Source: an uncultured Chloroflexia bacterium (lineage in GTDB: Bacteria; Chloroflexota; Anaerolineae; JAAYZQ01). Taken from it: a DNA stretch of 64,000 nucleotides. This document shows, piece after piece, positions 1-64,000 of the stretch (position 1 is its first letter; each line of letters opens with the position of its first letter). The position numbers and the translations under genes were made by a program. The notes beneath the pieces are model-generated. The model made no database searches. It saw nothing but the letters and a program-made list of their open reading frames with translations, and was not told the origin of the DNA. Location: positions 64,001 through 128,000 of the forward strand of contig CAVOXA010000010.1 in NCBI GenBank assembly GCA_963700285.1, in the 5' to 3' direction.

Positions 1-168
1 ATTCGGCATCAGCCTGTCTTGAACGAGTACTTCAAAGAACTCAACCGTACCAAGCATGCCGGTGTCGCTCGCGTGGCCACCGCCCGCAGGGCTATGGGCA
101 TCCTGTGGGCCATGCAGCGCGATCAGCATTCGCGGACCTTGGTGCTCAAGCGAGGTGCCCAGATGTAG
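1..168 (+). CDS. IS110-family transposase/recombinase, C-terminal fragment (5' end outside window)
   Basis: Frame 1 reads IRHQPVLNEYFKELNRTKHAGVARVATARRAMGILWAMQRD...GAQM*, matching the IS110 C-terminal pattern (Y..L...K....A.vA.ARk...I.WAM). Stop TAG at 166-168. Not in the supplied ORF track. Confidence 0.75.
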   Translation: MRHQPVLNEYFKELNRTKHAGVARVATARRAMGILWAMQRDQHSRTLVLKRGAQM

Positions 169-179
169 ACAACTACGAC

Positions 180-430
180 AGCTTTCGCGTCGCGGGCCAA
201 CGTCCGTTCGCGTAAACCCTACAACTGAGCCGTTGCCATGGGCAGTGCGCCAGGCGGAACGGGGGTCGGCCGACCTTCTCCTTGAGGTTATCCAGACCCT
301 CGACCAAAAGCCTGGACCGCCCCCGTTCCGTGGCGCTGAAACCCTGGATAAAGTTTGGTGAGCCCCTGCCTTCGGTACGCTCGAATACCAGGATAGGGAT
401 AACAGTGCCCGTTGATTGGCCGCTGGCAAA
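180..430 (+). ncRNA. Candidate bridge RNA / seekRNA of the IS110 element
   Basis: Stem 255-265/320-330 (11 bp perfect, extended by 247-252/331-336) encloses an internal loop and an inner hairpin. Loop segment CCAAAAGC (304-311) is the reverse complement of GCTTTTGG (574-581) at the putative element end. RNA boundaries approximate. Confidence 0.55.
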
Positions 431-676
431 CTGTGCCTGCCTCTGTTCAGTTGTTTGGTATCACTCGTCCGGCTCATATCTGGCCTGCTATTTCGAAAAG
501 CCTGTCTTTTGCGAGCTATGCTCGTGCACCTTTTCGGCATTCATTGGGAAAGGATTTGACTTCATGATAGTATGCTTTTGGAACCACTGAGACAGCGATT
601 CCGATGAAATCACGGCATCAATTCTATTCCTCGGAGCTTTCCGCCGAGCCAAAGGGCTCACAACTTCCGAGGTCCG

Positions 677-1573
677 TTAGCCTGCAATCAGCAGGCCGAT
701 GGCTACCAGCACCGGTGTGGCAACGGTCAGGAGGACGTTGTAGCCCAGGTAAGGTATCAGTTTCCCCACATCGTCGGCATAGCGGTATACCCCCAGCGCC
801 GTGGGAACTGCGACCAAGATGGTGAGGAGACCCAGGAGACTGGCAACAGGCAGCAGCGCCGACAGAACACCAGCGACGATGGTGAGGTAGGTCAGGGAGA
901 GAAACAAGCCGTAGATGAGACTACTCTTCTTTCTGCCCAGGACGATAGGATAATGCCGCCGGCCCACGCACTCGTCTGCCTCCACGTCGGGGAACTGATT
1001 CAGTAGCAGCAGGTCGCTGACCAGGAAAGTGGGCACCAGTGACGCAACCAAAGCCGTCCAGGTGTATTCGCCAGTGAGGACAAAATCAGTACCCATGACC
1101 ATCAACAACCCAAAGCCAAGACCTGGCGCCATAAGACACAGAAGCGGTGAATGGGTAACCCAGGGCGTATAGGCAACGATGACGAGCACGCCAAGGATCC
1201 CCAGAGGCAGGATAGACCAGCCCCAGACGGCCAGAAAAAAGAGGCCGATCAGGACCGTGACCGTCAGCGCGACTAGGCCAATGGTCAATGCCGAACGCGC
1301 CATCTCGGGCCTGGCGGCTAGGGTGCCACTTCCACCACTGAAGGGAGTGCGCTGAGTCTGGAGGTCCAAACCACTGCGGAAATCAAAGTATTCATTCAGG
1401 GCGTTGACACTAACGTGGGCGGCAGTTGCGCCAACGAAGGCCAGGACAACGTGAACGGGGTCAAGCTGGCCCCGGGTCCAGACGGCTGTACCCACGCCCA
1501 GCAGTACGCAGGCCAGCGGCAGCACAAGAAAAGGCAGGCGCATGGGCCCCAAGAGGGCTTTGGGTGAGTTCAT
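677..1573 (-). CDS. menA: UbiA/MenA-family prenyltransferase (DHNA polyprenyltransferase-like)
   Basis: NEYFD..G.D, TPFSGGS and NQFPDVEAD motifs; multiple TM segments. Confidence 0.8.
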   Translation of the reverse strand: MNSPKALLGPMRLPFLVLPLACVLLGVGTAVWTRGQLDPVHVVLAFVGATAAHVSVNALNEYFDFRSGLDLQTQRTPFSGGSGTLAARPEMARSALTIGLVALTVTVLIGLFFLAVWGWSILPLGILGVLVIVAYTPWVTHSPLLCLMAPGLGFGLLMVMGTDFVLTGEYTWTALVASLVPTFLVSDLLLLNQFPDVEADECVGRRHYPIVLGRKKSSLIYGLFLSLTYLTIVAGVLSALLPVASLLGLLTILVAVPTALGVYRYADDVGKLIPYLGYNVLLTVATPVLVAIGLLIAG

Positions 1574-1577
1574 CGTC

Positions 1578-2564
1578 TTAGTACCTCTCCAAGATCGGGC
1601 TTATGGGCATTGATGCTGCCGGTCCCGCTGATATAAGCCCGGCCATCTCCGCAGCGATCCGCACCGTCTGCAGGTGGACCTCTACCGTGTCCTGTACCCT
1701 GCGGCCGTAGCCACCGGCCATCACGATGGCAACTGGCAGGGCGGCATGGCGGCACATCGAGAGCACCAAACGATCTCGTTCCGCCAGACCAGCCTTGGTC
1801 AAGGCCAATCGCCCCAAAAGATCGCCTTCATGGGGATCGGCGCCGGCCAGATAGATGGCCAGCCGTCGGCCTTGAGCGTTCGAACCGGAGGAGTAGGTAA
1901 AGGCTTGGCCCAGGGCGCACCGCACCCCGGGCACCAGGGCTTGCAGGTACGCCGCATCCCCGGTACCGTCATCCAGCCCAATGTCCAGATCGCTCTGCTC
2001 CTTGAACAGCGGAAAGTTATTCTCGTTGTGGATGGAAAAAGAAAAGATGGTGGGGTCGCCGGTGACAATCGATGCCGTACCGTTCCCCTGATGGACGTCA
2101 CAATCCAGGACCACGATCTGTTCAACGCGGCTCTCAACCTGCATGGTACGGGCAGCGATAACGGCGTCGTTAAAGAGGCAGTATCCCTGGCCGCGATCGC
2201 GGAAAGCGTGGTGAGTGCCGCCGGACAGGCTGACGGCGATGCCGTCAGAGAGAGCCGCCCGGCAGGCCGCAATGGTCCCGCCGGCTGACCGTCGCGCCCT
2301 TACCACCAACTCTGGCGACCAGGGCAGGCCGATACGCCGGATCTCCTTGGGTGTGAGATCCCCCGCCTCCACCCGCGCCAAATAGTCCGCATCGTGGGCA
2401 AGCAGGATCTGCTCGTCAGTGGCCTCCTCAGGCACGATGAGGTCGTCCGCCGAGACCAGGCGCGCAGCGACGACAGCTTCCCGCAGCAGGCCATACTTTT
2501 GGCTGGGAAAGCGGTGCCCTTGGGGCAGCGGAAATTGGAATTGATCGGTATAGAAGACTCTCAC
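1578..2564 (-). CDS. Histone deacetylase family protein (class IV/HDAC11-like)
   Basis: [27 protein letters not shown] motifs. Confidence 0.9.
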
Positions 2565-2604
2565 GCTGGCCAGCCTTGTGAAGGCTCACAGCTTTCACGA
2601 GGTT

Positions 2605-3693
2605 CTAGCGGACCTTGCCCCGGCCCTGAATGGGCCATACGACTTCCACGATGCCATCCCGTATGCCAACCAACTGGTCGTGCAGGCAGACAGTCACATC
2701 TCCATAACCTACGACGAAATCCAGGGTGTCGCCAACTTTTATCTCTGAATTGGGCGCTGCCAGCACGAGCGTGCCATGCTCGGCCGACATGGAAGTAGAC
2801 TCAACGCCGGTAAGGCCCACAGCTTGCGGGGTGGCATGCCAGGTGGGCAGCGTCTTGAAACCAGCGTCCACGATGATACGTTCGGGAACCGGCCGGCTGG
2901 TAACCAGGGTACGGACGAACAAGGCAGGTTTCGTTTCCACCCCCCAGCGCTGGCTGGCCACATCGCCAAAGATGGCGCCCCCGGCCTGGATCTCGGTGAT
3001 ACCTGGTTGGAAGGCGGTAACGTAAAAGGTACCGGTCCCGCCGGCGCTGACGATATTCACCGGCAAGCCGGCCGCCCGGCAGCGCTCGGCGCTGTCCACG
3101 AGCAGCCCGACGGCCTCCTCGATCACGGGCTTGCGCCCCTCCAGTGTAGGTTCGCCCCGAGCATGACCCTCCCAGGCCATGAGCCCCTCGTACCGCAGGC
3201 CTGGGGTGTCGTACACGAGGCGGGACAGTTCCAGGGCCGGCAGGCCAGGGGCGACGCCGGCGCGATGCATGCCGACCTCCACCTCCACCAAAACACCTAT
3301 CTCCACACCCTTGGCCCTGGCCGCGGCACCCAGCTCGGCGACGTTGGATGGGTTGTCGACGGCCACTTTCACGTCAGCATGGCGGCGGAGGTTGGCCAGG
3401 CGGGCCGCCTTCGTCGGGCCCACAATCTGGTTGGCAATGAGAATATCGGTGATGCCGGCAGCAGCCATCACCTCCGCTTCGGCCAGCTTTGCGCAGGTGA
3501 CGCCGATGGCGCTGGCGGCTATCGCCTGGTGAGCGATGGCTGGCACCTTAATGCCCTTGGTGTGAGGGCGCCAAGACACTCCCGCCGCCTGAAAGTAACC
3601 TGCCAAATAGGCGATATTACTCTCCAGGACGTCCAAGTCCACCCAGAGTACAGGCGTATCCAAATCAGATATTCTGCAGTCGATTTCGGTCAT
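2605..3693 (-). CDS. DSD1-family PLP-dependent enzyme (D-threonine aldolase / D-serine dehydratase-like)
   Basis: LDTP..VDLD, RPHTK (PLP lysine), GGTGT, VDAGFK, SAEHG. Confidence 0.85.
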   Translation of the reverse strand: MTEIDCRISDLDTPVLWVDLDVLESNIAYLAGYFQAAGVSWRPHTKGIKVPAIAHQAIAASAIGVTCAKLAEAEVMAAAGITDILIANQIVGPTKAARLANLRRHADVKVAVDNPSNVAELGAAARAKGVEIGVLVEVEVGMHRAGVAPGLPALELSRLVYDTPGLRYEGLMAWEGHARGEPTLEGRKPVIEEAVGLLVDSAERCRAAGLPVNIVSAGGTGTFYVTAFQPGITEIQAGGAIFGDVASQRWGVETKPALFVRTLVTSRPVPERIIVDAGFKTLPTWHATPQAVGLTGVESTSMSAEHGTLVLAAPNSEIKVGDTLDFVVGYGDVTVCLHDQLVGIRDGIVEVVWPIQGRGKVR

Positions 3694-3909
3694 GGGGTTT
3701 GCCTCGCTTGAGAATAGGGTTTTTCAGTCGTGGTTGCCATCTGGTCAACACCGCCGGAGGCGCGTAACGCTGTACGATATGTCTGTTGGGCCCCCTGCCT
3801 CTCTCCTACCTGGCCACCCCATTATGCATCAAAAAGACGAGATCGACAAGCGCACGCTGAGCCGGGGAGGAAACAGGAGTCGGTGTTCTTGCTCGCATCG
3901 CCTCCATCT

Positions 3910-3938
3910 TTGATGCACCACTGGAGCCGTGGTATAAT
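3910..3938 (+). promoter_or_regulatory. Sigma70-type promoter upstream of rnhA
   Basis: TTGATG (3910-3915), 17 bp, TATAAT (3933-3938) with TG extended -10. Confidence 0.6.
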
Positions 3939-3961
3939 GGCTGCCAGCGAGGAAATCTGGC

Positions 3962-4942
3962 ATGGACCAACCCCAACTGGCTTCCGAACCCTTGAGGGAC
4001 GACCCATCTCTCAAGGTGGTTGTCTACACCGATGGTGGCTGTGACCCCAACCCCGGCCCGGGTGGTTGGGGGGCGATCATCCACTGGCACGATCGCGAAT
4101 GGGTGCTCAGCGGCAACGATCCTGCTACCACAAACAATCGCATGGAGATCCAGGCGGCAGCCGCGGCCCTGGCGCTGCTCCAGGGGATGCTGGGTCACTG
4201 CCAGGTGCAGATCTACACCGATTCGCAGTACTTGCGCCAGGGCATCACGGAATGGATCGATGGCTGGGTAGGCCGCGGCTGGCGTACCAACAACAGCGAA
4301 CCAGTCAAGAACCAAGACCTGTGGCGCCTGCTGCACCACCTGACCCAAGCGCACGATGTGTCCTGGCACTGGCTCAAGGGGCATGCCGGCCATCCCCTCA
4401 ACGAACGGGCTGACCGGCTGGCCAGCGAGGCACTGAAGGCGCTCCAGCGAGGTCCTGGCGCACAAAGCGTCCATCAGCCTGGCACCGAGAACCGAGCCAG
4501 TGTCGAGATCTATGTTAAAGCATCCTGTCGCGGCGCACAGGGCCCTGGTGGCTGGGGTGCTGTACTGCGCACCGGCGAGCACGCCAGGACCCTCACCGGC
4601 CAGGAACCCTCCACGACGGCCAACGCAATGCTAATCCGCGGCGCGACTGGGGCACTATTGGCGTTGAACCGCCCCTGCCGGGTGGCCCTCTATTCCGACG
4701 CCAAGTACCTGATTCAAGGGGCATCGCAGTGGGTCAAAGGCTGGCAGGCGCACGGTTGGCGGACCCGTGATGGCAAGCCGGTGGCCAACCAGGGCGAGTG
4801 GCAGGCGTTATTGGAGGCGGCCCGTCCCCACAACGTCACCTGGCTGCTGGCCCAGGGGGACGCCATCCCTAACGACCTGGAGCGGGCCGGCGAACTGGCT
4901 AGCCAGGCAGCGACATTGCAGAAAGCAGACGGGGAGATGTAA
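3962..4942 (+). CDS. rnhA: Ribonuclease HI with a second, degenerate RNase H domain
   Basis: Domain 1: YTDGGC.PNPGPGGW, TTNNRMEI, YTDSQY, KGHAGH..NERAD. Domain 2 repeats GPGGWGA and YSDAKY..QG..W..GW...GW. Confidence 0.9.
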   Translation: MDQPQLASEPLRDDPSLKVVVYTDGGCDPNPGPGGWGAIIHWHDREWVLSGNDPATTNNRMEIQAAAAALALLQGMLGHCQVQIYTDSQYLRQGITEWIDGWVGRGWRTNNSEPVKNQDLWRLLHHLTQAHDVSWHWLKGHAGHPLNERADRLASEALKALQRGPGAQSVHQPGTENRASVEIYVKASCRGAQGPGGWGAVLRTGEHARTLTGQEPSTTANAMLIRGATGALLALNRPCRVALYSDAKYLIQGASQWVKGWQAHGWRTRDGKPVANQGEWQALLEAARPHNVTWLLAQGDAIPNDLERAGELASQAATLQKADGEM

Positions 4943-5053
4943 CCAATCGTCCATTGTTACCGGCTAAAGCCGGCGGCTGTAGCCGGTAGCATCGAGCAGT
5001 TTGGCACCACATCCGCTCAGCCCGCCCTGCGGATCGAGTTTGGCGACTGCCAG

Positions 5054-6397
5054 CTATGCATCTGTAAGAGCCAAACGCTCTGGCAACAACAGGGTTGCAT
5101 CCGGCAGTTCATCTTCGATATCGCGCACATGCGAGTTCGCGCGAGCGGCCAGTGTGACCGCCACTTTGGCCAGCCCCATGATGACAAAGATCAAGCCGAT
5201 GCCGCGTCCGGGTCCGGAGCTCAGGATCTGCCCCACATTATTGGCCAAAGGCCCGTTGGCTGTCAGCAAAGGATTGAATACCCTATCAGCCAGGGGCCCC
5301 GCCAGGAGATAGGCCAACGGCGCCGCGGCTCTGGCGACCATCTGTTGGGCCGCAAAGACTCGCCCCTGGACATCGGGCTCGACCTTGGTCTGCCAGATGG
5401 ACTGGTTCGAGCCGTACACGATGGCGATGGATAGGTGGGCGCCAAAGACGCCAAGGGAGACCGGCCAGAAGGATGGTCTGAGACCAATGAGAACGAAACA
5501 TAGACCACTCAAAAGTTCACCATAGAGCACGCCCCGGATGCGACGTTGGGGCCCTCCCCAGACACTCATCACCAGACTGCCTGCGAGCATGCCGATCCCT
5601 GCGATGGAGATGATGTAACCCAGGACATCGCTCGACGTCCAACTGAGGATCATGGGCGCAATCAGGGCCGCGACCATACCCCAAAGGAAATTGACGACCG
5701 CAAGGAATGCCAGTAGGCCCATCAGGCCGGGTCGAGTGCTGATATACTCCCAGCCAAAAGTAAGGTTGTGCCATAGCGATTCCTGCTTTGGCGTGTTGTC
5801 CGGGGCAGCCTCGGGTCTGGGGAGTCGGACGAGCAGCAAGGTGGCCACGGCAAAGACAAAGGTAGCTACATCGATCAGGATCACACCCTGCAACTGGATC
5901 GTACCAACAAGAACTCCCGCCAGTGCCGGGGCCAGAATCTCTGAAGCCGCCTGCCCGAACTGCGCCAGCCCATTGGCCCGGCCCAGATGTTCCTTGGGTA
6001 CCAGGAGGGACGTGACCGCCATGAAGGCAGGCCACTGAACGGTGCCAAAGGCCGCGCTAGTAGCTGTCAGCAAGTAGATGTGCCAGGTTTCTAGCCGTCC
6101 CGAAAAGATCAGAAGGACGATCATCAACGTGCTAAGGCCGGCACCGGCATCGCCAGCGATCATGACCCAGCGGCGATCCCACCGGTCAACGACCACGCCG
6201 GCCAGAGGTGACAGGGCCACCCGGGGCAGGACGGCGCACAACCCTATCAGGGCAAACTGTGTAGCTGAGCCCGTACGCTGGAACGTCCAGACGCCCAAGG
6301 CAAAACTGGTGAGCCCCGACCCAACCAATGAGACGGCTTGCCCAAGCCAGATAATGGTGAATGTAGTCATCCCACGTGACGAAACCTTCGCAGTCAC
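5054..6397 (-). CDS. MFS transporter (DHA3/macrolide-efflux-like)
   Basis: W.GQ.VS..GS, G.VVDRWDRR motif A, QGRVF. GTG at 6397 chosen for its GAGGAAGG RBS. Confidence 0.85.
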   Translation of the reverse strand: MTAKVSSRGMTTFTIIWLGQAVSLVGSGLTSFALGVWTFQRTGSATQFALIGLCAVLPRVALSPLAGVVVDRWDRRWVMIAGDAGAGLSTLMIVLLIFSGRLETWHIYLLTATSAAFGTVQWPAFMAVTSLLVPKEHLGRANGLAQFGQAASEILAPALAGVLVGTIQLQGVILIDVATFVFAVATLLLVRLPRPEAAPDNTPKQESLWHNLTFGWEYISTRPGLMGLLAFLAVVNFLWGMVAALIAPMILSWTSSDVLGYIISIAGIGMLAGSLVMSVWGGPQRRIRGVLYGELLSGLCFVLIGLRPSFWPVSLGVFGAHLSIAIVYGSNQSIWQTKVEPDVQGRVFAAQQMVARAAAPLAYLLAGPLADRVFNPLLTANGPLANNVGQILSSGPGRGIGLIFVIMGLAKVAVTLAARANSHVRDIEDELPDATLLLPERLALTDA

Positions 6398-6542
6398 AGA
6401 ACAGCCCTTCCTCAGCTTCAAAGTTCCCGAACTGTGGAACAGAAACACGAGATAGATCAAAGACCTTCCCACTAGCGGTAGTCAACTCTGACCGTGAATT
6501 TAGGTCTTTGTGGCAGGCCAGAGTAGGCAAACAGTCTCCGCC

Positions 6543-6830
6543 CTAGCCGTCCTGCTCGAACAGACGGTGGCTGGCGCTGGCATCATAGTCCATGTCGTAG
6601 ACCGCCTTCAGTGCCGCAATACGCTCCTGGGCCTCCGCATCAAATGCGGGTTTGCCCTCAAAGGCATGCAGGACAATTCCCTCCAACAGATCACCCAGCG
6701 ACAGATCGAAATACTCGGCCAATGCCTTGAGCACCTTCAACATCCTCTTCTCTATGCGAACCCCTGTTTGGACTCGCTCTACGCGCAGTCTGGGTTGCTC
6801 CGCAGCCGATGTATGTTTTGCTTCCGACAC
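6543..6830 (-). CDS. Small ribbon-helix-helix-like DNA-binding protein
   Basis: RVQTGVRIEKRMLKVLKALAEYFDLSLGDLLEGIV has the RHH strand-helix-helix pattern; GAGGTG RBS. Confidence 0.6.
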   Translation of the reverse strand: MSEAKHTSAAEQPRLRVERVQTGVRIEKRMLKVLKALAEYFDLSLGDLLEGIVLHAFEGKPAFDAEAQERIAALKAVYDMDYDASASHRLFEQDG

Positions 6831-6869
6831 CTTCGTTCACCTCGCATTCCGCTTTCCCTGGATATGGCC

Positions 6870-6942
6870 TACTTGACAAAGTCGTTTCGTTATCTCGGTA
6901 CCTATGTATATAGATAACATACCTTCTGATCTTTGTCAAGTA
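6870..6942. promoter_or_regulatory. Nested inverted repeats containing opposed TTGACA hexamers (putative operator/promoter region)
   Basis: TACTTGACAAAG (6870-6881)/CTTTGTCAAGTA (6931-6942), 12-bp perfect IR; inner GTTATCT (6889-6895)/AGATAAC (6912-6918). Confidence 0.55.
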
Positions 6943-6996
6943 CGATGGCATTGCTGAAAAACTACAGACCGCGGTGCCCAGGATACCCAAAGCTCT

Positions 6997-7659
6997 TTGA
7001 TCATGCTCGCATTCGTCGCCTTTTTGATCTCCCTCGTGCTATCCATACCGTTGGGGATCACCGCTGCCCTCAAGCAGGGAACGACCCTGGATCGGGCCAT
7101 CATGGCCTTTGCCGTAGCCGGTGTGGCGGTGCCGGCTATTTGGCTTGGCTTGACGTTGATCCTGGTCTTTTCGGTGCAACTGAACTGGCTGCCACCAGCG
7201 GGCTATGTGCCCTTTTTCAAAGATCCGGTAGAGAGCCGGAGACGGGTACTGATGCCAGCCGTGACACTCTCCTTCTACCTGACGGCCACTTTCACCCGTT
7301 TTCTACGGGCGGACATGATAGAGGTCCTCAACGAGGACTATATCCGAACCGCCCGGGCCAAGGGGCTGCGCGAACGGCTTGTACTCTCCCGCCATGCCCT
7401 GCGGAATGCATTCATCCCACTGCTGACGGTGATGGGCATCGAGGTTGGCGCTCTGCTGGGGGGAGTGGTCCTGGTGGAACAGATCTTTGGCTGGTCCGGG
7501 ATAGGCTGGCTGACCCTACAGGGCGTCTATAATCGCGACTATAACCTGGTCCAGGCGGCCATCGTGCTCATCGCCGTTGCCTATACCATGATTAACTTTT
7601 CTGTCGACATTGGCTATGCTTTTCTAAATCCTCGTATCCGCGAACAGTACAGAGCCTGA
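6997..7659 (+). pseudogene. Dipeptide/oligopeptide ABC permease (DppB/OppB-like), N-terminally truncated
   Basis: EDYIRTARAKGL, HALRNA, VEQIFGWSGIG, RDY motifs; 220 aa, lacking the usual N-terminal ~90 aa. Confidence 0.7.
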
Positions 7660-7673
7660 CGAGTGCGACTCCC

Positions 7674-8081
7674 ATGAAGTGGCTGAGCTTTCTGCGGCGG
7701 GACTGGTCTTTTACCATCGTACTTGCAGTCCTGCTCTTTTTTGTACTGACAATCTTCATTCCAGAGATTCTGGCGCCCTATTCCCCTTACGAACAGCATC
7801 CCAAGGATGCGCTCCAACCTCCCTCCGGACGCTACTGGCTTGGCACGGACCAGTCTGGACGGGACATTCTCATCGAATCGGGCCTCAGCTACCTGGGACT
7901 GGGCATCCAACCCCCAACAGCGTCCTGGGGCAACATGCTCCAGCACGCTCATGCCTATCTCTACCAAGCGCCATGGTTTGTGATTGCCACGGGTACGATC
8001 ATTTTTGCCGCGGTACTTGTCTTCAACCTGGCCGGGGATCGGCTCCGCGAGATCGTTGATCCACGCTTGCGCAGGCTGTAG
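7674..8081 (+). pseudogene. Dipeptide/oligopeptide ABC permease (DppC/OppC-like) with large in-frame internal deletion
   Basis: N-terminal WLGTDQSGRDIL joins directly to C-terminal IESGLSYLGLGIQPPTASWG; central TM and EAA region absent. Confidence 0.8.
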
Positions 8082-8280
8082 GAGTGCCCTGTCGCAGGTA
8101 GCCTGGTTGCCACCTGAGCGTGACCCGCAGCATTTCCCCCGATCCGCCCCGAGGTTTGGCGGAGACGCTCATCGTTGAGTGGTCTTGCATATCCAGGCCG
8201 GATGTGCTACACTTTGCCTCGGTAATACACAGGGCACCAAACCACAGAACAGACAGGTACTGGCCAAGGTATCCACATAT

Positions 8281-9006
8281 ATGTTCATTCTCACCTTCAT
8301 TACTGTTCTTATGGCCAGCCTCGTCGCGGGTCTCACCGGTTTCGGGTTTGCGATCGTTGCCGTACCTATCTTGATGATCCTGATGCCGCCCAAGGTCGTG
8401 GTGCCCCTTGTCCAATTGCTTTCAGCGGTACTTCAGATTTCAGTACTGATAGAAGCCAGGATGTGGATCAACCTGAAACGGATGTGGCCGTTGCTCCTGG
8501 CGGGCATCATGGGCGTTCCCCTGGGCACCTATCTGCTCTTGATCCTGGCCCCTCAGACACTGCGTACTCTGGTGGGCGCGGTGGTGGTGGTATCTGCTCT
8601 GGCCATGCTGGCCGGCTGGCGGTGGTCGGTGCGCAACGAGAAGCTGGCCTCGGTACCGGTGGGGCTGGCAGGCGGCGCCTTGGGTGGCAGTACCGGGATT
8701 CCGGGACCACCGGTGATCCTGTTCTTCTCGAACCAAGAGATGCCCAAGCAGTCTTTCCGGGCCAATCTCGTCCTGTACTTCACCTGTGTCGGGCTGGTGG
8801 GGGTGCTGTCCCTGCTCATCGGAGGGCTGATTACCGAGGAGGTCTTGGTGCACTGGGTGGGGTTACTGCCAGCTGTAGCGCTCGGAACGTTGGCAGGTGT
8901 GTGGTTGGCGCGGCGCGTCAACCAGGTCCGATTCCAGCAGATCACCCTGGGCGTACTCATCCTGACTGGGGTTGCAGCCATTGCCTCCGGTTTGAGCCTG
9001 TTCTGA
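8281..9006 (+). CDS. Sulfite exporter TauE/SafE family protein
   Basis: GLTGFGFA..VP and GGSTGIPGPP repeated halves; about 8 TM segments. Start approximate. Confidence 0.85.
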   Translation: MFILTFITVLMASLVAGLTGFGFAIVAVPILMILMPPKVVVPLVQLLSAVLQISVLIEARMWINLKRMWPLLLAGIMGVPLGTYLLLILAPQTLRTLVGAVVVVSALAMLAGWRWSVRNEKLASVPVGLAGGALGGSTGIPGPPVILFFSNQEMPKQSFRANLVLYFTCVGLVGVLSLLIGGLITEEVLVHWVGLLPAVALGTLAGVWLARRVNQVRFQQITLGVLILTGVAAIASGLSLF

Positions 9007-9259
9007 CATGGCCTTGACCAGTCAAGTTCCTTCCAATGGCACATTACTCTGTAGAGACAACCTTGTCCGAGGAAGAACCAACATAATGGCCAATACACAT
9101 CAACGACCGGCCATCGACATGCACACACATATACATCCGGACATGGCAGCCATGCTGGCGGAAATCATATAGAGACACCAGATGGAAGTCGAACAAAGAG
9201 ATCTCGCCGGGGTATCCATTTGTGACAGGCCCAGCGGGATTGTCCACGAGAGAGGTACC

Positions 9260-10186
9260 ATGCTCAAACCTACACTCGTCGTCCTGGCAGCCGGTATCGG
9301 TAGCCGCTATGGTGGCTTGAAGCAGATCGATCCCATCGGCCCCAGCGGCGAGATCATCCTCGACTACTCGATCTACGACGCCTTGAGGGCAGGGTTTGGC
9401 CGGGTTGTCTTTGTCATATCGGCCGCCATAGAGAAGGCGTTCCGGGACCGGGTGGGCCGGACCATCGAAGAACAATGTGAAACCACCTATGTAATCCAGA
9501 GACTGGAGGATCTGCCGCATGGGTTCCAGGTTCCGCCTGGAAGACAGAAACCGTGGGGCACCGCGCACGCGACGTGGACGTGCCGCGACGCAGTCAAGAC
9601 CCCCTTTGCCGTGATCAATGCCGACGATTTCTACGGTCGCTCCGCCTATCGGGCCCTGAGCTACCATCTTGGGAAGGCACAAGATCCGGCTGCAATGCCC
9701 GATTACTGCATGGTCGGCTATCTGTTGGAGAACACATTGACAGAGTACGGCCACGTCGCACGTGGCGTATGCACCGTGGACGAGGCTGGCTATCTCGTCG
9801 AGGTCCACGAGCGGACCCGGATAGAGAGGTTTGGCGAGACGGCCAGATATGCGGACGGCAGCGGAGATTGGATCGAGATACCCCTGAACAGCGATGTCTC
9901 CATGAACTGCTGGGGGTTCACCCCCAGCCTCTTTTCTGAGCTGGAGGCCCATTTCCCGCCGTTTGTCCGCGAGAACTCGCAGGACATCCAGAAGGCCGAG
10001 TTCTTTCTTCCCCAAGTTGTCGGACAGCTTGTCCAAGAAGGCAAGGCCAGGGTCAGGGTTCTGCCGTCCGGCGACAAGTGGTTCGGGGTCACCTACCAGC
10101 AGGACATGGCCTGGGTAAGACACGAGGTACGGGCGTTGATCCACCGTGGCGTCTATCCAGAAGTGCTGTGGGAACAAGGCGATTGA
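9260..10186 (+). CDS. Nucleotidyltransferase (NTP transferase family)
   Basis: VVLAAGIGSRYGGLKQID, KPWGTAHA, VINADDFYG; GAGG RBS before ATG 9260. Confidence 0.85.
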   Translation: MLKPTLVVLAAGIGSRYGGLKQIDPIGPSGEIILDYSIYDALRAGFGRVVFVISAAIEKAFRDRVGRTIEEQCETTYVIQRLEDLPHGFQVPPGRQKPWGTAHATWTCRDAVKTPFAVINADDFYGRSAYRALSYHLGKAQDPAAMPDYCMVGYLLENTLTEYGHVARGVCTVDEAGYLVEVHERTRIERFGETARYADGSGDWIEIPLNSDVSMNCWGFTPSLFSELEAHFPPFVRENSQDIQKAEFFLPQVVGQLVQEGKARVRVLPSGDKWFGVTYQQDMAWVRHEVRALIHRGVYPEVLWEQGD

Positions 10187-10257
10187 ACCCTGGCAGTTTA
10201 TGAACCCCTGGCACGTTTTGGTTGGGTGTGCCACCAGATTGAAGTGAGGAGTGACAG

Positions 10258-10767
10258 ATGGATATTGAACGTCTGACATCACAGATGGCCGGCAGTGCAG
10301 CCAGGATCAGCGCGATGGTGCAGAATGTCTCGGACCAACAGGCCCGCTGGCGGCCAGATCCAGACAGCTGGTCGATCCTTGAAGTGATCAATCATTTGTG
10401 GGATGAAGAGCGGGAGGATTTCCGCGTCCGCATCGACTACACACTCCATCGTCCGGGTGAGCCCTGGCCAGGGATTGATCCCGGAGGCTGGGTAACAGAA
10501 CGCAGGTACAACGAACGGGGCCTGGGAGCATCGCTGGATGGATTCCTCTCTGCCCGAGAAGCATCCCTGGCCTGGCTCCGCCAGCTTGCCGGACCCAATT
10601 GGGAACTGACCTACCAAGCTCCCTGGGGGCCAATTAGGGCTGGCGACGTTTTTGCGTCCTGGGTGGCCCACGATCTCCTGCACACCCGCCAGATCATCGA
10701 GCTGCACTGGCTCTACACGACGGACCACTTGAAACCATATCGCACAGAATATGCTGGCGAATGGTAG
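10258..10767 (+). CDS. DinB family protein
   Basis: WSILEVINHL.DEE and AHDLLH metal-ligand motifs. Confidence 0.85.
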   Translation: MDIERLTSQMAGSAARISAMVQNVSDQQARWRPDPDSWSILEVINHLWDEEREDFRVRIDYTLHRPGEPWPGIDPGGWVTERRYNERGLGASLDGFLSAREASLAWLRQLAGPNWELTYQAPWGPIRAGDVFASWVAHDLLHTRQIIELHWLYTTDHLKPYRTEYAGEW

Positions 10768-10960
10768 ACCAGAGTTTGTAGCCTCAACCGCTCGCTGGCC
10801 CGTACCAAACTCTGTTCCAGCCGTTGTACGACGCCGCAACTTGTGAGTATACAGAGCTGCCAGTACCTTGCGTCTATCGTCAGAAAATCTGACGATAGAC
10901 GCTTGTGATATCTGGAACCGTCTTTCTCGATCCCCTCAGGCTCATGGCCTTCAATCCCAC

Positions 10961-10989
10961 TTGACTTTATCGAATTTACATGATATGAT
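10961..10989 (+). promoter_or_regulatory. Sigma70-type promoter
   Basis: TTGACT (10961-10966), 17 bp, TATGAT (10984-10989), TG extension. Confidence 0.6.
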
Positions 10990-11083
10990 TAAGTTAAAAC
11001 AGAATGTGCTAGCAGGGCAGAACATCATAGACGATGCACTCCAAGAAACGACCCGGCTAGTGCCACGTCAAAGGAGAGACACC

Positions 11084-11380
11084 ATGAGTACGGACAAGCA
11101 ATGTAGCCATGCGGACCAGATAAGACTCGTCGCCATACAGGACAATGTACAGGGCTGTGAGGACTGTCTCAAGATCGGCGGCACATGGGTTCACCTGCGC
11201 ATGTGCCTGACCTGCGGGCACATAGGCTGCTGTAACTCGTCGCCAAATCGCCATGCCCGCAAGCACTGGAAAACGACAGGACACCCCATCATCCAGTCCC
11301 TGGAACCAGGTGAGGACTGGGTCTGGTGCCAGGTCGATGAGACATACCTGAGGGAGCTTCCGCCACTGGCAACCCCATGA
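11084..11380 (+). CDS. Stand-alone UBP-type zinc finger protein
   Basis: CSH...CEDC...WVHLRMCLTCGHIGCC.SS..RHA.KH...GHP...S.EPGE.W.WC; AAGGAG RBS. Confidence 0.85.
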   Translation: MSTDKQCSHADQIRLVAIQDNVQGCEDCLKIGGTWVHLRMCLTCGHIGCCNSSPNRHARKHWKTTGHPIIQSLEPGEDWVWCQVDETYLRELPPLATP

Positions 11381-11551
11381 CATGAGATGGCGTGAGCTAC
11401 GGATTCACTTTCAGTCGGGATAGTGGGGCCGACATGGTCCTCCAAAGCGGATCAGCATCGGGCTGTGCCAGCCATGGCTTGTGGTTGTGATGGGCTTTTT
11501 CTGGCGCTTTTTCCACAACTTCCACTGCCTGATACGACTGGCTCGCCGCCA

Positions 11552-11580
11552 TTGACAGCCGTGCCCACCTGCATTATACT
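11552..11580 (+). promoter_or_regulatory. Near-consensus sigma70 promoter
   Basis: TTGACA (11552-11557), 17 bp, TATACT (11575-11580). Confidence 0.65.
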
Positions 11581-11859
11581 GTATCGGCGCACCCATGGAC
11601 GACACCGAGCAGAAGCAGAAACTCAAGCAAACCTTCGCCTGCCGGCGGTGCAATTTCCAGGGAGATACCCAAAGCTGTAATGTGCTGCGTAAGACTCGTA
11701 TGGTATCGTGGTACCAGGCTGGTTGCATGCCGTCCATGAGAAGGGAGCGGACCAGATGCTGATGCCCACTTCCTACTCAAATTCAGTCTCTGTCGGGACG
11801 CGACCGCGTCGCTGCCAGCATGAACCTTGACTCTAGACGTTTTGCATTGAGGTGAACCT

Positions 11860-14370
11860 ATGAGTGACAACGGGGAACAGAAAGAAACAGTGCGGGTCCA
11901 GCGCCGGCGGCGTACCACGTCTTCGGGAACCGAAGGCCGGAAAAGAGCGGAGGCGCCCAGCCGGAGACGATCGAGCGACGAGGGCAAGAACGCGCCTCCG
12001 CCCCAAAGACCCACTGGAACGAGCAGCAGCCAGAGGCCCACAGGGCCGCGGCCCTCAGGCGGACTGTCCCTCGGCCGCGGGCGCATGTCGCCGGTGATGT
12101 TGATCGGCCTGGCGGTCATTCTGTGCATCTGCCTGGCGGGCTACGTCTTGCTCTCAGGGGGAGGGGACTCGGAGCAGGCAGCCTACAATCCGCCAGCCAC
12201 AGAATCTTCTTCATCGGCTTCAACGCTCCCGGAGAGACCCACATCGACCCCGATGCCCACCGTACCCCAATCACCTACGACACCTCCTGAGCCCTTCAAC
12301 CCTCCGTCAACTACCACGGAAGGGCAGTCCTGGCTGGTAATGTTCTACCAGGATGCTGACGACAAGATCCTGGAGGAGGACATCTATGTAGACCTGAACG
12401 AGGCCGAGCGAGTTGGCTCCAGCGACCGCGTGCACCTCGTGACCCAGCTCGATCGCTATCGGGCCGGATACCGCGGCGACGGTGATTGGTCCTCTACCAA
12501 ACGTTTCTACATCACGCAGGACAATGACCTACAGCGAGTAAACTCCCAGCAAGTGGCGGATCTGGGCGAAGCAAATATGTCCGACGGTCAGACACTGGTT
12601 GACTTTGTCACCTGGGCCGTCGATACCTTTCCCGCTGACAAACACGTCCTGATTCTGTCCGACCACGGCATGGGCTGGCCGGGCGGTTGGAGCGATCCTG
12701 CCCCGGGCGGCACGGCAGACCGCAGCATCCCCCTTTCGTCCGCGGTCGGCGATGAGCTATTCTTGATGGAGTTGGATGAGGCCCTGGGAGAGATCCGGGA
12801 CCAGACCGGCATCGAGCAGTTCGAGATGATCGGCCTGGACGCTTGTTTGATGGGCCAACTGGAAGTCTTTGACGCGCTGGCGCCCCACGCCCGCTATGCT
12901 GTAGCCTCGGAGGAGACAGAGCCCGCCCTGGGTTGGGCCTACACGGGATTCCTGGAGGAACTCGGGCGAAATCCCGACATGGACGGCGCAGAACTGAGCC
13001 GGCTGATCGTCGAAAGCTACATCCAGGACGACCAGCGCATCGTGGACGATCAGGCCCGGGCTGACCTGCTCAAGCAGGGCTCGCCCTTGGGCGGGCTTTT
13101 TGGCGCTCCGACAGCCGCGCAGGTAGCACGGCAAATGGAGCAGAGCAGTACGCTGACAGCCGTCGACCTGGCAGCCATACCGCAGTTGATGGACAGCGTG
13201 AACAGTCTATCCTTCAGCCTGCAGCAGGCGAATCAGCAGGCTGTGGCCCGTGCCCGCACGTACGCCCAGTCCTTCACCAGCGTATTCGGCCGGGAGATCC
13301 CACCCTCCTACATAGACCTGGGCAGTTTTGCCCAGTTGCTCAAGAGGGAAAGCGGCGACAGCGGTATAGCGCAAGCGGCCGACCAGGTCTTGGCCTCATT
13401 AGAGAATACAGTCCTTGCTGAGAAGCATGGCCCCAAGAAGGCCGGCGCCACTGGTGTCTCTATCTACTTTCCCAATTCCCAGCTATATCGCTCGCCCGTC
13501 ACAGGGCCCCAATCCTATACCGTCGTCGCGGACCGCTTTGCCAGCGAGTCGTTGTGGGACGATTTCCTGGCCTACCACTATACCGGCCGGACCTTTGAGC
13601 GGGCGACCGGCACCGTGGCTGTCCCTGATCGGGGCGCGACTGTCACCGCGCCGGGGGCTGGCCAAATCAAGGCCTCGCCCATCAGCCTCTCCGGTGATGT
13701 GGCTGCCCCTGGCCAGCCGGTTCTCCTGAGTACCGACATCAGCGGTGAAAACATTGGCTACGTCCGGCTCTTTGTTGGCTTTTACGACCAGGCCTCGAAC
13801 GCTATCTTTGTCGCTGATAGGGACTACCTGGAGAGCGCCGACACCCGCGAGATCGACGGTGTATACTACCCGGTCTGGCCCGATGACGGCGAATTCACCA
13901 TGGAGTTCGAATGGGAGCCCATCGTGTTTGCCATCAATGACGGCGTGGACTCTGTAGTAGCGCTGTTCACACCGCAGAGCTATGGCGCCTCCTTTAAGGA
14001 TGCCGTCTATACCGTGGACGGCACCTATACCTATGTCGACGGGGAATCCCGCTACGCCCGCCTCTACTTTAGCGATGGCCAGCTTCGCCAGGTCTTTGGC
14101 TTTACCGGCGAGGGCGGGACGGGCGCTCCCCGTGAGATTCTCCCACAGACCGGGGACACTTTCACCATCCTGGAAAAGTGGATGGATCTGGACCAAAACG
14201 GCAAGGTGACCAAGGTGGCCACGCAAGAAGGGGGCACCCTGACCTTTGGCGACCAAATGTTTACCTGGGAGGACCTGGACGCGGCACCGGGCGACTATAT
14301 CGTCGGTTTTGCGGTCGAAGACCTAGATGGCAATGCCGTTGAGGTGTATGAGAGGGTACAGGTCCAATAG
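11860..14370 (+). CDS. Membrane-anchored clostripain-related cysteine peptidase (C11 family)
   Basis: W.VM.Y.DAD, LILSDHG.GW (His), GLDACLM (Cys), ASEETEP; N-terminal TM plus Pro/Thr/Ser linker. Confidence 0.85.
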   Translation: MSDNGEQKETVRVQRRRRTTSSGTEGRKRAEAPSRRRSSDEGKNAPPPQRPTGTSSSQRPTGPRPSGGLSLGRGRMSPVMLIGLAVILCICLAGYVLLSGGGDSEQAAYNPPATESSSSASTLPERPTSTPMPTVPQSPTTPPEPFNPPSTTTEGQSWLVMFYQDADDKILEEDIYVDLNEAERVGSSDRVHLVTQLDRYRAGYRGDGDWSSTKRFYITQDNDLQRVNSQQVADLGEANMSDGQTLVDFVTWAVDTFPADKHVLILSDHGMGWPGGWSDPAPGGTADRSIPLSSAVGDELFLMELDEALGEIRDQTGIEQFEMIGLDACLMGQLEVFDALAPHARYAVASEETEPALGWAYTGFLEELGRNPDMDGAELSRLIVESYIQDDQRIVDDQARADLLKQGSPLGGLFGAPTAAQVARQMEQSSTLTAVDLAAIPQLMDSVNSLSFSLQQANQQAVARARTYAQSFTSVFGREIPPSYIDLGSFAQLLKRESGDSGIAQAADQVLASLENTVLAEKHGPKKAGATGVSIYFPNSQLYRSPVTGPQSYTVVADRFASESLWDDFLAYHYTGRTFERATGTVAVPDRGATVTAPGAGQIKASPISLSGDVAAPGQPVLLSTDISGENIGYVRLFVGFYDQASNAIFVADRDYLESADTREIDGVYYPVWPDDGEFTMEFEWEPIVFAINDGVDSVVALFTPQSYGASFKDAVYTVDGTYTYVDGESRYARLYFSDGQLRQVFGFTGEGGTGAPREILPQTGDTFTILEKWMDLDQNGKVTKVATQEGGTLTFGDQMFTWEDLDAAPGDYIVGFAVEDLDGNAVEVYERVQVQ

Positions 14371-14398
14371 CCCCAAATTGCCCAAGCGAGAACGAGCA

Positions 14399-14426
14399 AA
14401 AAGGCAGGCTGATCAGCCTGCCTTTT
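14399..14426. terminator. Perfect 28-bp palindrome, probable bidirectional terminator
   Basis: AAAAGGCAGGCTGA TCAGCCTGCCTTTT just after the peptidase stop. Confidence 0.7.
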
Positions 14427-14592
14427 CGCATAGGGCCTCGATGCGGCCCATCATCCGAGTTCTGGAAAAGTCGGTTTCCACGCGCCTGCGACCCTGGCAG
14501 CCCATGGTCACCGCCAGAGGAAGATCGTCCAGCAGCCTGGATACGGCCCCGGCCCAGGCGGCTGGTTCGCCGGGGGGTACGAGAAAGCCTGA

Positions 14593-15519
14593 CTGGACCG
14601 AGCGCAATTCGGGCGAGCGGCCATCGAAAATACCGTCTTTGGCCGGGTCACGCCCCAACAGGAGTGGCAGGTGGTCAACGCCCTGCGCGAACAGGGCGAG
14701 GCGGTCGCCGTGTTCGGTGATGGGGTGAACGACTTGCCTGCCATGCGGCAAGCCCAACTCTCCATCACGCGGAAGAGCAGCAGTCCGGCAGCGCTGAGCG
14801 TGGCCGACATCATCCTGCTCGAGGATTCGTCACATGCCTTGTTGCGCGTTCTTGACAGGGGACAACGTATTGCCAACAGCCTGCTCGACGTCCTCAAACT
14901 CTACCTGAACCAGGTTGGCTACCTGCTATTGCTCATCCTGGCCATCTGGGGACTGGACCATGGGTTCCCCAACCAGTCGAAACAGGGCACTCTGATCACC
15001 ATCGCCTCCGTCATCCTCCCTTCGCTGGCGCTGGTACTGTGGGCGCCGGCCGGGGTGGTACCGCGGGCCCATCTCGGCTGGCTGCTGGCCAGGTTTGTGA
15101 TTCCCTCGGCCGTGACGATCAGTGCCGCGACGGCGTCAGTCTATCGCCTCTTCCTGCTCACGACAGGTGATGTGGCCTACGCCCAACTGACGGTCACGTA
15201 CACGCTAGCCATCTCGGGCCTGGTGCTGGTCATTCTGCTCCGCCCTCCCCTCCGGGGTCTCTTGCTGGTGGGCATGGGCAACAGCGAACGAAGTGGTGAC
15301 TGGCGCCCCACGGCGATGGTCCTGGTGTTGATGGCACTCGTCATTTTCGCTGCCTGGATCCCGCTGGCGGATGATCTCGTCGGTCTCAGGCCGCTTCAGC
15401 AGGCCAGGGACTATGCGGTTGTGGGCTTGGCGGTCCTGGCTTGGGCATCCGCAGCGGTTCTTCTGTGGTGGCTGAGACCACTGGAGTGGCTGGGGCGACG
15501 GTTTGGCGGCCAGATTTAG
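14593..15519 (+). pseudogene. C-terminal fragment of a cation-transporting P-type ATPase (CtpE-like)
   Basis: VFGRVTPQQ and GDGVND.PA hinge plus C-terminal TMs. No DKTGT or actuator domain; in-frame TGA at 14590-14592. Confidence 0.75.
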
Positions 15520-15667
15520 TCTCAGCGAACCAGTTCGTGCCGTTCTGACAGACTATCTGACTGGATCCGTCCATTGCCCCGAGGGGGTCACACCGTCTGG
15601 TGAAGCTACTTCCTATGATCGAGCCTGAGTTCTTGAGCAGGTAGCGGATTCGTGGTAAAATGTCTGC

Positions 15668-16798
15668 ATGACCGAGACTTTTGACCTGGTCGTATTCTGG
15701 CTCATCGTGGCAGCCCGCTTTCTGGTGCCGCTCCTGATCCCACGCTACCCGCTGCCCGGGATCCTGGCCGCGCTGGTCATCGACGCCGTCGACCAGACCA
15801 TCTTTCAGCAGTTCACGGACCTGCCCCTGGACGGATACCAGGGCTATGACAAGGCACTGGATATTTACTACCTGACCATCGCCTACATTTCAACACTGCG
15901 CAACTGGTCCAACCGTTTCGCTTTTCAGGTCAGCCGCTTCCTGTTCTACTGGCGCCTGGCTGGTGTGGCACTCTTTGAGCTGACCCAACTGCGGCCGTTG
16001 CTGCTGATCTTTCCCAACACCTTTGAGTACTTTTTCATCTTTTACGAGACCTACCGCCTGCGCTGGGCTCCAAGGCAAATGACAAAGCGGCTCGTGATCG
16101 GCGCCGCGGTCTTGATCTGGATCGTTCTCAAGCTGCCACAGGAATATTGGATCCACATTGCCCAGCTTGACACGACCGACTTTATCAAGGAGAATATACT
16201 TGGCGCTTCGCTGGACACGCCGTGGAGCGAGATCCTGGCCGCCAACCTCTGGATGATTCCGGTGGCCATCGTCGTAGCAGCCTTGGCCGTTGTCCTGTCG
16301 CGGTGGCTTGTCCGCCGCCTGCCGCCCGCTGACCGCGAGCTGGAGTTCTCTGCCGACGCACACCAGCCGGCATTCAGCGAAAGGCAAGCACGCAACGCAT
16401 TGGCCGAGGAGGCGCGCAGCATCGTGGACGCCGCACTCTTTGAAAAGATCGCCCTGGTGTCGCTGGTGAGTCTCATCTTTGCCCAGGTGCTGCCCGACGT
16501 GCAGGCCAGTAGCCTTCAGCTCGCCATCGGCGTGGCGGTCATCGTCACGATCAACACCGCGCTGGGCCACTGGCTGGCCCGACACGGGTATGGTCGGGTA
16601 CCCGCACTGCGGCATTTCATCGTGATGGGACTGGTCAACGCGGGCCTGTTCCTGGTATTTGCCCTGCTCCTGCCCAACCTGGGTGGGGCCATCAACTTTG
16701 GAAGTGCGCTGTTCTTTGTACTCCTCTTGACGCTGATCGTGACGCTGTTCGACCGCTACCGGCAAGTCTATCTGATGCGTTTTGCGCCGGACAGATGA
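15668..16798 (+). CDS. Uncharacterised integral membrane protein
   Basis: 376-aa hydrophobic ORF with normal codon usage; DAVDQ and YQGYDKALD acidic motifs. Confidence 0.7.
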   Translation: MTETFDLVVFWLIVAARFLVPLLIPRYPLPGILAALVIDAVDQTIFQQFTDLPLDGYQGYDKALDIYYLTIAYISTLRNWSNRFAFQVSRFLFYWRLAGVALFELTQLRPLLLIFPNTFEYFFIFYETYRLRWAPRQMTKRLVIGAAVLIWIVLKLPQEYWIHIAQLDTTDFIKENILGASLDTPWSEILAANLWMIPVAIVVAALAVVLSRWLVRRLPPADRELEFSADAHQPAFSERQARNALAEEARSIVDAALFEKIALVSLVSLIFAQVLPDVQASSLQLAIGVAVIVTINTALGHWLARHGYGRVPALRHFIVMGLVNAGLFLVFALLLPNLGGAINFGSALFFVLLLTLIVTLFDRYRQVYLMRFAPDR

Positions 16799-16802
16799 CG
16801 AC

Positions 16803-18188
16803 ATGACACAGATTCCATCGCCACCTCGCATCCATGTGCTGGCCAAGCCGACAGGCGCGGCCTGCAACCTGGCCTGCGCCTACTGCTTCTTCCTGGACAA
16901 AGAACTGCTATATCCAGACAGCAAGTTGCGCATGAGCGACAAGGTGCTGGAGGCCTACATCCGGCAGCTCATTGAGTCCCACCGGACGCAGCAGGTGACG
17001 GTCGCCTGGCAGGGTGGGGAGCCGACCTTGATGGGGCTGGAGTTCTATCAAAGAGCGATAAAACTCCAGGAACAATACGCTCGGCCAGGCATGGTTTTCG
17101 AAAACACCATGCAGACGAATGGCACGCTGCTGGATGATGAATGGTGCGCGTTCTTCAAAGAGAACGATTACCTCATCGGTATCAGTATTGACGGGCCGCC
17201 CCACCTGCACGACACTTACCGCATGGACAAAGGAGGCGGCCCGACCTTCGACCGGGTAATGCGCGGGCTGCGGCTGCTGCAAAAACACGGCGTCCAGTAC
17301 AACATCCTGGTGGCCGTCAACCGGACCAACGCCGACTATCCACTGGAGGTCTATCGCTTTCTGCGCGATCAGGCCCAGACGACGTGGATCCAGTTGATCC
17401 CGGTGGTGGAGCGCGTCGATGACTTGGGCCACACGATCTACCAGAGGGGTACCCGCATCTCCGGGCGCTCAGTGAGAGCTGAGCAATGGGGACGATTTCT
17501 GATCCAGATCTTTGACGAGTGGGTGCGCCATGACGTGGGCCGGGTCTACGTCCAGACCTTTGAGGCCGCCGTGCGCAACTGGCTGCGAATGCCCACCTCG
17601 GGCATGTGTGTTTTCGAGGAAACCTGCGGCCTGGGCCTGGCCTTGGAGCACAACGGCGACCTGTATGCTTGCGACCACTTTGTCGAGCCCGACTACTTGT
17701 TGGGCAACATCATAGACACCCACATGCTGGAGATGGTTTCCTCGGGGAGGCAGCGCCAGTTCGGCCTGGACAAACGTGACAGTCTACCGCGCTATTGCCG
17801 CGAGTGCGAGGTACTTTTTGCCTGCCACGGCGAGTGTCCCAAGAACCGGTTCATGACCACGCCCGATGGAGAACCAGGCCTCAACCACCTGTGCGCCGGT
17901 TGGAAGGCGTTCTTTCACCGGGCCAATGAGCCCATACAGATGATGGCTACACTGATGCGCATGGGTCGCCCGGCCTCAGATGTGATGCCCGTCATGACTG
18001 AGAAGGAGGGTGAATGGAAAAGATCTCTGGCTAGAGCCAGACACAGCGATCCCTGCCCCTGCCGCAGCGAACTCGAGTTTGCTCAATGCCACGGCTGGAG
18101 AGCGCCGGAGCGTGGTCAGAAGCGCCGTGGGAGAGGTGCCCAGCGCCTGCGCCCGCCAGTGCGTACGAATTCCGCGGAGCAAGGATGA
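16803..18188 (+). CDS. Anaerobic sulfatase maturase (radical SAM/SPASM) with degenerate SEC-C tail
   Basis: KPTGAACNLACAYC, WQGGEPTL, QTNG, YACDHFV, SPASM cysteines, DPCPC......CHG. Confidence 0.92.
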   Translation: MTQIPSPPRIHVLAKPTGAACNLACAYCFFLDKELLYPDSKLRMSDKVLEAYIRQLIESHRTQQVTVAWQGGEPTLMGLEFYQRAIKLQEQYARPGMVFENTMQTNGTLLDDEWCAFFKENDYLIGISIDGPPHLHDTYRMDKGGGPTFDRVMRGLRLLQKHGVQYNILVAVNRTNADYPLEVYRFLRDQAQTTWIQLIPVVERVDDLGHTIYQRGTRISGRSVRAEQWGRFLIQIFDEWVRHDVGRVYVQTFEAAVRNWLRMPTSGMCVFEETCGLGLALEHNGDLYACDHFVEPDYLLGNIIDTHMLEMVSSGRQRQFGLDKRDSLPRYCRECEVLFACHGECPKNRFMTTPDGEPGLNHLCAGWKAFFHRANEPIQMMATLMRMGRPASDVMPVMTEKEGEWKRSLARARHSDPCPCRSELEFAQCHGWRAPERGQKRRGRGAQRLRPPVRTNSAEQG

Positions 18189-18317
18189 CGACAGAAGAAT
18201 GACCAACGTCCAGATCTTTGTCGACCGTCCATCGCCTGTGGTCAATCGCCTATTAGCCGCATTCACTCGGGGTCGGCGTAAAGACGCCATCCCTAACAAC
18301 CCAAGGGAGGTGGGATA

Positions 18318-18602
18318 ATGCCTAACGGGAAACCCAATATCCTGATTCTGTGGGGAGACGATATCGGCTGGTACAATATCAGCCACAACAACCGGGGCGC
18401 GATGGGCTACGAGACGCCCAACATCGACCGCGTCGCCCGGTGGGTGCTCGATCACATTCCCGCCATCTATGCCGCCCAGGGATTGACCGCGGAGCAGATC
18501 CAGTCCTTTGCGGAATTTCCGCCGCGCCAGAAACCGGCGTCTTTTAACCTGGATAGCCTGATGGAAAAGATGCAGCAAGCCACGGACGGCAGCATGCACT
18601 AG
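18318..18602 (+). pseudogene. Arylsulfatase remnant (N- and C-termini fused, core deleted)
   Basis: [14 protein letters not shown]...TPNIDRVA fused to ...[16 protein letters not shown]; no CxxxR signature; 94 aa. Confidence 0.8.
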
Positions 18603-18860
18603 CGCCTGTTCAGGTCTGGCGGAGGCCGGAATCACACTCTGGCTCGCGGCCTTGAATCCGGAGCCATTTCGCATCATAGAGCGGTCCGCGCTGGGAGCGA
18701 CGCTGCGTCATGAGCGCATGTTCTTCAACCTGGAGCAGGCGGTTGAGGCCTTTGTCACAGGGCAGGCGCCAGGCAGGGCCCAAGAAGCAGATCAGATATG
18801 GTAATCGGTTCTTGTCCCCGCTGGACGGGGCTGAACAAACCAAAGGAGGAAGTGGTAACA

Positions 18861-19502
18861 ATGACAGATCATACGGATGGTACAGAAATCAAGACAGTAA
18901 AAGTCGTCGGGTTCGGACTCAGGGCGGCAGCGTTCGTGATCGACATGGCCTTTGTTTGGTTCCTGGGCATGATGCTGGGCGTCGCCGTGGGTCTCGTAGG
19001 CACGCTGCTCACCATGTATACCGCAGATGGGCCGGCGCCACTTGACAGGCTGATCATTATTAGTGGGCTGATCTTCTCCGTCGCCTACTATCTGATCGGC
19101 TGGACCAAATCGGGCCAGACCGTGGGCAAGATGGCGCTCGGCATCAAGATCGTCGGCGCTGATGGCCAACCGCCCTCTGGGGGCAAGGCCGTGCTGCGCT
19201 ATCTGGGCTACATCCTGAACGCGATCTTGCTGTCCATTGGTTTCCTGTGGGCGGCTTTCGATCGGAAGCGACAGGGCTGGCACGACAAGATCGCCGGTAC
19301 CTACGTGATCTATACCGATGAAGAGTTCTCTGACATAGCCGAGGTCAACCTGCAGCCCGCTGACAGCGCGCCTAGTTGGCTATGGATCGTGCTGTGGATC
19401 GTTTTGGTTCTGACCGCGCCCACCGTATTGGCATCAACGATATTGGGCCTAGGTCCCTACGTAGCGCAGCTCCTTATCAATCTGGTGGGCGGTGGGGGAT
19501 AG
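18861..19502 (+). CDS. RDD family membrane protein
   Basis: R..A..ID, GQTVGKMALGIKIV, RQGWHDKIAGTYV. Confidence 0.9.
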   Translation: MTDHTDGTEIKTVKVVGFGLRAAAFVIDMAFVWFLGMMLGVAVGLVGTLLTMYTADGPAPLDRLIIISGLIFSVAYYLIGWTKSGQTVGKMALGIKIVGADGQPPSGGKAVLRYLGYILNAILLSIGFLWAAFDRKRQGWHDKIAGTYVIYTDEEFSDIAEVNLQPADSAPSWLWIVLWIVLVLTAPTVLASTILGLGPYVAQLLINLVGGGG

Positions 19503-19591
19503 GCAGCCACACACGCAGGTCGGAACACAAACCCACTGGCGCCCCAGTTCTGTGAGGGCGCCAGCACTGTGCAAACAGGAAGGATGCAACC

Positions 19592-21739
19592 GTGAAAAAA
19601 CACCGGGAATCGCGAGCAAGACACCCTATCATCCGCATTCTAGCCATCTGGGTAATCCAGGCCCTGGCCTTGGTCGTCCTCACATTTCTTCTGCGTGGCC
19701 TGCACGTGGACGACCTGAGGGCTGCCTTTGTCGCCTCGGCCGTCATCGGCCTGCTGAACGCTTTCCTGTGGCCGCTCTTGAGCTACGTTCTGCTGCCCTT
19801 TGCCGTCTTGACCCTGGGTCTGCTGGCCCTGGTGCTCAACGGCATCATCATCCTACTGGCGGGCCTGATCCTGCCTGGCTTCAACGTGGACAGCCTGGGG
19901 ACGGCCATCCTGGTCTCCCTGGGCCTGACGGCCATCAACATCATCGCCAGCACCCTGCTGACCATCGACGACGACAACTCCTGGAACCGCAACATGGTGC
20001 GGCGGCGGGCCAAGCGGATCGCCAAACCGGAAGAAACTGACGTTCCGGGCCTGTTCTTCCTGGAGATCGATGGCATGTCCAAGCCGGTGCTGGAGCGGGC
20101 CTTGGCCAGCGGTCACGCGCCCACCTTGGCCCGCTGGATCGAGGAGGGCAGCCACCGGCTGGTGGGCTGGGAGACCGACCTATCCTCCCAGACCTCGGCC
20201 AGCCAGGCCGGCATCCTCCACGGCAGCAACGAGAACATCCCCGCCTTTCGCTGGTGGGACCGCCAGAATAAGCGGATCGTCTCCTCCAGCAGCCCGGACG
20301 ACGTTGCCCGGCTGGAGAAGGAGCACTCGGACGGCAACGGCCTTCTGGCGGACGACGGCGCCAGCCGGGGTAACCTGTTCTCCGGCGATGCTCCCAACGT
20401 CATGAACACGGCCAGCACCATCAAGGACCTGTCGCGCTTTCACACCCTCGATTTCTATGCCTTCTTTGTCAACCCTTACAGCGTGGCTCGAACCCTACTC
20501 CTGACCATTTGGGACGTTGTCCTGGAAAAGTGGCGGTTCTGGCAGGACCGGCGCCACGAGGTCCAACCTATCCTGGGCAAGGACAAACGCGGCGGCGTGT
20601 ATCCCCTAATGCGGGCCTTTACCACCGTGATCATGCGCGAGCTGAATATTGAGACCCTGATCGGCGACATGTTCGCTGGTGTGCCCTCGGCCTATGCCAC
20701 CTTTGTCGGCTACGACGAGGTTGCCCACCACTCGGGCGTCGAGTCGGAGGACGCCTTTGATATCCTCTACAAGATGGACCAGCAGTTCGGCCGGCTGGAG
20801 AGCGCCGCCCAACAGGCGCCCCGTCCCTACCACCTCGTCGTCCTGGCTGACCACGGGCAGAGCGGAGGGGCCACCTTCAAACAGCGCTATCACATGACAC
20901 TCGAGGAGTTGGTGCAGGACTTGCTCAAAGAGTACCGCGTCGAAGGGGCAGCCGACGTGCACGAGGACTGGAAATACGTCAACGTCTTTCTGACAGAGGC
21001 CATGCAGAGCCAGCAGAAGGCGGTGAGCGAGCCCCTGGGCCGAGCGCTGAAAAGCCGCACGGTGGATGGCGAGGCGGCCCTGGGACCGGAGGCTGGAACG
21101 GACCGGGGCGAGGGTGATGAGGTCGAGGGTACGGAAGAGGACACAGACCGGATCGTGGTACTGGCTTCAGGCAACCTGGGCCTGGTATATGGCGCCGCGC
21201 TCGACGAACGGATCACGCTGGAGGAATTGGAAGACTACTTTCCAGGCCTGCTGGATGGGCTGGCGCAGCACGAGGGAGTTGGTTTCGTCATGGTCCATTC
21301 CCGCGAGCACGGGCCGGTAGTCATCGGCGCCCAGGGCTGGTCCTATCTGGATGAGGATCGCATCGAGGGCGAGGATCCGCTGGCAAGCTTTGGCCCCAAT
21401 GCGGCGGAGCACCTGCGCCGCACGGACGGCTTCCCCGACGCGCCAGACATCCTGGTGAACAGCTTCTACGACGTCGAGACCAACGAGGTCGCTGCCTTTG
21501 AGGAGCTCATCGGCAGCCATGGCGGCCTGGGAGGCTACCAAACCCAGCCTTTCCTGCTGTACCCATCGGAATGGGAGCTCGATGGCGGCGAACTGGTAGG
21601 CGCGGCGGCGGTCCACCGCCAGTTCAAGCACTGGCTGGGACAGCTTCAGCCGGGCACTGACGGGCAACCGGCGGGTGATGGTGAACAGGCACTCGCGGAT
21701 GATGCGCTTGCGCCTGCACCTGCGCCGGCCGTTGATTGA
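19592..21739 (+). CDS. DUF360 (holin-like 4TM) domain fused to alkaline-phosphatase-superfamily phosphodiesterase
   Basis: N-terminal LNA.L.P.L....LP...LTLGL; EIDG, SQTSASQAG, YDEVAHH, ADHG, SHGG motifs. Confidence 0.8.
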   Translation: MKKHRESRARHPIIRILAIWVIQALALVVLTFLLRGLHVDDLRAAFVASAVIGLLNAFLWPLLSYVLLPFAVLTLGLLALVLNGIIILLAGLILPGFNVDSLGTAILVSLGLTAINIIASTLLTIDDDNSWNRNMVRRRAKRIAKPEETDVPGLFFLEIDGMSKPVLERALASGHAPTLARWIEEGSHRLVGWETDLSSQTSASQAGILHGSNENIPAFRWWDRQNKRIVSSSSPDDVARLEKEHSDGNGLLADDGASRGNLFSGDAPNVMNTASTIKDLSRFHTLDFYAFFVNPYSVARTLLLTIWDVVLEKWRFWQDRRHEVQPILGKDKRGGVYPLMRAFTTVIMRELNIETLIGDMFAGVPSAYATFVGYDEVAHHSGVESEDAFDILYKMDQQFGRLESAAQQAPRPYHLVVLADHGQSGGATFKQRYHMTLEELVQDLLKEYRVEGAADVHEDWKYVNVFLTEAMQSQQKAVSEPLGRALKSRTVDGEAALGPEAGTDRGEGDEVEGTEEDTDRIVVLASGNLGLVYGAALDERITLEELEDYFPGLLDGLAQHEGVGFVMVHSREHGPVVIGAQGWSYLDEDRIEGEDPLASFGPNAAEHLRRTDGFPDAPDILVNSFYDVETNEVAAFEELIGSHGGLGGYQTQPFLLYPSEWELDGGELVGAAAVHRQFKHWLGQLQPGTDGQPAGDGEQALADDALAPAPAPAVD

Positions 21740-21912
21740 GCTGTGTAGACTCGAGGGGCCATTGAGCCTCGAGGATCGAACCATCTGATGGAGGAAGACG
21801 AAGCCGCCTTTGGGGTGGAGGTGTAGATTCTGGACGATGGACGCCCGACGAGGGGCTGGCCGGTTGGCCATCCGTCGTCCGCCATCGCCTAAACCGAAAG
21901 GAGAGTTAGAAT

Positions 21913-22557
21913 ATGGTTTCAACGCTAGCTATCGCTGTTCTAGCCGGCCTGCTGGGCATTGCGTTCTGCTTCGTCGGCTACCGCTTCTTCCTGGTCATGC
22001 TGCCCGTCTGGGGCTTTTTCGCCGGGTTCTGGATCGGCGCCATGGGCATCTCCATGCTGCTGGGCGGAGGGTTCCTGGGCACTACAACGGCACTCGTCGT
22101 GGGCGTCGTGGTGGGCATCGTCGGGGCCATCCTATCCTACTTTTTCTACATGGCGGGGGTGGTTCTCATCGCCGCAGCCTTTGGCGGCATGCTGGCCTCG
22201 GCCATCATGGGCGCGCTGGGCTTTGACCCGGGGCTGATCACCACCATCGTCATCGTCGTCAGCGCCATCGTCGCTGCCGGACTCACGCTGCTGCTAAACA
22301 TCCAGAAGCTGGTGATCATTGTCTTTACGGCCATCGCGGGTGCCGCGCTGATCGTGGTGGGAGTGATGGTCCTGTTTGGCCAGATCACCCCGGCCGACCT
22401 GAAGGCTGGGGGAGGTTTTCTGAAGCCCATTTTCGAGGGTTCCTGGTTCTGGGGCCTTGTCACAGTGGTACTGGCAGTGGCAGGCGCCGTAGTCCAGTTT
22501 CGCACCAGCTCGGCCTATACCTTCATCAAGGATGACTATGTGGAGGGCTGGGGATAG
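21913..22557 (+). CDS. DUF4203/TMEM198-like membrane protein
   Basis: G...CF.GYR.F...L..WGF..G pattern; Gly-rich TMs. Confidence 0.7.
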   Translation: MVSTLAIAVLAGLLGIAFCFVGYRFFLVMLPVWGFFAGFWIGAMGISMLLGGGFLGTTTALVVGVVVGIVGAILSYFFYMAGVVLIAAAFGGMLASAIMGALGFDPGLITTIVIVVSAIVAAGLTLLLNIQKLVIIVFTAIAGAALIVVGVMVLFGQITPADLKAGGGFLKPIFEGSWFWGLVTVVLAVAGAVVQFRTSSAYTFIKDDYVEGWG

Positions 22558-22599
22558 GACCAGCCGGTACCTGAGATATTGATTTGGAGGAGCCAAACC

Positions 22600-23289
22600 A
22601 TGTTCTATATTGACCCCGTTTATTTCTGGTACGTGTTCATACCCACCATTCTGATTTCGATCGGCGTGCAACTCTATCTGCGCTCTACGTTCTCCAAGTG
22701 GAGCAAGATCAAGAACAGCTCGGGGCTAGTGGGCCCCCAGGTGGCCAACCAACTCTATGGCCACACATCCCTGAAAGCAGTCCCCATCGAGCGCGTCAGG
22801 GGTAGCATGACGGATCACTTTGACCCGGGCAACAACGTCGTACGCCTGTCGGACCCGGTGTCGACCCAGCCCTCAGTGGCATCCATGGCCATAACGGCCC
22901 ACGAACTGGGTCACGTCCAGCAATACCAGACCGGCTCGGCCCTGATCAAGGTCCGTGGTTTTCTGCTGCCGGCCCTGCAGTTCAGCCCCACGCTGTCCTA
23001 CATTGCCATCCTGTTGGGCCTGTGGTTCAACATGACGGGTATGCTATGGCTGGGCATCATCTTTTTCGCGCTCATGGTCCTCTTCTCGATCCTGACACTG
23101 CCGGTGGAGATCGACGCCAGCCGCCGCGGAACGAGGCTGCTTCAAGAAGCCGGTTTGATGCGTACCGACGCCGACGCCCAAGGGTCCAAGGCGGTACTCA
23201 CCGCCGCGGCGCTGACCTATCTGGCCGCGGCCATCACCTCTATCCTGCAACTGCTGTACTATATCAGCATCGCGAAGCGCAGGAGTTAG
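22600..23289 (+). CDS. YugP-family neutral zinc metallopeptidase
   Basis: TDHFDP, AHELGH.QQ, TLPVE.DAS.R, VL.AAALTY. Confidence 0.9.
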   Translation: MFYIDPVYFWYVFIPTILISIGVQLYLRSTFSKWSKIKNSSGLVGPQVANQLYGHTSLKAVPIERVRGSMTDHFDPGNNVVRLSDPVSTQPSVASMAITAHELGHVQQYQTGSALIKVRGFLLPALQFSPTLSYIAILLGLWFNMTGMLWLGIIFFALMVLFSILTLPVEIDASRRGTRLLQEAGLMRTDADAQGSKAVLTAAALTYLAAAITSILQLLYYISIAKRRS

Positions 23290-23369
23290 CCTGAATCAGG
23301 AACCAACCCAGACTGGGCCAGGCGCGAACCCAGTGGGGCCCTGCGCCTGGCCCAGTCTTGATTCAGGCT
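23288..23369. repeat. Long intergenic inverted repeat (hairpin)
   Basis: 23288-23298/23359-23369 (11 bp) and 23310-23325/23343-23358 (16 bp), perfect arms. Confidence 0.75.
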
Positions 23370-23386
23370 CGGCCAAGACACCAAAC

Positions 23387-23539
23387 ATGGACAACCAAGA
23401 AAGCGCTCAGAGAGCACAGCAAGAAGCTCGAACGGCCAGCCAGCAGCTTCTGCGAACCGTAACCTGGCTGGCTGCCGCCATCGTGGCAACCATGATCGTA
23501 GCTTCTTGCGTGCTGGTCCTGTACTTGCTGAGCATCTGA
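23387..23539 (+). CDS. Small single-pass membrane protein (50 aa)
   Basis: MDNQESAQRAQQEARTASQQLLRT followed by a hydrophobic C-terminal helix; weak RBS. Confidence 0.4.
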   Translation: MDNQESAQRAQQEARTASQQLLRTVTWLAAAIVATMIVASCVLVLYLLSI

Positions 23540-23666
23540 AGCGGACAATGGATCTATTACTCCAGATCCCCGTCCTGGCCAGTGGTCATTCTGCTCACCA
23601 TTCTGGGCAAGTGAGCGCCTGATCGTAGCTCTCACAACTGCGTTCCATGTTGTCAAGGAAGAATTG

Positions 23667-23807
23667 ATGCCCCGGGAGCGAGTTGTAGACCGAATCCTCA
23701 GCATCCTGCTGGTTGTGTTCCTGGCCGTACTGGCCTGGGCACTCACCGCCAACCTTATCTGGTGGATCGCTCCCCCGAGGCGCTTGGAGCAAGCAGCTCG
23801 CAGCTAG
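23667..23807 (+). CDS. Small single-pass membrane protein (46 aa)
   Basis: MPRERVVDRILSILLVVFLAVLAWALTANLIWWIAPPRRLEQAARS*, AAGGA upstream; translated by hand, below ORF-track cutoff. Confidence 0.45.
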   Translation: MPRERVVDRILSILLVVFLAVLAWALTANLIWWIAPPRRLEQAARS

Positions 23808-24280
23808 CTGGCCGCCGGCGTCCACCAACGGCAAAGCGCTCCTCTCCCAGGCGTCAGCCCTTGCCCAACCCCTTGCGGTTTGGGATCGTCTCCTCTTTGA
23901 TGCAGATAGCGATTCCCTCGCATAGACATCCGGCGGAGAGGCCACAGACACACCGCCCGGCAGCCATTCAGATTTCCCAACGAGAATTCGGTCCAGAAAG
24001 GAGAAGAGCGCTCAGCTGGCGGCCTGCCCCCGAACGCTCTTATAAAGGAGAGACAATGTTTGTTGCAGTATACCAGGCGGAGGCAGCCTTGTCATCGGGC
24101 AAAACATTGATTCTCCCTACGAAGAAAGGGCCGCATCCATACGGAGGTTCTCCACACACAGCCCCGGAGCCGTAAGGCGAATTGAGGAGGGGACCTACGA
24201 CAAAAGGCGTACGCACGGAATAAGGAATATACTCCAGAACTAAAGATCTTGAAATTTTAATATAAGAATATCAATTTGGG

Positions 24281-24311
24281 ACTTGACAAAATTCAAGTTC
24301 TATGTTAGAAT
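24281..24311 (+). promoter_or_regulatory. Sigma70 promoter overlapped by an inverted-repeat operator
   Basis: TTGACA (24283-24288), 17 bp, TAGAAT (24306-24311) with TG extension; ACTTGA-N6-TCAAGT overlaps the -35. Confidence 0.7.
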
Positions 24312-24383
24312 ATTGAAGGTTCATTCGAAGATTCTTGACCTAAGTGTGGCATCTCTAGCAGACTTCTGATAGGAGGATATCCA

Positions 24384-24605
24384 ATGTATTACACAGACCC
24401 ACTTACAGTCGAAAGGCTAACAGCGTTGCGCGTACAGACAGCCCGGCGCCAGGCCCAATCCAGCACCCTACTGCACCAAGTAGCATCGAAAGAAAAGAGC
24501 CTGCCCCACCATGGTCACCGGCTGTTGCGCCGTATGGGACATCAACTGGTGGTGTTGGGCAGATGGTTAGAGCAATACAGCGCTCCACAACACTCGTACC
24601 AGTAA
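24384..24605 (+). CDS. Hypothetical protein (73 aa)
   Basis: AGGAGG RBS; first ORF after the promoter. Confidence 0.55.
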   Translation: MYYTDPLTVERLTALRVQTARRQAQSSTLLHQVASKEKSLPHHGHRLLRRMGHQLVVLGRWLEQYSAPQHSYQ

Positions 24606-24680
24606 GGCCGCACCCGGCCATGAGGGACCAAGTGCGCCCACAATCAGCAACCAGGAGTCACTCTTAGAGGAGGTAGGAAA

Positions 24681-25052
24681 ATGTATCCAGTAATAGGCAA
24701 ATGTCCAGTCTGCGGTGACACACTATCCGTGGCCCGGCTCCATTGCCGGAGTTGTGATTCGGCCCTGGAGGGACAGTTCAGCCTGGGCCGCTTTTACCAG
24801 CTATCACCCACGCAACTGGCCTTCGTAGAGACCTTCATCCGCAGTGAGGGCAAGCTGACTCGTCTGCAAGATGAGTTGGGCATATCTTATCCCACTGCCC
24901 GAGCGCGCCTGACCGAGGTGATCCAGGCCCTGGGCTACGAAGTCCGCGTGGAACCAGAGCCGGTCTCTGTCGAGGAACGAAAAAGGATCCTTGAACAACT
25001 GGCTTCGGGCCAGATTACGTCGGAACAAGCAGTGGAGCTACTCAAGGGCTGA
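24681..25052 (+). CDS. DUF2089 family protein (Zn ribbon + HTH + SHOCT-like tail)
   Basis: CPVCG...L.C..C, F...EG.L......LGISYPT.R.RL, ILEQLASGQIT.EQA. Confidence 0.9.
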   Translation: MYPVIGKCPVCGDTLSVARLHCRSCDSALEGQFSLGRFYQLSPTQLAFVETFIRSEGKLTRLQDELGISYPTARARLTEVIQALGYEVRVEPEPVSVEERKRILEQLASGQITSEQAVELLKG

Positions 25053-25065
25053 CAGGAGGAAAAGA

Positions 25066-26466
25066 ATGTTCGAGATACGGATTCAGGCAACACAAGGCAG
25101 CCTTCTGACGCTGGATGAAATGGCTGGAAATCTGGTACTGGCTGGCGAGGACCGGGCCGATATCTTGTTCCGGTCTGGCGATGGTCACGAGGAGGACTTG
25201 AGGGTCGAGGAAACAGCAACTGGGCCGGTTATCTCAGCCCGGATGAACTGCGAGATACGGGTACCCTCTTCGGTCCTGGTGTCCGTTCGCCAGGTGGCAG
25301 GAAACTTTGGGGCCAAAGGGCTGGCGGAACTCAACGCCGAACAAGTACGCGGCAACCTGAGGATGCAGGCCGTCGCCAGGGCAACCCTGGCCGAGGTCTA
25401 TGGGAACCTGAGGGCGGATGAGATGGATTCACTGCGTGTAGTGGGTACCGTGTACGGGGACGCGCATCTGAAGTTGGTACAGGCCATCGACATACAGAAT
25501 GTTCGCGGAAACATGCAGGTGAAAGCATCGGATCAGATCCGCGTGTCGCGTACTGGCGGTAATCTGCAGGTCCGGGATCTCGGCGGCTCCCTGAACGCTG
25601 ACAAGATAGGCGGCAACGCACTCTTGCGAGGCGTCGGCGGTACGCTAACCCTTGACCAGGTTGCGGGAAACCTTGTCGTCAAGGATCTCTGCGGTGGAGC
25701 CAAGGTTGGCAGGGTCGGCGGCAACCTGGTCTGGAACGGTACACTGGGCGCCGGCTGTACCTATCACTTTCAGGCCGACGGTAACGCCATACTGCGCCTG
25801 AACGAGGACGCCAGCGCCCACGTGACGCTGAAGGCCAAGGGCAACCTGCACACACCAACGGCTCTGGCCGGGGTACAACGTGAGGGAACCACGCTATCTG
25901 GAACCCTAGGCGAGGGCGGTTCAGAAATAGTCGTCGAGGCCAAGGGCAATGTCCAACTCGGCAGTGGACAGCCAGGAATCGGCGCCGATCTCGGTGAAGA
26001 GATCTCCAGGCAGGTAGAAGAGGGCCTGCAAGCCATCGACCTGGAAGCCATCGGACGCCAGGTAGGCCAGGAGATGGAAGCAGCCATGTCACGGTTGCGC
26101 GTCAAGCTGGAGGACGTGGACTGGGACCGCGTCGGCCACCAGGCCGAGCGAGCAGTGGAACTGGCCATGGACCGTATGCAACGAGATATGGACCGCATGG
26201 TCGGCAAGGCGGCCCAGCAGCAGGAAAAGGTAGAACGCAAAGCCGAGAAAGAAGCACACCGGCGAGAGCGGCAAGAGCGCAGGGGACACAGCGAACGGCA
26301 AGGGGAACCAGCAGCGAAAGCCCAAGATCTGCCAGTCGAAACAGCCTACGAAGCGGGTGAGCCCGAATCCGATCTGGACGACGAACGACTGAGCATCCTC
26401 AGGATGGTGGAGCAGGGCCAGATCAACCCCGAAGAAGCCGAAATGCTCTTGGACGCGCTGAGGTAG
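25066..26466 (+). CDS. DUF4097-like beta-repeat protein with coiled coil and C-terminal SHOCT-like domain
   Basis: Many V.GNL repeats, charged helical region, ERLSILRMVEQGQINPEEAEMLLDAL. Confidence 0.75.
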   Translation: MFEIRIQATQGSLLTLDEMAGNLVLAGEDRADILFRSGDGHEEDLRVEETATGPVISARMNCEIRVPSSVLVSVRQVAGNFGAKGLAELNAEQVRGNLRMQAVARATLAEVYGNLRADEMDSLRVVGTVYGDAHLKLVQAIDIQNVRGNMQVKASDQIRVSRTGGNLQVRDLGGSLNADKIGGNALLRGVGGTLTLDQVAGNLVVKDLCGGAKVGRVGGNLVWNGTLGAGCTYHFQADGNAILRLNEDASAHVTLKAKGNLHTPTALAGVQREGTTLSGTLGEGGSEIVVEAKGNVQLGSGQPGIGADLGEEISRQVEEGLQAIDLEAIGRQVGQEMEAAMSRLRVKLEDVDWDRVGHQAERAVELAMDRMQRDMDRMVGKAAQQQEKVERKAEKEAHRRERQERRGHSERQGEPAAKAQDLPVETAYEAGEPESDLDDERLSILRMVEQGQINPEEAEMLLDALR

Positions 26467-26514
26467 ATACCCGCTGGCAACGAGCTAGATACCACTACCA
26501 AGCGAGAGCAGAGA

Positions 26515-27858
26515 GTGCAAAACATGGAGAATCGCAGACTTCAGGGCACGTGGCAAGCTCCCTTTTTCGCCATCTGGACCGGCCAGGCATTTTCCCTGGT
26601 CGGCAGCAAAGTTGTCCAGTTTGCGCTGGTCTGGTGGCTGACCGAACTGACCGGTTCAGCCACCGTTTTGGCCACGGCCACCATGGTGGCCATTGTCCCA
26701 GAAGTGATCCTGGGGCCCTTCGCTGGCGCGTACGTGGATCGCTGGAACCGGCGGGTGGTCATGATGGCGGCTGATGCCCTCGTGGCCCTGGCCTCGCTGT
26801 GGCTGGCCTATCTGTTTTGGATCGGGGCGATGCAGGTGTGGCACGTCTACACCATCATGTTTATCCGTGCTGTAGGCAGCAGTTTTCACTGGCCTGCCAT
26901 GCAGGCTTCAACTTCGCTGATGGTACCCAAGAAGCACCTGACGCGCGTGGCAGGCATGAACCAGACCATGAACGGCGCGCTGAACATTGTGGCCCCCCCC
27001 TTGGGAGCGCTGCTCATGGTGGTCATGCCGCTCTACGGAGTCATGTTGGTCGATGTAGGTACGGCCCTGCTGGCCATCGTCCCTCTGCTTCTGGTCCGCA
27101 TTCCCCAGCCCAGGCGAGATGACATCATGCCTGAGGCCGGGGACAAGCCGTCGGTCTGGGCCGATGTACGCGCTGGCCTGCGTTATATTGGCGCCTGGCC
27201 AGGGCTGATAGCCCTGATTGTCATGGTCATGATCCTAAAGATCGCGCTCACTCCGGCCTTCTCCCTGCTGCCGCTCTTGGTCAGCGCGCATTTTGGCGGC
27301 GATGCAGCCCAGTTGAGCCTGCTCGAAGCCATCGCTGGTGCGGGCATCGTCTTGGGCGGTTTGGCCTTGAGTGTGTGGGGGGGATTCCGGCGAAGGATCT
27401 ATACTACACTGATGGGTGGAACCATCCTGGGTCTGGGCTTTTTCGTGCTGGGACTCACGCCGGCAGGTTTGTTCTGGGTGGCCCTTGGCAGCGTCTTTGT
27501 GGTAGGCTTGATGATTCCGCTGATCGATGGACCCATCATGGCCATCCTCCAGGGTACTGTTGAGCCCGCCATGCAAGGCAGGGTGTTCACCACCATGGGC
27601 AGCTTGCTGTTGCTCACCTCGCCCTTAAGCCTGGCCATCGCCGGACCGGTCAGCGATTGGATTGGCCTTCAGATCTGGTACCTGGCCGCCGGCGTGCTGT
27701 GCGCCGCCCTGGCCCTGGCAGGATTCTTTGTGCCCGCCATCGCCAACATCGAAGAGAACCACAGGGGGTATGCCGCACAACGGCAGCAGTTGGCCCCTTC
27801 TGTTGCTGAAGGAGCGCTGGTCACAGCCCCCACGGAGATCGCCGCGGCCGGAGACTAG
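26515..27858 (+). CDS. MFS transporter (DHA3/Mef-like)
   Basis: WTGQAFSLVGS..VQFAL, G.YVDRWNRR, FHWPAMQAS, MQGRVF. Confidence 0.88.
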   Translation: MQNMENRRLQGTWQAPFFAIWTGQAFSLVGSKVVQFALVWWLTELTGSATVLATATMVAIVPEVILGPFAGAYVDRWNRRVVMMAADALVALASLWLAYLFWIGAMQVWHVYTIMFIRAVGSSFHWPAMQASTSLMVPKKHLTRVAGMNQTMNGALNIVAPPLGALLMVVMPLYGVMLVDVGTALLAIVPLLLVRIPQPRRDDIMPEAGDKPSVWADVRAGLRYIGAWPGLIALIVMVMILKIALTPAFSLLPLLVSAHFGGDAAQLSLLEAIAGAGIVLGGLALSVWGGFRRRIYTTLMGGTILGLGFFVLGLTPAGLFWVALGSVFVVGLMIPLIDGPIMAILQGTVEPAMQGRVFTTMGSLLLLTSPLSLAIAGPVSDWIGLQIWYLAAGVLCAALALAGFFVPAIANIEENHRGYAAQRQQLAPSVAEGALVTAPTEIAAAGD

Positions 27859-28048
27859 GCGGTGCAAAACACCTCACAGCGGAAAAGGCCCGGCCGTTGT
27901 GATGCCAATCTTCTCGCGGCTCGCCCCTGTCGCAGGCACCACAATACGCTTGCTCCTTGGGCAGCAGGGAAAAACGTACCTTAACAGCAGCCAGTATTCA
28001 AGATGTTGCTTTTTCGCGACTGTGCTATAATGGGCTCACCTGAAACCA

Positions 28049-29098
28049 GTGAGTGTAACAGAGATGGTCGTTACCGCAACAACAGGCACAGTGCCTCAAG
28101 TCCAGGGCAGCCTGCGCCCAATGGACCCCACCCGGGATCTGGGAGCCATTGCCGATCTCATCGAAGAAGCCTTTGCCCACGAGATAGATGAGCGGGGCCG
28201 GGCCGCCATCCGCGAAATGCGCTGGATGGCGCGCCTGACCCCTCTGGTCTGGTGGTGGTCGCAGGCCGATCCGGCTTTCCAGGATACCTTCAACGGTTTT
28301 GTATGGGAAGAACCAACCCCAAGCGGCAGGGGGACACAGATCGTAGGCAATGTCAGCCTAAATCGAACTCCCGGGAGTCACCAGCGCAGGATCGTTTGCA
28401 ACGTGGCGGTTCAAAAAGCCTACCGCGGCCAGGGCCTAGGACGGCGCCTGACAGAGGCAGCCGTTGTCGAGGCGCAGACTAGCGGGGCCGAGGGAGTCGT
28501 GATCCAGGTATATCAGGACAATCCCCGCGCCCTCCGGTTGTACACCGACTTGGGCTTCCAGGAGGTGACTGGAGAAACCGACCTCCAGCTCGCGACCATC
28601 GAGCCAGTCAACCCTGTGGCCGCTCCTGGCTACCGCCTTCAGGCCTGGCGGCCCTCCCACGGGCGAGCCGTATACGAACTGGCCCGGCTGGTGACCCCCT
28701 CACCACAATCCTGGATCAGGCCTCTGCGGGCTAGCAGCTACCAGCCAGGCTGGTGGGCGCGCTTGGGACAGCAGGTGGCAGACCTGGCCCAAGGCCGGCG
28801 AGTATATCGACTGGTGGCACTGAAAGAGGAACACCTTGTGGCTATGATGACAGTGACCGCCTCCCTTCGGGGGGGCACCCACCTCCTGGAATTGCTGGTC
28901 CACCCGGAACACCGCAGCCAGTTGGAGTATACGCTCGTGAGCCGGGCACTGTACATGCTTTCCGCCGTGCCATCCAGACCGGTTCGGGTCACGGTCCTTG
29001 CGGAGCACACAGATGCACTGACCGCACTCTACGACAGCGGCTTCGAAGAGCAGCGAACACTCTTGACTCTTAGAAAAGACTTTGATCGCAGAGGATAG
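28049..29098 (+). CDS. GNAT family N-acetyltransferase (tandem GNAT fold)
   Basis: NVAV...YRGQGLGRRL, N..A..LY..LGF. Confidence 0.85.
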   Translation: MSVTEMVVTATTGTVPQVQGSLRPMDPTRDLGAIADLIEEAFAHEIDERGRAAIREMRWMARLTPLVWWWSQADPAFQDTFNGFVWEEPTPSGRGTQIVGNVSLNRTPGSHQRRIVCNVAVQKAYRGQGLGRRLTEAAVVEAQTSGAEGVVIQVYQDNPRALRLYTDLGFQEVTGETDLQLATIEPVNPVAAPGYRLQAWRPSHGRAVYELARLVTPSPQSWIRPLRASSYQPGWWARLGQQVADLAQGRRVYRLVALKEEHLVAMMTVTASLRGGTHLLELLVHPEHRSQLEYTLVSRALYMLSAVPSRPVRVTVLAEHTDALTALYDSGFEEQRTLLTLRKDFDRRG

Positions 29099-29101
29099 AC
29101 T

Positions 29102-30448
29102 ATGCAGGATGGCAGAGTCCGCTACAGGCGGTTGTTTCTCAATCGGAACTTTGTAGCCCTGTGGCTTGGACAAACCATCTCGTTCATCGGCGACTACTTT
29201 TACTTCCTGGCCATTCCCATCATGGTGGAACAGCTCACTGGCTCCGCGCTGCAGGTGGGTCTGTCGGTCATCGCCAGCGCGCTGCCCATGTTGCTGCTGG
29301 GGCCGGTAGCTGGGGTCTTTGTGGATCGCTGGGACCGCAAGAGGACGATGGTCATCTCCGACCTGTTGCGCGGGGTACTGGTACTCGCTTGCATGGCGGT
29401 TCAGACACCAGACCAGGTATGGATCTACTATGTCATCGGCTTTCTGATGTCCTGTGTCAGCCGCTTCTTCTTTCCATCACAGAACGCCGTACTGCCTCTC
29501 ATCGTCACCGACAGAAATGACCTGCTGGCGGCCAACAGCCTGATGCAGATCGTGCAAACCGCGGGTTTTCTGATCGGCCCCGCACTGGCAGGCTTCTCCA
29601 TCGGGTTATGGGGGGCGCAGGTAGCCTTCCTGGTGGACTCGGCGACCTACTTTGTCTCGGCAGCAGCCATCTTGACGATGAAAGTCCCGCGTACCACTGC
29701 AGGCCGGCAAGCGGCGAGCGGGCAGATCACCACCCTATGGGCCGAAATGCGGGAGGGTGTCGCCTACCTGTTCGGCAACCGGACAATGGTCGGCGTGTTA
29801 CTCTGCCTGGGGGTGGTGCAACTGGGCATCGGGGCCATCCACGTTATCTGGGTGCCTTTTATGCGCCGGACCTTTGGCCTCGGGGCCGAGGGACTGGGGG
29901 CGGTAGATGCCGCTCAGGGCCTGGGTATGGCCCTCGGCGGAATTACCTTGGGCTTTGTGGCTGGGCGATTCAGAAAAAAGGATCTGGCGGGATGGAGCAT
30001 CGTCTTTATCGGGGGCATGATCGCTCTGGTGGGTCTGGCTCCGCCTTTCTCACTGGTGAACCTGATCCCGGGTCTGCAGATAGAAACAGCGATGGCTGAC
30101 ATGAGCATGGGACAACGACTGCTCCACATGCCGCTTCTGCTGCTGGTCTACAGCTTTTTGATCGGCGTGGCCCTAGTGCCAGCCCAGTCATCCCTGATGA
30201 CCATGATGCAGCTAGCCGTACCCGATCTGAAACGTGGCAGGGTGGGCAGTGCGCTCAACGCCGTAACCACGGCTGCTGGATTGGTTTCCATGGCTACTGC
30301 AGCAGCAGCCGGAGAGATCATCGAGTTGCGGCTAATCTACTTTGTCTCCGGTTTGATCACGCTGTCCGGGGGCATCGTAGGGCTCCTGGTGCTGCAGGAA
30401 CCCGAGATCCAGGATAGTGAGCCCGTCCTGGACGGAGCAGCGGGATGA
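29102..30448 (+). CDS. MFS transporter
   Basis: LW.GQ.IS.IGD, AGVFVDRWDRKR, RGRV. Confidence 0.88.
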   Translation: MQDGRVRYRRLFLNRNFVALWLGQTISFIGDYFYFLAIPIMVEQLTGSALQVGLSVIASALPMLLLGPVAGVFVDRWDRKRTMVISDLLRGVLVLACMAVQTPDQVWIYYVIGFLMSCVSRFFFPSQNAVLPLIVTDRNDLLAANSLMQIVQTAGFLIGPALAGFSIGLWGAQVAFLVDSATYFVSAAAILTMKVPRTTAGRQAASGQITTLWAEMREGVAYLFGNRTMVGVLLCLGVVQLGIGAIHVIWVPFMRRTFGLGAEGLGAVDAAQGLGMALGGITLGFVAGRFRKKDLAGWSIVFIGGMIALVGLAPPFSLVNLIPGLQIETAMADMSMGQRLLHMPLLLLVYSFLIGVALVPAQSSLMTMMQLAVPDLKRGRVGSALNAVTTAAGLVSMATAAAAGEIIELRLIYFVSGLITLSGGIVGLLVLQEPEIQDSEPVLDGAAG

Positions 30449-30627
30449 AACTAGGCAGAACCAGGATTGATCGGAAGGTGAAAGTGGATGCCAGCCACGG
30501 CCCATGAGAAACTCGGGCCGTGGTGACACCTGTCTTTCACGGCCCGGATGGAGGGTATATGCGGCTAGATGGTAGAAAACAGAGATTCGTGGTAGACACT
30601 TTAGCACCGGAATGAAGGGAGATTCCA

Positions 30628-31008
30628 ATGACGACAACAGAAGATCGCATGCAGATCCTGAACATGGTGGCGGAAAGAATCATCTCGGCAGATGAGGGGG
30701 CCAAGCTTCTGGCAGCCTTGGAGACAGAACAGAAAAGAGAGCCTACCCAGAGCATGACCGGACCCAGCCGGTCCCGCTGGATCCGCGTCCGGGTCACCGA
30801 TCTGGAAACGGGCCGGAACAAGGTCAATGTCAATCTGCCCATGGGCCTGGTTGAAGTTGCCGCCCGGCTGGGCGCCCGCTTTGCGCCAGAGCTACAGGGC
30901 ATGGACGTTCACGACATCGTGGAGCAGGTCAAGAGCGGCGCACAGGGCAAGCTCATCGAAGTGGAAGACATCGAGGATGGAGAACGGGTCGAGATATATG
31001 TAGAATAG
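30628..31008 (+). CDS. SHOCT-like (YvlB/LiaX N-terminal) domain protein
   Basis: EDRMQILNMV....IS.DEG.KLL.AL then RWIRVRVTD...KVNVNLP. Confidence 0.8.
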   Translation: MTTTEDRMQILNMVAERIISADEGAKLLAALETEQKREPTQSMTGPSRSRWIRVRVTDLETGRNKVNVNLPMGLVEVAARLGARFAPELQGMDVHDIVEQVKSGAQGKLIEVEDIEDGERVEIYVE

Positions 31009-31034
31009 GTATCCAGACCGAGAACCAGATTGAC

Positions 31035-31065
31035 AAGGCCCTCTCCAAAGTTTGGAGAGGGCCTT
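31035..31065. terminator. Intrinsic terminator between convergent genes
   Basis: AAGGCCCTCTCCAAA-G-TTTGGAGAGGGCCTT inverted repeat. Confidence 0.75.
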
Positions 31066-31167
31066 TGGCATGGCGGGCGAGCCAGGCCAGCAAGTTCTAT
31101 TTCAAGCGGAGAGTTCCTGACAGATGCCCCTTTGCTTCCGCCAGGAACCCTCCGGCAAGCAAAGCCA

Positions 31168-32334
31168 CTACTTCTTTGGCCGCTTCTTATAGCCAGCGGC
31201 AAGACCATAGAAGGGCAGAAGCAGAGGTTCGACCTTGGTGGCCAGACTGACGCGGGCGCTCCATAGCGCAGTACGGGCCTTAGCCACAGGCTTGGACAGG
31301 CGCTCAGCTACAGGCCAGTCAGCGACTGGAATAGCCACCGGTTCCTGCGGCTCCCAATGGAAGGCCGCGGCAGCCCAGGTAAGCCCGGCACCAAAGCCCA
31401 CAAAAACAACGTGATCGCCCGCTTGGAGCCGTCCCTCTTCAACAGCATCAACCAACGCCAAGGGGATAGAGGCCGCCGAGGTATTGCCATAGTGGTCGAT
31501 ATTGACCATCATCTTTTCCGGTGGGACGCGGAGCCTGCGCCGTGCCAGCTCAATGATGCGGTCATTGGCTTGGTGGGGGATAATCAGATCGATATCATCC
31601 GGGGTCAGCCCGCTGTCCATAATCACTTTGCGCGTTGAGTCGGCCAGAACACGCGATGCAAACTTGAAGACCCGTTGGCCGTCCATGCGCAAGTAATGAA
31701 GCCGCTGTTCGACAGTCTCGTGGCTGGTCGGATTGACACCTCCGCCACCGGGGTAGATGAGGGCGTCATAGTCGGAGCCATCAGAGCCCAGATCAAAGGA
31801 TAGGAGACCGGTGGGCTGTTCGCTGGCCTCTATCACCACAGCCCCCGAGCCATCGCCAAACAGGACGCAGGTCGTTCGATCCCTCCAATCAATACCAAAG
31901 GACAGGTGCTCCGTGCCAATGACCAGAGCATTGTGGTATGCGCCAGTCTGGATGAACTGGCTGGCGGTAACCAACGCATATACCCACCCAGTGCAGCCAG
32001 CCTGCAGGCTGAAAGCTGGCGCGCCGCTGGCTCCCAACTGATCTTGGATCATGCTGGCCACCGCAGGCACGAGATAGTCGGGTGTCGATGTAGCGACAAT
32101 GATCAGTTCTACGTCGGAGGGAGACAACTTGGCCACGGCCAGCGCCTGCCTGGCAGAGGCCAAGGACATGGAACAACAAGTCTCATCAGGACCGGCAATA
32201 TGGCGCTCCCGAATGCCGGTACGGGTGCGGATCCACTCATCGCTGGTATCCACCATCTTTTCAAGATCTTGATTGGTGAGTACCCGCTCTGGAACATACT
32301 TGCCCCAGCCGGTTATCCGCGCATAGTTGGTCAT
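31168..32334 (-). CDS. fabH: Beta-ketoacyl-ACP synthase III
   Basis: AGCTG (Cys), PHQAN (His), GNTSAAS (Asn), GFGAGLTW; ~60-aa C-terminal extension. Confidence 0.93.
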   Translation of the reverse strand: MTNYARITGWGKYVPERVLTNQDLEKMVDTSDEWIRTRTGIRERHIAGPDETCCSMSLASARQALAVAKLSPSDVELIIVATSTPDYLVPAVASMIQDQLGASGAPAFSLQAGCTGWVYALVTASQFIQTGAYHNALVIGTEHLSFGIDWRDRTTCVLFGDGSGAVVIEASEQPTGLLSFDLGSDGSDYDALIYPGGGGVNPTSHETVEQRLHYLRMDGQRVFKFASRVLADSTRKVIMDSGLTPDDIDLIIPHQANDRIIELARRRLRVPPEKMMVNIDHYGNTSAASIPLALVDAVEEGRLQAGDHVVFVGFGAGLTWAAAAFHWEPQEPVAIPVADWPVAERLSKPVAKARTALWSARVSLATKVEPLLLPFYGLAAGYKKRPKK

Positions 32335-32457
32335 GACTACCTAGATCTCCCCGATGACAAGAGAAAATGGCTTGGTGCAGTTCCCCAAAATACCAAAGAA
32401 TAGCCCCGAAAAAAGGCCTTCTGCTGGTACGAGAAGGCCAACCCAAACTCTGATTCG

Positions 32458-32832
32458 TCAGCCAGTGGCAGTGTGGGCGGCCCGTCCATGCCGAAGGCGC
32501 CAAACAAAAGCGACAACCACACCCACAACCGAGGCTACCGAACCAACAGCCGCCGCCCCAATGAGAATACCCTTGCGGTGTTGCTGAAACATGTTGGGTC
32601 CAGGCTCCACTCCCCGCAACTGGGCCTCAAGGAGTAGCTCCCCGTGAAGACGCCGGCGGTAATTCGTGTTGGGTTCCACCGGCACCAGGATGCCCTGAAG
32701 TTGCTCGGCCAGATCCAGCAGGGACTGTACCTGGTCGTTTCGGGTGAGCCTGGACGTCTGGTGCGTACGCAGCCCAACCAATTCGTCGGCTTGCGCCGCC
32801 AGAATTTCTCTTGTCTCACGCCTGTTCATCAT
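32458..32832 (-). CDS. Single-pass membrane protein, putative anti-sigma factor
   Basis: Downstream of the ECF sigma; helical N-domain plus one C-terminal TM; GGAGG RBS. Confidence 0.55.
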   Translation of the reverse strand: MMNRRETREILAAQADELVGLRTHQTSRLTRNDQVQSLLDLAEQLQGILVPVEPNTNYRRRLHGELLLEAQLRGVEPGPNMFQQHRKGILIGAAAVGSVASVVGVVVAFVWRLRHGRAAHTATG

Positions 32833-33090
32833 GCCCTCCCCCCAAGGCGTCCTTGTCGGGATGTTCACCCATCGCGGCCCAGAAAGGCTAGATCATCCAG
32901 CCCAGTGCGCAGACCTTTCGACTCACGTCCGGCAGCTCACCTTCCTGGAGCACGCTCGCCGCGACCCAGATTTTGATCGGTGTTCCACTAGTCGTGTTTC
33001 TGGAGGAATCTGGATGGCAGTTTCCAGATTGACTCAGTCGCACGCTTGAACATATGCATTCTTTTTCAGCCACTGCTCCTGGCTCATAGG

Positions 33091-33645
33091 TCAGGATACT
33101 TGGCTGGCCAAGTCCTGGCGCAGAGCAACCAATGTACGATGGTAGAGCGACTTGATCGCCCCCTCGCTGCGACCCATCGTCTGACCGATCTGGGCGTTGG
33201 GCATGTGCTCCACGAACTTGAGGATCAGCAGTTGCTGCCGATCAGGTGGAAGGCGATGAATCGCAGCCAAAAGTGCGTCGCGCCGCTCGCCCAAGGCTAC
33301 CTGCTGGAAGGGGCCATCGTCTCCCTGAGATCCCACCATGGCCAACCCATCCAGCGAGACGACCTGCCGCCTGCTGTGGTCACGGTGCCAATTTGCCACC
33401 AGGTTGTGAGCGATCCGATACAACCAAGCCGAAAAGGGTGCTCCCCGCTGTGCGTAGCGAGGAATGTGATTCAGGGCTTGATGAAAAACCTTGGCTGTCA
33501 GATCCTCAGCGTCGTGGTGGTTCCCGGTACGGTAAAAGACATAGCTATAGATTTTATCGACATACCGCTCGTACAAAAGACCGAAAGCGTCCGGATCGGT
33601 TTTCGCCTCTTCGACCAGGGCGATTTCGTCTGCCAGATTATCCAC
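33091..33645 (-). CDS. ECF RNA polymerase sigma-70 factor
   Basis: AF..LYERY, DAEDLT..VF, FSAWLYRIA.N, region-4 HTH. Confidence 0.92.
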   Translation of the reverse strand: MDNLADEIALVEEAKTDPDAFGLLYERYVDKIYSYVFYRTGNHHDAEDLTAKVFHQALNHIPRYAQRGAPFSAWLYRIAHNLVANWHRDHSRRQVVSLDGLAMVGSQGDDGPFQQVALGERRDALLAAIHRLPPDRQQLLILKFVEHMPNAQIGQTMGRSEGAIKSLYHRTLVALRQDLASQVS

Positions 33646-33840
33646 CAGGATAGCCTCTCAGGCGCCTGCCGGTCTCGCACAATAAAAACACCGACTGGCG
33701 CAAATGGTTACGCGCTAGTATAGCAGAGACAGGGGAGATGGTCAACTGAGGTTCGCCGGACCGACAATCGTTTGATGTTGTAGACCAGATCTGGTATAAT
33801 TGCACTGCAGGTCTAGCCTGGGGAAGCTGGAGTACGAGGT

Positions 33841-34161
33841 ATGGACGATCGGTGTTGCACAAAACGACGGGAGGCCGCCGTATGCGGCCACTATTGTGGC
33901 ACGTGTGACCGTTTGCGCGAGGGCACTTGCTGTGGCTGCGGCTATCAATTAGGCGAAACATCCAACGGTGAGTGTCCTGTTTTTCAGTGTTGCATCGTGG
34001 AGCGGGGGTTGGCTCACTGTGGCCTGTGTCTGGATTTCCCCTGCCAGCTATTCCTAGGCCATGCCCCACCGCTGGACGTGGCGCGACGGTACCAGGCCCT
34101 TTGCCGCCGCGCCGAGATTGGCACCACAGCCTGGCTGGAAGAGCAGGAAGAAACGAACTAG
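33841..34161 (+). CDS. DUF3795-like Cys-rich protein
   Basis: CG.YC..C, C.GC, C....CC......HCG.C..FPC. Confidence 0.75.
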   Translation: MDDRCCTKRREAAVCGHYCGTCDRLREGTCCGCGYQLGETSNGECPVFQCCIVERGLAHCGLCLDFPCQLFLGHAPPLDVARRYQALCRRAEIGTTAWLEEQEETN

Positions 34162-34481
34162 CCCGAGAGCCTCTGTACCAGCGCTGGTACAACAAGACCA
34201 TCCCAAAAGCCTTTGCCAGCTCAACCGCGTTCGCCCGCCAGGCTCGGTCAGGTATTCGGTGGTCCTTTTTTCCTCTGAACCTGCAAGGCTGGTTTTCCAA
34301 AAGCCAGGACCAAATCTTGGGCATCTTGGTTCTATTCTGGTATCACCTCCTCCACAGTCCGGGCACTCAGCCCCCATCAGAACTTCGGTCACAATGTAAG
34401 AATTTTACATCCAAAATACGAGTCTATCGCTTATACTTGTACTCGCATGACATACAGTGCTAGCATGTAGGAGTGTTTCCG

Positions 34482-35171
34482 GTGAGCGAAGCGAGGATTC
34501 TAGTTGTGGAGGATGAACCCAGCATCCGCGAGGTATTGAGCCTATATCTACGGCGGGCCGGCTACCAGGTGACCATTGTTGGCGATGGGCGGGAAGCGCT
34601 GACCGTGCTGTCCAGCCAGATACCCGATCTGGTGGTATTGGACCTGATGCTGCCGGAGGTGGATGGGCTCAAGATCACCCGCTGGTTGCGAGAACGAGGG
34701 GATACCCCCATCATTATGCTGACAGCGCGCCGCGAGGAACAGGATCGCATCGCCGGGCTGGAGATGGGCGCCGACGACTATGTTGTCAAACCCTTCAGCC
34801 CCCAGGAACTGGTCAGTCGGGTGAGGGCTGTACTGCGCAGGACCCAGTCGTCAACACCAGGCAGTGCCGGCGGGCCGCTGGTCTACGGCGGCCTGAGGAT
34901 CGATCCCCAAACCCGGCTGGTGGAGGTGGGAAGCGAAGAAAAGCAGCTCACTGCCAAGGAATTCGACTTGCTCTGGACGTTGGCCTGCCACCCCCGGCAG
35001 GTATTCACCCGCGACCAATTGCTAGACCTGGTGTGGGGGCTGTCAGAGTTTATCGACCCAAGTACCGTGACGGTACATGTGCGCCGCCTGCGGGAAAAGA
35101 TTGAAGCAGATCCTGGAAACCCCGAGCATATCCGAACGGTGTGGGGGGTGGGATACAGGTTCGAACCATGA
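34482..35171 (+). CDS. OmpR-family response regulator
   Basis: VVEDE, LDLMLP, GADDYVVKPF, winged-helix IRTVWGVGY. Confidence 0.93.
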   Translation: MSEARILVVEDEPSIREVLSLYLRRAGYQVTIVGDGREALTVLSSQIPDLVVLDLMLPEVDGLKITRWLRERGDTPIIMLTARREEQDRIAGLEMGADDYVVKPFSPQELVSRVRAVLRRTQSSTPGSAGGPLVYGGLRIDPQTRLVEVGSEEKQLTAKEFDLLWTLACHPRQVFTRDQLLDLVWGLSEFIDPSTVTVHVRRLREKIEADPGNPEHIRTVWGVGYRFEP

Positions 35172-35178
35172 GGCGGTC

Positions 35179-36450
35179 ATGGAGATAAGGGAAGAACACC
35201 AGCCTTCGCCAAGGCGACACTTGCGATTCCTGGGCGCCGTGGCTTTGAGCCTGGCCCTGGCCTTGGCTTTCTTTTTCCTGCTGATGCGCCCACCCAAGGC
35301 CGACCTCGGTCTCATGACCCTGTTTCTGGCCATCACGGCCATCATCTCTATGGCCGTGGGCTACGGTGCCTATCGCCTGGGCTGGATCAACCGCTCGCCG
35401 CATATCAGTTGGGTCCTGCTGGGCAGTTATGCTCTGGCCAGCGCCCTCACTTTCTTGAACGTCTGGGTGACGGCGCGGCTAATGTTTGCCAGCCGGCATG
35501 ACTTGCTCCTGGCCACGGTGCTTCTCCTCTTTTCCGGAGGAATCGCGATATCCGTGGGTTACTTTCTCTCGGCAGCCCTCACCGATCGTATCGTGACACT
35601 GAACCTTGCAGCCAAGGAACTGGCTCAGGGACAACTGCGCGTGCGCGTCCCGGTGACGGGTAACGACGAGATGGCCAGCCTGGCCCGTACCTTTAACGAA
35701 ATGGCGGCGCGGCTCGAAGAAACCGCTGACAGACAACAGGAGCTGGATAGTCTGCGCCGCAACCTCATAGCCTGGGCTGGTCACGACCTGCGTACTCCTC
35801 TGGCCTCCATCCAGGCCATTGTGGAGGCACTGGCCGATGGCGTCGTGGAAGATCCGGATACAGTAGACCGTTATCTGCACACAGCCCAGCGAGAAATCCG
35901 ATCCTTGTCACTTCTGATCGACGATCTCTTTGAGTTGGCCCAGTTGGAGGCCGGTGGCCTGCGTCTGGACCGCTCGCTGAACTCGATCTCTGACCTGATC
36001 TCTGACACGATGGAGAGCTTCTCTGAGCTGGCTGCACGCCAGGAAGTGACATTGGAGGGACACGCAGACCCAGGAGTGGATCCGGTGCTGATAGACGCCC
36101 AAAAGATCGGTCGGGTACTGGCCAACCTACTGGGGAACGCCCTGCGGCACACACCACGGGGGGGTATGGTGCTGGTGCGCGCCACCAGGGTGGAAGATAC
36201 CACCAAGGTGGAGGACAGCGTGCTGGTCGAGATATCGGACACGGGCGAAGGGATCAGTTCCGACGATCTGCCCCACATCTTTGAGCGCTTCTATCGCGGT
36301 GAAAAATCACGCAGCCGGTCTACAGGCGGCACAGGTCTTGGCCTGGCTATCGCCAAGGGGATTGTCGAGGCACACGGCGGTCAGATCAGCGTCGAAAGCC
36401 TGGTGGACCAACAGGGTGCCCGTTTCTCTTTCACCCTGCCATCATCCTGA
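35179..36450 (+). CDS. Sensor histidine kinase (HAMP + HisKA + HATPase)
   Basis: HDLRTPL, NLL.NA.RHT, DTGEGI, FERFYR, GTGLGL. Confidence 0.93.
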   Translation: MEIREEHQPSPRRHLRFLGAVALSLALALAFFFLLMRPPKADLGLMTLFLAITAIISMAVGYGAYRLGWINRSPHISWVLLGSYALASALTFLNVWVTARLMFASRHDLLLATVLLLFSGGIAISVGYFLSAALTDRIVTLNLAAKELAQGQLRVRVPVTGNDEMASLARTFNEMAARLEETADRQQELDSLRRNLIAWAGHDLRTPLASIQAIVEALADGVVEDPDTVDRYLHTAQREIRSLSLLIDDLFELAQLEAGGLRLDRSLNSISDLISDTMESFSELAARQEVTLEGHADPGVDPVLIDAQKIGRVLANLLGNALRHTPRGGMVLVRATRVEDTTKVEDSVLVEISDTGEGISSDDLPHIFERFYRGEKSRSRSTGGTGLGLAIAKGIVEAHGGQISVESLVDQQGARFSFTLPSS

Positions 36451-36532
36451 AGCTCTTTGCAGTCCGCCGCAGCCCTTCGCACTGGGGTTCAGGGGCATCG
36501 CATGGCGCGCCACAACTGCAAACACAGACAGA

Positions 36533-36560
36533 CCGTAATCATTCCGTAAGATTTGGGTAG
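36533..36560 (+). promoter_or_regulatory. 11-bp-period direct repeats, putative response-regulator box for msrPQ
   Basis: CCGTAA (36533), CCGTAA (36544), GGGTAG (36555). Confidence 0.45.
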
Positions 36561-36634
36561 CATATTCTTTATATCCATAGGCTATCCTGACTGATGAAAT
36601 AGCAGGACTTTGGATTGAGTAGGGAGAAAACAAC

Positions 36635-37667
36635 ATGGTCAAGATCAAACCATCAGAGATCACACCGGAACACGTCTATATATCCCGGCGGAGGTTCATC
36701 AAGGGTGTAGGTGCCCTGGTCGCCGGCTCGGTAGTTCTTGCGGCATGTGGGACAACCGAGCCTCAGGCGACCGCGACGACCATCGTCAAGATTGACCCAA
36801 CGGCCAGTCCAACGGCCAGCCTGACAGCCGGCCCAACTTCCGGCCCAATGACTACAACCGCCCCTACCACGGCGGTGTTTCCACCACTGAGCGCCAGCGC
36901 TGACGAACTGGGCCAAGAGCTGACATCCTTTGATGCAGTCACAAACTATAACAATTTCTACGAGTTCTCAACCAGCAAAGAAAGGGTAGCCACGCTGGCG
37001 CGCGAGTTCAAGACTTCGCCCTGGGAGGTAGAGGTTGGAGGCTTGGTCCGCAAGCCCAGGACCTTTGACATTGACGATCTGCTTGGATTCAACCAGGAGG
37101 AACGGATCTATCGCATGCGCTGCGTCGAAGCCTGGTCTATGGTCATCCCTTGGGTAGGCTTTCCTCTGGCCAAGCTTCTCAACGAGGTAGAGCCCATGTC
37201 AGAGGCCAAGTATGTCCGCTTTGAAACCCTCTACGATCCCGAACAAATGCCTGGTCAAAAGAGCGCCATCTACGAGTGGCCGTATATCGAAGGGCTGCGC
37301 GTTGGACGAGGCCATGAACGACCTGGCCATCCTTTCCACGGGCCTCTATGGCAATTCCTTGCTCCCCCAGAGCGGGGCGCCGGTGCGTCTGGTTGTACCT
37401 TGGAAATACGGGTTCAAGAGCATCAAGTCCATCGTCAAGATCGACCTGGTGGAAGAGATGCCCGTTTCCCTGTGGATGGCTGCTTCACCCCGCGAATATG
37501 GGTTCTATGCCAACGTCAATCCCGAGGTGTCCCACCCGCGTTGGTCCCAGGCCACCGAGCGCCGGATCGGTCAGGGGGGACGCATGAAGACACTCTACTT
37601 CAACGGCTATGCTGAAGAGGTTGCCCATCTCTATGAGCCCCTGGACAAGAAGGAATGGTACTACTAG
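36635..37667 (+). CDS. msrP: Protein-methionine-sulfoxide reductase catalytic subunit, frameshifted (+1 base near 37301)
   Basis: SEITP, SRRRF Tat motif, [15 protein letters not shown] in one frame; [31 protein letters not shown] in the next. Confidence 0.88.
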
Positions 37668-37672
37668 GCCCG

Positions 37673-38341
37673 ATGCGAACGCGCATGTTACGCTCAGACT
37701 GGCTCAGAAGACACTGGCTTCAGATCCTGGTCCACGCCGGGGCGTTGCTGCCACTGACCTTCATCCTCTGGGACTATGCACAGGGCGGGTTCCTCGTTGA
37801 TCCCGTGAGGGAGATTACCACCCGTACCGGCAGGGCGGCCATAATCCTGGTCGTGCTCACCCTGGCCTGTACACCCATCAATACTGTTTTTGGTTTCCGG
37901 CAAGTACTGCGCGTCCGGCGAGCCTTGGGCATGTATGCCTTTCTGTACGTCGGCCTGCACTTCTTGACCTTTGTGTGGCTGGACTACGGCCTGGATCTAC
38001 CCTTGATAATCCAGGCAATCTTTGACCAGCGCTACGTGCTGGCTGGATTCACCTCTGGCCTGATCCTGCTGCTCTTGGCGCTGACCTCGACCAGAAGCTG
38101 GCAGAGACGATTGGGCAAGAAATGGAAACAACTGCACCGCCTCGTCTACGTGGCGGGCATCCTGGCAGTTGTGCACTACCTGTGGCTGGTAAAAGATATC
38201 CGCGACCCTGTACGCTATGGCATCGTTGTGGCCATCTTGTTGGTACTACGCTTTCCATACATCCGGCGGGCTGTGAGCAAGCTGCGCTACAAGCTCGGAA
38301 CAAAACGAAAGCCCCATAGGTCTTCTGGCGCACCGGCCTGA
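37673..38341 (+). CDS. msrQ: Protein-methionine-sulfoxide reductase heme-binding subunit
   Basis: TG..A....TLA.TP, RRALG..AF.Y..LH, W..LHRLVY, HY.W. Confidence 0.9.
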   Translation: MRTRMLRSDWLRRHWLQILVHAGALLPLTFILWDYAQGGFLVDPVREITTRTGRAAIILVVLTLACTPINTVFGFRQVLRVRRALGMYAFLYVGLHFLTFVWLDYGLDLPLIIQAIFDQRYVLAGFTSGLILLLLALTSTRSWQRRLGKKWKQLHRLVYVAGILAVVHYLWLVKDIRDPVRYGIVVAILLVLRFPYIRRAVSKLRYKLGTKRKPHRSSGAPA

Positions 38342-38572
38342 TCTCACAACAGGGTCACACCCAGCATGGGAACGCTCTGCCGCATTGGCGAGCGTTCCTT
38401 GTCTGTTGTGGCGCAACGTTTGCCGTCTGCTATCTTTTAAGGTATAATCCCCGGGCATGGCGTGGCCTGCCAGAGAGAGACATCATTCTGACAGTCTCGC
38501 TTGGTGCGAGGCACACATGGTCTATCTGCTCAGGCCACAGAGCGTTGATCATATAGACGAGGAGATCCGAAC

Positions 38573-39040
38573 ATGAATGTGTTGTTGTTGCAGGACGTAG
38601 ATCGATTGGGACAGGCAGGTGAAGTCAAGAGGGTCGCCGACGGCTATGCCCGCAACTATCTTTTCCCACGCGAACTGGCAGTTCTTGCGACGCCAGGAGC
38701 TGTCAGGCAGGCGGAGAATCAGAAAAAGGCAGAGATACGCCGCGAAGCCCAGGCCCTCACCGAGGCCCAGGCCCTGGCTGCCAGGCTGGATGGAATGACC
38801 GTAACCTTCGAGGCTCGTGCTGGTGAGACAGGCCGTCTGTACGGTTCAATTACCAATGTGAATATCGCCGATTCGCTTTCAGAAAAAGTCGGCCAGGAAG
38901 TGGACCGGCGCAAGATCGAACTGGATGAACCACTAAAGGACCTGGGTACCCATGCTGTCACAATTCGGCTGGCCGCTGAAGCTGAGGCAAAGGTTACGGT
39001 GATCATCAGGCGCGAGGACGAAGCCCTGGAAGAGAGCTAG
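38573..39040 (+). CDS. rplI: 50S ribosomal protein L9
   Basis: LG..GEV..V.DGYARNYL.P, G.LYGSIT. Confidence 0.96.
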   Translation: MNVLLLQDVDRLGQAGEVKRVADGYARNYLFPRELAVLATPGAVRQAENQKKAEIRREAQALTEAQALAARLDGMTVTFEARAGETGRLYGSITNVNIADSLSEKVGQEVDRRKIELDEPLKDLGTHAVTIRLAAEAEAKVTVIIRREDEALEES

Positions 39041-39044
39041 ACCA

Positions 39045-39413
39045 ATGGAACAGGATTGGAGTGAGCCCGAGATACCACTGGACGAGGACGAAAAACGTCG
39101 GTTGGTCATCCAGTTGGTCACCCAACTTCGTTGCGTGGATTGCGGTCGCCTCTACGACCCCGAGGACTTTGCTCTTGTGCACCGATGGGAAGAAGTATGG
39201 GTACTGAGTACCCGATGCCGCCACTGTGATGAATTGTGCCACGTTGTTGTCTATATGCGACTAGATGCAGAGTCAGAAACTACGACCGATCTGACCCCGG
39301 CTGAGATCGAAGCATCGCATGAATGGCCACCGATCTCGACCGACGATCTACTGGATGTGCACGCCTTTCTTCAGGGATTCGATGGAAATTTCGAAATGCT
39401 CTTTTCCGCTTGA
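39045..39413 (+). CDS. Hypothetical protein with two CxxC motifs
   Basis: CVDC...CRHC; directly follows rplI. Confidence 0.65.
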   Translation: MEQDWSEPEIPLDEDEKRRLVIQLVTQLRCVDCGRLYDPEDFALVHRWEEVWVLSTRCRHCDELCHVVVYMRLDAESETTTDLTPAEIEASHEWPPISTDDLLDVHAFLQGFDGNFEMLFSA

Positions 39414-39434
39414 TCCCACACCAGCACCACCACC

Positions 39435-39464
39435 AGACCGTCACCCTTGTGGCGGTCTTTTTTT
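39435..39464 (+). terminator. Rho-independent terminator
   Basis: AGACCGTCAC-CCTT-GTGGCGGTCT followed by a T run. Confidence 0.8.
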
Positions 39465-39514
39465 GTGAAAATACCAAGATTTCGAGCGATCAGATGACCC
39501 GGGCAGAACTCGAC

Positions 39515-39570
39515 TTGACAGGCTGGCCAGCTTGTGATAATATTGAATGTATGAGCATGTATTCATATAT
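39515..39570 (+). promoter_or_regulatory. Promoter plus SmtB/CadC-type operator
   Basis: TTGACA (39515-39520), 17 bp, TAATAT (39538-39543); TATGAGCATGTATTCATA imperfect IR resembles the SmtB box. Confidence 0.7.
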
Positions 39571-39582
39571 ACTATTGATACC

Positions 39583-39936
39583 ATGAACGACAATCACTGT
39601 GCCGACACCTATGCTCACGGCGAACGCGTTCAAGCGGCCCTTGAGCATCTGGTGGAAGACGCGACCGCTATCCGCCTGGCCGAAACATTCAAGGCTCTGA
39701 GCGATCCGACCCGAGTGCGGATCGTCTCGCTGCTGGCAGGCGCTGAATTGTGTGTCTGCGATGTGGCGGTGGCTCTGAATATGAGCCAGTCAGCCGTATC
39801 GCATCAACTCCGAAGCCTGCGCGACCTAAGGCTGGTTCGCTGGCGGCGCGAAGGCCGGCAGGTTTTTTACACGCTGGACGACGACCACGTGGCTGACCTT
39901 TTCCAGCGCGGCCTGGACCACGTGGTACATGGCTGA
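39583..39936 (+). CDS. ArsR/SmtB-family metalloregulator
   Basis: FKALSDPTR.RI, ELCVCD, SQSAVSHQL, DDH...DH alpha-5 site. Confidence 0.92.
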   Translation: MNDNHCADTYAHGERVQAALEHLVEDATAIRLAETFKALSDPTRVRIVSLLAGAELCVCDVAVALNMSQSAVSHQLRSLRDLRLVRWRREGRQVFYTLDDDHVADLFQRGLDHVVHG

Positions 39937-39962
39937 GCCTCTCCATTCCATCCAGAAGCGGG

Positions 39963-42665
39963 TTGGGTGCCAGAATGGGACATGGGAGTACTACATTGAG
40001 CGACAAGATCAGGATCGAAATCTCCTGGCTGCTACCCCAGGGTAACGCCTGTGAGTCCTGCTGGCATAGATGGGAAGAAAGTGTCCGAGCCTACGGAGGC
40101 GTAGAACGGGTACACCTGGACCAGGAAGGCGAGACCCCCAGCTTTTGCATTCACTACGATCCAGGCCTGATCAGCCCGGATATTGTGCGGGCCATTGCTG
40201 TCGAGGAAGGCGCCCATTTGGACTGGCGCTATCGTCACGAGATCTTGTCCATCAGGGGGATGGACTGCGCCGATTGCGCGCGGACGCTGGAAGGTGGCGT
40301 TGGGCGCCTGGATGGCGTGTTGTGGGCCTCTGCCAACTTTGCCGCGTCTACCCTGGCTGTCGAGTACGATGCCGAGTGGACAGAACGCCCAGCCATCGTA
40401 TCCCGTATCCGCGCCCTGGGCTACGACCTTCAGGCACCTGCGCCCTCCCGTGAAATGGTTTATCAGGTCGAGGGTATGGACTGTGCTGACTGCGCTCTGA
40501 ATCTGGAAGAGGCGCTCAGACGCACATCTGGCGTGGCCCAAGTGACCGTGGACTTTACCCTGGCCCGGCTGCGCCTCACAGCCGACGATGGCATGGAAAT
40601 CGACTCGGCTGTCCACCAGGCTGCGGAAAGCATGGGCTACTCACTCCGGTCGCAGGATACCCGATATCCCGGCGGGACCAGCAGTGTTGAGGGCTGGCGA
40701 GAGCGGCTGTGGCGCAGGCGCCGCGATCTGACGACCGTGGGCTCTGCGCTGCTGATTGCCGCAGGCGTGATCCTGGGCTTGCTGGGAGCGCCTGAGGCGA
40801 TTGTAGCCGGCACGTACGTGGCAGCGATTCTCGTAGGTGGCTTCTATATTGCCCGGTCCGGATGGGCCGCGCTGCGGACGGCTCACTCCCTCGACATGAA
40901 CGCATTGATGACCATCGCCGCAGTAGGTGCGATTTTCGTCGGCGAGTGGGCCGAGGGCGCGGTGGCCATGTTCCTGTTCTCCCTGGGCAACTCCCTGGAA
41001 GGCTATACGATGGACCGTGCCCGGAATGCCATCCGGAGCCTGATGGAACTCTCACCCCGCCGGGCTACCCTGATCCACGGGGATCAGGAGGAAGAGGTAC
41101 CGGTCGATGATCTGGTCGTCGGTGATCGAATTTTGGTACGGCCCGGCGAGCAGATTCCAATGGACGGGGTGGTACTGACGGGCTCGTCGGCTGTGAACCA
41201 GGCCCCAATCACCGGCGAGAGTGTACCGGTGGAAAAGGGGACAGGTCAGGAAGTCTATGCCGGCACGGTCAACGGCCAGGGAGCGCTGACCGTGCGCGTG
41301 ACCCACCTGGCTGCTGACACGACCATCGCCCGCATTATCAAGATGGTGGAGGAGGCCCAAGCCCAGAAAGCCCCCTCGCAGCGTTTCGTCGACCGCTTTG
41401 CCCGGGTATACACGCCGGCGGTGATCGCGGTGGCGGCCAGTGTAGCGATAGTGCCGCCGTTATTCGGCTGGCTAACAGGTACGGGTACCTTTGCTGCCCT
41501 GTTTGGTGAGTGGTTCTACCGGGCCCTGGTGCTGCTGGTGATCGCCTGTCCCTGTGCCCTGGTCATTTCTACGCCGGTCACCATCGTGAGCGCTATCGCC
41601 AGCGCAGCTCGCTCCGGCGTGTTGATCAAAGGCGGCACCCATCTGGAAGCTCTGGGCTCACTAAAGGTGATGGCCTTCGACAAGACCGGTACCCTGACCG
41701 CCGGCCAGACGCAGGTGGTGGATGTCCGCTGTCTGGATCACCAGGCAGGATTGGTCTGGACAGAGTGCCCCGATTGCAGGCGCATGCTGGCCGACGCGGC
41801 GGCCGTCGAGCGCCGCTCGGAGCACCCGTTGGCCCGGGCTGTAGTGCAGACAGCCGAGGAGCAGGGCCTGGCCCATGCCTTGCCAGCAGCGGAGGAGGTG
41901 GAGGCCCTGACCGGGCGTGGCGTACGGGGCCGGGTGAATGGCCACAGCATCACAGTCGGCACTCATACCTTCATCCACGAGAGCGATCCGGATCTGGTTG
42001 AGGGCCCTCTGTGCGATGCTGTCCATGCCGCCCAGGACGCTGGCCAGACGGCGATGGTCGTCCGTGACGACTGCTGTGGCGTGCGCGGCTATATTGCTGT
42101 GGCCGATACGATGCGTCCAGGGGTGCCAGAGGTGATGGCCGCCCTGGCCAGAGTGGGCATCGAGCACACGGTTATGCTGACCGGCGACAACCAGGCCACG
42201 GCACAAGCCGTCGCCGCAGCCGCGGGGGTAGACGATGTGCAAGCTGAGTTGTTGCCCGAGCAAAAGGTGGCAGCCATCGAGGCTCTGTTGGAAGAGTATG
42301 GGGCCGTAGCCATGGTGGGTGATGGTGTCAACGATGCTCCCGCCCTGGCGCGAGCGACGGTGGGTATCGCCATGGGCGCCGCTGGCACCGACACCGCGCT
42401 GGAGACTGCTGACGTGGCCCTCATGGCCGACGATTTGGGCAAGCTACCCTTTGCCGTCAGACTTAGCCGGCGAGCGCGGGCCATCATCCTGCAGAATATC
42501 GCCCTATCGCTGGGCATCAAGGCCGTCTTTTTCGCCCTGGCCCTATCTGGAACGGCGACGCTGTGGATGGCTGTCTTTGCTGACGTGGGCGCATCGCTCA
42601 TCGTCACCCTCAATGGAATGCGGCTGCTACGACAGCAGGAAAAAGCCATGCCAGGGCAGAGCTAG
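39963..42665 (+). CDS. cadA: Heavy-metal (Zn/Cd/Pb) P1B-type ATPase
   Basis: Two GMDCADC HMA domains, TGES, CPC, DKTGT, SEHP, GDGVND. Start approximate. Confidence 0.92.
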   Translation: MGARMGHGSTTLSDKIRIEISWLLPQGNACESCWHRWEESVRAYGGVERVHLDQEGETPSFCIHYDPGLISPDIVRAIAVEEGAHLDWRYRHEILSIRGMDCADCARTLEGGVGRLDGVLWASANFAASTLAVEYDAEWTERPAIVSRIRALGYDLQAPAPSREMVYQVEGMDCADCALNLEEALRRTSGVAQVTVDFTLARLRLTADDGMEIDSAVHQAAESMGYSLRSQDTRYPGGTSSVEGWRERLWRRRRDLTTVGSALLIAAGVILGLLGAPEAIVAGTYVAAILVGGFYIARSGWAALRTAHSLDMNALMTIAAVGAIFVGEWAEGAVAMFLFSLGNSLEGYTMDRARNAIRSLMELSPRRATLIHGDQEEEVPVDDLVVGDRILVRPGEQIPMDGVVLTGSSAVNQAPITGESVPVEKGTGQEVYAGTVNGQGALTVRVTHLAADTTIARIIKMVEEAQAQKAPSQRFVDRFARVYTPAVIAVAASVAIVPPLFGWLTGTGTFAALFGEWFYRALVLLVIACPCALVISTPVTIVSAIASAARSGVLIKGGTHLEALGSLKVMAFDKTGTLTAGQTQVVDVRCLDHQAGLVWTECPDCRRMLADAAAVERRSEHPLARAVVQTAEEQGLAHALPAAEEVEALTGRGVRGRVNGHSITVGTHTFIHESDPDLVEGPLCDAVHAAQDAGQTAMVVRDDCCGVRGYIAVADTMRPGVPEVMAALARVGIEHTVMLTGDNQATAQAVAAAAGVDDVQAELLPEQKVAAIEALLEEYGAVAMVGDGVNDAPALARATVGIAMGAAGTDTALETADVALMADDLGKLPFAVRLSRRARAIILQNIALSLGIKAVFFALALSGTATLWMAVFADVGASLIVTLNGMRLLRQQEKAMPGQS

Positions 42666-44032
42666 TCAGTTTTCGATACTGTCCCCCGTCGCCCGTGACA
42701 TTGCTTGAACTTTCTGCCGCTCCCACAAGGGCAAGGATCGTTGGGCTTTGCGTCAGAAAATGCCTGTGCCCGCTCAAGATCCCGGGATCTGTACCACTGC
42801 ATGATCTCTGATGGTGCCCGATTCTCCCGCAGCAGGCCGGTCATGATGCGCATCGGCTGATCGACGTGGTGAAAGAACAACTTGTAGCCAGCACACAGGT
42901 AATTCAGCCCCGGTTCGCCATCCGGTGTCTTGATAAACCGGTTGCGCGGACAGCCCCCGTGACATGCAAAGCGCACATCACATTCAAGGCAATACTTGGG
43001 CAGCGTGTCTCGCTTGTCCGCCCCGAATTTCCGCTGCTGGTCTGAGGCCACCAGATCGATCATGTGCGTTTCCTGGATATTGCCAAGCAGGTAATCCGGT
43101 TCCACAAAGTGATCGCAGGAATAGAGGTCGCCGTTGTGCTCCAGGGCCATGGCATTGCCACAGGTGGGTGCAAAGATACACAGAGAGTGCTGCCCCACGT
43201 GGCTGCCAAGCGTGACGTCAAAGATCTGAACATAGACCTTGGCCACGTCCCGTCGCACCCATTCTTCAAAGATACCGATCATAAAGCTGCCGTACTGCTT
43301 GGGCTTGACCGAGCGGTGGGTGACCATGAAGCCGTCCTGCGTGTAAAGGGGACGATCGCCCCCCGGCCTCTCACTCCACCCCTGGTTGGCCTGCGGTAGC
43401 ATGTCCGCTGTTGCCCGTTCGATGATGGGTATGAACTGGACAAACTCGGCCTGCAACTCATCCCGGAAAAAACGATAGACCTCTACGGGGTAGTCAGCGT
43501 TGGCCGCATGCACCGTGCACAGAATATTGAAATCCACCTCGTGCTTGCGAAGGATCTCCCAGCCGCGCATCACCTGATCAAAGCTGCCCTTCCCGCCCTT
43601 GTTGACCCGGTAAGCATTGTGCAGCGCTCGAGGCCCATCCACACTGAGGCCAACGAGAAAGTTATGCTCCTTAAGAAAGGCACCCCATTCATCGTCCAGT
43701 AGGGTACCGTTGGTCTGCATGGAATAGCTGACGCTCTGCCCTGGTTTCTTGTACTGCTCTACAAGGGCCACCGATCGCTTGAAGAACTCCCGGCCCATCA
43801 GCGTTGGCTCCCCGCCCTGCCAGGCCACAGTGACCTCTGGTACACGGTGCGATTCGAGCAACTGTTTGATGTAGGTCTCCAGCAACTCGTCCGCCATGCG
43901 GAAGCGGCTGCCGGGGTAAAGCATCTCCTTGGATAGAAAGAAACAGTATTGACAATCAAGATTGCACACGGCCCCCGTAGGTTTGACCAGAAGGTGGAAT
44001 CCAGGAGGCGCGTACTGGGGAATGCTATCCAT
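42662..44032 (-). CDS. Anaerobic sulfatase maturase (radical SAM/SPASM) with C-terminal SEC-C motif
   Basis: KPTGAVCNLDCQYC, WQGGEPTL, YSCDHFV, NDPCPCGSGRKFKQCHG. Confidence 0.92.
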   Translation of the reverse strand: MDSIPQYAPPGFHLLVKPTGAVCNLDCQYCFFLSKEMLYPGSRFRMADELLETYIKQLLESHRVPEVTVAWQGGEPTLMGREFFKRSVALVEQYKKPGQSVSYSMQTNGTLLDDEWGAFLKEHNFLVGLSVDGPRALHNAYRVNKGGKGSFDQVMRGWEILRKHEVDFNILCTVHAANADYPVEVYRFFRDELQAEFVQFIPIIERATADMLPQANQGWSERPGGDRPLYTQDGFMVTHRSVKPKQYGSFMIGIFEEWVRRDVAKVYVQIFDVTLGSHVGQHSLCIFAPTCGNAMALEHNGDLYSCDHFVEPDYLLGNIQETHMIDLVASDQQRKFGADKRDTLPKYCLECDVRFACHGGCPRNRFIKTPDGEPGLNYLCAGYKLFFHHVDQPMRIMTGLLRENRAPSEIMQWYRSRDLERAQAFSDAKPNDPCPCGSGRKFKQCHGRRGTVSKTD

Positions 44033-44079
44033 GTTTGCCTTTCTAGCTGTTACCAACGCCCATATGATCTTGGTTTGCC

Positions 44080-44979
44080 CTAAATGGCCACCGCTGGCGC
44101 GTCCATACCCATTCTCTGATGGGCGCGGGCCATGTACGGTGTGTTATAGTGCCAGCCAGGCTGCCCGTCGGGTGTCAGCAGGATGATACCCCCCACGCCG
44201 TTTACCCTGCTGGCCAGCCTCAGGATAGCAGTCCTGGCAGCGGCATGCGGGTCGCCCAGCTCCTGCAAGTGATGCAGGGCCAGCCGGGCCAGAAGGACCT
44301 TGGCGATGGCCTCACCCCAGCCGGTACTGGAGGCGCCGCCCAACTCATCGTCGGCGTAGAAGCCACAACCCACCATCGGCACGTCCCCTACCCGGCCAGG
44401 CATCTTGTTGGGCGTTCCTCCGGTCGAAGTGCCGGCCGCAACATGCCCATCCATGTCCAGGGCCACGCAGCCCACCGTGTCCGCAGGACGGGAAAAGGCC
44501 TGCCGCGCTGAATAAGTATGGTCGAACAGCAGTCGCTGCCACCGTTCAAACTCGCGGGGCACGGCCAGGTCGGTCAGGTCACAGGTGGGGAAACCCATCT
44601 TGTGGGCAAAGCGCTGGGCGCCCTGTCCGATCAAGAACACATGCTCGCTCTTTTCCATCACGGTTCGCGCCAGCCGGATGGGATTGCCGATGAACTGCAC
44701 GCCAGCTACGGCGCCGACTTGCAGATCAGTACCATCCATAAACCCTGCGTCAAGCTCTACCTGGCCGTCAGCGTTGAGGAACGAGCCCCGCCCAGCGTCA
44801 AAGGTCTCGTCATCCTCCATGACCACGATGGCCGCCTCAACAGCGTCCAAGGCCGATCCACCTCGGATCAATACCTCCCAGCCAGCCTCGGCGGCTAGCC
44901 GGGTACCGTCCTGGTGAGCCTTGTGCAGATCTTGTGGAATATCCCAGGCTCCTCCGTGGACAATGATAGATGGCTCCAT
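44080..44979 (-). CDS. Isoaspartyl peptidase / L-asparaginase (Ntn hydrolase)
   Basis: VHGGA, DTVG nucleophile, STGG, GRVGD. Confidence 0.92.
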   Translation of the reverse strand: MEPSIIVHGGAWDIPQDLHKAHQDGTRLAAEAGWEVLIRGGSALDAVEAAIVVMEDDETFDAGRGSFLNADGQVELDAGFMDGTDLQVGAVAGVQFIGNPIRLARTVMEKSEHVFLIGQGAQRFAHKMGFPTCDLTDLAVPREFERWQRLLFDHTYSARQAFSRPADTVGCVALDMDGHVAAGTSTGGTPNKMPGRVGDVPMVGCGFYADDELGGASSTGWGEAIAKVLLARLALHHLQELGDPHAAARTAILRLASRVNGVGGIILLTPDGQPGWHYNTPYMARAHQRMGMDAPAVAI

Positions 44980-44994
44980 TCCAATCCCCCAAAA

Positions 44995-45705
44995 TCAATC
45001 AGGCAGTGGCAGCCCGGGCTGTTTGTGACGCTGTAACCCCAGGACCAGGGAACGGACATCACTGGACAGCCGGAATGCAAGCCCCTTGGGTACGACGGCC
45101 AGTTCCCCGCTCTCGAGGTCGTACTGCCCGTGTTCCGTCTCCAGAATCAGCTTCCCATCCTGGCAGAAGACCAGGCTATCTTGAAGGTCTGTCTGCTGCC
45201 AGGGTCCGGTCCCCTCGTAGAAAGCCAGGTGGACGGAAAAGGTGTCCAGATTAGCCAAGACCACTGGCCTGAAAGGAACGACGATTTGGCGCCCCATGGC
45301 CGGCACGCTGACCTTCTCCAGGTTCCTCCCTTCCTTCAGGGAAAAAATCCGACGATCGCCATTGCGACGATTGACCATCAGCCGCGGCTGGAGGAGGAGG
45401 ACTTGTGAATGCAAAAGGGACGAAGAGCGGTGCCCCACTCCTTTGGGCGCCACGGCCAAATCACCAGGCCGCAGGATCGTGGTTCCCCAGTCGCTCTCGA
45501 GGCTGATGGTACCGCTGTAAACCAAAAAGAGTTCATCCTGGTCCAGGTGGCGATGGCGGGGCAGCGTTCCCGCGCACAGAAACACGCTCAAGACCAGGTC
45601 ATCGATCGACGCCAGGTCGATCATGGTGAACGGTTCTGTCAAACGGCCAGCGTGGTCGGCAACGCTGATGACCTCGAGTTCTTGGGGTTCTGCCACGGTT
45701 TTCAT
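44995..45705 (-). CDS. Bicupin domain protein
   Basis: H.H..QDELF.V..G...L.PGD...PKG..H cupin motif repeated, second copy degenerate. Confidence 0.75.
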
Positions 45706-46265
45706 CCCAGTCGTGCAGGTGTTATGTCCTGCTGAGCCTGGTATTTCCCCTGCTTGTCGGCATAGGATATCTCACAGGCCTCGTCACTTTCGAAAAAAAG
45801 TACCTGAGCGATCCCCTCGCAAGCATACAGGCGTACCGGCCTGGACCCAACGTTAGCGATACACAGGGTTGCGTTGCCCTCCCAGCCAGGCTCAAAGGGG
45901 GTAACGTTGACCATGACACCACAGCGAGCATAACTGCTCTTGCCCGTGCACAGGGTCAAGACATTCGATGGGATACGGAAATACTCAATCGTCCGGCCCA
46001 GGACAAAGCTCTGGGGTGCCAGCTCAAACACGTTGGTGCGCGTATCGACAAAAGCAGCGGCAGACATTGCCTTGGGGTCTACCAGACCCTGGCCCGCCCC
46101 GCCAGCAACCAGTACTTTGAACTCATCCGCCAGGCGGACGTCATAGCCATAGGACGACAGGCCATAAGAGATGACGGTTCCCCCTACCTGTGCCGGCTCA
46201 AAGGGTTCAATCATGCCCTGTTCCAGGGCCATACACCGGATCCACCGATCAGATTTGATACTCAC
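45702..46265 (-). CDS. dcd: dCTP deaminase
   Basis: [31 protein letters not shown]. Confidence 0.93.
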
Positions 46266-46423
46266 ACGCGCCTCTCAACTACTCCGGTGGTTGCCCACAA
46301 ATAAGGTCACAGTTACATGAGCCGTTTGGACTCGCCCCTCGACAAGCTGCGGGTGCCGCTGCACGGTTGCAAGCCGCCCGCATTATACTCGATAAACCCA
46401 AAAGAGACAAAGGTGCAATCTCG

Positions 46424-47266
46424 TCATTGGGCACCTTCAAGGACCAGATTGTCTATCAGGCGGGTCTGGCCAACGAATGCAGCCAGGGACAACAATGCGT
46501 TGCCAGTGATGGTTTCCAGCTCCTGGAGCGTGTCAGGATGGGCGCAGGAAACGTACTGCAGGCGAACCCTGGGCTCGTCTGCGATGGTTTCGGCCACGAT
46601 CTTTCGCAATCTTTCGGCGCTCCGTTCCCCAGACTCAAAGGCTGTCCCGGCTGCCACCAGTGCACGGTACAGCACAGGCGCCGCTTCGCGCTGCTTGGAA
46701 TCCAAAAAGGCGTTTCGGCTGGACAGCGCCAGGCCATCCAGATCACGCACGATGGGACACACGATGACGTCCAATGGGAAATCCAGATCGCGCGCCATCT
46801 GCCGTACGACCGCAACCTGCTGGGCATCCTTCTGACCAAAGTAGGCGCTCTGGGGTCGGACAGCGTTGAACAACTTGGCCACCACTGTCGCCACGCCTCG
46901 GAAATGGCCAGGACGCATTGCACCCTCCAGCAGCCGCGCCACCTCCTCCACTGTGACCCACGTTTGAAAACCGCTCGGGTACATCACTTCGGGGCTAGGC
47001 ATCCAGACCAGGTCTATGTTTTCCGCTTTCAGCAGGTATAGATCCCGGGCCAGGTCGCGGGGATAGGAGGACAGGTCTTCGTCGGGCCCGAACTGAGAAG
47101 GGTTCACAAAGATGCTGACCGCTACGCTGGCACATTCGGCCCGAGCACGCCGTACCAGCGACAGGTGACCTTCGTGCAGAGAGCCCATGGTGGGGACCAG
47201 GCCCACCGGTTCGGCAAGGGTTGCCCGAGCGCTGCGCACCTCGAAAAGGGTGATGGCGGTTTGCAC
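46424..47266 (-). CDS. panC: Pantoate--beta-alanine ligase
   Basis: VPTMG.LHEGH, SIFVNP.QF, RPGHF.GV, FGQKD, GLALSSRN, RLIDN. Confidence 0.95.
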   Translation of the reverse strand: MQTAITLFEVRSARATLAEPVGLVPTMGSLHEGHLSLVRRARAECASVAVSIFVNPSQFGPDEDLSSYPRDLARDLYLLKAENIDLVWMPSPEVMYPSGFQTWVTVEEVARLLEGAMRPGHFRGVATVVAKLFNAVRPQSAYFGQKDAQQVAVVRQMARDLDFPLDVIVCPIVRDLDGLALSSRNAFLDSKQREAAPVLYRALVAAGTAFESGERSAERLRKIVAETIADEPRVRLQYVSCAHPDTLQELETITGNALLSLAAFVGQTRLIDNLVLEGAQ

Positions 47267-47268
47267 GT

Positions 47269-48180
47269 TCAACGCTCCGGATGCGCGAGGGCCTTGACCA
47301 ACAACCACAGCGCTCGATTCACCGGGACAGGAACGCCACAGGCTTTGCCCGCGGCGACAATGGCCCCGCAGATGGCATCGATCTCGGTGGGGGCGCCACG
47401 CAGCACGTCCTGAAGCATAGAAGAGGTATTGCGGGTGGTCTGACTAGCTACTGCCTCTGCGGCAGCGACGGGATCCGAGTAACTCAATCTCTGGCCGCAC
47501 GCGGAAGCAACGGCTGCGGCCTCACCAGCGGCGGAGGCCAGTAGTGTCCTGGCATCGGGGCGGAGCAGCAGCTCGCCATTGGGTACACGCAGCAGGGCGG
47601 TGAGTGGATTGATCGCAGCGTTGATGACCAGCTTGCTCCACAGCAGCCGGTCAACGTCTGGTACGAGTTCCACCGCAAAGCCAGCCTCTTCCAGTAGTTT
47701 CGCCAAAGGCGCCAGCCGAGGGTGTACGCCAAGCGAGACGGTCCCGATCCCACCAGGGCGCACCTGTCCTGGTCCCACAAGCGTAGCCCCATACGTGGTC
47801 ACACCCAGGGCCACACGCGGCGCCCCCAGGAACTCTACAAGTCTCTCGCGGTTGCCCAACCCATTTTGCAGGGTCAACGCCAGACCTTCCGGCGACAAGC
47901 AGGCAGCCAGTTGCCGGGCAGCGCGCTCTGTCTGCCAGGACTTGACCAATACCAGGGCAAGGCGAGATGCGAGGCAATCGGCCGGATCAGCAGTGACCTG
48001 TACGGAATACGCGTAGTCGGAACCATCAGATTCGACCAGGCGAACGCCCTGGGAGCGCAACGCATCCAGACCCTCTGGCCAGGTACCCAGGAGCGTTACC
48101 CCCACGCCTGTTTCTGCCAGCCGTGCCGCAAAAAGGCAAGCCAGCGCCCCTGTCCCAACAATGAGAACAGAAGCTGTCAT
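47269..48180 (-). CDS. panE: 2-dehydropantoate 2-reductase
   Basis: G.GAL, VKS, LQNGLG, W.KL.IN..IN, SSMLQD, TEID. Confidence 0.92.
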   Translation of the reverse strand: MTASVLIVGTGALACLFAARLAETGVGVTLLGTWPEGLDALRSQGVRLVESDGSDYAYSVQVTADPADCLASRLALVLVKSWQTERAARQLAACLSPEGLALTLQNGLGNRERLVEFLGAPRVALGVTTYGATLVGPGQVRPGGIGTVSLGVHPRLAPLAKLLEEAGFAVELVPDVDRLLWSKLVINAAINPLTALLRVPNGELLLRPDARTLLASAAGEAAAVASACGQRLSYSDPVAAAEAVASQTTRNTSSMLQDVLRGAPTEIDAICGAIVAAGKACGVPVPVNRALWLLVKALAHPER

Positions 48181-48214
48181 CTGCTCACCGGGTATGATGG
48201 AGGGGGAGAGGCCA

Positions 48215-49095
48215 TCATGGATCAGATCCCTCCATCTCCTCTAGAAACGCATCCCACTCGCCGTCCGGCATGTCCACGGTATGCTCGGGCCCAGGGAAGA
48301 CCCTCCCTTCGACATCCTCTCGGAAGGCGGCAAGGGCGCGCGCCATCTCTGCATAAAGATCTGCGTACTTTTTGACGAATTTTGGCGTGAAACGATCAAA
48401 GAAACCAAGCAAGTCGTGGGTAACCAGTACCTGGCCATCGCACCCCAACCCAGCCCCAATGCCAATGGTGGGGATCTCTAACCGCTGGGATACAACAGTG
48501 GCCAGTCGGGCAGGGATAGACTCGAGCACCAAGCTGAAACAGCCGGCCTCTTGCAGCAACAGCGCGTCATCCAACAGGCGGCGGGCAGCCAGTGCCGTAC
48601 GCCCCTGGGAGCGGAAGCCACCCAATTGCTGCACGCTTTGGGGGGTGAGGCCCAGGTGACCCATGACCGGGATCCCGGCAGCGACGATGGCGCGGATGGC
48701 ATCCGCGCGCTCCGCCCTCCTTCCAACTTGACGGCATCCATGCCAGCTTCCTGCAGAAAGCGCCCTGCATTGAGCACGGCCTGCTCCACCGAAACCTGAT
48801 AGGACATGAAGGGCATATCGCCGACCAACAAGGCGTAACGCGCCCCCCGTGCTACCGCGCGACAGTGGTGCAACATATCCGACATCGTAACTGGCAACGT
48901 GTTCTCATAGCCCAGTACCACCATCCCCAACGAATCTCCGACCAGGATCGAATCAATACCAGCCTGATCTGTGGCCAGGGCTGTAGGATAGTCATAGGCG
49001 GTCAGCATGGTAATGACCTCGCCACGCCCTTTCTTCTGTAGCAAAGTGTGCGTGGTGATCTTTTTTCGGCGCGATGAGGACAGAATCGTAGACAT
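48215..49095 (-). CDS. panB: 3-methyl-2-oxobutanoate hydroxymethyltransferase, frameshifted (-1 base near 48712)
   Basis: MLTAYD, LVGDSLG, DMPF, VKLEGG in one frame; [22 protein letters not shown] in the other. Confidence 0.9.
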
Positions 49096-49211
49096 AGCTG
49101 GCACCTCGGTCCGGATATCTGCAAACAGAACGACACCTTGCATTATAACGCACAACGGGCATCCTGTCCACTAGCCCGAAGGATACCCGTTGAGAATGAC
49201 AAATCTTTGCC

Positions 49212-50249
49212 TTAACCCCTCAGTCGATGAACCTCCTTGACCTGCGCGATGACGTCGTCCACAGGCCGTTCGTTGAATGGCGATGGACCCAAAGGGTCCG
49301 CCAGTTGCCAGCCAGCGTCGCCCAGAAGCACAGCAAAGGTGTTCAGGACCGAGTAGGCCAGCGCCTCCAGGTGATAACCCCCTTCCAGGGTCCAAACCAG
49401 CCGCCCTTCGCACAACTCTTCGGCAAGCTCCACCAGGGCCCGGGCGATGGCCGCATATCCAGCAACAGAAAGATACATATAGGCCAGGGGATCATCCCAG
49501 TGGGCATCGTAGCCAGCCGAGACGAGAATGAGCTGGGGTTGGAATCGCCAGGCGGCCGGGCCCACCACTTCCCGAAAGATCTGCGCAAAGCCCTCGTCCC
49601 CGACACCGCCACCCAGGGGCACGTTGACGATGCCGCCTGCGCCGTCGCCGCGTCCTATCTCGCGCAGATTTCCTGTGCCGGGGTAGTAAGGATATTGGTG
49701 CGTTGAGATGAACATCACGGCCGGATCACGCTCGAACGCATCCTGGGTACCGTTGCCGTGGTGGACATCGAAATCCACGATGAGCACCCGGTCCAGGCCG
49801 CGCTCGGCCAGCGCATAGCGAGCGGCAATGGCCACGTTGTTGAACAGACAAAAGCCCATTCCCCTATCACGGAGGGCATGGTGCCCAGGAGGGCGAACCA
49901 GGGCAAAGGCGTTGGCAAGCTGGCCATCGAGCACGGCCTTTGTCGCCTCCACCAAGCCACCAGCAGCCATCAGCGCCGCATCGTAGGAGGCCGGTCGCAC
50001 GTAGGTGTCCGCATCCAGATGACCACCACCTTGTCGGGCCACACGCTGCACCTGGTCTACGTAGCGACCCGAGTGTACCCGCTCCAGCCGCTCGGGAGCG
50101 ATGGGCGCCGCGGGAACAGGTACCAGCCGGTCCAGCATGCCATTTTCTTCTAACACCCTCAGGATGGTCGTGAGCCGCTGCTGGTTCTCCGGGTGACCAC
50201 GCAGGTCGTGTTCCAGGTAGATAGGATCGTATACGTAGCCGGTTGTCAT
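49212..50249 (-). CDS. Histone deacetylase family protein (class II-like)
   Basis: HPE, RPPGHHA, GFC.FNN, DFDVHHGNGT, SAGYDAH, LEGGY. Confidence 0.92.
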   Translation of the reverse strand: MTTGYVYDPIYLEHDLRGHPENQQRLTTILRVLEENGMLDRLVPVPAAPIAPERLERVHSGRYVDQVQRVARQGGGHLDADTYVRPASYDAALMAAGGLVEATKAVLDGQLANAFALVRPPGHHALRDRGMGFCLFNNVAIAARYALAERGLDRVLIVDFDVHHGNGTQDAFERDPAVMFISTHQYPYYPGTGNLREIGRGDGAGGIVNVPLGGGVGDEGFAQIFREVVGPAAWRFQPQLILVSAGYDAHWDDPLAYMYLSVAGYAAIARALVELAEELCEGRLVWTLEGGYHLEALAYSVLNTFAVLLGDAGWQLADPLGPSPFNERPVDDVIAQVKEVHRLRG

Positions 50250-50266
50250 AGATCGGTTCTCTCTGT

Positions 50267-50869
50267 CTACATCTCGCGCCGGCCCTCAAGGGCCCGGCCG
50301 AGAGTCACGGCATCGGCATATTCCAGATCGCCGCCTACGGGCAGCCCTCGCGCCAGCCGGGTAAGCCGCGCCCCCAGAGGTTCAAGCACGCGCGCCAGGT
50401 ACATGGCAGTCGCCTCCCCTTCAAGATTGGGATTGGTCGCTAACAAGACCTCCTGTACCGGTTCGTTACTCAGGCGGGCAACGAGTTCGTTGATCCGCAG
50501 TTCATCAGGACCGATGCCCTCCACCGGCGAGATGGCGCCGTGGAGAACGTGGTACAGCCCCCGGTACTCGCCAGTGCGGTCGATGGCCAGCACATCGAGC
50601 GGCTCTTCCACCACACAGATGATCGAACGATCGCGCCCTTGGTCCTGACAGATGCGGCAGGGATTCTCCACTGTGATATTAAAGCACACACGACAGAAAG
50701 TGGTCTTCTTCTTCAGGTCAACCAGCGCAGCGGCCAGGAGTTCGGCCTGTTCCGCCGGGCGACGGAGCAGGTAAAAAGTCAGCCGTGATGCAGATTTAGG
50801 ACCAATACCTGGCAACTGGGCAAAGGCTTCTATCAGCCGGCTTATCGGTTCAGGTATTGCCGCAGACAT
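50267..50869 (-). CDS. recR: Recombination mediator RecR
   Basis: LPGIG.KSA.R, C4 zinc finger, TOPRIM YHVL.G, EGEATA. Confidence 0.96.
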
Positions 50870-50898
50870 AGATTTGCACTCCTTGGGCCAGCGATCGG

Positions 50899-51273
50899 CT
50901 AGCCCAGCAAGCCACCCAGGCTGCCCAGCCCACCCAGCCCACCCAATCCACCGGTCAGCGCACCCAAGCGCTCGGCAGCCAGCGACTGTGACTGCTCGAT
51001 GGCTTCATTGACCGCAGCAACCATCAGATCCTGCAGCATCTCCACGTCTTCGGGATCCACGGCTTCGGGATCGATGGTGATCGACTCCACCCGCTGGTGC
51101 CCGTTGATGACCACTGCAACAACTCCGCCACCCGCCGTTACGGTAACTGTCTCAGCGCCCAACGCATCCTGTGTCTGGACCATCTCTTCCTGCAGCCTCA
51201 TAAGCTGCTGGCGCATGTCCGGCCGGCCACCCGGCTGCTGGCCCCGAATACGTCGCCCTTTACCTTTTGCCAT
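50899..51273 (-). CDS. ybaB: YbaB/EbfC nucleoid-associated protein
   Basis: AGGG.V.V..NG, DPED.EMLQDL..AAVN.A; dnaX-ybaB-recR synteny. Confidence 0.93.
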
Positions 51274-51356
51274 TTGTCTTCCTCCTATTTCCTGCCATCA
51301 ACCGTCAGCTTCTGGAGGCTATACCGTTGATTGCTGAGCTCTGATGGCTAGTTTTT

Positions 51357-53063
51357 CTACGGCTCTTCAACAACCTTTGTCTGCCCACCAAGTTTCTCGG
51401 CCCAGCGCGTGATCTGGCCCAGGTCCTCGGCATCCAACGCAGGTTGCGGGGAGGCCGTATCTGAGGCTGGCGCGGAGGGGCCAGGGGCTTCCTGAGGATT
51501 GGGTAGATAGTCCGAGGCCAGTACCAGCTTCACGTGACAACTGCGGCCCACTACCTCGCTAAGCGCATCCTGGACCTCTACCTTCCGTTGGGGATCTCCG
51601 AGCTTATCCCGCAGGAAGGGATAGGGAAAAGTCACGACGACCTGACTGCCCGTCACTTCAACCGGTGTGCAACCAGAGCGCAAGGCGCCTTCCGCGGTGG
51701 GATTGCGCTGCCGCACGGCGACAAGTATCTGCTCCCAGACCCGCTCTACCATCTCCAGGGTCAACTGTCCGGAGCTGGTCTGAGCCTCTACAACGGGCTC
51801 AACATCTGTAGTGCTCTTGACCGGCACGTGCGGTGCCGGAGTTGGCGTGAGAACAGGAACTGAAGATTCTGCCACACGATGGCCTTCCGCCTTGGGTACA
51901 GTGGACGGTGGGGCAGGGGGCGTCGAAGGAGCTGGTTCCTGCCTACCAGTGGTCTGACTCGAAGCCTCTGGCCCAGCAGTTCCCATAATGCTCTCGACCA
52001 GAGCAAGTTCCAGTGGCAATTGAGGGATCATCTGCAGACCACCCTTGACGTCGGTCACTGCACCGTTAAAGAGGCGGATGGCCTGCAGCAACTGCCCCGT
52101 CGGCATCCGTTGGGCCAGCTCTTCCATTCTGGTGGACTGCTCTGCCGTCGCATTGAGCAAGCGCGTGCCCGCACCCTGGTTGACCAGCAACACACCACGC
52201 AGGTATTCCACCACTTCCCGGCCGAACTGGCGCGGATCTGCGCCACCACCCACCGTACGATTGATGCGATCCAGGCCTCCGGCCACGTTGCCATCGGCCA
52301 GATCAGTAACCAATTGGCTGGCCGCCTCGCCCGCGACGGTTCCCAGGACCATCTGCACCTGGTCCAGCGTAATCTGATCCCCATAGCTGGTCAATTGATC
52401 CAGCAGGCTGATGGCATCCCGCATGGCGCCAGTGCCCTGATAGGCAATGAGTTCCAGCGCCTCGGGCTCGACGGCAATCCCCTCCCGTTCGGCAATGTAG
52501 GCCAGTCGGTCCACGATGGTCTGCAAGGGGATACGCTTAAAGTCGAAACGCTGGCAGCGTGAGGAAATCGTAGCCGGAATTTTGTGGGGATCGGTGGTGA
52601 CCAGAGCAAAGATCACGTGCGGTGGCGGCTCCTCCAGCGTCTTGAGCAGGGCATTGAAGGCCGGCTCAGTGAGCATATGTGCCTCATCGAGAACATAGAT
52701 CTTGAATCGGCCCTCGTTAGGCCGAAAGCCGACCTTCTCCCGAATATCCCGGATCTCGTCGATGCCCCGGTTGCTGGCGGCGTCGATCTCGATCAGGTCC
52801 AGCAAACGCCCGTCATTGATGGCCACACAGATGGAGCAGACATTGCAGGGTCTTTCCCCTTCAGAGGCATGGCAGTTCACCGCCTTGGCCAGCAGGCGGG
52901 CAGTGGTCGTCTTGCCGGTTCCCCTGGGCCCAGTAAAAAGGTAGGCGTGGCGGATCTTGCCCTGGCGCAGCGCATTGCGCAGCGTCCGGGTGATCGGCTC
53001 CTGGCCAGCCACTTCGTCGAACGTCTGCGGACGGTACTTGAGATAGAGCGCCTGAGCGGCCAT
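51357..53063 (-). CDS. dnaX: DNA polymerase III subunit gamma/tau
   Basis: YRPQTF, GPRGTGKTT, EIDAASN, DEAHML, SRCQRF. Confidence 0.96.
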   Translation of the reverse strand: MAAQALYLKYRPQTFDEVAGQEPITRTLRNALRQGKIRHAYLFTGPRGTGKTTTARLLAKAVNCHASEGERPCNVCSICVAINDGRLLDLIEIDAASNRGIDEIRDIREKVGFRPNEGRFKIYVLDEAHMLTEPAFNALLKTLEEPPPHVIFALVTTDPHKIPATISSRCQRFDFKRIPLQTIVDRLAYIAEREGIAVEPEALELIAYQGTGAMRDAISLLDQLTSYGDQITLDQVQMVLGTVAGEAASQLVTDLADGNVAGGLDRINRTVGGGADPRQFGREVVEYLRGVLLVNQGAGTRLLNATAEQSTRMEELAQRMPTGQLLQAIRLFNGAVTDVKGGLQMIPQLPLELALVESIMGTAGPEASSQTTGRQEPAPSTPPAPPSTVPKAEGHRVAESSVPVLTPTPAPHVPVKSTTDVEPVVEAQTSSGQLTLEMVERVWEQILVAVRQRNPTAEGALRSGCTPVEVTGSQVVVTFPYPFLRDKLGDPQRKVEVQDALSEVVGRSCHVKLVLASDYLPNPQEAPGPSAPASDTASPQPALDAEDLGQITRWAEKLGGQTKVVEEP

Positions 53064-53392
53064 GGATTCTCCTCATGCGGTGTCCTCGATCTCGAGGCCC
53101 TTTCTAGTTTACCAGAGATGGGCAGTTTCTGCAAGGTCGGAGAGGTCGTTACAGACGTGACGATGAGGGGCAGGCGTCTCAACCGTCTGGAATGACCATG
53201 TGGAGGATAGACGCCGTTACGACACAGCCTTTCTCCTCCGCATATAGTTTGCGCTTTCCAAAATCTTGCGGTACAATCCAGGGCAACACCAGCGACCGTG
53301 CGGCAGAGGATGATCGCCGGCGTCCATTGGTCTGCGCAGGTTAGAAGGGTTGCTTCCTTGGCCTACTGCACAGAGAGTAAAAGGAGTCAAAC

Positions 53393-53857
53393 ATGTCACC
53401 ATGGCTTAAAGCGGGACTGATCGGCGCGGCTGTGCTCGTCGCGCTGAACGTATTGGGGTTGATCCCCTGCGTCGGGCTTGTCACCTGTTTCGTGGGCCTG
53501 TTGGTTTATGGCGGCATCGGCGCTGTGGTTGCCCATTGGCTACCCCCAGTGCGCGATGCTGGGGTAGCCGCCGGTCAAGGAGCAGCCGCGGCTGTCCTGG
53601 CTGCAGTGATCGGCGGGTTCGTGAACATGATCCTGACCACGATCCAGATGAGCCTCCTGGATACCTCGGCCATTCTCTCCCAGCTTCCGGCAGAATCGCT
53701 CCAACAGATGGAAATGGCAGGCATTGACCCTTCCATATTCACGGGACCAACCGCAGGGCTGTTCTATGGCGGCGCTTGCTGCCTGGGAGGTTTGATACTG
53801 GCCGCCATTCTCGGCGCCATCGGCGGCGCTATCTATGCCGGTGTGAAGCCTGAGTAG
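53393..53857 (+). CDS. Uncharacterised membrane protein (about 4 TM)
   Basis: AAGGAG RBS; Gly/Ala-rich TM helices. Confidence 0.7.
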   Translation: MSPWLKAGLIGAAVLVALNVLGLIPCVGLVTCFVGLLVYGGIGAVVAHWLPPVRDAGVAAGQGAAAAVLAAVIGGFVNMILTTIQMSLLDTSAILSQLPAESLQQMEMAGIDPSIFTGPTAGLFYGGACCLGGLILAAILGAIGGAIYAGVKPE

Positions 53858-53883
53858 GTTTGTGCAAAAGAAACGACCCAAGC

Positions 53884-53913
53884 AGGGCTGCCCCTTGCGG
53901 GGGCAGCCCTTTT
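53884..53913 (+). terminator. GC-rich hairpin with short T tail
   Basis: AGGGCTGCCCC-TTGCG-GGGGCAGCCCT-TTT. Confidence 0.6.
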
Positions 53914-53958
53914 CCTTCGCTCATCGTGGCGGAAGGTTCTGAACACAAGGACGACACC

Positions 53959-54705
53959 ATGGCAGAAGAATTGACAAGCGAGTTGGACCTGAACGAGGAA
54001 AGCCTCTGCCCCGAATGCGGCGCAGCCATGGATGAAGGCGACATGGTCTGCCCCCAGTGCGGGGCTGAATTTGGCTACTATTGTCCCGAGTGTGACGAGG
54101 AGGTTCCCGCCGACGCCTGCGTCTGTCCCCACTGCGGCGCAGAGATGGATGAGGGCTTTGAAAATGAGGGTGAATCCGAGCCGGAGGGAGAGCGAGCAGC
54201 TAACGGTACGAACTGCGGTGAGTCCATAGATAACGAGGACAAAAAGTGCCCCGAATGCGGCGCAGTCATGGATGAAGGCGATACAGTCTGCCCCCAGTGC
54301 GGGGCTGAATTTGGCTACTATTGCCCCGAGTGTGACGAGGAGGTTCCCGCGGACGCCTTCATCTGTCCCCACTGCGGTGCAGAGATGGATGAGGGCTTTG
54401 AAGATGAGGAGGAAGACGCGGAACATGGGGGTGAGTCCAATCCGGAGGGGGAGCGAGCGGCTTTCTGTGCGAATTGCGGTGAGCCCATAGAAAAAGAGGA
54501 CAAAGAGTGCCCCGCCTGCGGCGTGGATTTGTGTCCCGATTGCGGAAGCCCGCTGGAAGAGGACGACGAGGTCTGCCCAGAATGCGGCGCCGAGTTCGCG
54601 TTTTCCTGTCCAGACTGTGGTGAGGATCTCCCGGCCAACGCAGTGATCTGTTCCCACTGCGGCTATAACTTCGTGGACGAGGAGGAGGAGGAGGAGGATG
54701 ACTGA
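53959..54705 (+). CDS. Acidic poly-zinc-ribbon (DZR-like) protein
   Basis: 14 CxxC motifs plus one degenerate (GTNC) in 248 aa; very Asp/Glu-rich; AAGGA RBS. Confidence 0.8.
   Translation: MAEELTSELDLNEESLCPECGAAMDEGDMVCPQCGAEFGYYCPECDEEVPADACVCPHCGAEMDEGFENEGESEPEGERAANGTNCGESIDNEDKKCPECGAVMDEGDTVCPQCGAEFGYYCPECDEEVPADAFICPHCGAEMDEGFEDEEEDAEHGGESNPEGERAAFCANCGEPIEKEDKECPACGVDLCPDCGSPLEEDDEVCPECGAEFAFSCPDCGEDLPANAVICSHCGYNFVDEEEEEEDD
54007..54515 (+). repeat. Near-identical intragenic tandem duplication (240-nt unit)
   Basis: TGCCCCGAATGCGGCGCAG... starts at 54007 and 54247; second copy has a 21-nt insertion. Confidence 0.85.
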
Positions 54706-55540
54706 GGGCGGCATCGACCTCATCCTCCTGAAGCCTGACCCGGTCCTTGAGGGCCCCGACACCACCCGCTGCCCGGCCTGCGGCACCGGCGTCTATCTCA
54801 ACGATGGCATCTGCTCAGCCTGCGGCCAGGTCTATTGTCCGGGATGCGGGCATTCCCTCGAAGATGATACGTTTGAGGACGAGGGCCTCGAAGACGAGGG
54901 CCTCGAGGACGAGGGCCTCGAGGACGACGATACCTGCCCGAACTGCGGCCTGGCGCTGAGCTTTCCCTGTCCTGGCTGTGACTTTCCGGTTGCCAGCGGG
55001 GCCAAGCGCTGCCCCGAGTGCGGCGTCCTTTTTGTACTGCGCTGCCCCGCCTGCGATGTACGCATCCTTGATGGAGCCGAGGCATGTCCCGATTGTGGCC
55101 AAGCCTTCGCGCTGGAAAGGCGCACGCTGGCAACTATTTTTGCCTCGGAGCCTGGGCTAGTCTTGCTCAAGTGTCCGGCCTGCATGGTCAAGTTCGGCAG
55201 CGAGATGGGAGCCTGTCCCGGGTGTAACCAACGCGTCTGCCCCGAGTGCTATCTACTGTTAAAGGACGAGGAACTCGATTGTCCCCACTGCGGCTGCCAT
55301 GCCGCCCGGCCCTGCCCTGCCTGCAAAGCCAGCGTAGGTTTGGGGTCCCCAGAGTGTCCTGCTTGCGGCCAATCCCTCTGTCCAGCTTGTGGCGCCGGAG
55401 TAGGGGAGAACGACACAAACTGCCCCAGGTGCGGCACAGAACTGGAGTTGTGTTGCCCCCAATGTGGCGCCGACCTGGAGCCTCAGATGATGCACTGCCC
55501 CGCATGCGGCCTTAGCTTTGGCCCAGACGACCCGGACTGA
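54698..55540 (+). CDS. Poly-zinc-ribbon (DZR-like) protein
   Basis: 18 CxxC motifs in 280 aa; start overlaps upstream gene end; (EDEGL)x3 15-nt repeat at 54875-54919. Confidence 0.8.
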   Translation: MTEGGIDLILLKPDPVLEGPDTTRCPACGTGVYLNDGICSACGQVYCPGCGHSLEDDTFEDEGLEDEGLEDEGLEDDDTCPNCGLALSFPCPGCDFPVASGAKRCPECGVLFVLRCPACDVRILDGAEACPDCGQAFALERRTLATIFASEPGLVLLKCPACMVKFGSEMGACPGCNQRVCPECYLLLKDEELDCPHCGCHAARPCPACKASVGLGSPECPACGQSLCPACGAGVGENDTNCPRCGTELELCCPQCGADLEPQMMHCPACGLSFGPDDPD

Positions 55541-55588
55541 TTCGCCGGCGCTTGTTGCCAGCCTATTAGAGGATTCGTTCCCGCGATA

Positions 55589-56740
55589 TTACCACGACCG
55601 CCTGAACTCGACACGCCAGGCATAGTGGGAGATGCTCACGCACTCGCCCTTGTCATAGAGTTCCTGGCATCGCTCCCTGGTAATATCAGTCTCGCAGCAT
55701 GCACAATAACCTGCCGCCCACAGATCTTCAAGGGGAGGCGGGTCGTGGGTGGGCAGATTGCGGGTCAAGTCGGTCTCACACGCCCCTCCCTCGCCACTGG
55801 CGATGCAAAGCTGTCCCCCATCCATCCCGCTGAACTCGACCTCACCGGGCCCCCAGAACGGATCATCTCCTTTGTGGCCTGATACCTGGTACAGACCCGT
55901 ATATCGCTCGTGCACCCAGACACCCGGGATCTGGTTCCCCGCCGCATCCAGAACGGTAACGCGGATCAGTTTGAGACCGTCGCTGCAGGTTTGACCTTCC
56001 TGTCCAGGACCAACCAACTGGGCCGTATAGGTCCATTTCACGGCTGCCGTCGGCGATGGCTGCGCAGTCGGCGTTGGCTCGGGTTCCACGGTATTGGTCG
56101 GTTGGGGCCTCGGCGTGTCCGACGGCACAGCGGTTGCCGTCGGCAGGGCAGGCGTGTCTGAGGGTGCCATCGTCGGCGCAGGTGAAAGCGTCGCTGTGAC
56201 CGTTGGCGTGGGTGGGATGGTCGTCGGCTCTTTGGTCGTCGGCTCTTTGGTTGTCGGCTCGGGTGTGGCCGATGGCACAGCCGTTGGCGCCGGTACGTCT
56301 GTAGGCGTCGAGCTCGGTTGGGGCAGAGCCGTACCGGTGGGGGGCAGAGTCGGCGTAGCCAAATAGGCCAACGATTGTGGGCTTTCCACACCCAGTGCCT
56401 GGCCCAGCACGGCGAGTGCACGAATATCCGCCTCGTCGCGCCCCTCAGTGATGTAGCGGTCAATCAAGATCGCAAGCTGTTGATCGATATCTGACGCGTC
56501 CAGCCGCGCCAATCGTGCCTGGGCCCTCTCCAGATCGTGGTCAGAACTGTAGGAAGCCGCCACCAGGACGACATAGACTTCCTGGGACTCTGCTCCCAGG
56601 CTGACCAGGGCCGCATCGGATCGGCACGGCGCCTTGATGCCTCGACTAAACAAAAAGCCCAGCCCAAGCCCAATCATCAAAGCCAGGCCAGTACAAAGCG
56701 CCCCGATGAGAATGGTCCGATCGGTCCGTGATTCTTTCAT
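55589..56740 (-). CDS. Membrane-anchored protein with Pro/Thr-rich linker and Cys-containing C-terminal domain
   Basis: N-terminal TM, long PT-rich stalk with EPTTK repeats, C-terminal domain with several cysteines. Confidence 0.7.
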   Translation of the reverse strand: MKESRTDRTILIGALCTGLALMIGLGLGFLFSRGIKAPCRSDAALVSLGAESQEVYVVLVAASYSSDHDLERAQARLARLDASDIDQQLAILIDRYITEGRDEADIRALAVLGQALGVESPQSLAYLATPTLPPTGTALPQPSSTPTDVPAPTAVPSATPEPTTKEPTTKEPTTIPPTPTVTATLSPAPTMAPSDTPALPTATAVPSDTPRPQPTNTVEPEPTPTAQPSPTAAVKWTYTAQLVGPGQEGQTCSDGLKLIRVTVLDAAGNQIPGVWVHERYTGLYQVSGHKGDDPFWGPGEVEFSGMDGGQLCIASGEGGACETDLTRNLPTHDPPPLEDLWAAGYCACCETDITRERCQELYDKGECVSISHYAWRVEFRRSW

Positions 56741-57128
56741 CGTCCTATACCGCTCCTTGATCTAAACTCGGATACCAGTATAGGGGAGAATGCGCTGTTG
56801 GTCAATTCCAGCGGACACCCCATCTGGGTGGGTGAGGGACCCCAGCTATTGCTAGATCTCCGCACAGGGTGAGAAAACCTACAGCAACCGCCAGTATTTG
56901 TATGCTACAATTCAACAGATGGGACCGCGCACGATCCGGGTACAGTCACAGGTAGCACAGCAGAACCATCTCGTAATCCCAACCTATCTCTTGGGATAGA
57001 CTTGCAGTAATTTGCAGAGAATCGTCGAGGGTGGGGTAAGGAACCTATGCTCCGGGGCGTCCAAACTACTGTATGGGGCCGCAGACCTGATGTTTGCCGG
57101 CATGCTCATCAAGGAGAGGAGATACGAA

Positions 57129-57815
57129 ATGGGAGAATCTGCAGAATCCGTACCCATCAGACCCTTCGCCTGGGAGGAGCCCCTGCGCCGGATCGCGTTG
57201 GTGATCGCTCGCCTGGGCCTGGCCTTTCTTTTCTTCTCGCAGCTCTTTTGGAAGCTTCCCCCCCAGTTCGGCTGTGGCTCTGAATTCGACTTTTCCAGCG
57301 AGGGACCCGATGGCGCGCTGATCCGCAAGAGTGGCCTGTGTGACTGGGTCGGTCTTGAATCTGTCTATGCTGACCGCGAACGGACTTTCTTTGTGATTCC
57401 CAGCTCTGATGGCGGTACCCTTTTCTCCATTGGCCTGGATCCACTGGTCAAGCTCAATGGAGTCTTTGTCAGCCATGTCGTGCAACCAACCTTTGGCGCC
57501 TTCGGCTGGGCGATCTTTCTTGCCGAAGCCTTCGTCGCGGCCACGCTCTTCCTGGGTCTTCTCAGTCGTGGGGGCGCGCTCGTTGCACTCTTGCTGTCGC
57601 TCCAACTGATGCTGGGTCTGGCCGGCGCCTGGGATCCCGCGACCCATCTCAACGAGTGGGAATGGAGCTACCACCTGATGGTCCTGCTGTCGCTCGTCCT
57701 GCTTGGTATTACTCCCGGCCGCATCTTTGGGCTGGATGCACTGCTAAGACCCCGTCAGGCTGCCAGCGCCGCCCGCGGCCGATGGCTGGCCAAACTGTAC
57801 CTAGCTCTCAGCTAG
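57129..57815 (+). CDS. DoxX/TQO-DoxD-like membrane protein
   Basis: R..L...F...FWKLPP, E......L.LGL.SR.GA, EW.WSY, GR.FGLD; GAGGAG RBS. Confidence 0.7.
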   Translation: MGESAESVPIRPFAWEEPLRRIALVIARLGLAFLFFSQLFWKLPPQFGCGSEFDFSSEGPDGALIRKSGLCDWVGLESVYADRERTFFVIPSSDGGTLFSIGLDPLVKLNGVFVSHVVQPTFGAFGWAIFLAEAFVAATLFLGLLSRGGALVALLLSLQLMLGLAGAWDPATHLNEWEWSYHLMVLLSLVLLGITPGRIFGLDALLRPRQAASAARGRWLAKLYLALS

Positions 57816-57872
57816 CACCACCACTTGGGTAGCCCTGTAACGCTGCCCCACCCTGGTACATAGGAGACGTAA

Positions 57873-58715
57873 ATGGTTCTTTCCAGAACGCTTGCAGGAC
57901 CCGCAACAGACACTGCTGGCAGCCCGACCGGCGAAGGGACACCGTTCGTTTGGAAACTGTGGGTTTATACCAACTATGATTGCAACCTGAGTTGTACCTA
58001 TTGCGTGGCCGAGTCCAGCCCGCGTGCTGCGCGTAGAGGACTGGACCTGGAGACCGTACAGCGGCTCGTGGACGAGGCCATTGCGCTGGGCTTTGGCCAC
58101 CTGCTCTTTACCGGCGGCGAGCCCTTCATCCTGGACGATATCTATGATATGCTGGCCTACGCCTCAGCCCGGGCTCAGACAACCGTCCTGACAAATGCCA
58201 TGCTGCTGCACGGCAGTCGCTTGGAACGACTGGCAGCCATCGCCAGCGACAGGCTGACGGTTCAGGTAAGCCTGGATGGCGCCCGGCCCGAGCACCACGA
58301 CGTCTATCGCGGCGCGGGTACCTGGGCCAAGACCATGGAGGGCATCCAGCGCCTGCAGGTGCGCGGACTGCACCTGCGTCTGTCTACGACCGAGACGCCG
58401 GCCAATAGCGACTACCTGGCGGAATTGTACGCACTCCGTCGTTCCCTGGGTATCCCCGAAAAGGATCACGTTATCCGGCCGCTGGCCCACCGGGGCTTTG
58501 CCCGGGAAGGGACGGAGGTAACCGTCGACAACTTGATGCCCGAGGTTACCGTCACTGCGGATGGCGTCTTCTGGCATCCGCTGGCCTCGCCCAGTAGCTG
58601 TGACATGCAGGTGAGTAACAGGATCTTTCCCCTGGCCACGGCTGTGGACTGTATCCAACTGCAACTCGACCAGTTGCTGCGCGCCAAGCACGGGCTGCCA
58701 CAGGCCATCACTTGA
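57873..58715 (+). CDS. Radical SAM protein (possibly extended to 58721 as a Sec-Gly selenoprotein)
   Basis: CNLSCTYC, TGGEPF, LTNA, VSLDG...HD..RG.GTW; no SPASM cysteine array; ends ACT TGA GGC TGA. Confidence 0.88.
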   Translation: MVLSRTLAGPATDTAGSPTGEGTPFVWKLWVYTNYDCNLSCTYCVAESSPRAARRGLDLETVQRLVDEAIALGFGHLLFTGGEPFILDDIYDMLAYASARAQTTVLTNAMLLHGSRLERLAAIASDRLTVQVSLDGARPEHHDVYRGAGTWAKTMEGIQRLQVRGLHLRLSTTETPANSDYLAELYALRRSLGIPEKDHVIRPLAHRGFAREGTEVTVDNLMPEVTVTADGVFWHPLASPSSCDMQVSNRIFPLATAVDCIQLQLDQLLRAKHGLPQAIT

Positions 58716-58851
58716 GGCTGAGCCGCGGGCTTCTGGAGGAAGCCGAGAACAGTACGCATCCTGGACGGCGTCCAGGATGGCAAACCTGCTGCACATCCAG
58801 GATTTTCTTTGACGGTGGGATCACGTTATTAGATCTAGGAGGGGGGTTACG

Positions 58852-59361
58852 TTGACCAAGACCATGCGCGAGGCGCTCAGCCGCCAGGCGCCGCTATGGC
58901 CCATCGCCCTGAGCCGCGTGCTCATCGGAGTGCTGTGGTTGGGGACGCTGCGCTGGAAGCTACCACCGGACTTTGCCCCCGCATCGGGACGGGGGTTATT
59001 TGACTGGCTGCTATTGGAGGCCCAGTACCCGGCCTTTGGTTTCTATGGCGCTTTTGTCGAGTCGATCGTGATTCCCAACTTTTCCCTGTTCGCCTGGCTG
59101 GTCTTTTTGAGCGAGCTAGGCGTGGGGCTGCTGCTGGTGACGGGCACGTGGACGCGCCTGGCAGGCGCCCTGGGCCTTCTCATGTCCCTCAACCTGGGGA
59201 TCGGACTGCTGGAGGTTCCGGGCGAATGGCCCTGGTCCTACATCATGATGGCCATGTGGCACGGGCTGTTCGTGGTTGCGGCCGCAGGGCGCGTGCTGGG
59301 CGTCGATGCCTGGCTGCGCCGCCGGTTGCCCACCAAGTCCCTGTGGCTCGTCTTCACTTAG
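58852..59361 (+). CDS. DoxX/TQO-DoxD-like membrane protein (paralog of 57129..57815)
   Basis: RWKLPP, E..VG..L..G..TRL, EWPWSY, GR.LGVD; AGGAGG RBS. Confidence 0.75.
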   Translation: MTKTMREALSRQAPLWPIALSRVLIGVLWLGTLRWKLPPDFAPASGRGLFDWLLLEAQYPAFGFYGAFVESIVIPNFSLFAWLVFLSELGVGLLLVTGTWTRLAGALGLLMSLNLGIGLLEVPGEWPWSYIMMAMWHGLFVVAAAGRVLGVDAWLRRRLPTKSLWLVFT

Positions 59362-59409
59362 CCGAGTTCCCTTGATGGGCAAAGGTTTCGCAGCTCACGA
59401 TCTGTCTCC

Positions 59410-59736
59410 ATGGTAGCTGTCGCCGGTCTTGCCGTCACTGCCGCCCTGACTGAGGTTGGCTTCCTGGCCCCGGTACGGACGTTTCTGCAAACGCCCAGTA
59501 TTATGTCCCGGCCGGATGGACAGGGCCCGACCTTGTCTATGCCCCTGGGCCTGCCCAACCCCTGGCTCATCATAATACCTGTGGTACTCCTGGCCGGCTA
59601 TTGGCTGCTGCGCAGCCCCCACAATTGCATGCAGGCCCTGGAAAGCCTGCCGCGCTGGGCTGAGGGCCAGGGACACACCGTCGTAAACCGCCAGGACCTG
59701 GGCGATGGCGTGTGGCAGATCGTGATACGAAAGTAA
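59410..59736 (+). pseudogene. Apparent fusion remnant: membrane segment (YeeE/YedE-like end) joined to the C-terminal half of a TusA/SirA-family sulfur carrier
   Basis: C-terminus ALESLPRWAEGQGHTV......GVWQIVIRK fits the TusA/YeeD second half, but the CPxP motif is absent. YeeE call for the N-part is tentative. Confidence 0.5.
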
Positions 59737-59740
59737 CAAG

Positions 59741-61189
59741 ATGCCTATCATTGAGATTCTTTACGCGGTCTGTGCAATCCTGCTCGGCCTGTACGGCCTG
59801 AACAACCTGATATTGACCGGGATCTACCTGCGGCACCGCAACGATCCTGTGCCAGAGCCCCCGGCGCCAGCAGACTGGCCCCTGGTCACAGTTCAACTCC
59901 CCATTTACAATGAACTGCACACCGCCGAGCGGCTGCTGACCACCGTGGCGGCCCTGGACTATCCGCGCCACCGGCTGGAGATCCAGGTACTGGACGATTC
60001 CACCGATGCCACCCGTGAACTGGCGGCCCGCGTCGTCAAAGGTCTCCGAAACCAGGGCATTGACATCGTCCATGTTGTACGGCAGGATCGGTCGGGCTTC
60101 AAGGCGGGGGCGCTAGCGGCTGGCATGGACCGGGCCAGGGGCGAACTGATCGCCATCTTTGACGCCGACTTTATGCCGGCAAGCGACTTTTTGCGGCGGG
60201 TGGTGCCCCACTTTGCCGATCCTGCCGTAGGCTGCGTCCAGACCCGTTGGGGCCACGTCAACCGCGACTATTCGGCTTTTACCCAGACCCAGGCCCTGGG
60301 CGTCGATGGGCATTTTGTCGTCCAACAGGCGGCGCGGGGCCAGGCCGGGCTGTTTCTCAACTTTAACGGTACGGCTGGCGCTTGGCGGCGGGCCTGTATT
60401 GAGGATGCCGGCGGCTGGCAGGGAGATACGCTCACCGAGGACCTGGATCTCAGCTACCGCGCCCAATTGCGCGGCTGGCGGATCGCCTATCTACCAGAGG
60501 TCGTCGTTCCCGCAGAGTTACCGGCCCAGATCAGCGCCTTCAAACGGCAGCAGGCCCGCTGGGCCCAGGGCAGCATCGAGACAGCAAGAAAGCTCATAGG
60601 CCCCCTGCTCCGTTCCGGCCAGCCCCGGCATGTCAAGTTGGAGGGCGTTCTGCACTTGACCGGGTACCTGGTCCACCCCCTCATGCTGTCGATCATCTTG
60701 CTCACCTTCCCCATGAGCTTCTCCCGCAGTTGGGTTGTGCTGGGCATCCCCTGGCTGATGGTCACCGCTGCGGGTCCTCCCCTGTTATACATTGTGGCCC
60801 AGACCGGTGGTGGCACAGAATCACGCCGTCGCCTACGATTCCTGCCCCTATTGGTCATGTTGGGCATGGGCTTGAGCCTGAGCAATACGGGGGCCGTGCT
60901 ACGGGGGGCGCTGGGAATCACCCGAAGCTTCCAGCGCACGCCCAAGTTTGACCTGCAGCAGTCAGCGGATGCCTGGGTCGGCAGCGCCTATGCCCTGAGG
61001 GGAGACTGGCTGGTCCTGGGTGAGGCGGCGCTGGCCATCATGGTCCTGCTGATGTTTGCCATGCCCAACATCCGTTGGACCTTTGTGCCCTGGTTGCTCC
61101 TGTACGCCGGCGGCTTTGGCTATGTGGCCGCCATTAATCTCCACCAGACCCACCAATTGCGCCGATGGCTGGCCAAGCAGCCCAGATGA
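59741..61189 (+). CDS. Processive GT2 glycosyltransferase (cellulose synthase-like/CslA type)
   Basis: VQLPIYNE, DDSTD, KAGAL, FDAD, TEDLD, QQARW. Confidence 0.9.
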   Translation: MPIIEILYAVCAILLGLYGLNNLILTGIYLRHRNDPVPEPPAPADWPLVTVQLPIYNELHTAERLLTTVAALDYPRHRLEIQVLDDSTDATRELAARVVKGLRNQGIDIVHVVRQDRSGFKAGALAAGMDRARGELIAIFDADFMPASDFLRRVVPHFADPAVGCVQTRWGHVNRDYSAFTQTQALGVDGHFVVQQAARGQAGLFLNFNGTAGAWRRACIEDAGGWQGDTLTEDLDLSYRAQLRGWRIAYLPEVVVPAELPAQISAFKRQQARWAQGSIETARKLIGPLLRSGQPRHVKLEGVLHLTGYLVHPLMLSIILLTFPMSFSRSWVVLGIPWLMVTAAGPPLLYIVAQTGGGTESRRRLRFLPLLVMLGMGLSLSNTGAVLRGALGITRSFQRTPKFDLQQSADAWVGSAYALRGDWLVLGEAALAIMVLLMFAMPNIRWTFVPWLLLYAGGFGYVAAINLHQTHQLRRWLAKQPR

Positions 61190-62648
61190 GCACCAGGTAC
61201 AAGGGTACGTATTCCACAAGTCGAACCGCGTCATACTCGCGCGGGTTGGCCGGGTCCTGGTAGGTCAGGTAGGACAGGGCCACAACGGCGGAAAAATAGA
61301 TGCCCGGCAGGAGAAAGCGGCTGATTCTGCTGTCTTCCGAGCGCGTGGGAGTGAGAAAAGGCAACAGAGGGATGAGCAAGGTCACGTACCAGGGATGGAC
61401 CGTCGTCGCCAGGAGCAGATAGGCAGCCAGGGGGACAATAGCCAGTCTCAGGAGGGCCAAATTGCCATCACAGCGGCGGCTCCAGCGCCAGACGCCCGCC
61501 AGCACCAAACCCAGCATGCCCAGCGAGAGCAGCTTCGCAGTCCGGATCGGCCCAGGCCCGACAGCCTCCAGCGGTACGGCCCCTGGCGTTGGGTAGCCAG
61601 AGATCGCCACCTCCAGCCAATGATACAGCCCGCCATTATAGTTCCAATAGGTGCTATAAATGCGGATTGCACCAAATAGCCCTGTACCATCCAGCGGGCC
61701 CAGCAGGCCCCATCCTCCGCCCAGGGCAAAAGCAGCGCTGATCGCCACGACCAGCCCACCGTAAACCAGCACATAGCGCCAACCCCAACGCCGGCCTACC
61801 ACCGGCAGCAGCAGTGCCGGCAGAACTTTTGTCAGCGTCGCCGCAGCCAGCGCCACCACCGATAGCAGGCGCGAGTGCGCGGATACAAAGGGCCGGCGGT
61901 CCCCTGTGGCCGGCACGACGAGAGCCCACAGCGCGGCCATCATCAGGCAGATCATCAGCGCATCCACGACATGGGCGCCATGGGCGAACTCTACGACGAC
62001 CAGAGGGTTCCACAGGTAGATGAGCACCCGCGTGCCTGGCAGCCCGAGCCGGCGCAGCAGATCCATCACCAACGCACCCGTCAGCAGGTCCAGGAGTACG
62101 GCAGTGACCTGGAAAGCCAGGGCACTGCCGGGGACCAGGCGGTACACGGCGGCGAAAAGCGCCTGGGCTGCCGGCAAGTACGGCGAGGCCATCCAGTTAT
62201 TGTTTACTAGGGTCCGTTGGGGCGAATCAAGGGCATCGAGCAGCGGAGAATTCACCGGCAGCGCGTAGGGGCTTATGCCGGCGTTGGCCAGCCGGCCATC
62301 CCAGATGTAGCGCCAGATATCGTCGGACAGCGTGGGCATGGTGAACAACAACGTGGTACGAAAGACCAGCCCCAGGCCCCAGATGAGAAAGAGCGCCCTC
62401 CGCCGCTCCGGCTGTCGCAGCGACCACCAGACGGCCAGCCCGTAGAACACAAAAGCAGCCGCATACAGCCCCAGAAAGGGCACCGTCCGCTGCCGTAGGT
62501 TCCCCTGGGTGACCATGCCAGCGAAGCACACTTCGACCGCCAGACCCAGCCCGGCAAGGATCCACGGGGCCCGGATCCCCCTAGCGCCTCGGAGATCCTC
62601 TACCTGTAGAGGGAGGCCACCCCGGGGCCCTTCAGATACCTGAAGCAT
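61134..62648 (-). CDS. Polytopic GT-C (GT87-like) glycosyltransferase
   Basis: SDDIWRYIWDG, NPL...E...AH, HPWY motifs; many TMs. Confidence 0.75.
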   Translation of the reverse strand: MLQVSEGPRGGLPLQVEDLRGARGIRAPWILAGLGLAVEVCFAGMVTQGNLRQRTVPFLGLYAAAFVFYGLAVWWSLRQPERRRALFLIWGLGLVFRTTLLFTMPTLSDDIWRYIWDGRLANAGISPYALPVNSPLLDALDSPQRTLVNNNWMASPYLPAAQALFAAVYRLVPGSALAFQVTAVLLDLLTGALVMDLLRRLGLPGTRVLIYLWNPLVVVEFAHGAHVVDALMICLMMAALWALVVPATGDRRPFVSAHSRLLSVVALAAATLTKVLPALLLPVVGRRWGWRYVLVYGGLVVAISAAFALGGGWGLLGPLDGTGLFGAIRIYSTYWNYNGGLYHWLEVAISGYPTPGAVPLEAVGPGPIRTAKLLSLGMLGLVLAGVWRWSRRCDGNLALLRLAIVPLAAYLLLATTVHPWYVTLLIPLLPFLTPTRSEDSRISRFLLPGIYFSAVVALSYLTYQDPANPREYDAVRLVEYVPLYLVLIWAAWPAIGAIGGSGGD

Positions 62649-62663
62649 GGGCTTTTTGCGCCA

Positions 62664-64000
62664 TCACCTCGGTACTTCCTCACGAAACACGGGAGCCAGC
62701 ATCTGGTCCACCGGCGCGTACCGGTCTGTGAGCGTCACCGCAAGACCTTCGGCCAGCAGGGCTTCGAGCTCATCAGCGTTGAGCACCTGATTCGCCAGGA
62801 GCGTAACGCCGTCGCCCGCGTCAAACGCCGGAAGGGCAGCCCGGTCCAGAGGCACATCACTGGCAATAATCACAAAGGTGCTGCGCGTCGTTCGGCGCCA
62901 GGCCTCGATGGCGGGCGCCAGGTAGACGTGACGGAAGGTCTGTTGCAAGGTGCGGACATAGGCACGCAGGAAACGCCCTCGGGGGCCGTCGACGATATTG
63001 ACTACGTACAAGCCATCGTCCGCCAGCCATGCCCGGACCCGGTCGTTGAACTCCTTGGTAGTCAAGTGGTAGGGCACCGAAAAGTCATTGAAGGCATCGC
63101 CCATAATCAGGTCATACACGGTCACCGGCTCCCGCTCCAGGTAGAGGCGAGCATCCTCGTTGTAGCTCACGACCTCCGTGTCGCGCTCCAGTCCCAGGTA
63201 ATCGTACGCCACCTCGGTGACCCCGGGATCAATTTCGATGACGTGGACGTCGCTGCCTGGATAAGTGGCCTCCATATACTTGGGAAAAGTATACCCTCCG
63301 CCTCCGATAAAGAGCGCTCGCATGTGGTCATCCTGACTGGCCCGGTAGGCGGTGGCCTCGGCATACATCTGTTCGTAGCCATAGACCAACTTTGTTGGAT
63401 CATCCAGCGAAGTATAACTATGGACCAGCCGATCCAGTGTCAGGACACGGACAGGCTGGCCATCCCGCTCCTGTTCGTGGACCTTGATGCAAAAGTAGTT
63501 GGTCTCGCGCGTACAGGGGGCGTGCAACCACTCCAGATTGGCAGCCACTACCGTGCCGCCAGCCAGAATCAAGGCGGCCAACAGCAACCACAGGGGGCGG
63601 CGGCCCACCAGAAACAACAGGCCCAGCACGAGCAGGACCACCGCCACACCCCAAACGATAGCATGGGTACCCAACCATGAGATCAACAAAAAGCCGGTGG
63701 CAAAGGTCCCCACGATGCTGCCCACAGTACTGGCAGCATAGATGCTGCCCACCGTCCTACCCGTTTTGCTCAAGTCGTGCACGGCCAGCTTGGCCACAAC
63801 AGGCGAAACAGTCCCCAGGATCAAGCTGGGGACAAAGAACAACGCCGCAACCAAGATCAGGATCTGGATGATGATCGGCCAGTCGCCCGGCGTCAGCTTT
63901 CCCAGCACATCCACCGCCAAGATGCCAAAGGAGGACAGGCCGGCCAACACAAAGATGCTGCCCAGCATCTGCAAAGAAGCCCATCGGTCTCCCAGCCTCC
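62664..64000 (-). CDS. Fused membrane domain/spermidine synthase-like protein (5' end outside window)
   Basis: G.IYA.STVGSIVGTF, IGGGGY, EIDP.V, EDAR, D.I.GDAF, LTD.YAPV. Confidence 0.85.
   Translation of the reverse strand, partial: RLGDRWASLQMLGSIFVLAGLSSFGILAVDVLGKLTPGDWPIIIQILILVAALFFVPSLILGTVSPVVAKLAVHDLSKTGRTVGSIYAASTVGSIVGTFATGFLLISWLGTHAIVWGVAVVLLVLGLLFLVGRRPLWLLLAALILAGGTVVAANLEWLHAPCTRETNYFCIKVHEQERDGQPVRVLTLDRLVHSYTSLDDPTKLVYGYEQMYAEATAYRASQDDHMRALFIGGGGYTFPKYMEATYPGSDVHVIEIDPGVTEVAYDYLGLERDTEVVSYNEDARLYLEREPVTVYDLIMGDAFNDFSVPYHLTTKEFNDRVRAWLADDGLYVVNIVDGPRGRFLRAYVRTLQQTFRHVYLAPAIEAWRRTTRSTFVIIASDVPLDRAALPAFDAGDGVTLLANQVLNADELEALLAEGLAVTLTDRYAPVDQMLAPVFREEVPR

Follow-up and report, generated by a model that had tools for sequence, protein, structure and literature searches.

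An IS110-group element with a predicted two-loop bridge RNA in its right end and an anti-Shine-Dalgarno sequence in the target guide

The window, the whole stretch of 64,000 nucleotides that was analysed (G000:C10:64001-128000), opens inside an insertion element. Window positions 1-576 are the right end of a 1,908-bp IS110 element (length includes both CT cores), and the transposase ORF start and the element left end lie outside the window on the same contig. The features are:

1..168, + strand: final 55 codons plus stop codon of the IS110 transposase (443 aa; ORF start outside the window, G000:C10 62837)
1..477, - strand: start of a 600-codon antisense frame with its ATG at 477; the frame spans the whole element
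169..574, + strand: right non-coding end, 406 bp; aligned throughout with a second copy and with relatives, which part from it after 576
255..330, + strand: target-binding loop module; outer stem 255-271 with 314-330, 12 of 16 pairs changed on both sides (50 sequences)
274..282, + strand: left target guide; variable 274-277, near-invariant CTC 278-280, core CT 281-282; covaries with left flank -7 to -4
284..301, + strand: inner hairpin of the target-binding loop (RNAalifold prediction)
304..310, + strand: right target guide, complementary to core and right flank
311..312, + strand: predicted target-loop handshake guide; C311 complements donor G574 (role predicted from PMC11208158)
332..409, + strand: donor-binding loop module; stems 332-338/403-409, 342-345/395-398, 360-363/379-382 and 367-370/374-377
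348..359, + strand: region of the left donor guide, in which 353-357 follows donor 570-574 (window copy: 4 of 5)
385..393, + strand: right donor guide 385-391 and predicted handshake guide GA 392-393
556..561, + strand: -35 box; in the computed circular form the left-end -10 box is 17 bp away
567..576, + strand: left donor 567-574 and CT core 575-576; right element boundary
577..581: host DNA forming the right half of the target site; all 5 positions match the right guide, and the empty ortholog has it with one change
677..1573, - strand: host UbiA prenyltransferase gene (PF01040, E 6.1e-24), upstream of the insertion on the host strand and syntenic in the empty ortholog

The transposase (443 aa, or 448 from a TTG start) carries the DEDD RuvC-like and Tnp20 domains that had been expected of the upstream ORF (PF01548, E 2.5e-26; PF02371, E 1.7e-8) and scored 171 bits against NCBIfam NF033542, where the cut-off is 140. 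Residues D35, E90, D133 and D136 and the catalytic serine S357 were invariant in 13 of 13 aligned proteins. Of 160 plasmid matches, the 15 that were listed were 24-32% identical and mostly annotated as IS110 transposases; the best phmmer match in the PDB was ISCro4 (E 0.001), and the IS621 chain was not among the matches of that search.

The element was compared with 81 related loci (70 from metagenomes and 11 from genomes), the 11 from named genomes being Chloroflexota, mostly Anaerolineae. A genome of the same genus has the site without the element (the empty ortholog), joined at the CT core: the host reads CTC, CT and then the right flank, with the core in single copy, and the core is therefore CT at C10 62669-62670 on the left and at window 575-576 on the right. 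Similarity to the second genomic copy and to the relatives is lost directly after 575-576, and CT precedes 67 of 67 left ends found, so that a core at this position and a boundary near 576, both proposed by the original prediction, were borne out. The left junction, read from the upstream contig, shows a flank ending GATCTCTC followed by the CT core; the predicted flank ending CGACCTT-CT was absent, and the flank matches the left guide at 4 of 7 positions. The left non-coding end (166 bp) is shorter than the right end.

The second copy (L098, at G000:C16 5778-7683) is frameshifted and shares 91% aligned identity with the window copy over about 1.9 kb. Whereas its ends are near-identical to those of the window copy, the middle and the guides diverge, and these guides fit poorly to its right flank and to its donor. 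It is possibly a recombinant that moved in trans. The right junction of L098 was also present in run X15.

RNAalifold placed two modules, each a stem, internal loop and hairpin, within the right end. The alignment held 50 of 51 distinct RNA regions (L026 was excluded for a long insertion); 97.2% of cells in the proposed structure were paired and 23 of 39 pairs had changed on both sides, as compared to 12.3 two-sided pairs for shuffled alignments (0 of 500 reached 23) and at most 8 for slid controls. The fold and covariation check on homologous ends thus came out in favour of the stems. Within the target-binding loop, 255-265 and 320-330 form the perfect 11-bp inverted repeat noted at the outset, and the inner hairpin predicted at about 282-302 folded at about 282-303 (z -3.2 for 250-412; alignment consensus 283-302), but its 4 pairs never vary and covariation is uninformative there. 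The donor-binding loop (332-409), which the earlier reading had overlooked together with the handshake guides and the anti-Shine-Dalgarno sequence of the left guide, had 11 of 19 pairs changed on both sides. An Rfam scan over the element returned no family at a useful score (best E 0.67). Judged from these alignments, the right end almost certainly encodes a two-loop bridge RNA. Four RNA runs contain contigs of the element or its relatives, some over the RNA region, although contigs cannot show transcription. Two further observations concern this region: window 186-212, just past the stop codon, holds a conserved GCGTC motif and a hairpin, perhaps the RNA's 5' stem-loop; and the tip of the donor-loop hairpin tolerates insertions of 10-50 nt (L019, L025, L026, L052, L054 and a 60%-identity group).

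Positions 273-277 and 303-307 are hypervariable within an otherwise fixed scaffold. The right target guide was first suspected from CCAAAAGC (304-311), which is, as claimed, the exact reverse complement of 574-581. This 8-mer by itself is within chance (the window has 4 matches where 2.17 are expected, and at least 4 occur in 14 of 100 shuffles), and the match gains its weight from covariation across the relatives. Right guides matched their right flanks at 154 positions where 92.4 ± 6.8 were expected (0 of 20000 permutations; 43 distinct rows of 46, L039 dropped because its loop was out of register), with the signal at +1 to +4 (38, 33, 36 and 20 of 43 rows; expected 26.4, 14.3, 18.1 and 11.2), supporting the proposal that this guide pairs with core and right flank. 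Left guides matched left flanks at 135 positions against 90.1 ± 6.3 expected (0 of 20000; 39 distinct rows of 40, L014, L015 and L049 having been dropped under the first register), the signal coming from four positions. When permuted within kin clusters at three thresholds, the right guide gave 0 of 20000 at each and the left guide 43, 2 and 0. The signal was confined to one register (z 10.2 right and 8.0 left; shifted registers at most 1.0). One cross control, right guide against left flank, was above chance (79 of 20000; 92-169 within clusters), and kinship or base composition therefore inflates the covariation numbers somewhat. Covariation of loop and flanks, sought across homologs, was hence found, more weakly on the left side.

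The 5' strand of the loop does hold a left guide that covaries with the flank, as predicted, but its register had been set 3 nt off: because the empty ortholog fixes the core at 281-282, the guide is 274-282 rather than 271-279, with the core not at 278-279. The fit of single elements to their flanks varied, on the left from 7 of 7 (8 of 43 rows) to 4 or fewer (8 of 43), and on the right from 4 of 4 (19 of 46) to 2 or fewer of 4 (14 of 46). The left guide has CTC in 57 of 60 loops; at locus L015 guide and flank alike read TCC, and the flanks of L014 and L049 depart from their own guides. By eye, near-identical elements in public runs had left flanks fitting the guide at 7 of 7 (X2) and 5 of 7 (X8) positions, and right flanks fitting at 3 of 4 (X1, X2 and X6). 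The predicted handshake guide of this loop complements the donor with both bases in 32 of 53 elements and with the first base in 52 of 53.

In the donor-binding loop, the right donor guide (385-391) complements the core together with the left end's first 5 nt; guide and left end co-change, matching in all 46 elements (40 have one type, 6 the other); the predicted handshake GA (392-393) complements the last two target bases. The left donor guide matched the donor at 63 positions against 53.9 expected (14 distinct types, 7 of 20000 permutations); we read it as having a 2-nt bulge and a G opposite the first core base. By our count the window copy would form one handshake pair before exchange and three after. 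A pseudoknot of 304-308 with 353-357, hinted at by the two genomic copies, was ruled out: these stretches show independent variation, and 353-357 follows the donor.

The host gene behind the insertion is hfq (PF17209; L001 4436-4657, - strand), which is present without the element in the same-genus genome, where its native Shine-Dalgarno sequence lies 8 nt before the ATG. The element opposes the direction of the host gene, and hfq keeps its own AGGAG and start codon. Among 60 distinct left flanks of at least 40 nt, 54 end in CTC, so that with the core the opposite strand reads AGGAG, and CUCCU of the left guide is an anti-Shine-Dalgarno sequence. An ATG follows the AGGAG by 4-10 nt in 38 of the 60 (22 lack it). 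The corresponding figures are 15.5% for the 17,225 AGGAG sites in G000, 10.4% for randomly chosen positions and 6 of 44 for the right flanks; since some flanks are kin, a binomial p of 7e-17 makes this excess look too strong. A fairer background is given by genomic sites with the central guide motif, 56 of 208 of which (27%) already have such an ATG, and part of the excess therefore comes from the motif. In run X2, the left flank that matched the window left guide at 7 of 7 positions has, by eye, an ATG 8 nt after AGGAG. On the sequence comparisons given here, the guide very probably directs insertion to Shine-Dalgarno sequences. A minus-strand open frame ends near the element in 21 of 27 right flanks, a raw, uncontrolled count that was not used as evidence.

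Some flanks stood apart. L005, L057, L061 and L072 share related left flanks with an ATG only 3 nt after AGGAG, and L005 and L072 also share right flank and guides; this site is possibly a repeated target inside another mobile element. The right flanks of L003 and L030 and the left flank of L043 resemble donor and not target; half-match recombination would give donor-like flanks (10.64898/2026.08.31.748434).

When the element ends are joined by computation, the -35 box of the right end and the -10 box of the left end are 17 bp apart in 42 of 42 elements with both ends. No circle junction was seen in 8 of 24 listed sequencing runs, searched as contigs, which drop rare forms. The left end also has a 5' UTR 10-mer that is invariant in 50 of 50 aligned left ends, out of 61. 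The UTR motif can form a duplex of about 11-16 bp with transposase codons 29-34 (L001 4768-4783 with 4921-4936), enclosing the Shine-Dalgarno sequence and start codon and lying just before the first catalytic Asp codon. Computed for 55 rows, with 4 skipped, its energy ranged from -23.7 to -36.2 kcal/mol. Most synonymous changes within it keep G-U compatibility (8 and 2 rows), and the end pair is broken in 3 rows; of 131 codons, 4 are at least 95% identical, codons 30 and 33 being two of them. This duplex would likely repress transposase translation. A pairing of the left-end 10-mer with the conserved post-stop motif was tried and dropped as weak (the median ranked within the top 12% of windows, and 2 of 40 reached the top 5%; the test window was misplaced for L034 and L036).

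Opposite the transposase runs a minus-strand ORF of 621 codons, 600 of them from the in-frame ATG at window 477; the window copy has an in-frame stop ahead of a further ATG upstream, at window 540. Outside the window, the frame terminates at a TAA that is part of the left-end -10 box and lies 4 nt ahead of the host AGGAG. In 40 distinct complete elements (the C16 copy excluded) the frame was fully open from the ATG in 19 and broken in 21, and the open frames divide by -10 box as 18 of 24 with TATTAT, 1 of 3 with TATCAT and 0 of 13 with TATAAT, which lacks the stop. CAT occupies the aligned position in 40 of 40 elements and is in frame in 25 of 40, and a purine-rich stretch often lies 6-8 nt before the antisense start. 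The coding region was free of antisense stops in 23 of 24 TATTAT-type elements, whereas 25 of 1396 long host ORFs were stop-free along a length of 443 codons, and stops of this frame were depleted in both non-coding ends (26 versus 65 and 62; 26 versus 72 and 110). Open elements differ down to 70% amino-acid identity, but a tree of 38 rows (L042 and L034 excluded for frameshifts) shows only about 3 switches between open and broken. The antisense product had no match to Pfam at threshold (best E 0.035). Ribosomes might be relayed through this frame to the host AGGAG; we give this a little less than an even chance.

Several other readings of these data deserve weight. In the register of the original prediction, the left guide at 271-279 with its core at 278-279 would specify the target CGACCTT-CT-TTTGG, and a CCT at the element's left end would make a new AGGAG. 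At first sight every left end does resemble CT-CCTGG, and in both registers the variable guide bases line up with the same flank bases; however, the empty ortholog, with CTC-CT before the right flank, refutes it, only the new register gives the 17-bp promoter spacing in all 42 elements (the old one gives 20 bp by our count), and 7 of 67 loci differ at -3 to -1 while CT is fixed, the guide of L015 changing with its flank. We consider the older register hardly credible, and a Shine-Dalgarno sequence supplied by the element is ruled out by the native CTC-CT of the empty site. It is also very improbable that the element belongs to the IS1111 group with a seekRNA-type multi-loop guide RNA. A long non-coding end 3' of the ORF is the usual IS1111 layout (PMC11208160, PMC11187229), and the RNA was correctly placed there by the prediction; the IS1111 label nevertheless fails, because the 7-17-bp sub-terminal repeat of that group is absent (the commonest repeat is 3 bp, in 18 of 35 end pairs, with one 7-bp match in 35 at 9-10 nt inside the ends), because 443 aa falls outside the 330-350 aa of IS1111 transposases and inside the 395-455 aa of an IS110 subgroup (PMC11187229), and because both RNA loops, the donor loop included, are simple internal loops.

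A real bridge RNA might also insert the element at any matching site, with intergenic copies persisting and the antisense frame arising as a by-product of GC-rich codon bias. The ATG already present at 27% of genomic motif matches agrees with such survivorship, as do the 37% of flanks without ATG and the few independent changes of the antisense frame, and for the position before genes survivor selection is inseparable from targeting in these data. Against it, the guide keeps CTC-CT in 57 of 60 loops amid hypervariable neighbours, the stop-free antisense frame of 443 codons that is rare in long host ORFs is nearly universal in TATTAT-type elements, its stops are depleted in the non-coding ends as well, and other A-ending codons are still in use; as an account of the whole we judge it unlikely. 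That the frame instead encodes a functional 600-aa protein and is not a ribosome track is highly improbable: the CAT found throughout, in frame in 25 elements and often with purines at 6-8 nt, would fit a gene, whereas Pfam gave no match at threshold, the frame overlaps both transposase and structured RNA, and it is broken in 13 of 13 TATAAT-type elements.

The reading favoured here is guided insertion at Shine-Dalgarno sequences, for which sequence-level support covers the guides, the ends, the target consensus and the empty site. It is highly probable that this is an IS110-group element whose right-end bridge RNA guides insertion at a CT core upstream of a host Shine-Dalgarno sequence, opposing the host gene. 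By analogy with IS621, a transposase tetramer would bind both RNA loops, the left target guide would pair with the AGGAG-bearing strand and the right guide with the top strand, and exchange would take place at CT; one handshake pair before exchange and three after would favour insertion. Excision would make a circle whose junction forms the -35/17/-10 promoter, and a single transcript would presumably cover transposase and bridge RNA. More tentatively, ribosomes would traverse the antisense frame, stop beside the host AGGAG and keep the host gene expressed. Taken together, anti-Shine-Dalgarno guide, 600-codon antisense ribosome relay and a UTR-coding duplex silencing the transposase could describe a self-hiding RNA-guided transposon, in which the relay stop codon doubles as the -10 box and lineages without the stop have also lost the frame; we lean slightly away from this combined reading.

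The placement among IS110 bridge-RNA recombinases, which the prediction had made, is supported by domains, ends, two-loop RNA and covariation. The element shares with IS621 the CT core and the plan of both loops, namely stem, 9-nt left guide, inner hairpin, right guide, 2-nt handshake and stem (PMC11208160, PMC11208158); the target loop follows the IS621 order of linker, 9-nt left guide, U, hairpin, G-N linker, right guide, 2-nt handshake, 4-nt linker and stem (PMC11208158). A short ATA/TAT repeat around the donor, a predicted junction promoter and the count of one handshake pair before and three after exchange (PMC13626964) are further likenesses. In contrast to IS621, which has its RNA in the left end, transposases of 315-330 aa in its branch and REP as target, the element here has its RNA in the right end, a 443-aa transposase, Shine-Dalgarno sequences as target, and a left end with its own promoter-like boxes and UTR-coding duplex. 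The IS110-group trait of a bridge RNA usually in the left end thus fails here. Exceptions are already known: IS110-group elements whose non-coding region lies 3' (Siddiquee 2024, PMC11187229) likewise have no long sub-terminal repeat, a long transposase and a downstream non-coding region, although the section of that paper treating them gives no guide mapping or target. With the IS1111 elements ISEc11 and ISPa11 it shares a guide RNA region downstream of the transposase and a junction promoter (PMC11187229, PMC11208160), and it differs from them in having no 7-17-bp sub-terminal repeats, a longer protein and a simple donor loop. From sequence, the layout is a bridge-recombinase variant with an IS621-like RNA in the opposite end, and the type of system is already known.

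The closest published parallel for the target is IS900 of Mycobacterium avium subsp. paratuberculosis, an IS110-family element with target CATG-N6-TCTCCTT (PMC8141618); the target here, CAT-N-CTCCT (start codon and Shine-Dalgarno sequence on the opposite strand), matches that motif. IS900 hed is an antisense ORF spanning the element without its own RBS or start codon (PMC8141618), whereas the present frame has an in-element ATG (25 of 40) and the host gene keeps its AGGAG. A bridge-RNA explanation of the IS900 target was not found in the papers searched, few of them subscription papers, and among the readable supplementary files of Durrant 2024 (PMC11208160) IS900 occurs in the tree table only. 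No description of an anti-Shine-Dalgarno bridge guide was found in the literature searched, which took in a minority of subscription papers and some of the supplements. The present comparison ties an old observation, that IS900 targets translation starts, to a readable guide sequence, and adds a naturally reprogrammed bridge-recombinase clade (the 81 loci). If the antisense frame prevents polarity, it would explain how a 1.9-kb element can sit ahead of a gene like hfq without silencing it; if the self-hiding reading is true, it would give hed-type antisense ORFs a testable function and provide a natural tool for non-polar insertion.

Three minor observations were made at the left end. The left junction makes a hybrid promoter-like site (L001 4651-4678, + strand; 10 of 12, with a TG extension) that uses bases of the hfq start; it could drive the element in the linear state, and one such site is expected by chance. 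At L001 4687-4702 and in relatives, a short inverted repeat carries the left-end TTGACA box in its loop, and its arms co-change in many relatives (by eye). An RNA-library contig of run X15 skips 110 bases across the transposase start (L001 4803-4912), which may be an artefact.

Follow-up and report, generated by a model that had tools for sequence, protein, structure and literature searches.

A radical SAM gene of the window (the whole stretch of 64,000 nucleotides analysed here) is best explained as encoding a selenoprotein that ends in Thr-Sec-Gly, whose tail selenium is likely catalytic and would carry a group of the sulfur, selenium or arsenic type to the adenosyl radical; we regard this overall explanation as highly probable. 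Judging from the sequence comparisons, the first TGA of the gene end almost certainly encodes Sec: SelB would bind the predicted SECIS and insert Sec281, and the protein would be two residues longer than annotated. The gene very probably represents a further family of radical SAM selenoproteins, characterised by a single Sec in the penultimate position and by a SECIS in the 3'-untranslated region; this family appears to be widespread and is absent from the current published inventory. The features of the locus are listed in Table 1.

Table 1 Features of the radical SAM locus, in coordinates of the window
Feature	Position	Strand	Basis
DoxX/DoxD-like membrane protein, upstream, likely in the same operon	57129..57815	+	PF04173; DoxX near 41/97 family loci
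AGGAG ribosome-binding site, 6 nt upstream of ATG	57862..57866	+	Sequence
Rv1681-like radical SAM gene; 282 aa with TGA as Sec (end A-I-T-U-G)	57873..58721	+	Profile/Pfam matches; AF2 model pLDDT 92.3
CX3CX2C (C37, C41, C44), predicted [4Fe-4S]/SAM ligands	57981..58004	+	Invariant, 109/109 aligned cores
In-frame TGA, predicted Sec281	58713..58715	+	Aligned with Cys of 30 orthologues and with NF049973 position 325/326
Gly282 codon and true stop	58716..58721	+	Gly in 60/79 TGA forms, all four GGN codons
Predicted bacterial SECIS, entirely beyond the true stop; G of the loop at +20	58728..58744	+	Covariation; bSECIS model fit
Second DoxX/DoxD-like membrane protein	58852..59361	+	PF04173/PF07681
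Remnant of a YeeE(TsuA)-TusA fusion gene, two internal deletions relative to L001	59410..59736	+	Comparison with L001
GT2 glycosyltransferase	59741..61189	+	Profile/Pfam matches
Membrane protein, GT-C-like	61134..62648	-	Clusters with GT87-like (GT-C) proteins beside 13/97 family loci

The C-terminus across the family

Read to its first stop, the radical SAM ORF (57873-58715, forward strand) closes ATC ACT TGA, followed by GGC (58716-58718) and another TGA (58719-58721). The hairpin GGCTTC-TGGAG-GAAGCC starts at +13 from the first TGA and its loop G corresponds to position 58735. The initial annotation had placed all of these elements exactly. Short-read contigs from three other public runs span the motif, each at a depth of about 2: one of them (X1, 58592-58742) has a single difference, at 58638, and the other two (X3, 58650-58800; X9, 58685-58835, from an RNA library used as a sequence check) have none. 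Since these contigs match, the motif does not originate from long-read errors. TGA is the commonest stop codon of the source genome (2679/5333 long ORFs) and, among its 2678 TGA-ended ORFs of at least 250 codons, 86 have a stop two codons further on and 13 have the arrangement TGA-GGN-stop, which is combined with the hairpin in the radical SAM gene only. A 23-nt near-perfect palindrome (58757-58779) lies directly 3' of the predicted SECIS; it is shared with locus L001, has one copy in the genome and is possibly an operator or an RNA processing hairpin.

The C-terminus falls at the same alignment column in 119 of the best 120 homologues out of 5203 (the protein itself included). For the family analysis, 157 loci including that of the window were pooled, and 112 full-length loci were left once 45 had been removed because they were incomplete, duplicated, unpublished or frameshifted, or belonged to more distant radical SAMs. 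TGA followed by one or two codons and a stop is found in 79/112, Cys followed by one or two residues in 30/112 and another ending in 3/112, counts that still contain some near-identical loci and in which kin are not independent. L029 is frameshifted, with Cys in the next frame; L040 is a Cys form (FRCG) with an extension; L063 has TGA-Gly and a longer extension, and keeps the hairpin. The non-Cys forms thus have TGA in 80/80 cases and never TAA or TAG, and the Cys forms amount to 32 when L029 and L040 are counted. The position is occupied by either Cys or TGA, as was to be expected from the original reading of the UGA as Sec.

The second stop of the 79 TGA forms varies (39 TGA, 20 TAG, 17 TAA and three forms with one more codon), with 22 changes on the tree, and so do the true stops of the Cys forms (19 TGA, 9 TAG, 2 TAA). 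The residue after the TGA is mostly Gly (60 of the 79 forms, followed by 12 Ala, 4 Ser, 2 Val and 1 Thr), the Gly being written with all four GGN codons and with 24 synonymous changes on the tree; after the Cys of the Cys forms, Ala or Gly predominate. The residue preceding the TGA is more diverse (T 42, R 19, Q 9, K 6, H 2, V 1) and the one at -2 is mostly Phe. L011, L019 and L071 end in U-S-K-stop. Haft & Gwadz propose at least ten examples as a criterion for a new selenoprotein family, and here the 79 loci come from Chloroflexota, Actinomycetota, Myxococcota, Nitrospinota and unassigned contigs. Their further criteria concern the truncated members, of which 100% have TGA aligned to a conserved Cys, and similarity past the Sec at a consistent length, where Gly/Ala/Ser-stop corresponds to C-A/G/S-stop over the one or two residues that can be compared. 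A quick, unrooted LG+G4 tree, computed from 109 cores after removal of the tails, shows at least five switches between Sec and Cys. L060 (FTCG) and L091 (FRCG) are nested within starred TGA clades and the hairpin is lost in both, and the monophyly of the Cys forms is rejected (p-AU 5.7e-7, in a test made after the tree had been inspected).

The hairpin and the selenocysteine machinery

A hairpin rule devised after inspection of the family (stem of at least 5 bp, with a G between +17 and +24 in the loop) is satisfied by 72/77 TGA forms with enough sequence, by 3/29 Cys forms and by 105/2678 background TGA-ended ORFs. In a 65-row MAFFT alignment, compensatory changes affect 6/6 stem pairs and 87.4% of the cells are paired, versus 68.5% after shuffling (0/500) and 44-58% in slid controls; RNAalifold returns the same stem unprompted. 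The consensus of the family is a 6-bp stem with a C-G-[T/G]-N-N loop whose G is located at +18 to +23 from the TGA. As these elements lie in non-coding sequence they are free of codon constraints, and the 70+ copies constitute a clean set for a bacterial SECIS consensus. The bSECIS model, as given in the available text of PMC13188914, has a loop of 3-9 nt with a G within its first two positions, a stem of 4-16 bp, a spacing of 16-37 nt and an MFE <= -7.5; the hairpin of the window agrees with it (6-7 bp stem, GGA or TGGAG loop, spacing of 18-19 nt, -9.9 kcal/mol). Its folding stability compared with shuffles is not significant (z = -0.22 and -0.60), and an Rfam scan of 56500-60000 returned no SECIS family and two chance matches. 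The family hairpin is not a terminator, because a T-run follows it in just 3/72 cases; a terminator scan did not call the hairpin of the window.

The comparison with the known selenoproteins of the source genome, which had been suggested at the outset, turned out favorably. FdhA (C1:68252) has a hairpin in the same register as the radical SAM gene, and two GrdB/PrdB-like genes (C22:134598 and C5:248560) have an in-frame TGA and hairpins, with the loop G at +19/+20 in all three. Both GrdB/PrdB-like genes share a CGTTG loop with 7 members of the radical SAM family. The hairpins of SelD and of a Grx-like gene fit the register more loosely. These five genes are the ones that were kept from a selenoprotein motif hunt whose output was mostly noise. 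The glutaredoxin-like gene (G000:C1:1070216, reverse strand; T-U-P-Y-C, hairpin G at +24) is likely a selenoprotein gene.

One might consider the first TGA as an ordinary stop with a backup stop behind it; the hairpin would then serve termination or RNA processing, and a protein lacking the tail would work unlike the Cys forms. The databases do annotate the family proteins as ending at the first TGA: in the collection searched, RefSeq WP_220596337.1 and WP_185060956.1 terminate at the TGA column, and the initial annotation was right to expect that such a short tail would be missed. Records from Pseudonocardia eucalypti and from an Oscillochloris strain stop at this column, and among such hosts the DNA tail inspected was that of Ca. 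Oscillochloris fontis (L015). The abundance of TGA stops and the frameshifted selB and selD of the source genome also speak for this explanation. Yet the constancy of TGA in the non-Cys forms while the stops of the Cys forms vary, the conservation of the following codon as an amino acid, the near absence of T-runs and of a terminator call, and the loss of the hairpin where Cys returns make it very improbable. The Sec reading is supported instead by the Cys-X-stop orthologues, the variable second stop and the covarying hairpin that is lost in Cys forms.

The presence of selA, selB, selC and selD in the genome had been put forward as a check of the Sec reading. It holds for selA (579 bits) and selC (tRNA-Sec, C1:887298-887394), both intact; selB and selD are present, as proposed, but frameshifted. 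These frameshifts are likely due to assembly errors, since the assembly is rich in indels (frameshifting ones affect 60/131 orthologous ORFs with respect to G001, among them nine that flank selB) and the selB genes of G001-G003 are unbroken. Apparent pseudogenes in the indel-rich source assembly (G000) warrant caution. Searches of the incomplete genomes G001 and G010 yielded selD in neither of them and, in G010, no selB either. In the family-bearing genomes, selA is over the cut-off in 40/45, and in 34/36 of those with TGA forms, the genomes of L014 and L028 being below it; the 7 published Actinomycetota genomes with TGA forms all exceed it. It is missing from three genomes with Cys forms and present in at least ten of them. 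Since the background is high (231/301 Chloroflexota, 201/301 Actinomycetota), the co-occurrence of selA discriminates the TGA forms weakly. Some locus and selA-background tallies include the unpublished genomes G046, G093, G133 and G165, on which no sequence claim depends.

Another possibility is that the TGA is decoded as Cys or Trp through a change of code or leakiness, to which its alignment with Cys would also correspond. Nevertheless, TGA is a normal stop genome-wide, the only tRNA called with a TCA anticodon is tRNA-Sec and the hairpin follows the published bSECIS model, so that we give almost no credit to this decoding and retain Sec.

Fold, tail residue and gene neighbourhood

The product of the radical SAM gene matches PF04055, its GGE and CX3CX2C motifs are invariant in the family and it is modelled as a partial TIM barrel, as is characteristic of the superfamily. 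Its nearest relatives are from Chloroflexota (Anaerolineae-like). The closest NCBIfam model is NF049973, the family of Rv1681 (also called MoeX), whose name has no "(seleno)" tag. The scores obtained (292.3 / 294.1 bits) fall short of the 380 bits required for the equivalog and, on these scores, the gene is best placed in a sister subfamily outside NF049973. The match spans profile positions 72-313, and reaches 325 of 326 if the TGA is read as Cys; the TGA maps to 325/326, the Cys position of P0207, a member over the cut-off. Profile positions 1-71, an N-terminal TusA-like segment of about 70 residues, are absent from the radical SAM gene. The score against ArsS (TIGR04167) is 47.5 bits for a cut-off of 300, and the absence of the Cys-rich GxxU tail sets the gene apart from that family. 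It was not among the matches of the genome to TrsS (NF045646) at E <= 1e-8 or to the CUAEP family (NF040546) at E <= 1e-5; judging from these profiles, it belongs to none of the ArsS, TrsS and CUAEP-tail families. Some members of the family are fusions: L038, L111 and L137, all Cys forms, have an N-terminal metallophosphoesterase, P0050 an N-terminal DinB domain and P0146 an N-terminal TusA domain.

The AF2 model (133 aligned sequences, TGA as Cys) has a C-terminal helix at 254-270 beyond the barrel. Foldseek searches with this model returned SkfB (TMq 0.70), BlsE (0.64) and EpeE (~0.62), with 11-21% identity among the matches listed, which by the model are generic radical SAM folds. A single-sequence AF2 model was poor (pLDDT 43) and was discarded. 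The ESM Atlas returned only generic radical SAM clusters, and a PDB sequence search found no relative spanning the C-terminal third.

With the TGA translated, the family has a single invariant Cys besides C37, C41 and C44, namely the tail Cys/Sec. It sits 40-51 residues C-terminal to the invariant W233 of the WHP motif, following a helix and a sequence-variable linker of limited length. As no other Cys/Sec outside CX3CX2C is invariant and this one keeps such a distance from WHP, the residue is quite likely needed for catalysis. It could instead bind metal, as the fourth Fe ligand at rest or as part of an auxiliary cluster that a partner protein would complete. In the structural comparison, the best matches are of the SPASM/twitch type, with auxiliary clusters whose cysteines the family does not have: there is no SPASM Pfam match to the gene, and no Cys between the triad and the tail is conserved at >50% in the family alignment, which is at odds with a SPASM/twitch auxiliary cluster. 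As one ligand does not hold such a cluster and there is no further invariant Cys, the chances of this role seem slim.

The Sec could also be real and swing like the tail of animal thioredoxin reductases, an analogy drawn in the initial annotation; a DoxX partner in the membrane would then supply the electrons that it passes to the cluster or the substrate. Its penultimate position before Gly, the variable sequence of the linker within a limited length and the rank of DoxX as the commonest neighbour (41/97 loci) are compatible with this role. Yet no Cys is conserved next to the Sec (-1 is T, R, Q, K, H or V) and no other conserved Cys could serve as its partner, the tail is fairly ordered in the AF2 model (pLDDT 84-85), and there is no flavin/disulfide module. 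The resemblance is thus one of position only, and such an arm is improbable.

The window has the gene order doxX - rSAM - doxX - yeeE/tusA remnant - GT2, with the GT-C-like gene on the opposite strand; the latter has no Pfam or NCBIfam match. Of the sulfur-related neighbours noticed at first, DoxX is confirmed; what had been read as TusA-like is, in this assembly, what deletions have left of a YeeE-TusA fusion. The intact fusion of L001 (7574-8794) has 406 aa and the window lacks ~370 and ~570 nt of it, owing to either real decay or misassembly. At 53860-55540, the window also contains two adjacent acidic multi-zinc-ribbon proteins (~8 and 4+ ribbons), with weak matches, far below the cut-off, to the zinc-ribbon selenoprotein model NF049953.

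Neighbours were counted within ~5-6 kb of 97 loci, many of which are short. After DoxX, the commonest are DUF2064/TIGR04282 (30), GT2 (23 and 6), AsnC-like (23), acyl-CoA dehydrogenase (18), Rv1680-like SBP (15), GT-C and SPASM radical SAM (13 each), methyltransferase (12), Nudix (11), TusA (10), DsrE and DinB (9 each) and MTA phosphorylase (4). Sugar-transfer genes are found in 32/62 loci of at least 6 kb and TusA/DsrE/YeeE/DoxX in 35/62, no neighbour being universal. A partner cluster of the source genome (C10:655982-665422, equivalent to L182:5983-15423) contains GT2, a SPASM radical SAM, a multiheme cytochrome c lipoprotein, an EB_dh-domain protein, DUF2079 and DUF2064, followed by a Nudix gene and a further radical SAM gene that are encoded on the other strand. 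In the same L182, an ORF at 2557-3963 splits a methionyl-tRNA-synthetase-like gene and resembles, on visual inspection, a group II intron reverse transcriptase. Beside the Cys-form gene of L112 (8366-10729) there is a 5'-deoxyadenosine/MTA salvage set made up of MTA phosphorylase, a class II aldolase and MtnA. Neither ArsM nor any other arsenic gene is conserved near the family loci; an arsenic-specific role was considered and is unsupported, as the neighbouring methyltransferase is far below the ArsM cut-offs.

Several chemistries may be envisaged for a catalytic Sec. The epimerase EpeE has a Cys223 that is thought to quench the substrate radical as a hydrogen-atom or electron donor, and the Sec could do the same, for instance in the epimerisation or deoxygenation of a sugar. 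A single invariant Cys/Sec outside the triad and the presence of EpeE structures, C223A mutants included, among the fold matches speak for this role, and the sugar-transfer neighbours would fit it equally well. Nevertheless, this role leaves the recurrent TusA/DsrE/YeeE/DoxX neighbours unexplained, the Cys of EpeE is internal instead of terminal and the fold matches are generic; we therefore see it as unlikely, if conceivable.

The chemistry that we favour, although it is less likely than not, makes the Sec the covalent carrier of a sulfur, selenium or arsenic group attacked by the 5'-deoxyadenosyl radical, feeding a surface-sugar route. It is guided by two precedents, the arsenic chemistry of ArsL/ArsS and the 5-thio-pentose donor of MtxS. 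The neighbours (DoxX, DUF2064, GT2, GT-C and sulfur carriers) suggest that the tail would bring such a group to the adenosyl radical on the way to a modified sugar of the cell surface. Sec281 would hold the heteroatom group, as the Cys tails of arsenic radical SAM enzymes do, and the attack of the radical on it would give a modified sugar precursor. DUF2064, Nudix or MTA-phosphorylase neighbours might process the product, GT2 would load the modified sugar on a lipid carrier, from which GT-C would transfer it to a surface glycoconjugate, and DoxX/TusA/DsrE/YeeE may handle sulfur or redox. Yet ArsL has three cysteines and the radical SAM tail one, no arsenic gene is conserved nearby, no neighbour is universal and, in P0207, the canonical member, the N-terminal domain resembling TusA has no TusA-type Cys before residue 43. 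A broader proposal, in which a single terminal Sec arm would replace an auxiliary Fe-S cluster and take S, Se or As from TusA/DsrE-type carriers to make an undescribed heteroatom sugar on the cell-surface glycans of several phyla, is more doubtful.

Relation to known selenoproteins and pathways

The inventory of PMC13188914 (2026) contains, in its Table 1, 119 prokaryotic selenoprotein families, whose radical SAM entries are ArsS and TrsS; the family described here is absent from that table, and neither NF049973 nor Rv16xx is mentioned in the paper. According to the available part of the Haft & Gwadz preprint (10.1101/2022.07.06.499078), there is also the CUAEP family with its tail Sec, and PGAP was then unable to predict a C-terminal Sec. 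The term "radical SAM" is absent from the accessible main text of BSepDB (PMC13326102). A literature search, most subscription papers being outside it, found no description of the family as selenoproteins. A widespread selenoprotein family thus seems to be systematically shortened in databases, and the expression of an annotated protein would result in the loss of its likely catalytic residue.

TrsS and the CUAEP/CCAEP-tail family are radical SAM selenoproteins too, but the gene studied here has no CU dipeptide and encodes 282 aa versus their 441/468 positions. The accessible text of the same preprint describes SaoC as having its Sec at the terminus and its SECIS beyond a double stop, and SaoC and KCU-star share with our gene a Sec at the very end, the appearance of a double stop and a SECIS 3' of the stop with a G-containing loop. 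They are, however, small unrelated proteins with Cys-Sec-COOH, unlike the lone Sec-Gly/Ala of the radical SAM enzyme. Animal thioredoxin reductases resemble it in their penultimate Sec followed by Gly and in a SECIS outside the coding region, but differ in their vicinal Cys, of which the TGA forms have no equivalent, and in their flavin/disulfide domain; the SECIS of the radical SAM gene is of the bacterial type. The tail of the animal enzyme is Gly-Cys-Sec-Gly.

ArsS and ArsL are alike in being radical SAM enzymes with C-terminal Cys/Sec chemistry. In the available part of the source (10.64898/2026.04.29.721666), As is bound by the cysteines at the C-terminus of ArsL, and ArsS couples an organoarsenical to the adenosyl radical. 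The ArsS/arsenosugar cluster also has TIGR04282/DUF2064 and GT2 neighbours. Contrary to ArsS, the radical SAM gene has neither a Cys-rich domain nor the GxxU motif, its lone Sec is at -2 and no ArsM is conserved nearby. The mycobacterial methylthioxylose (MTX) cluster also contains DUF2064 and MTA phosphorylase and, to our knowledge, MTX needs no radical SAM enzyme, which separates the two systems. The MTX pathway (MtxS/MtxT) nevertheless offers a precedent for a 5-thio-pentose on a lipid donor that is moved by a GT-C, MtxS being, in the accessible part of the source, the glycosyltransferase that makes this donor in the capping pathway (PMC12088412).

The Rv1681 family is the closest system: it has the same core and the same penultimate chalcogen position (292-294 bits, profile 72-325/326), and part of the TGA/Cys family shares its Rv1679-like acyl-CoA dehydrogenase and Rv1680-like SBP neighbours. 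The radical SAM gene differs from it by its score below 380 bits, by the missing TusA-like part of ~70 residues and by having a TGA and a SECIS in place of Cys. Judging from the Cys/Sec pair, the functional residue of the uncharacterised Rv1681 family is in turn probably its penultimate Cys.
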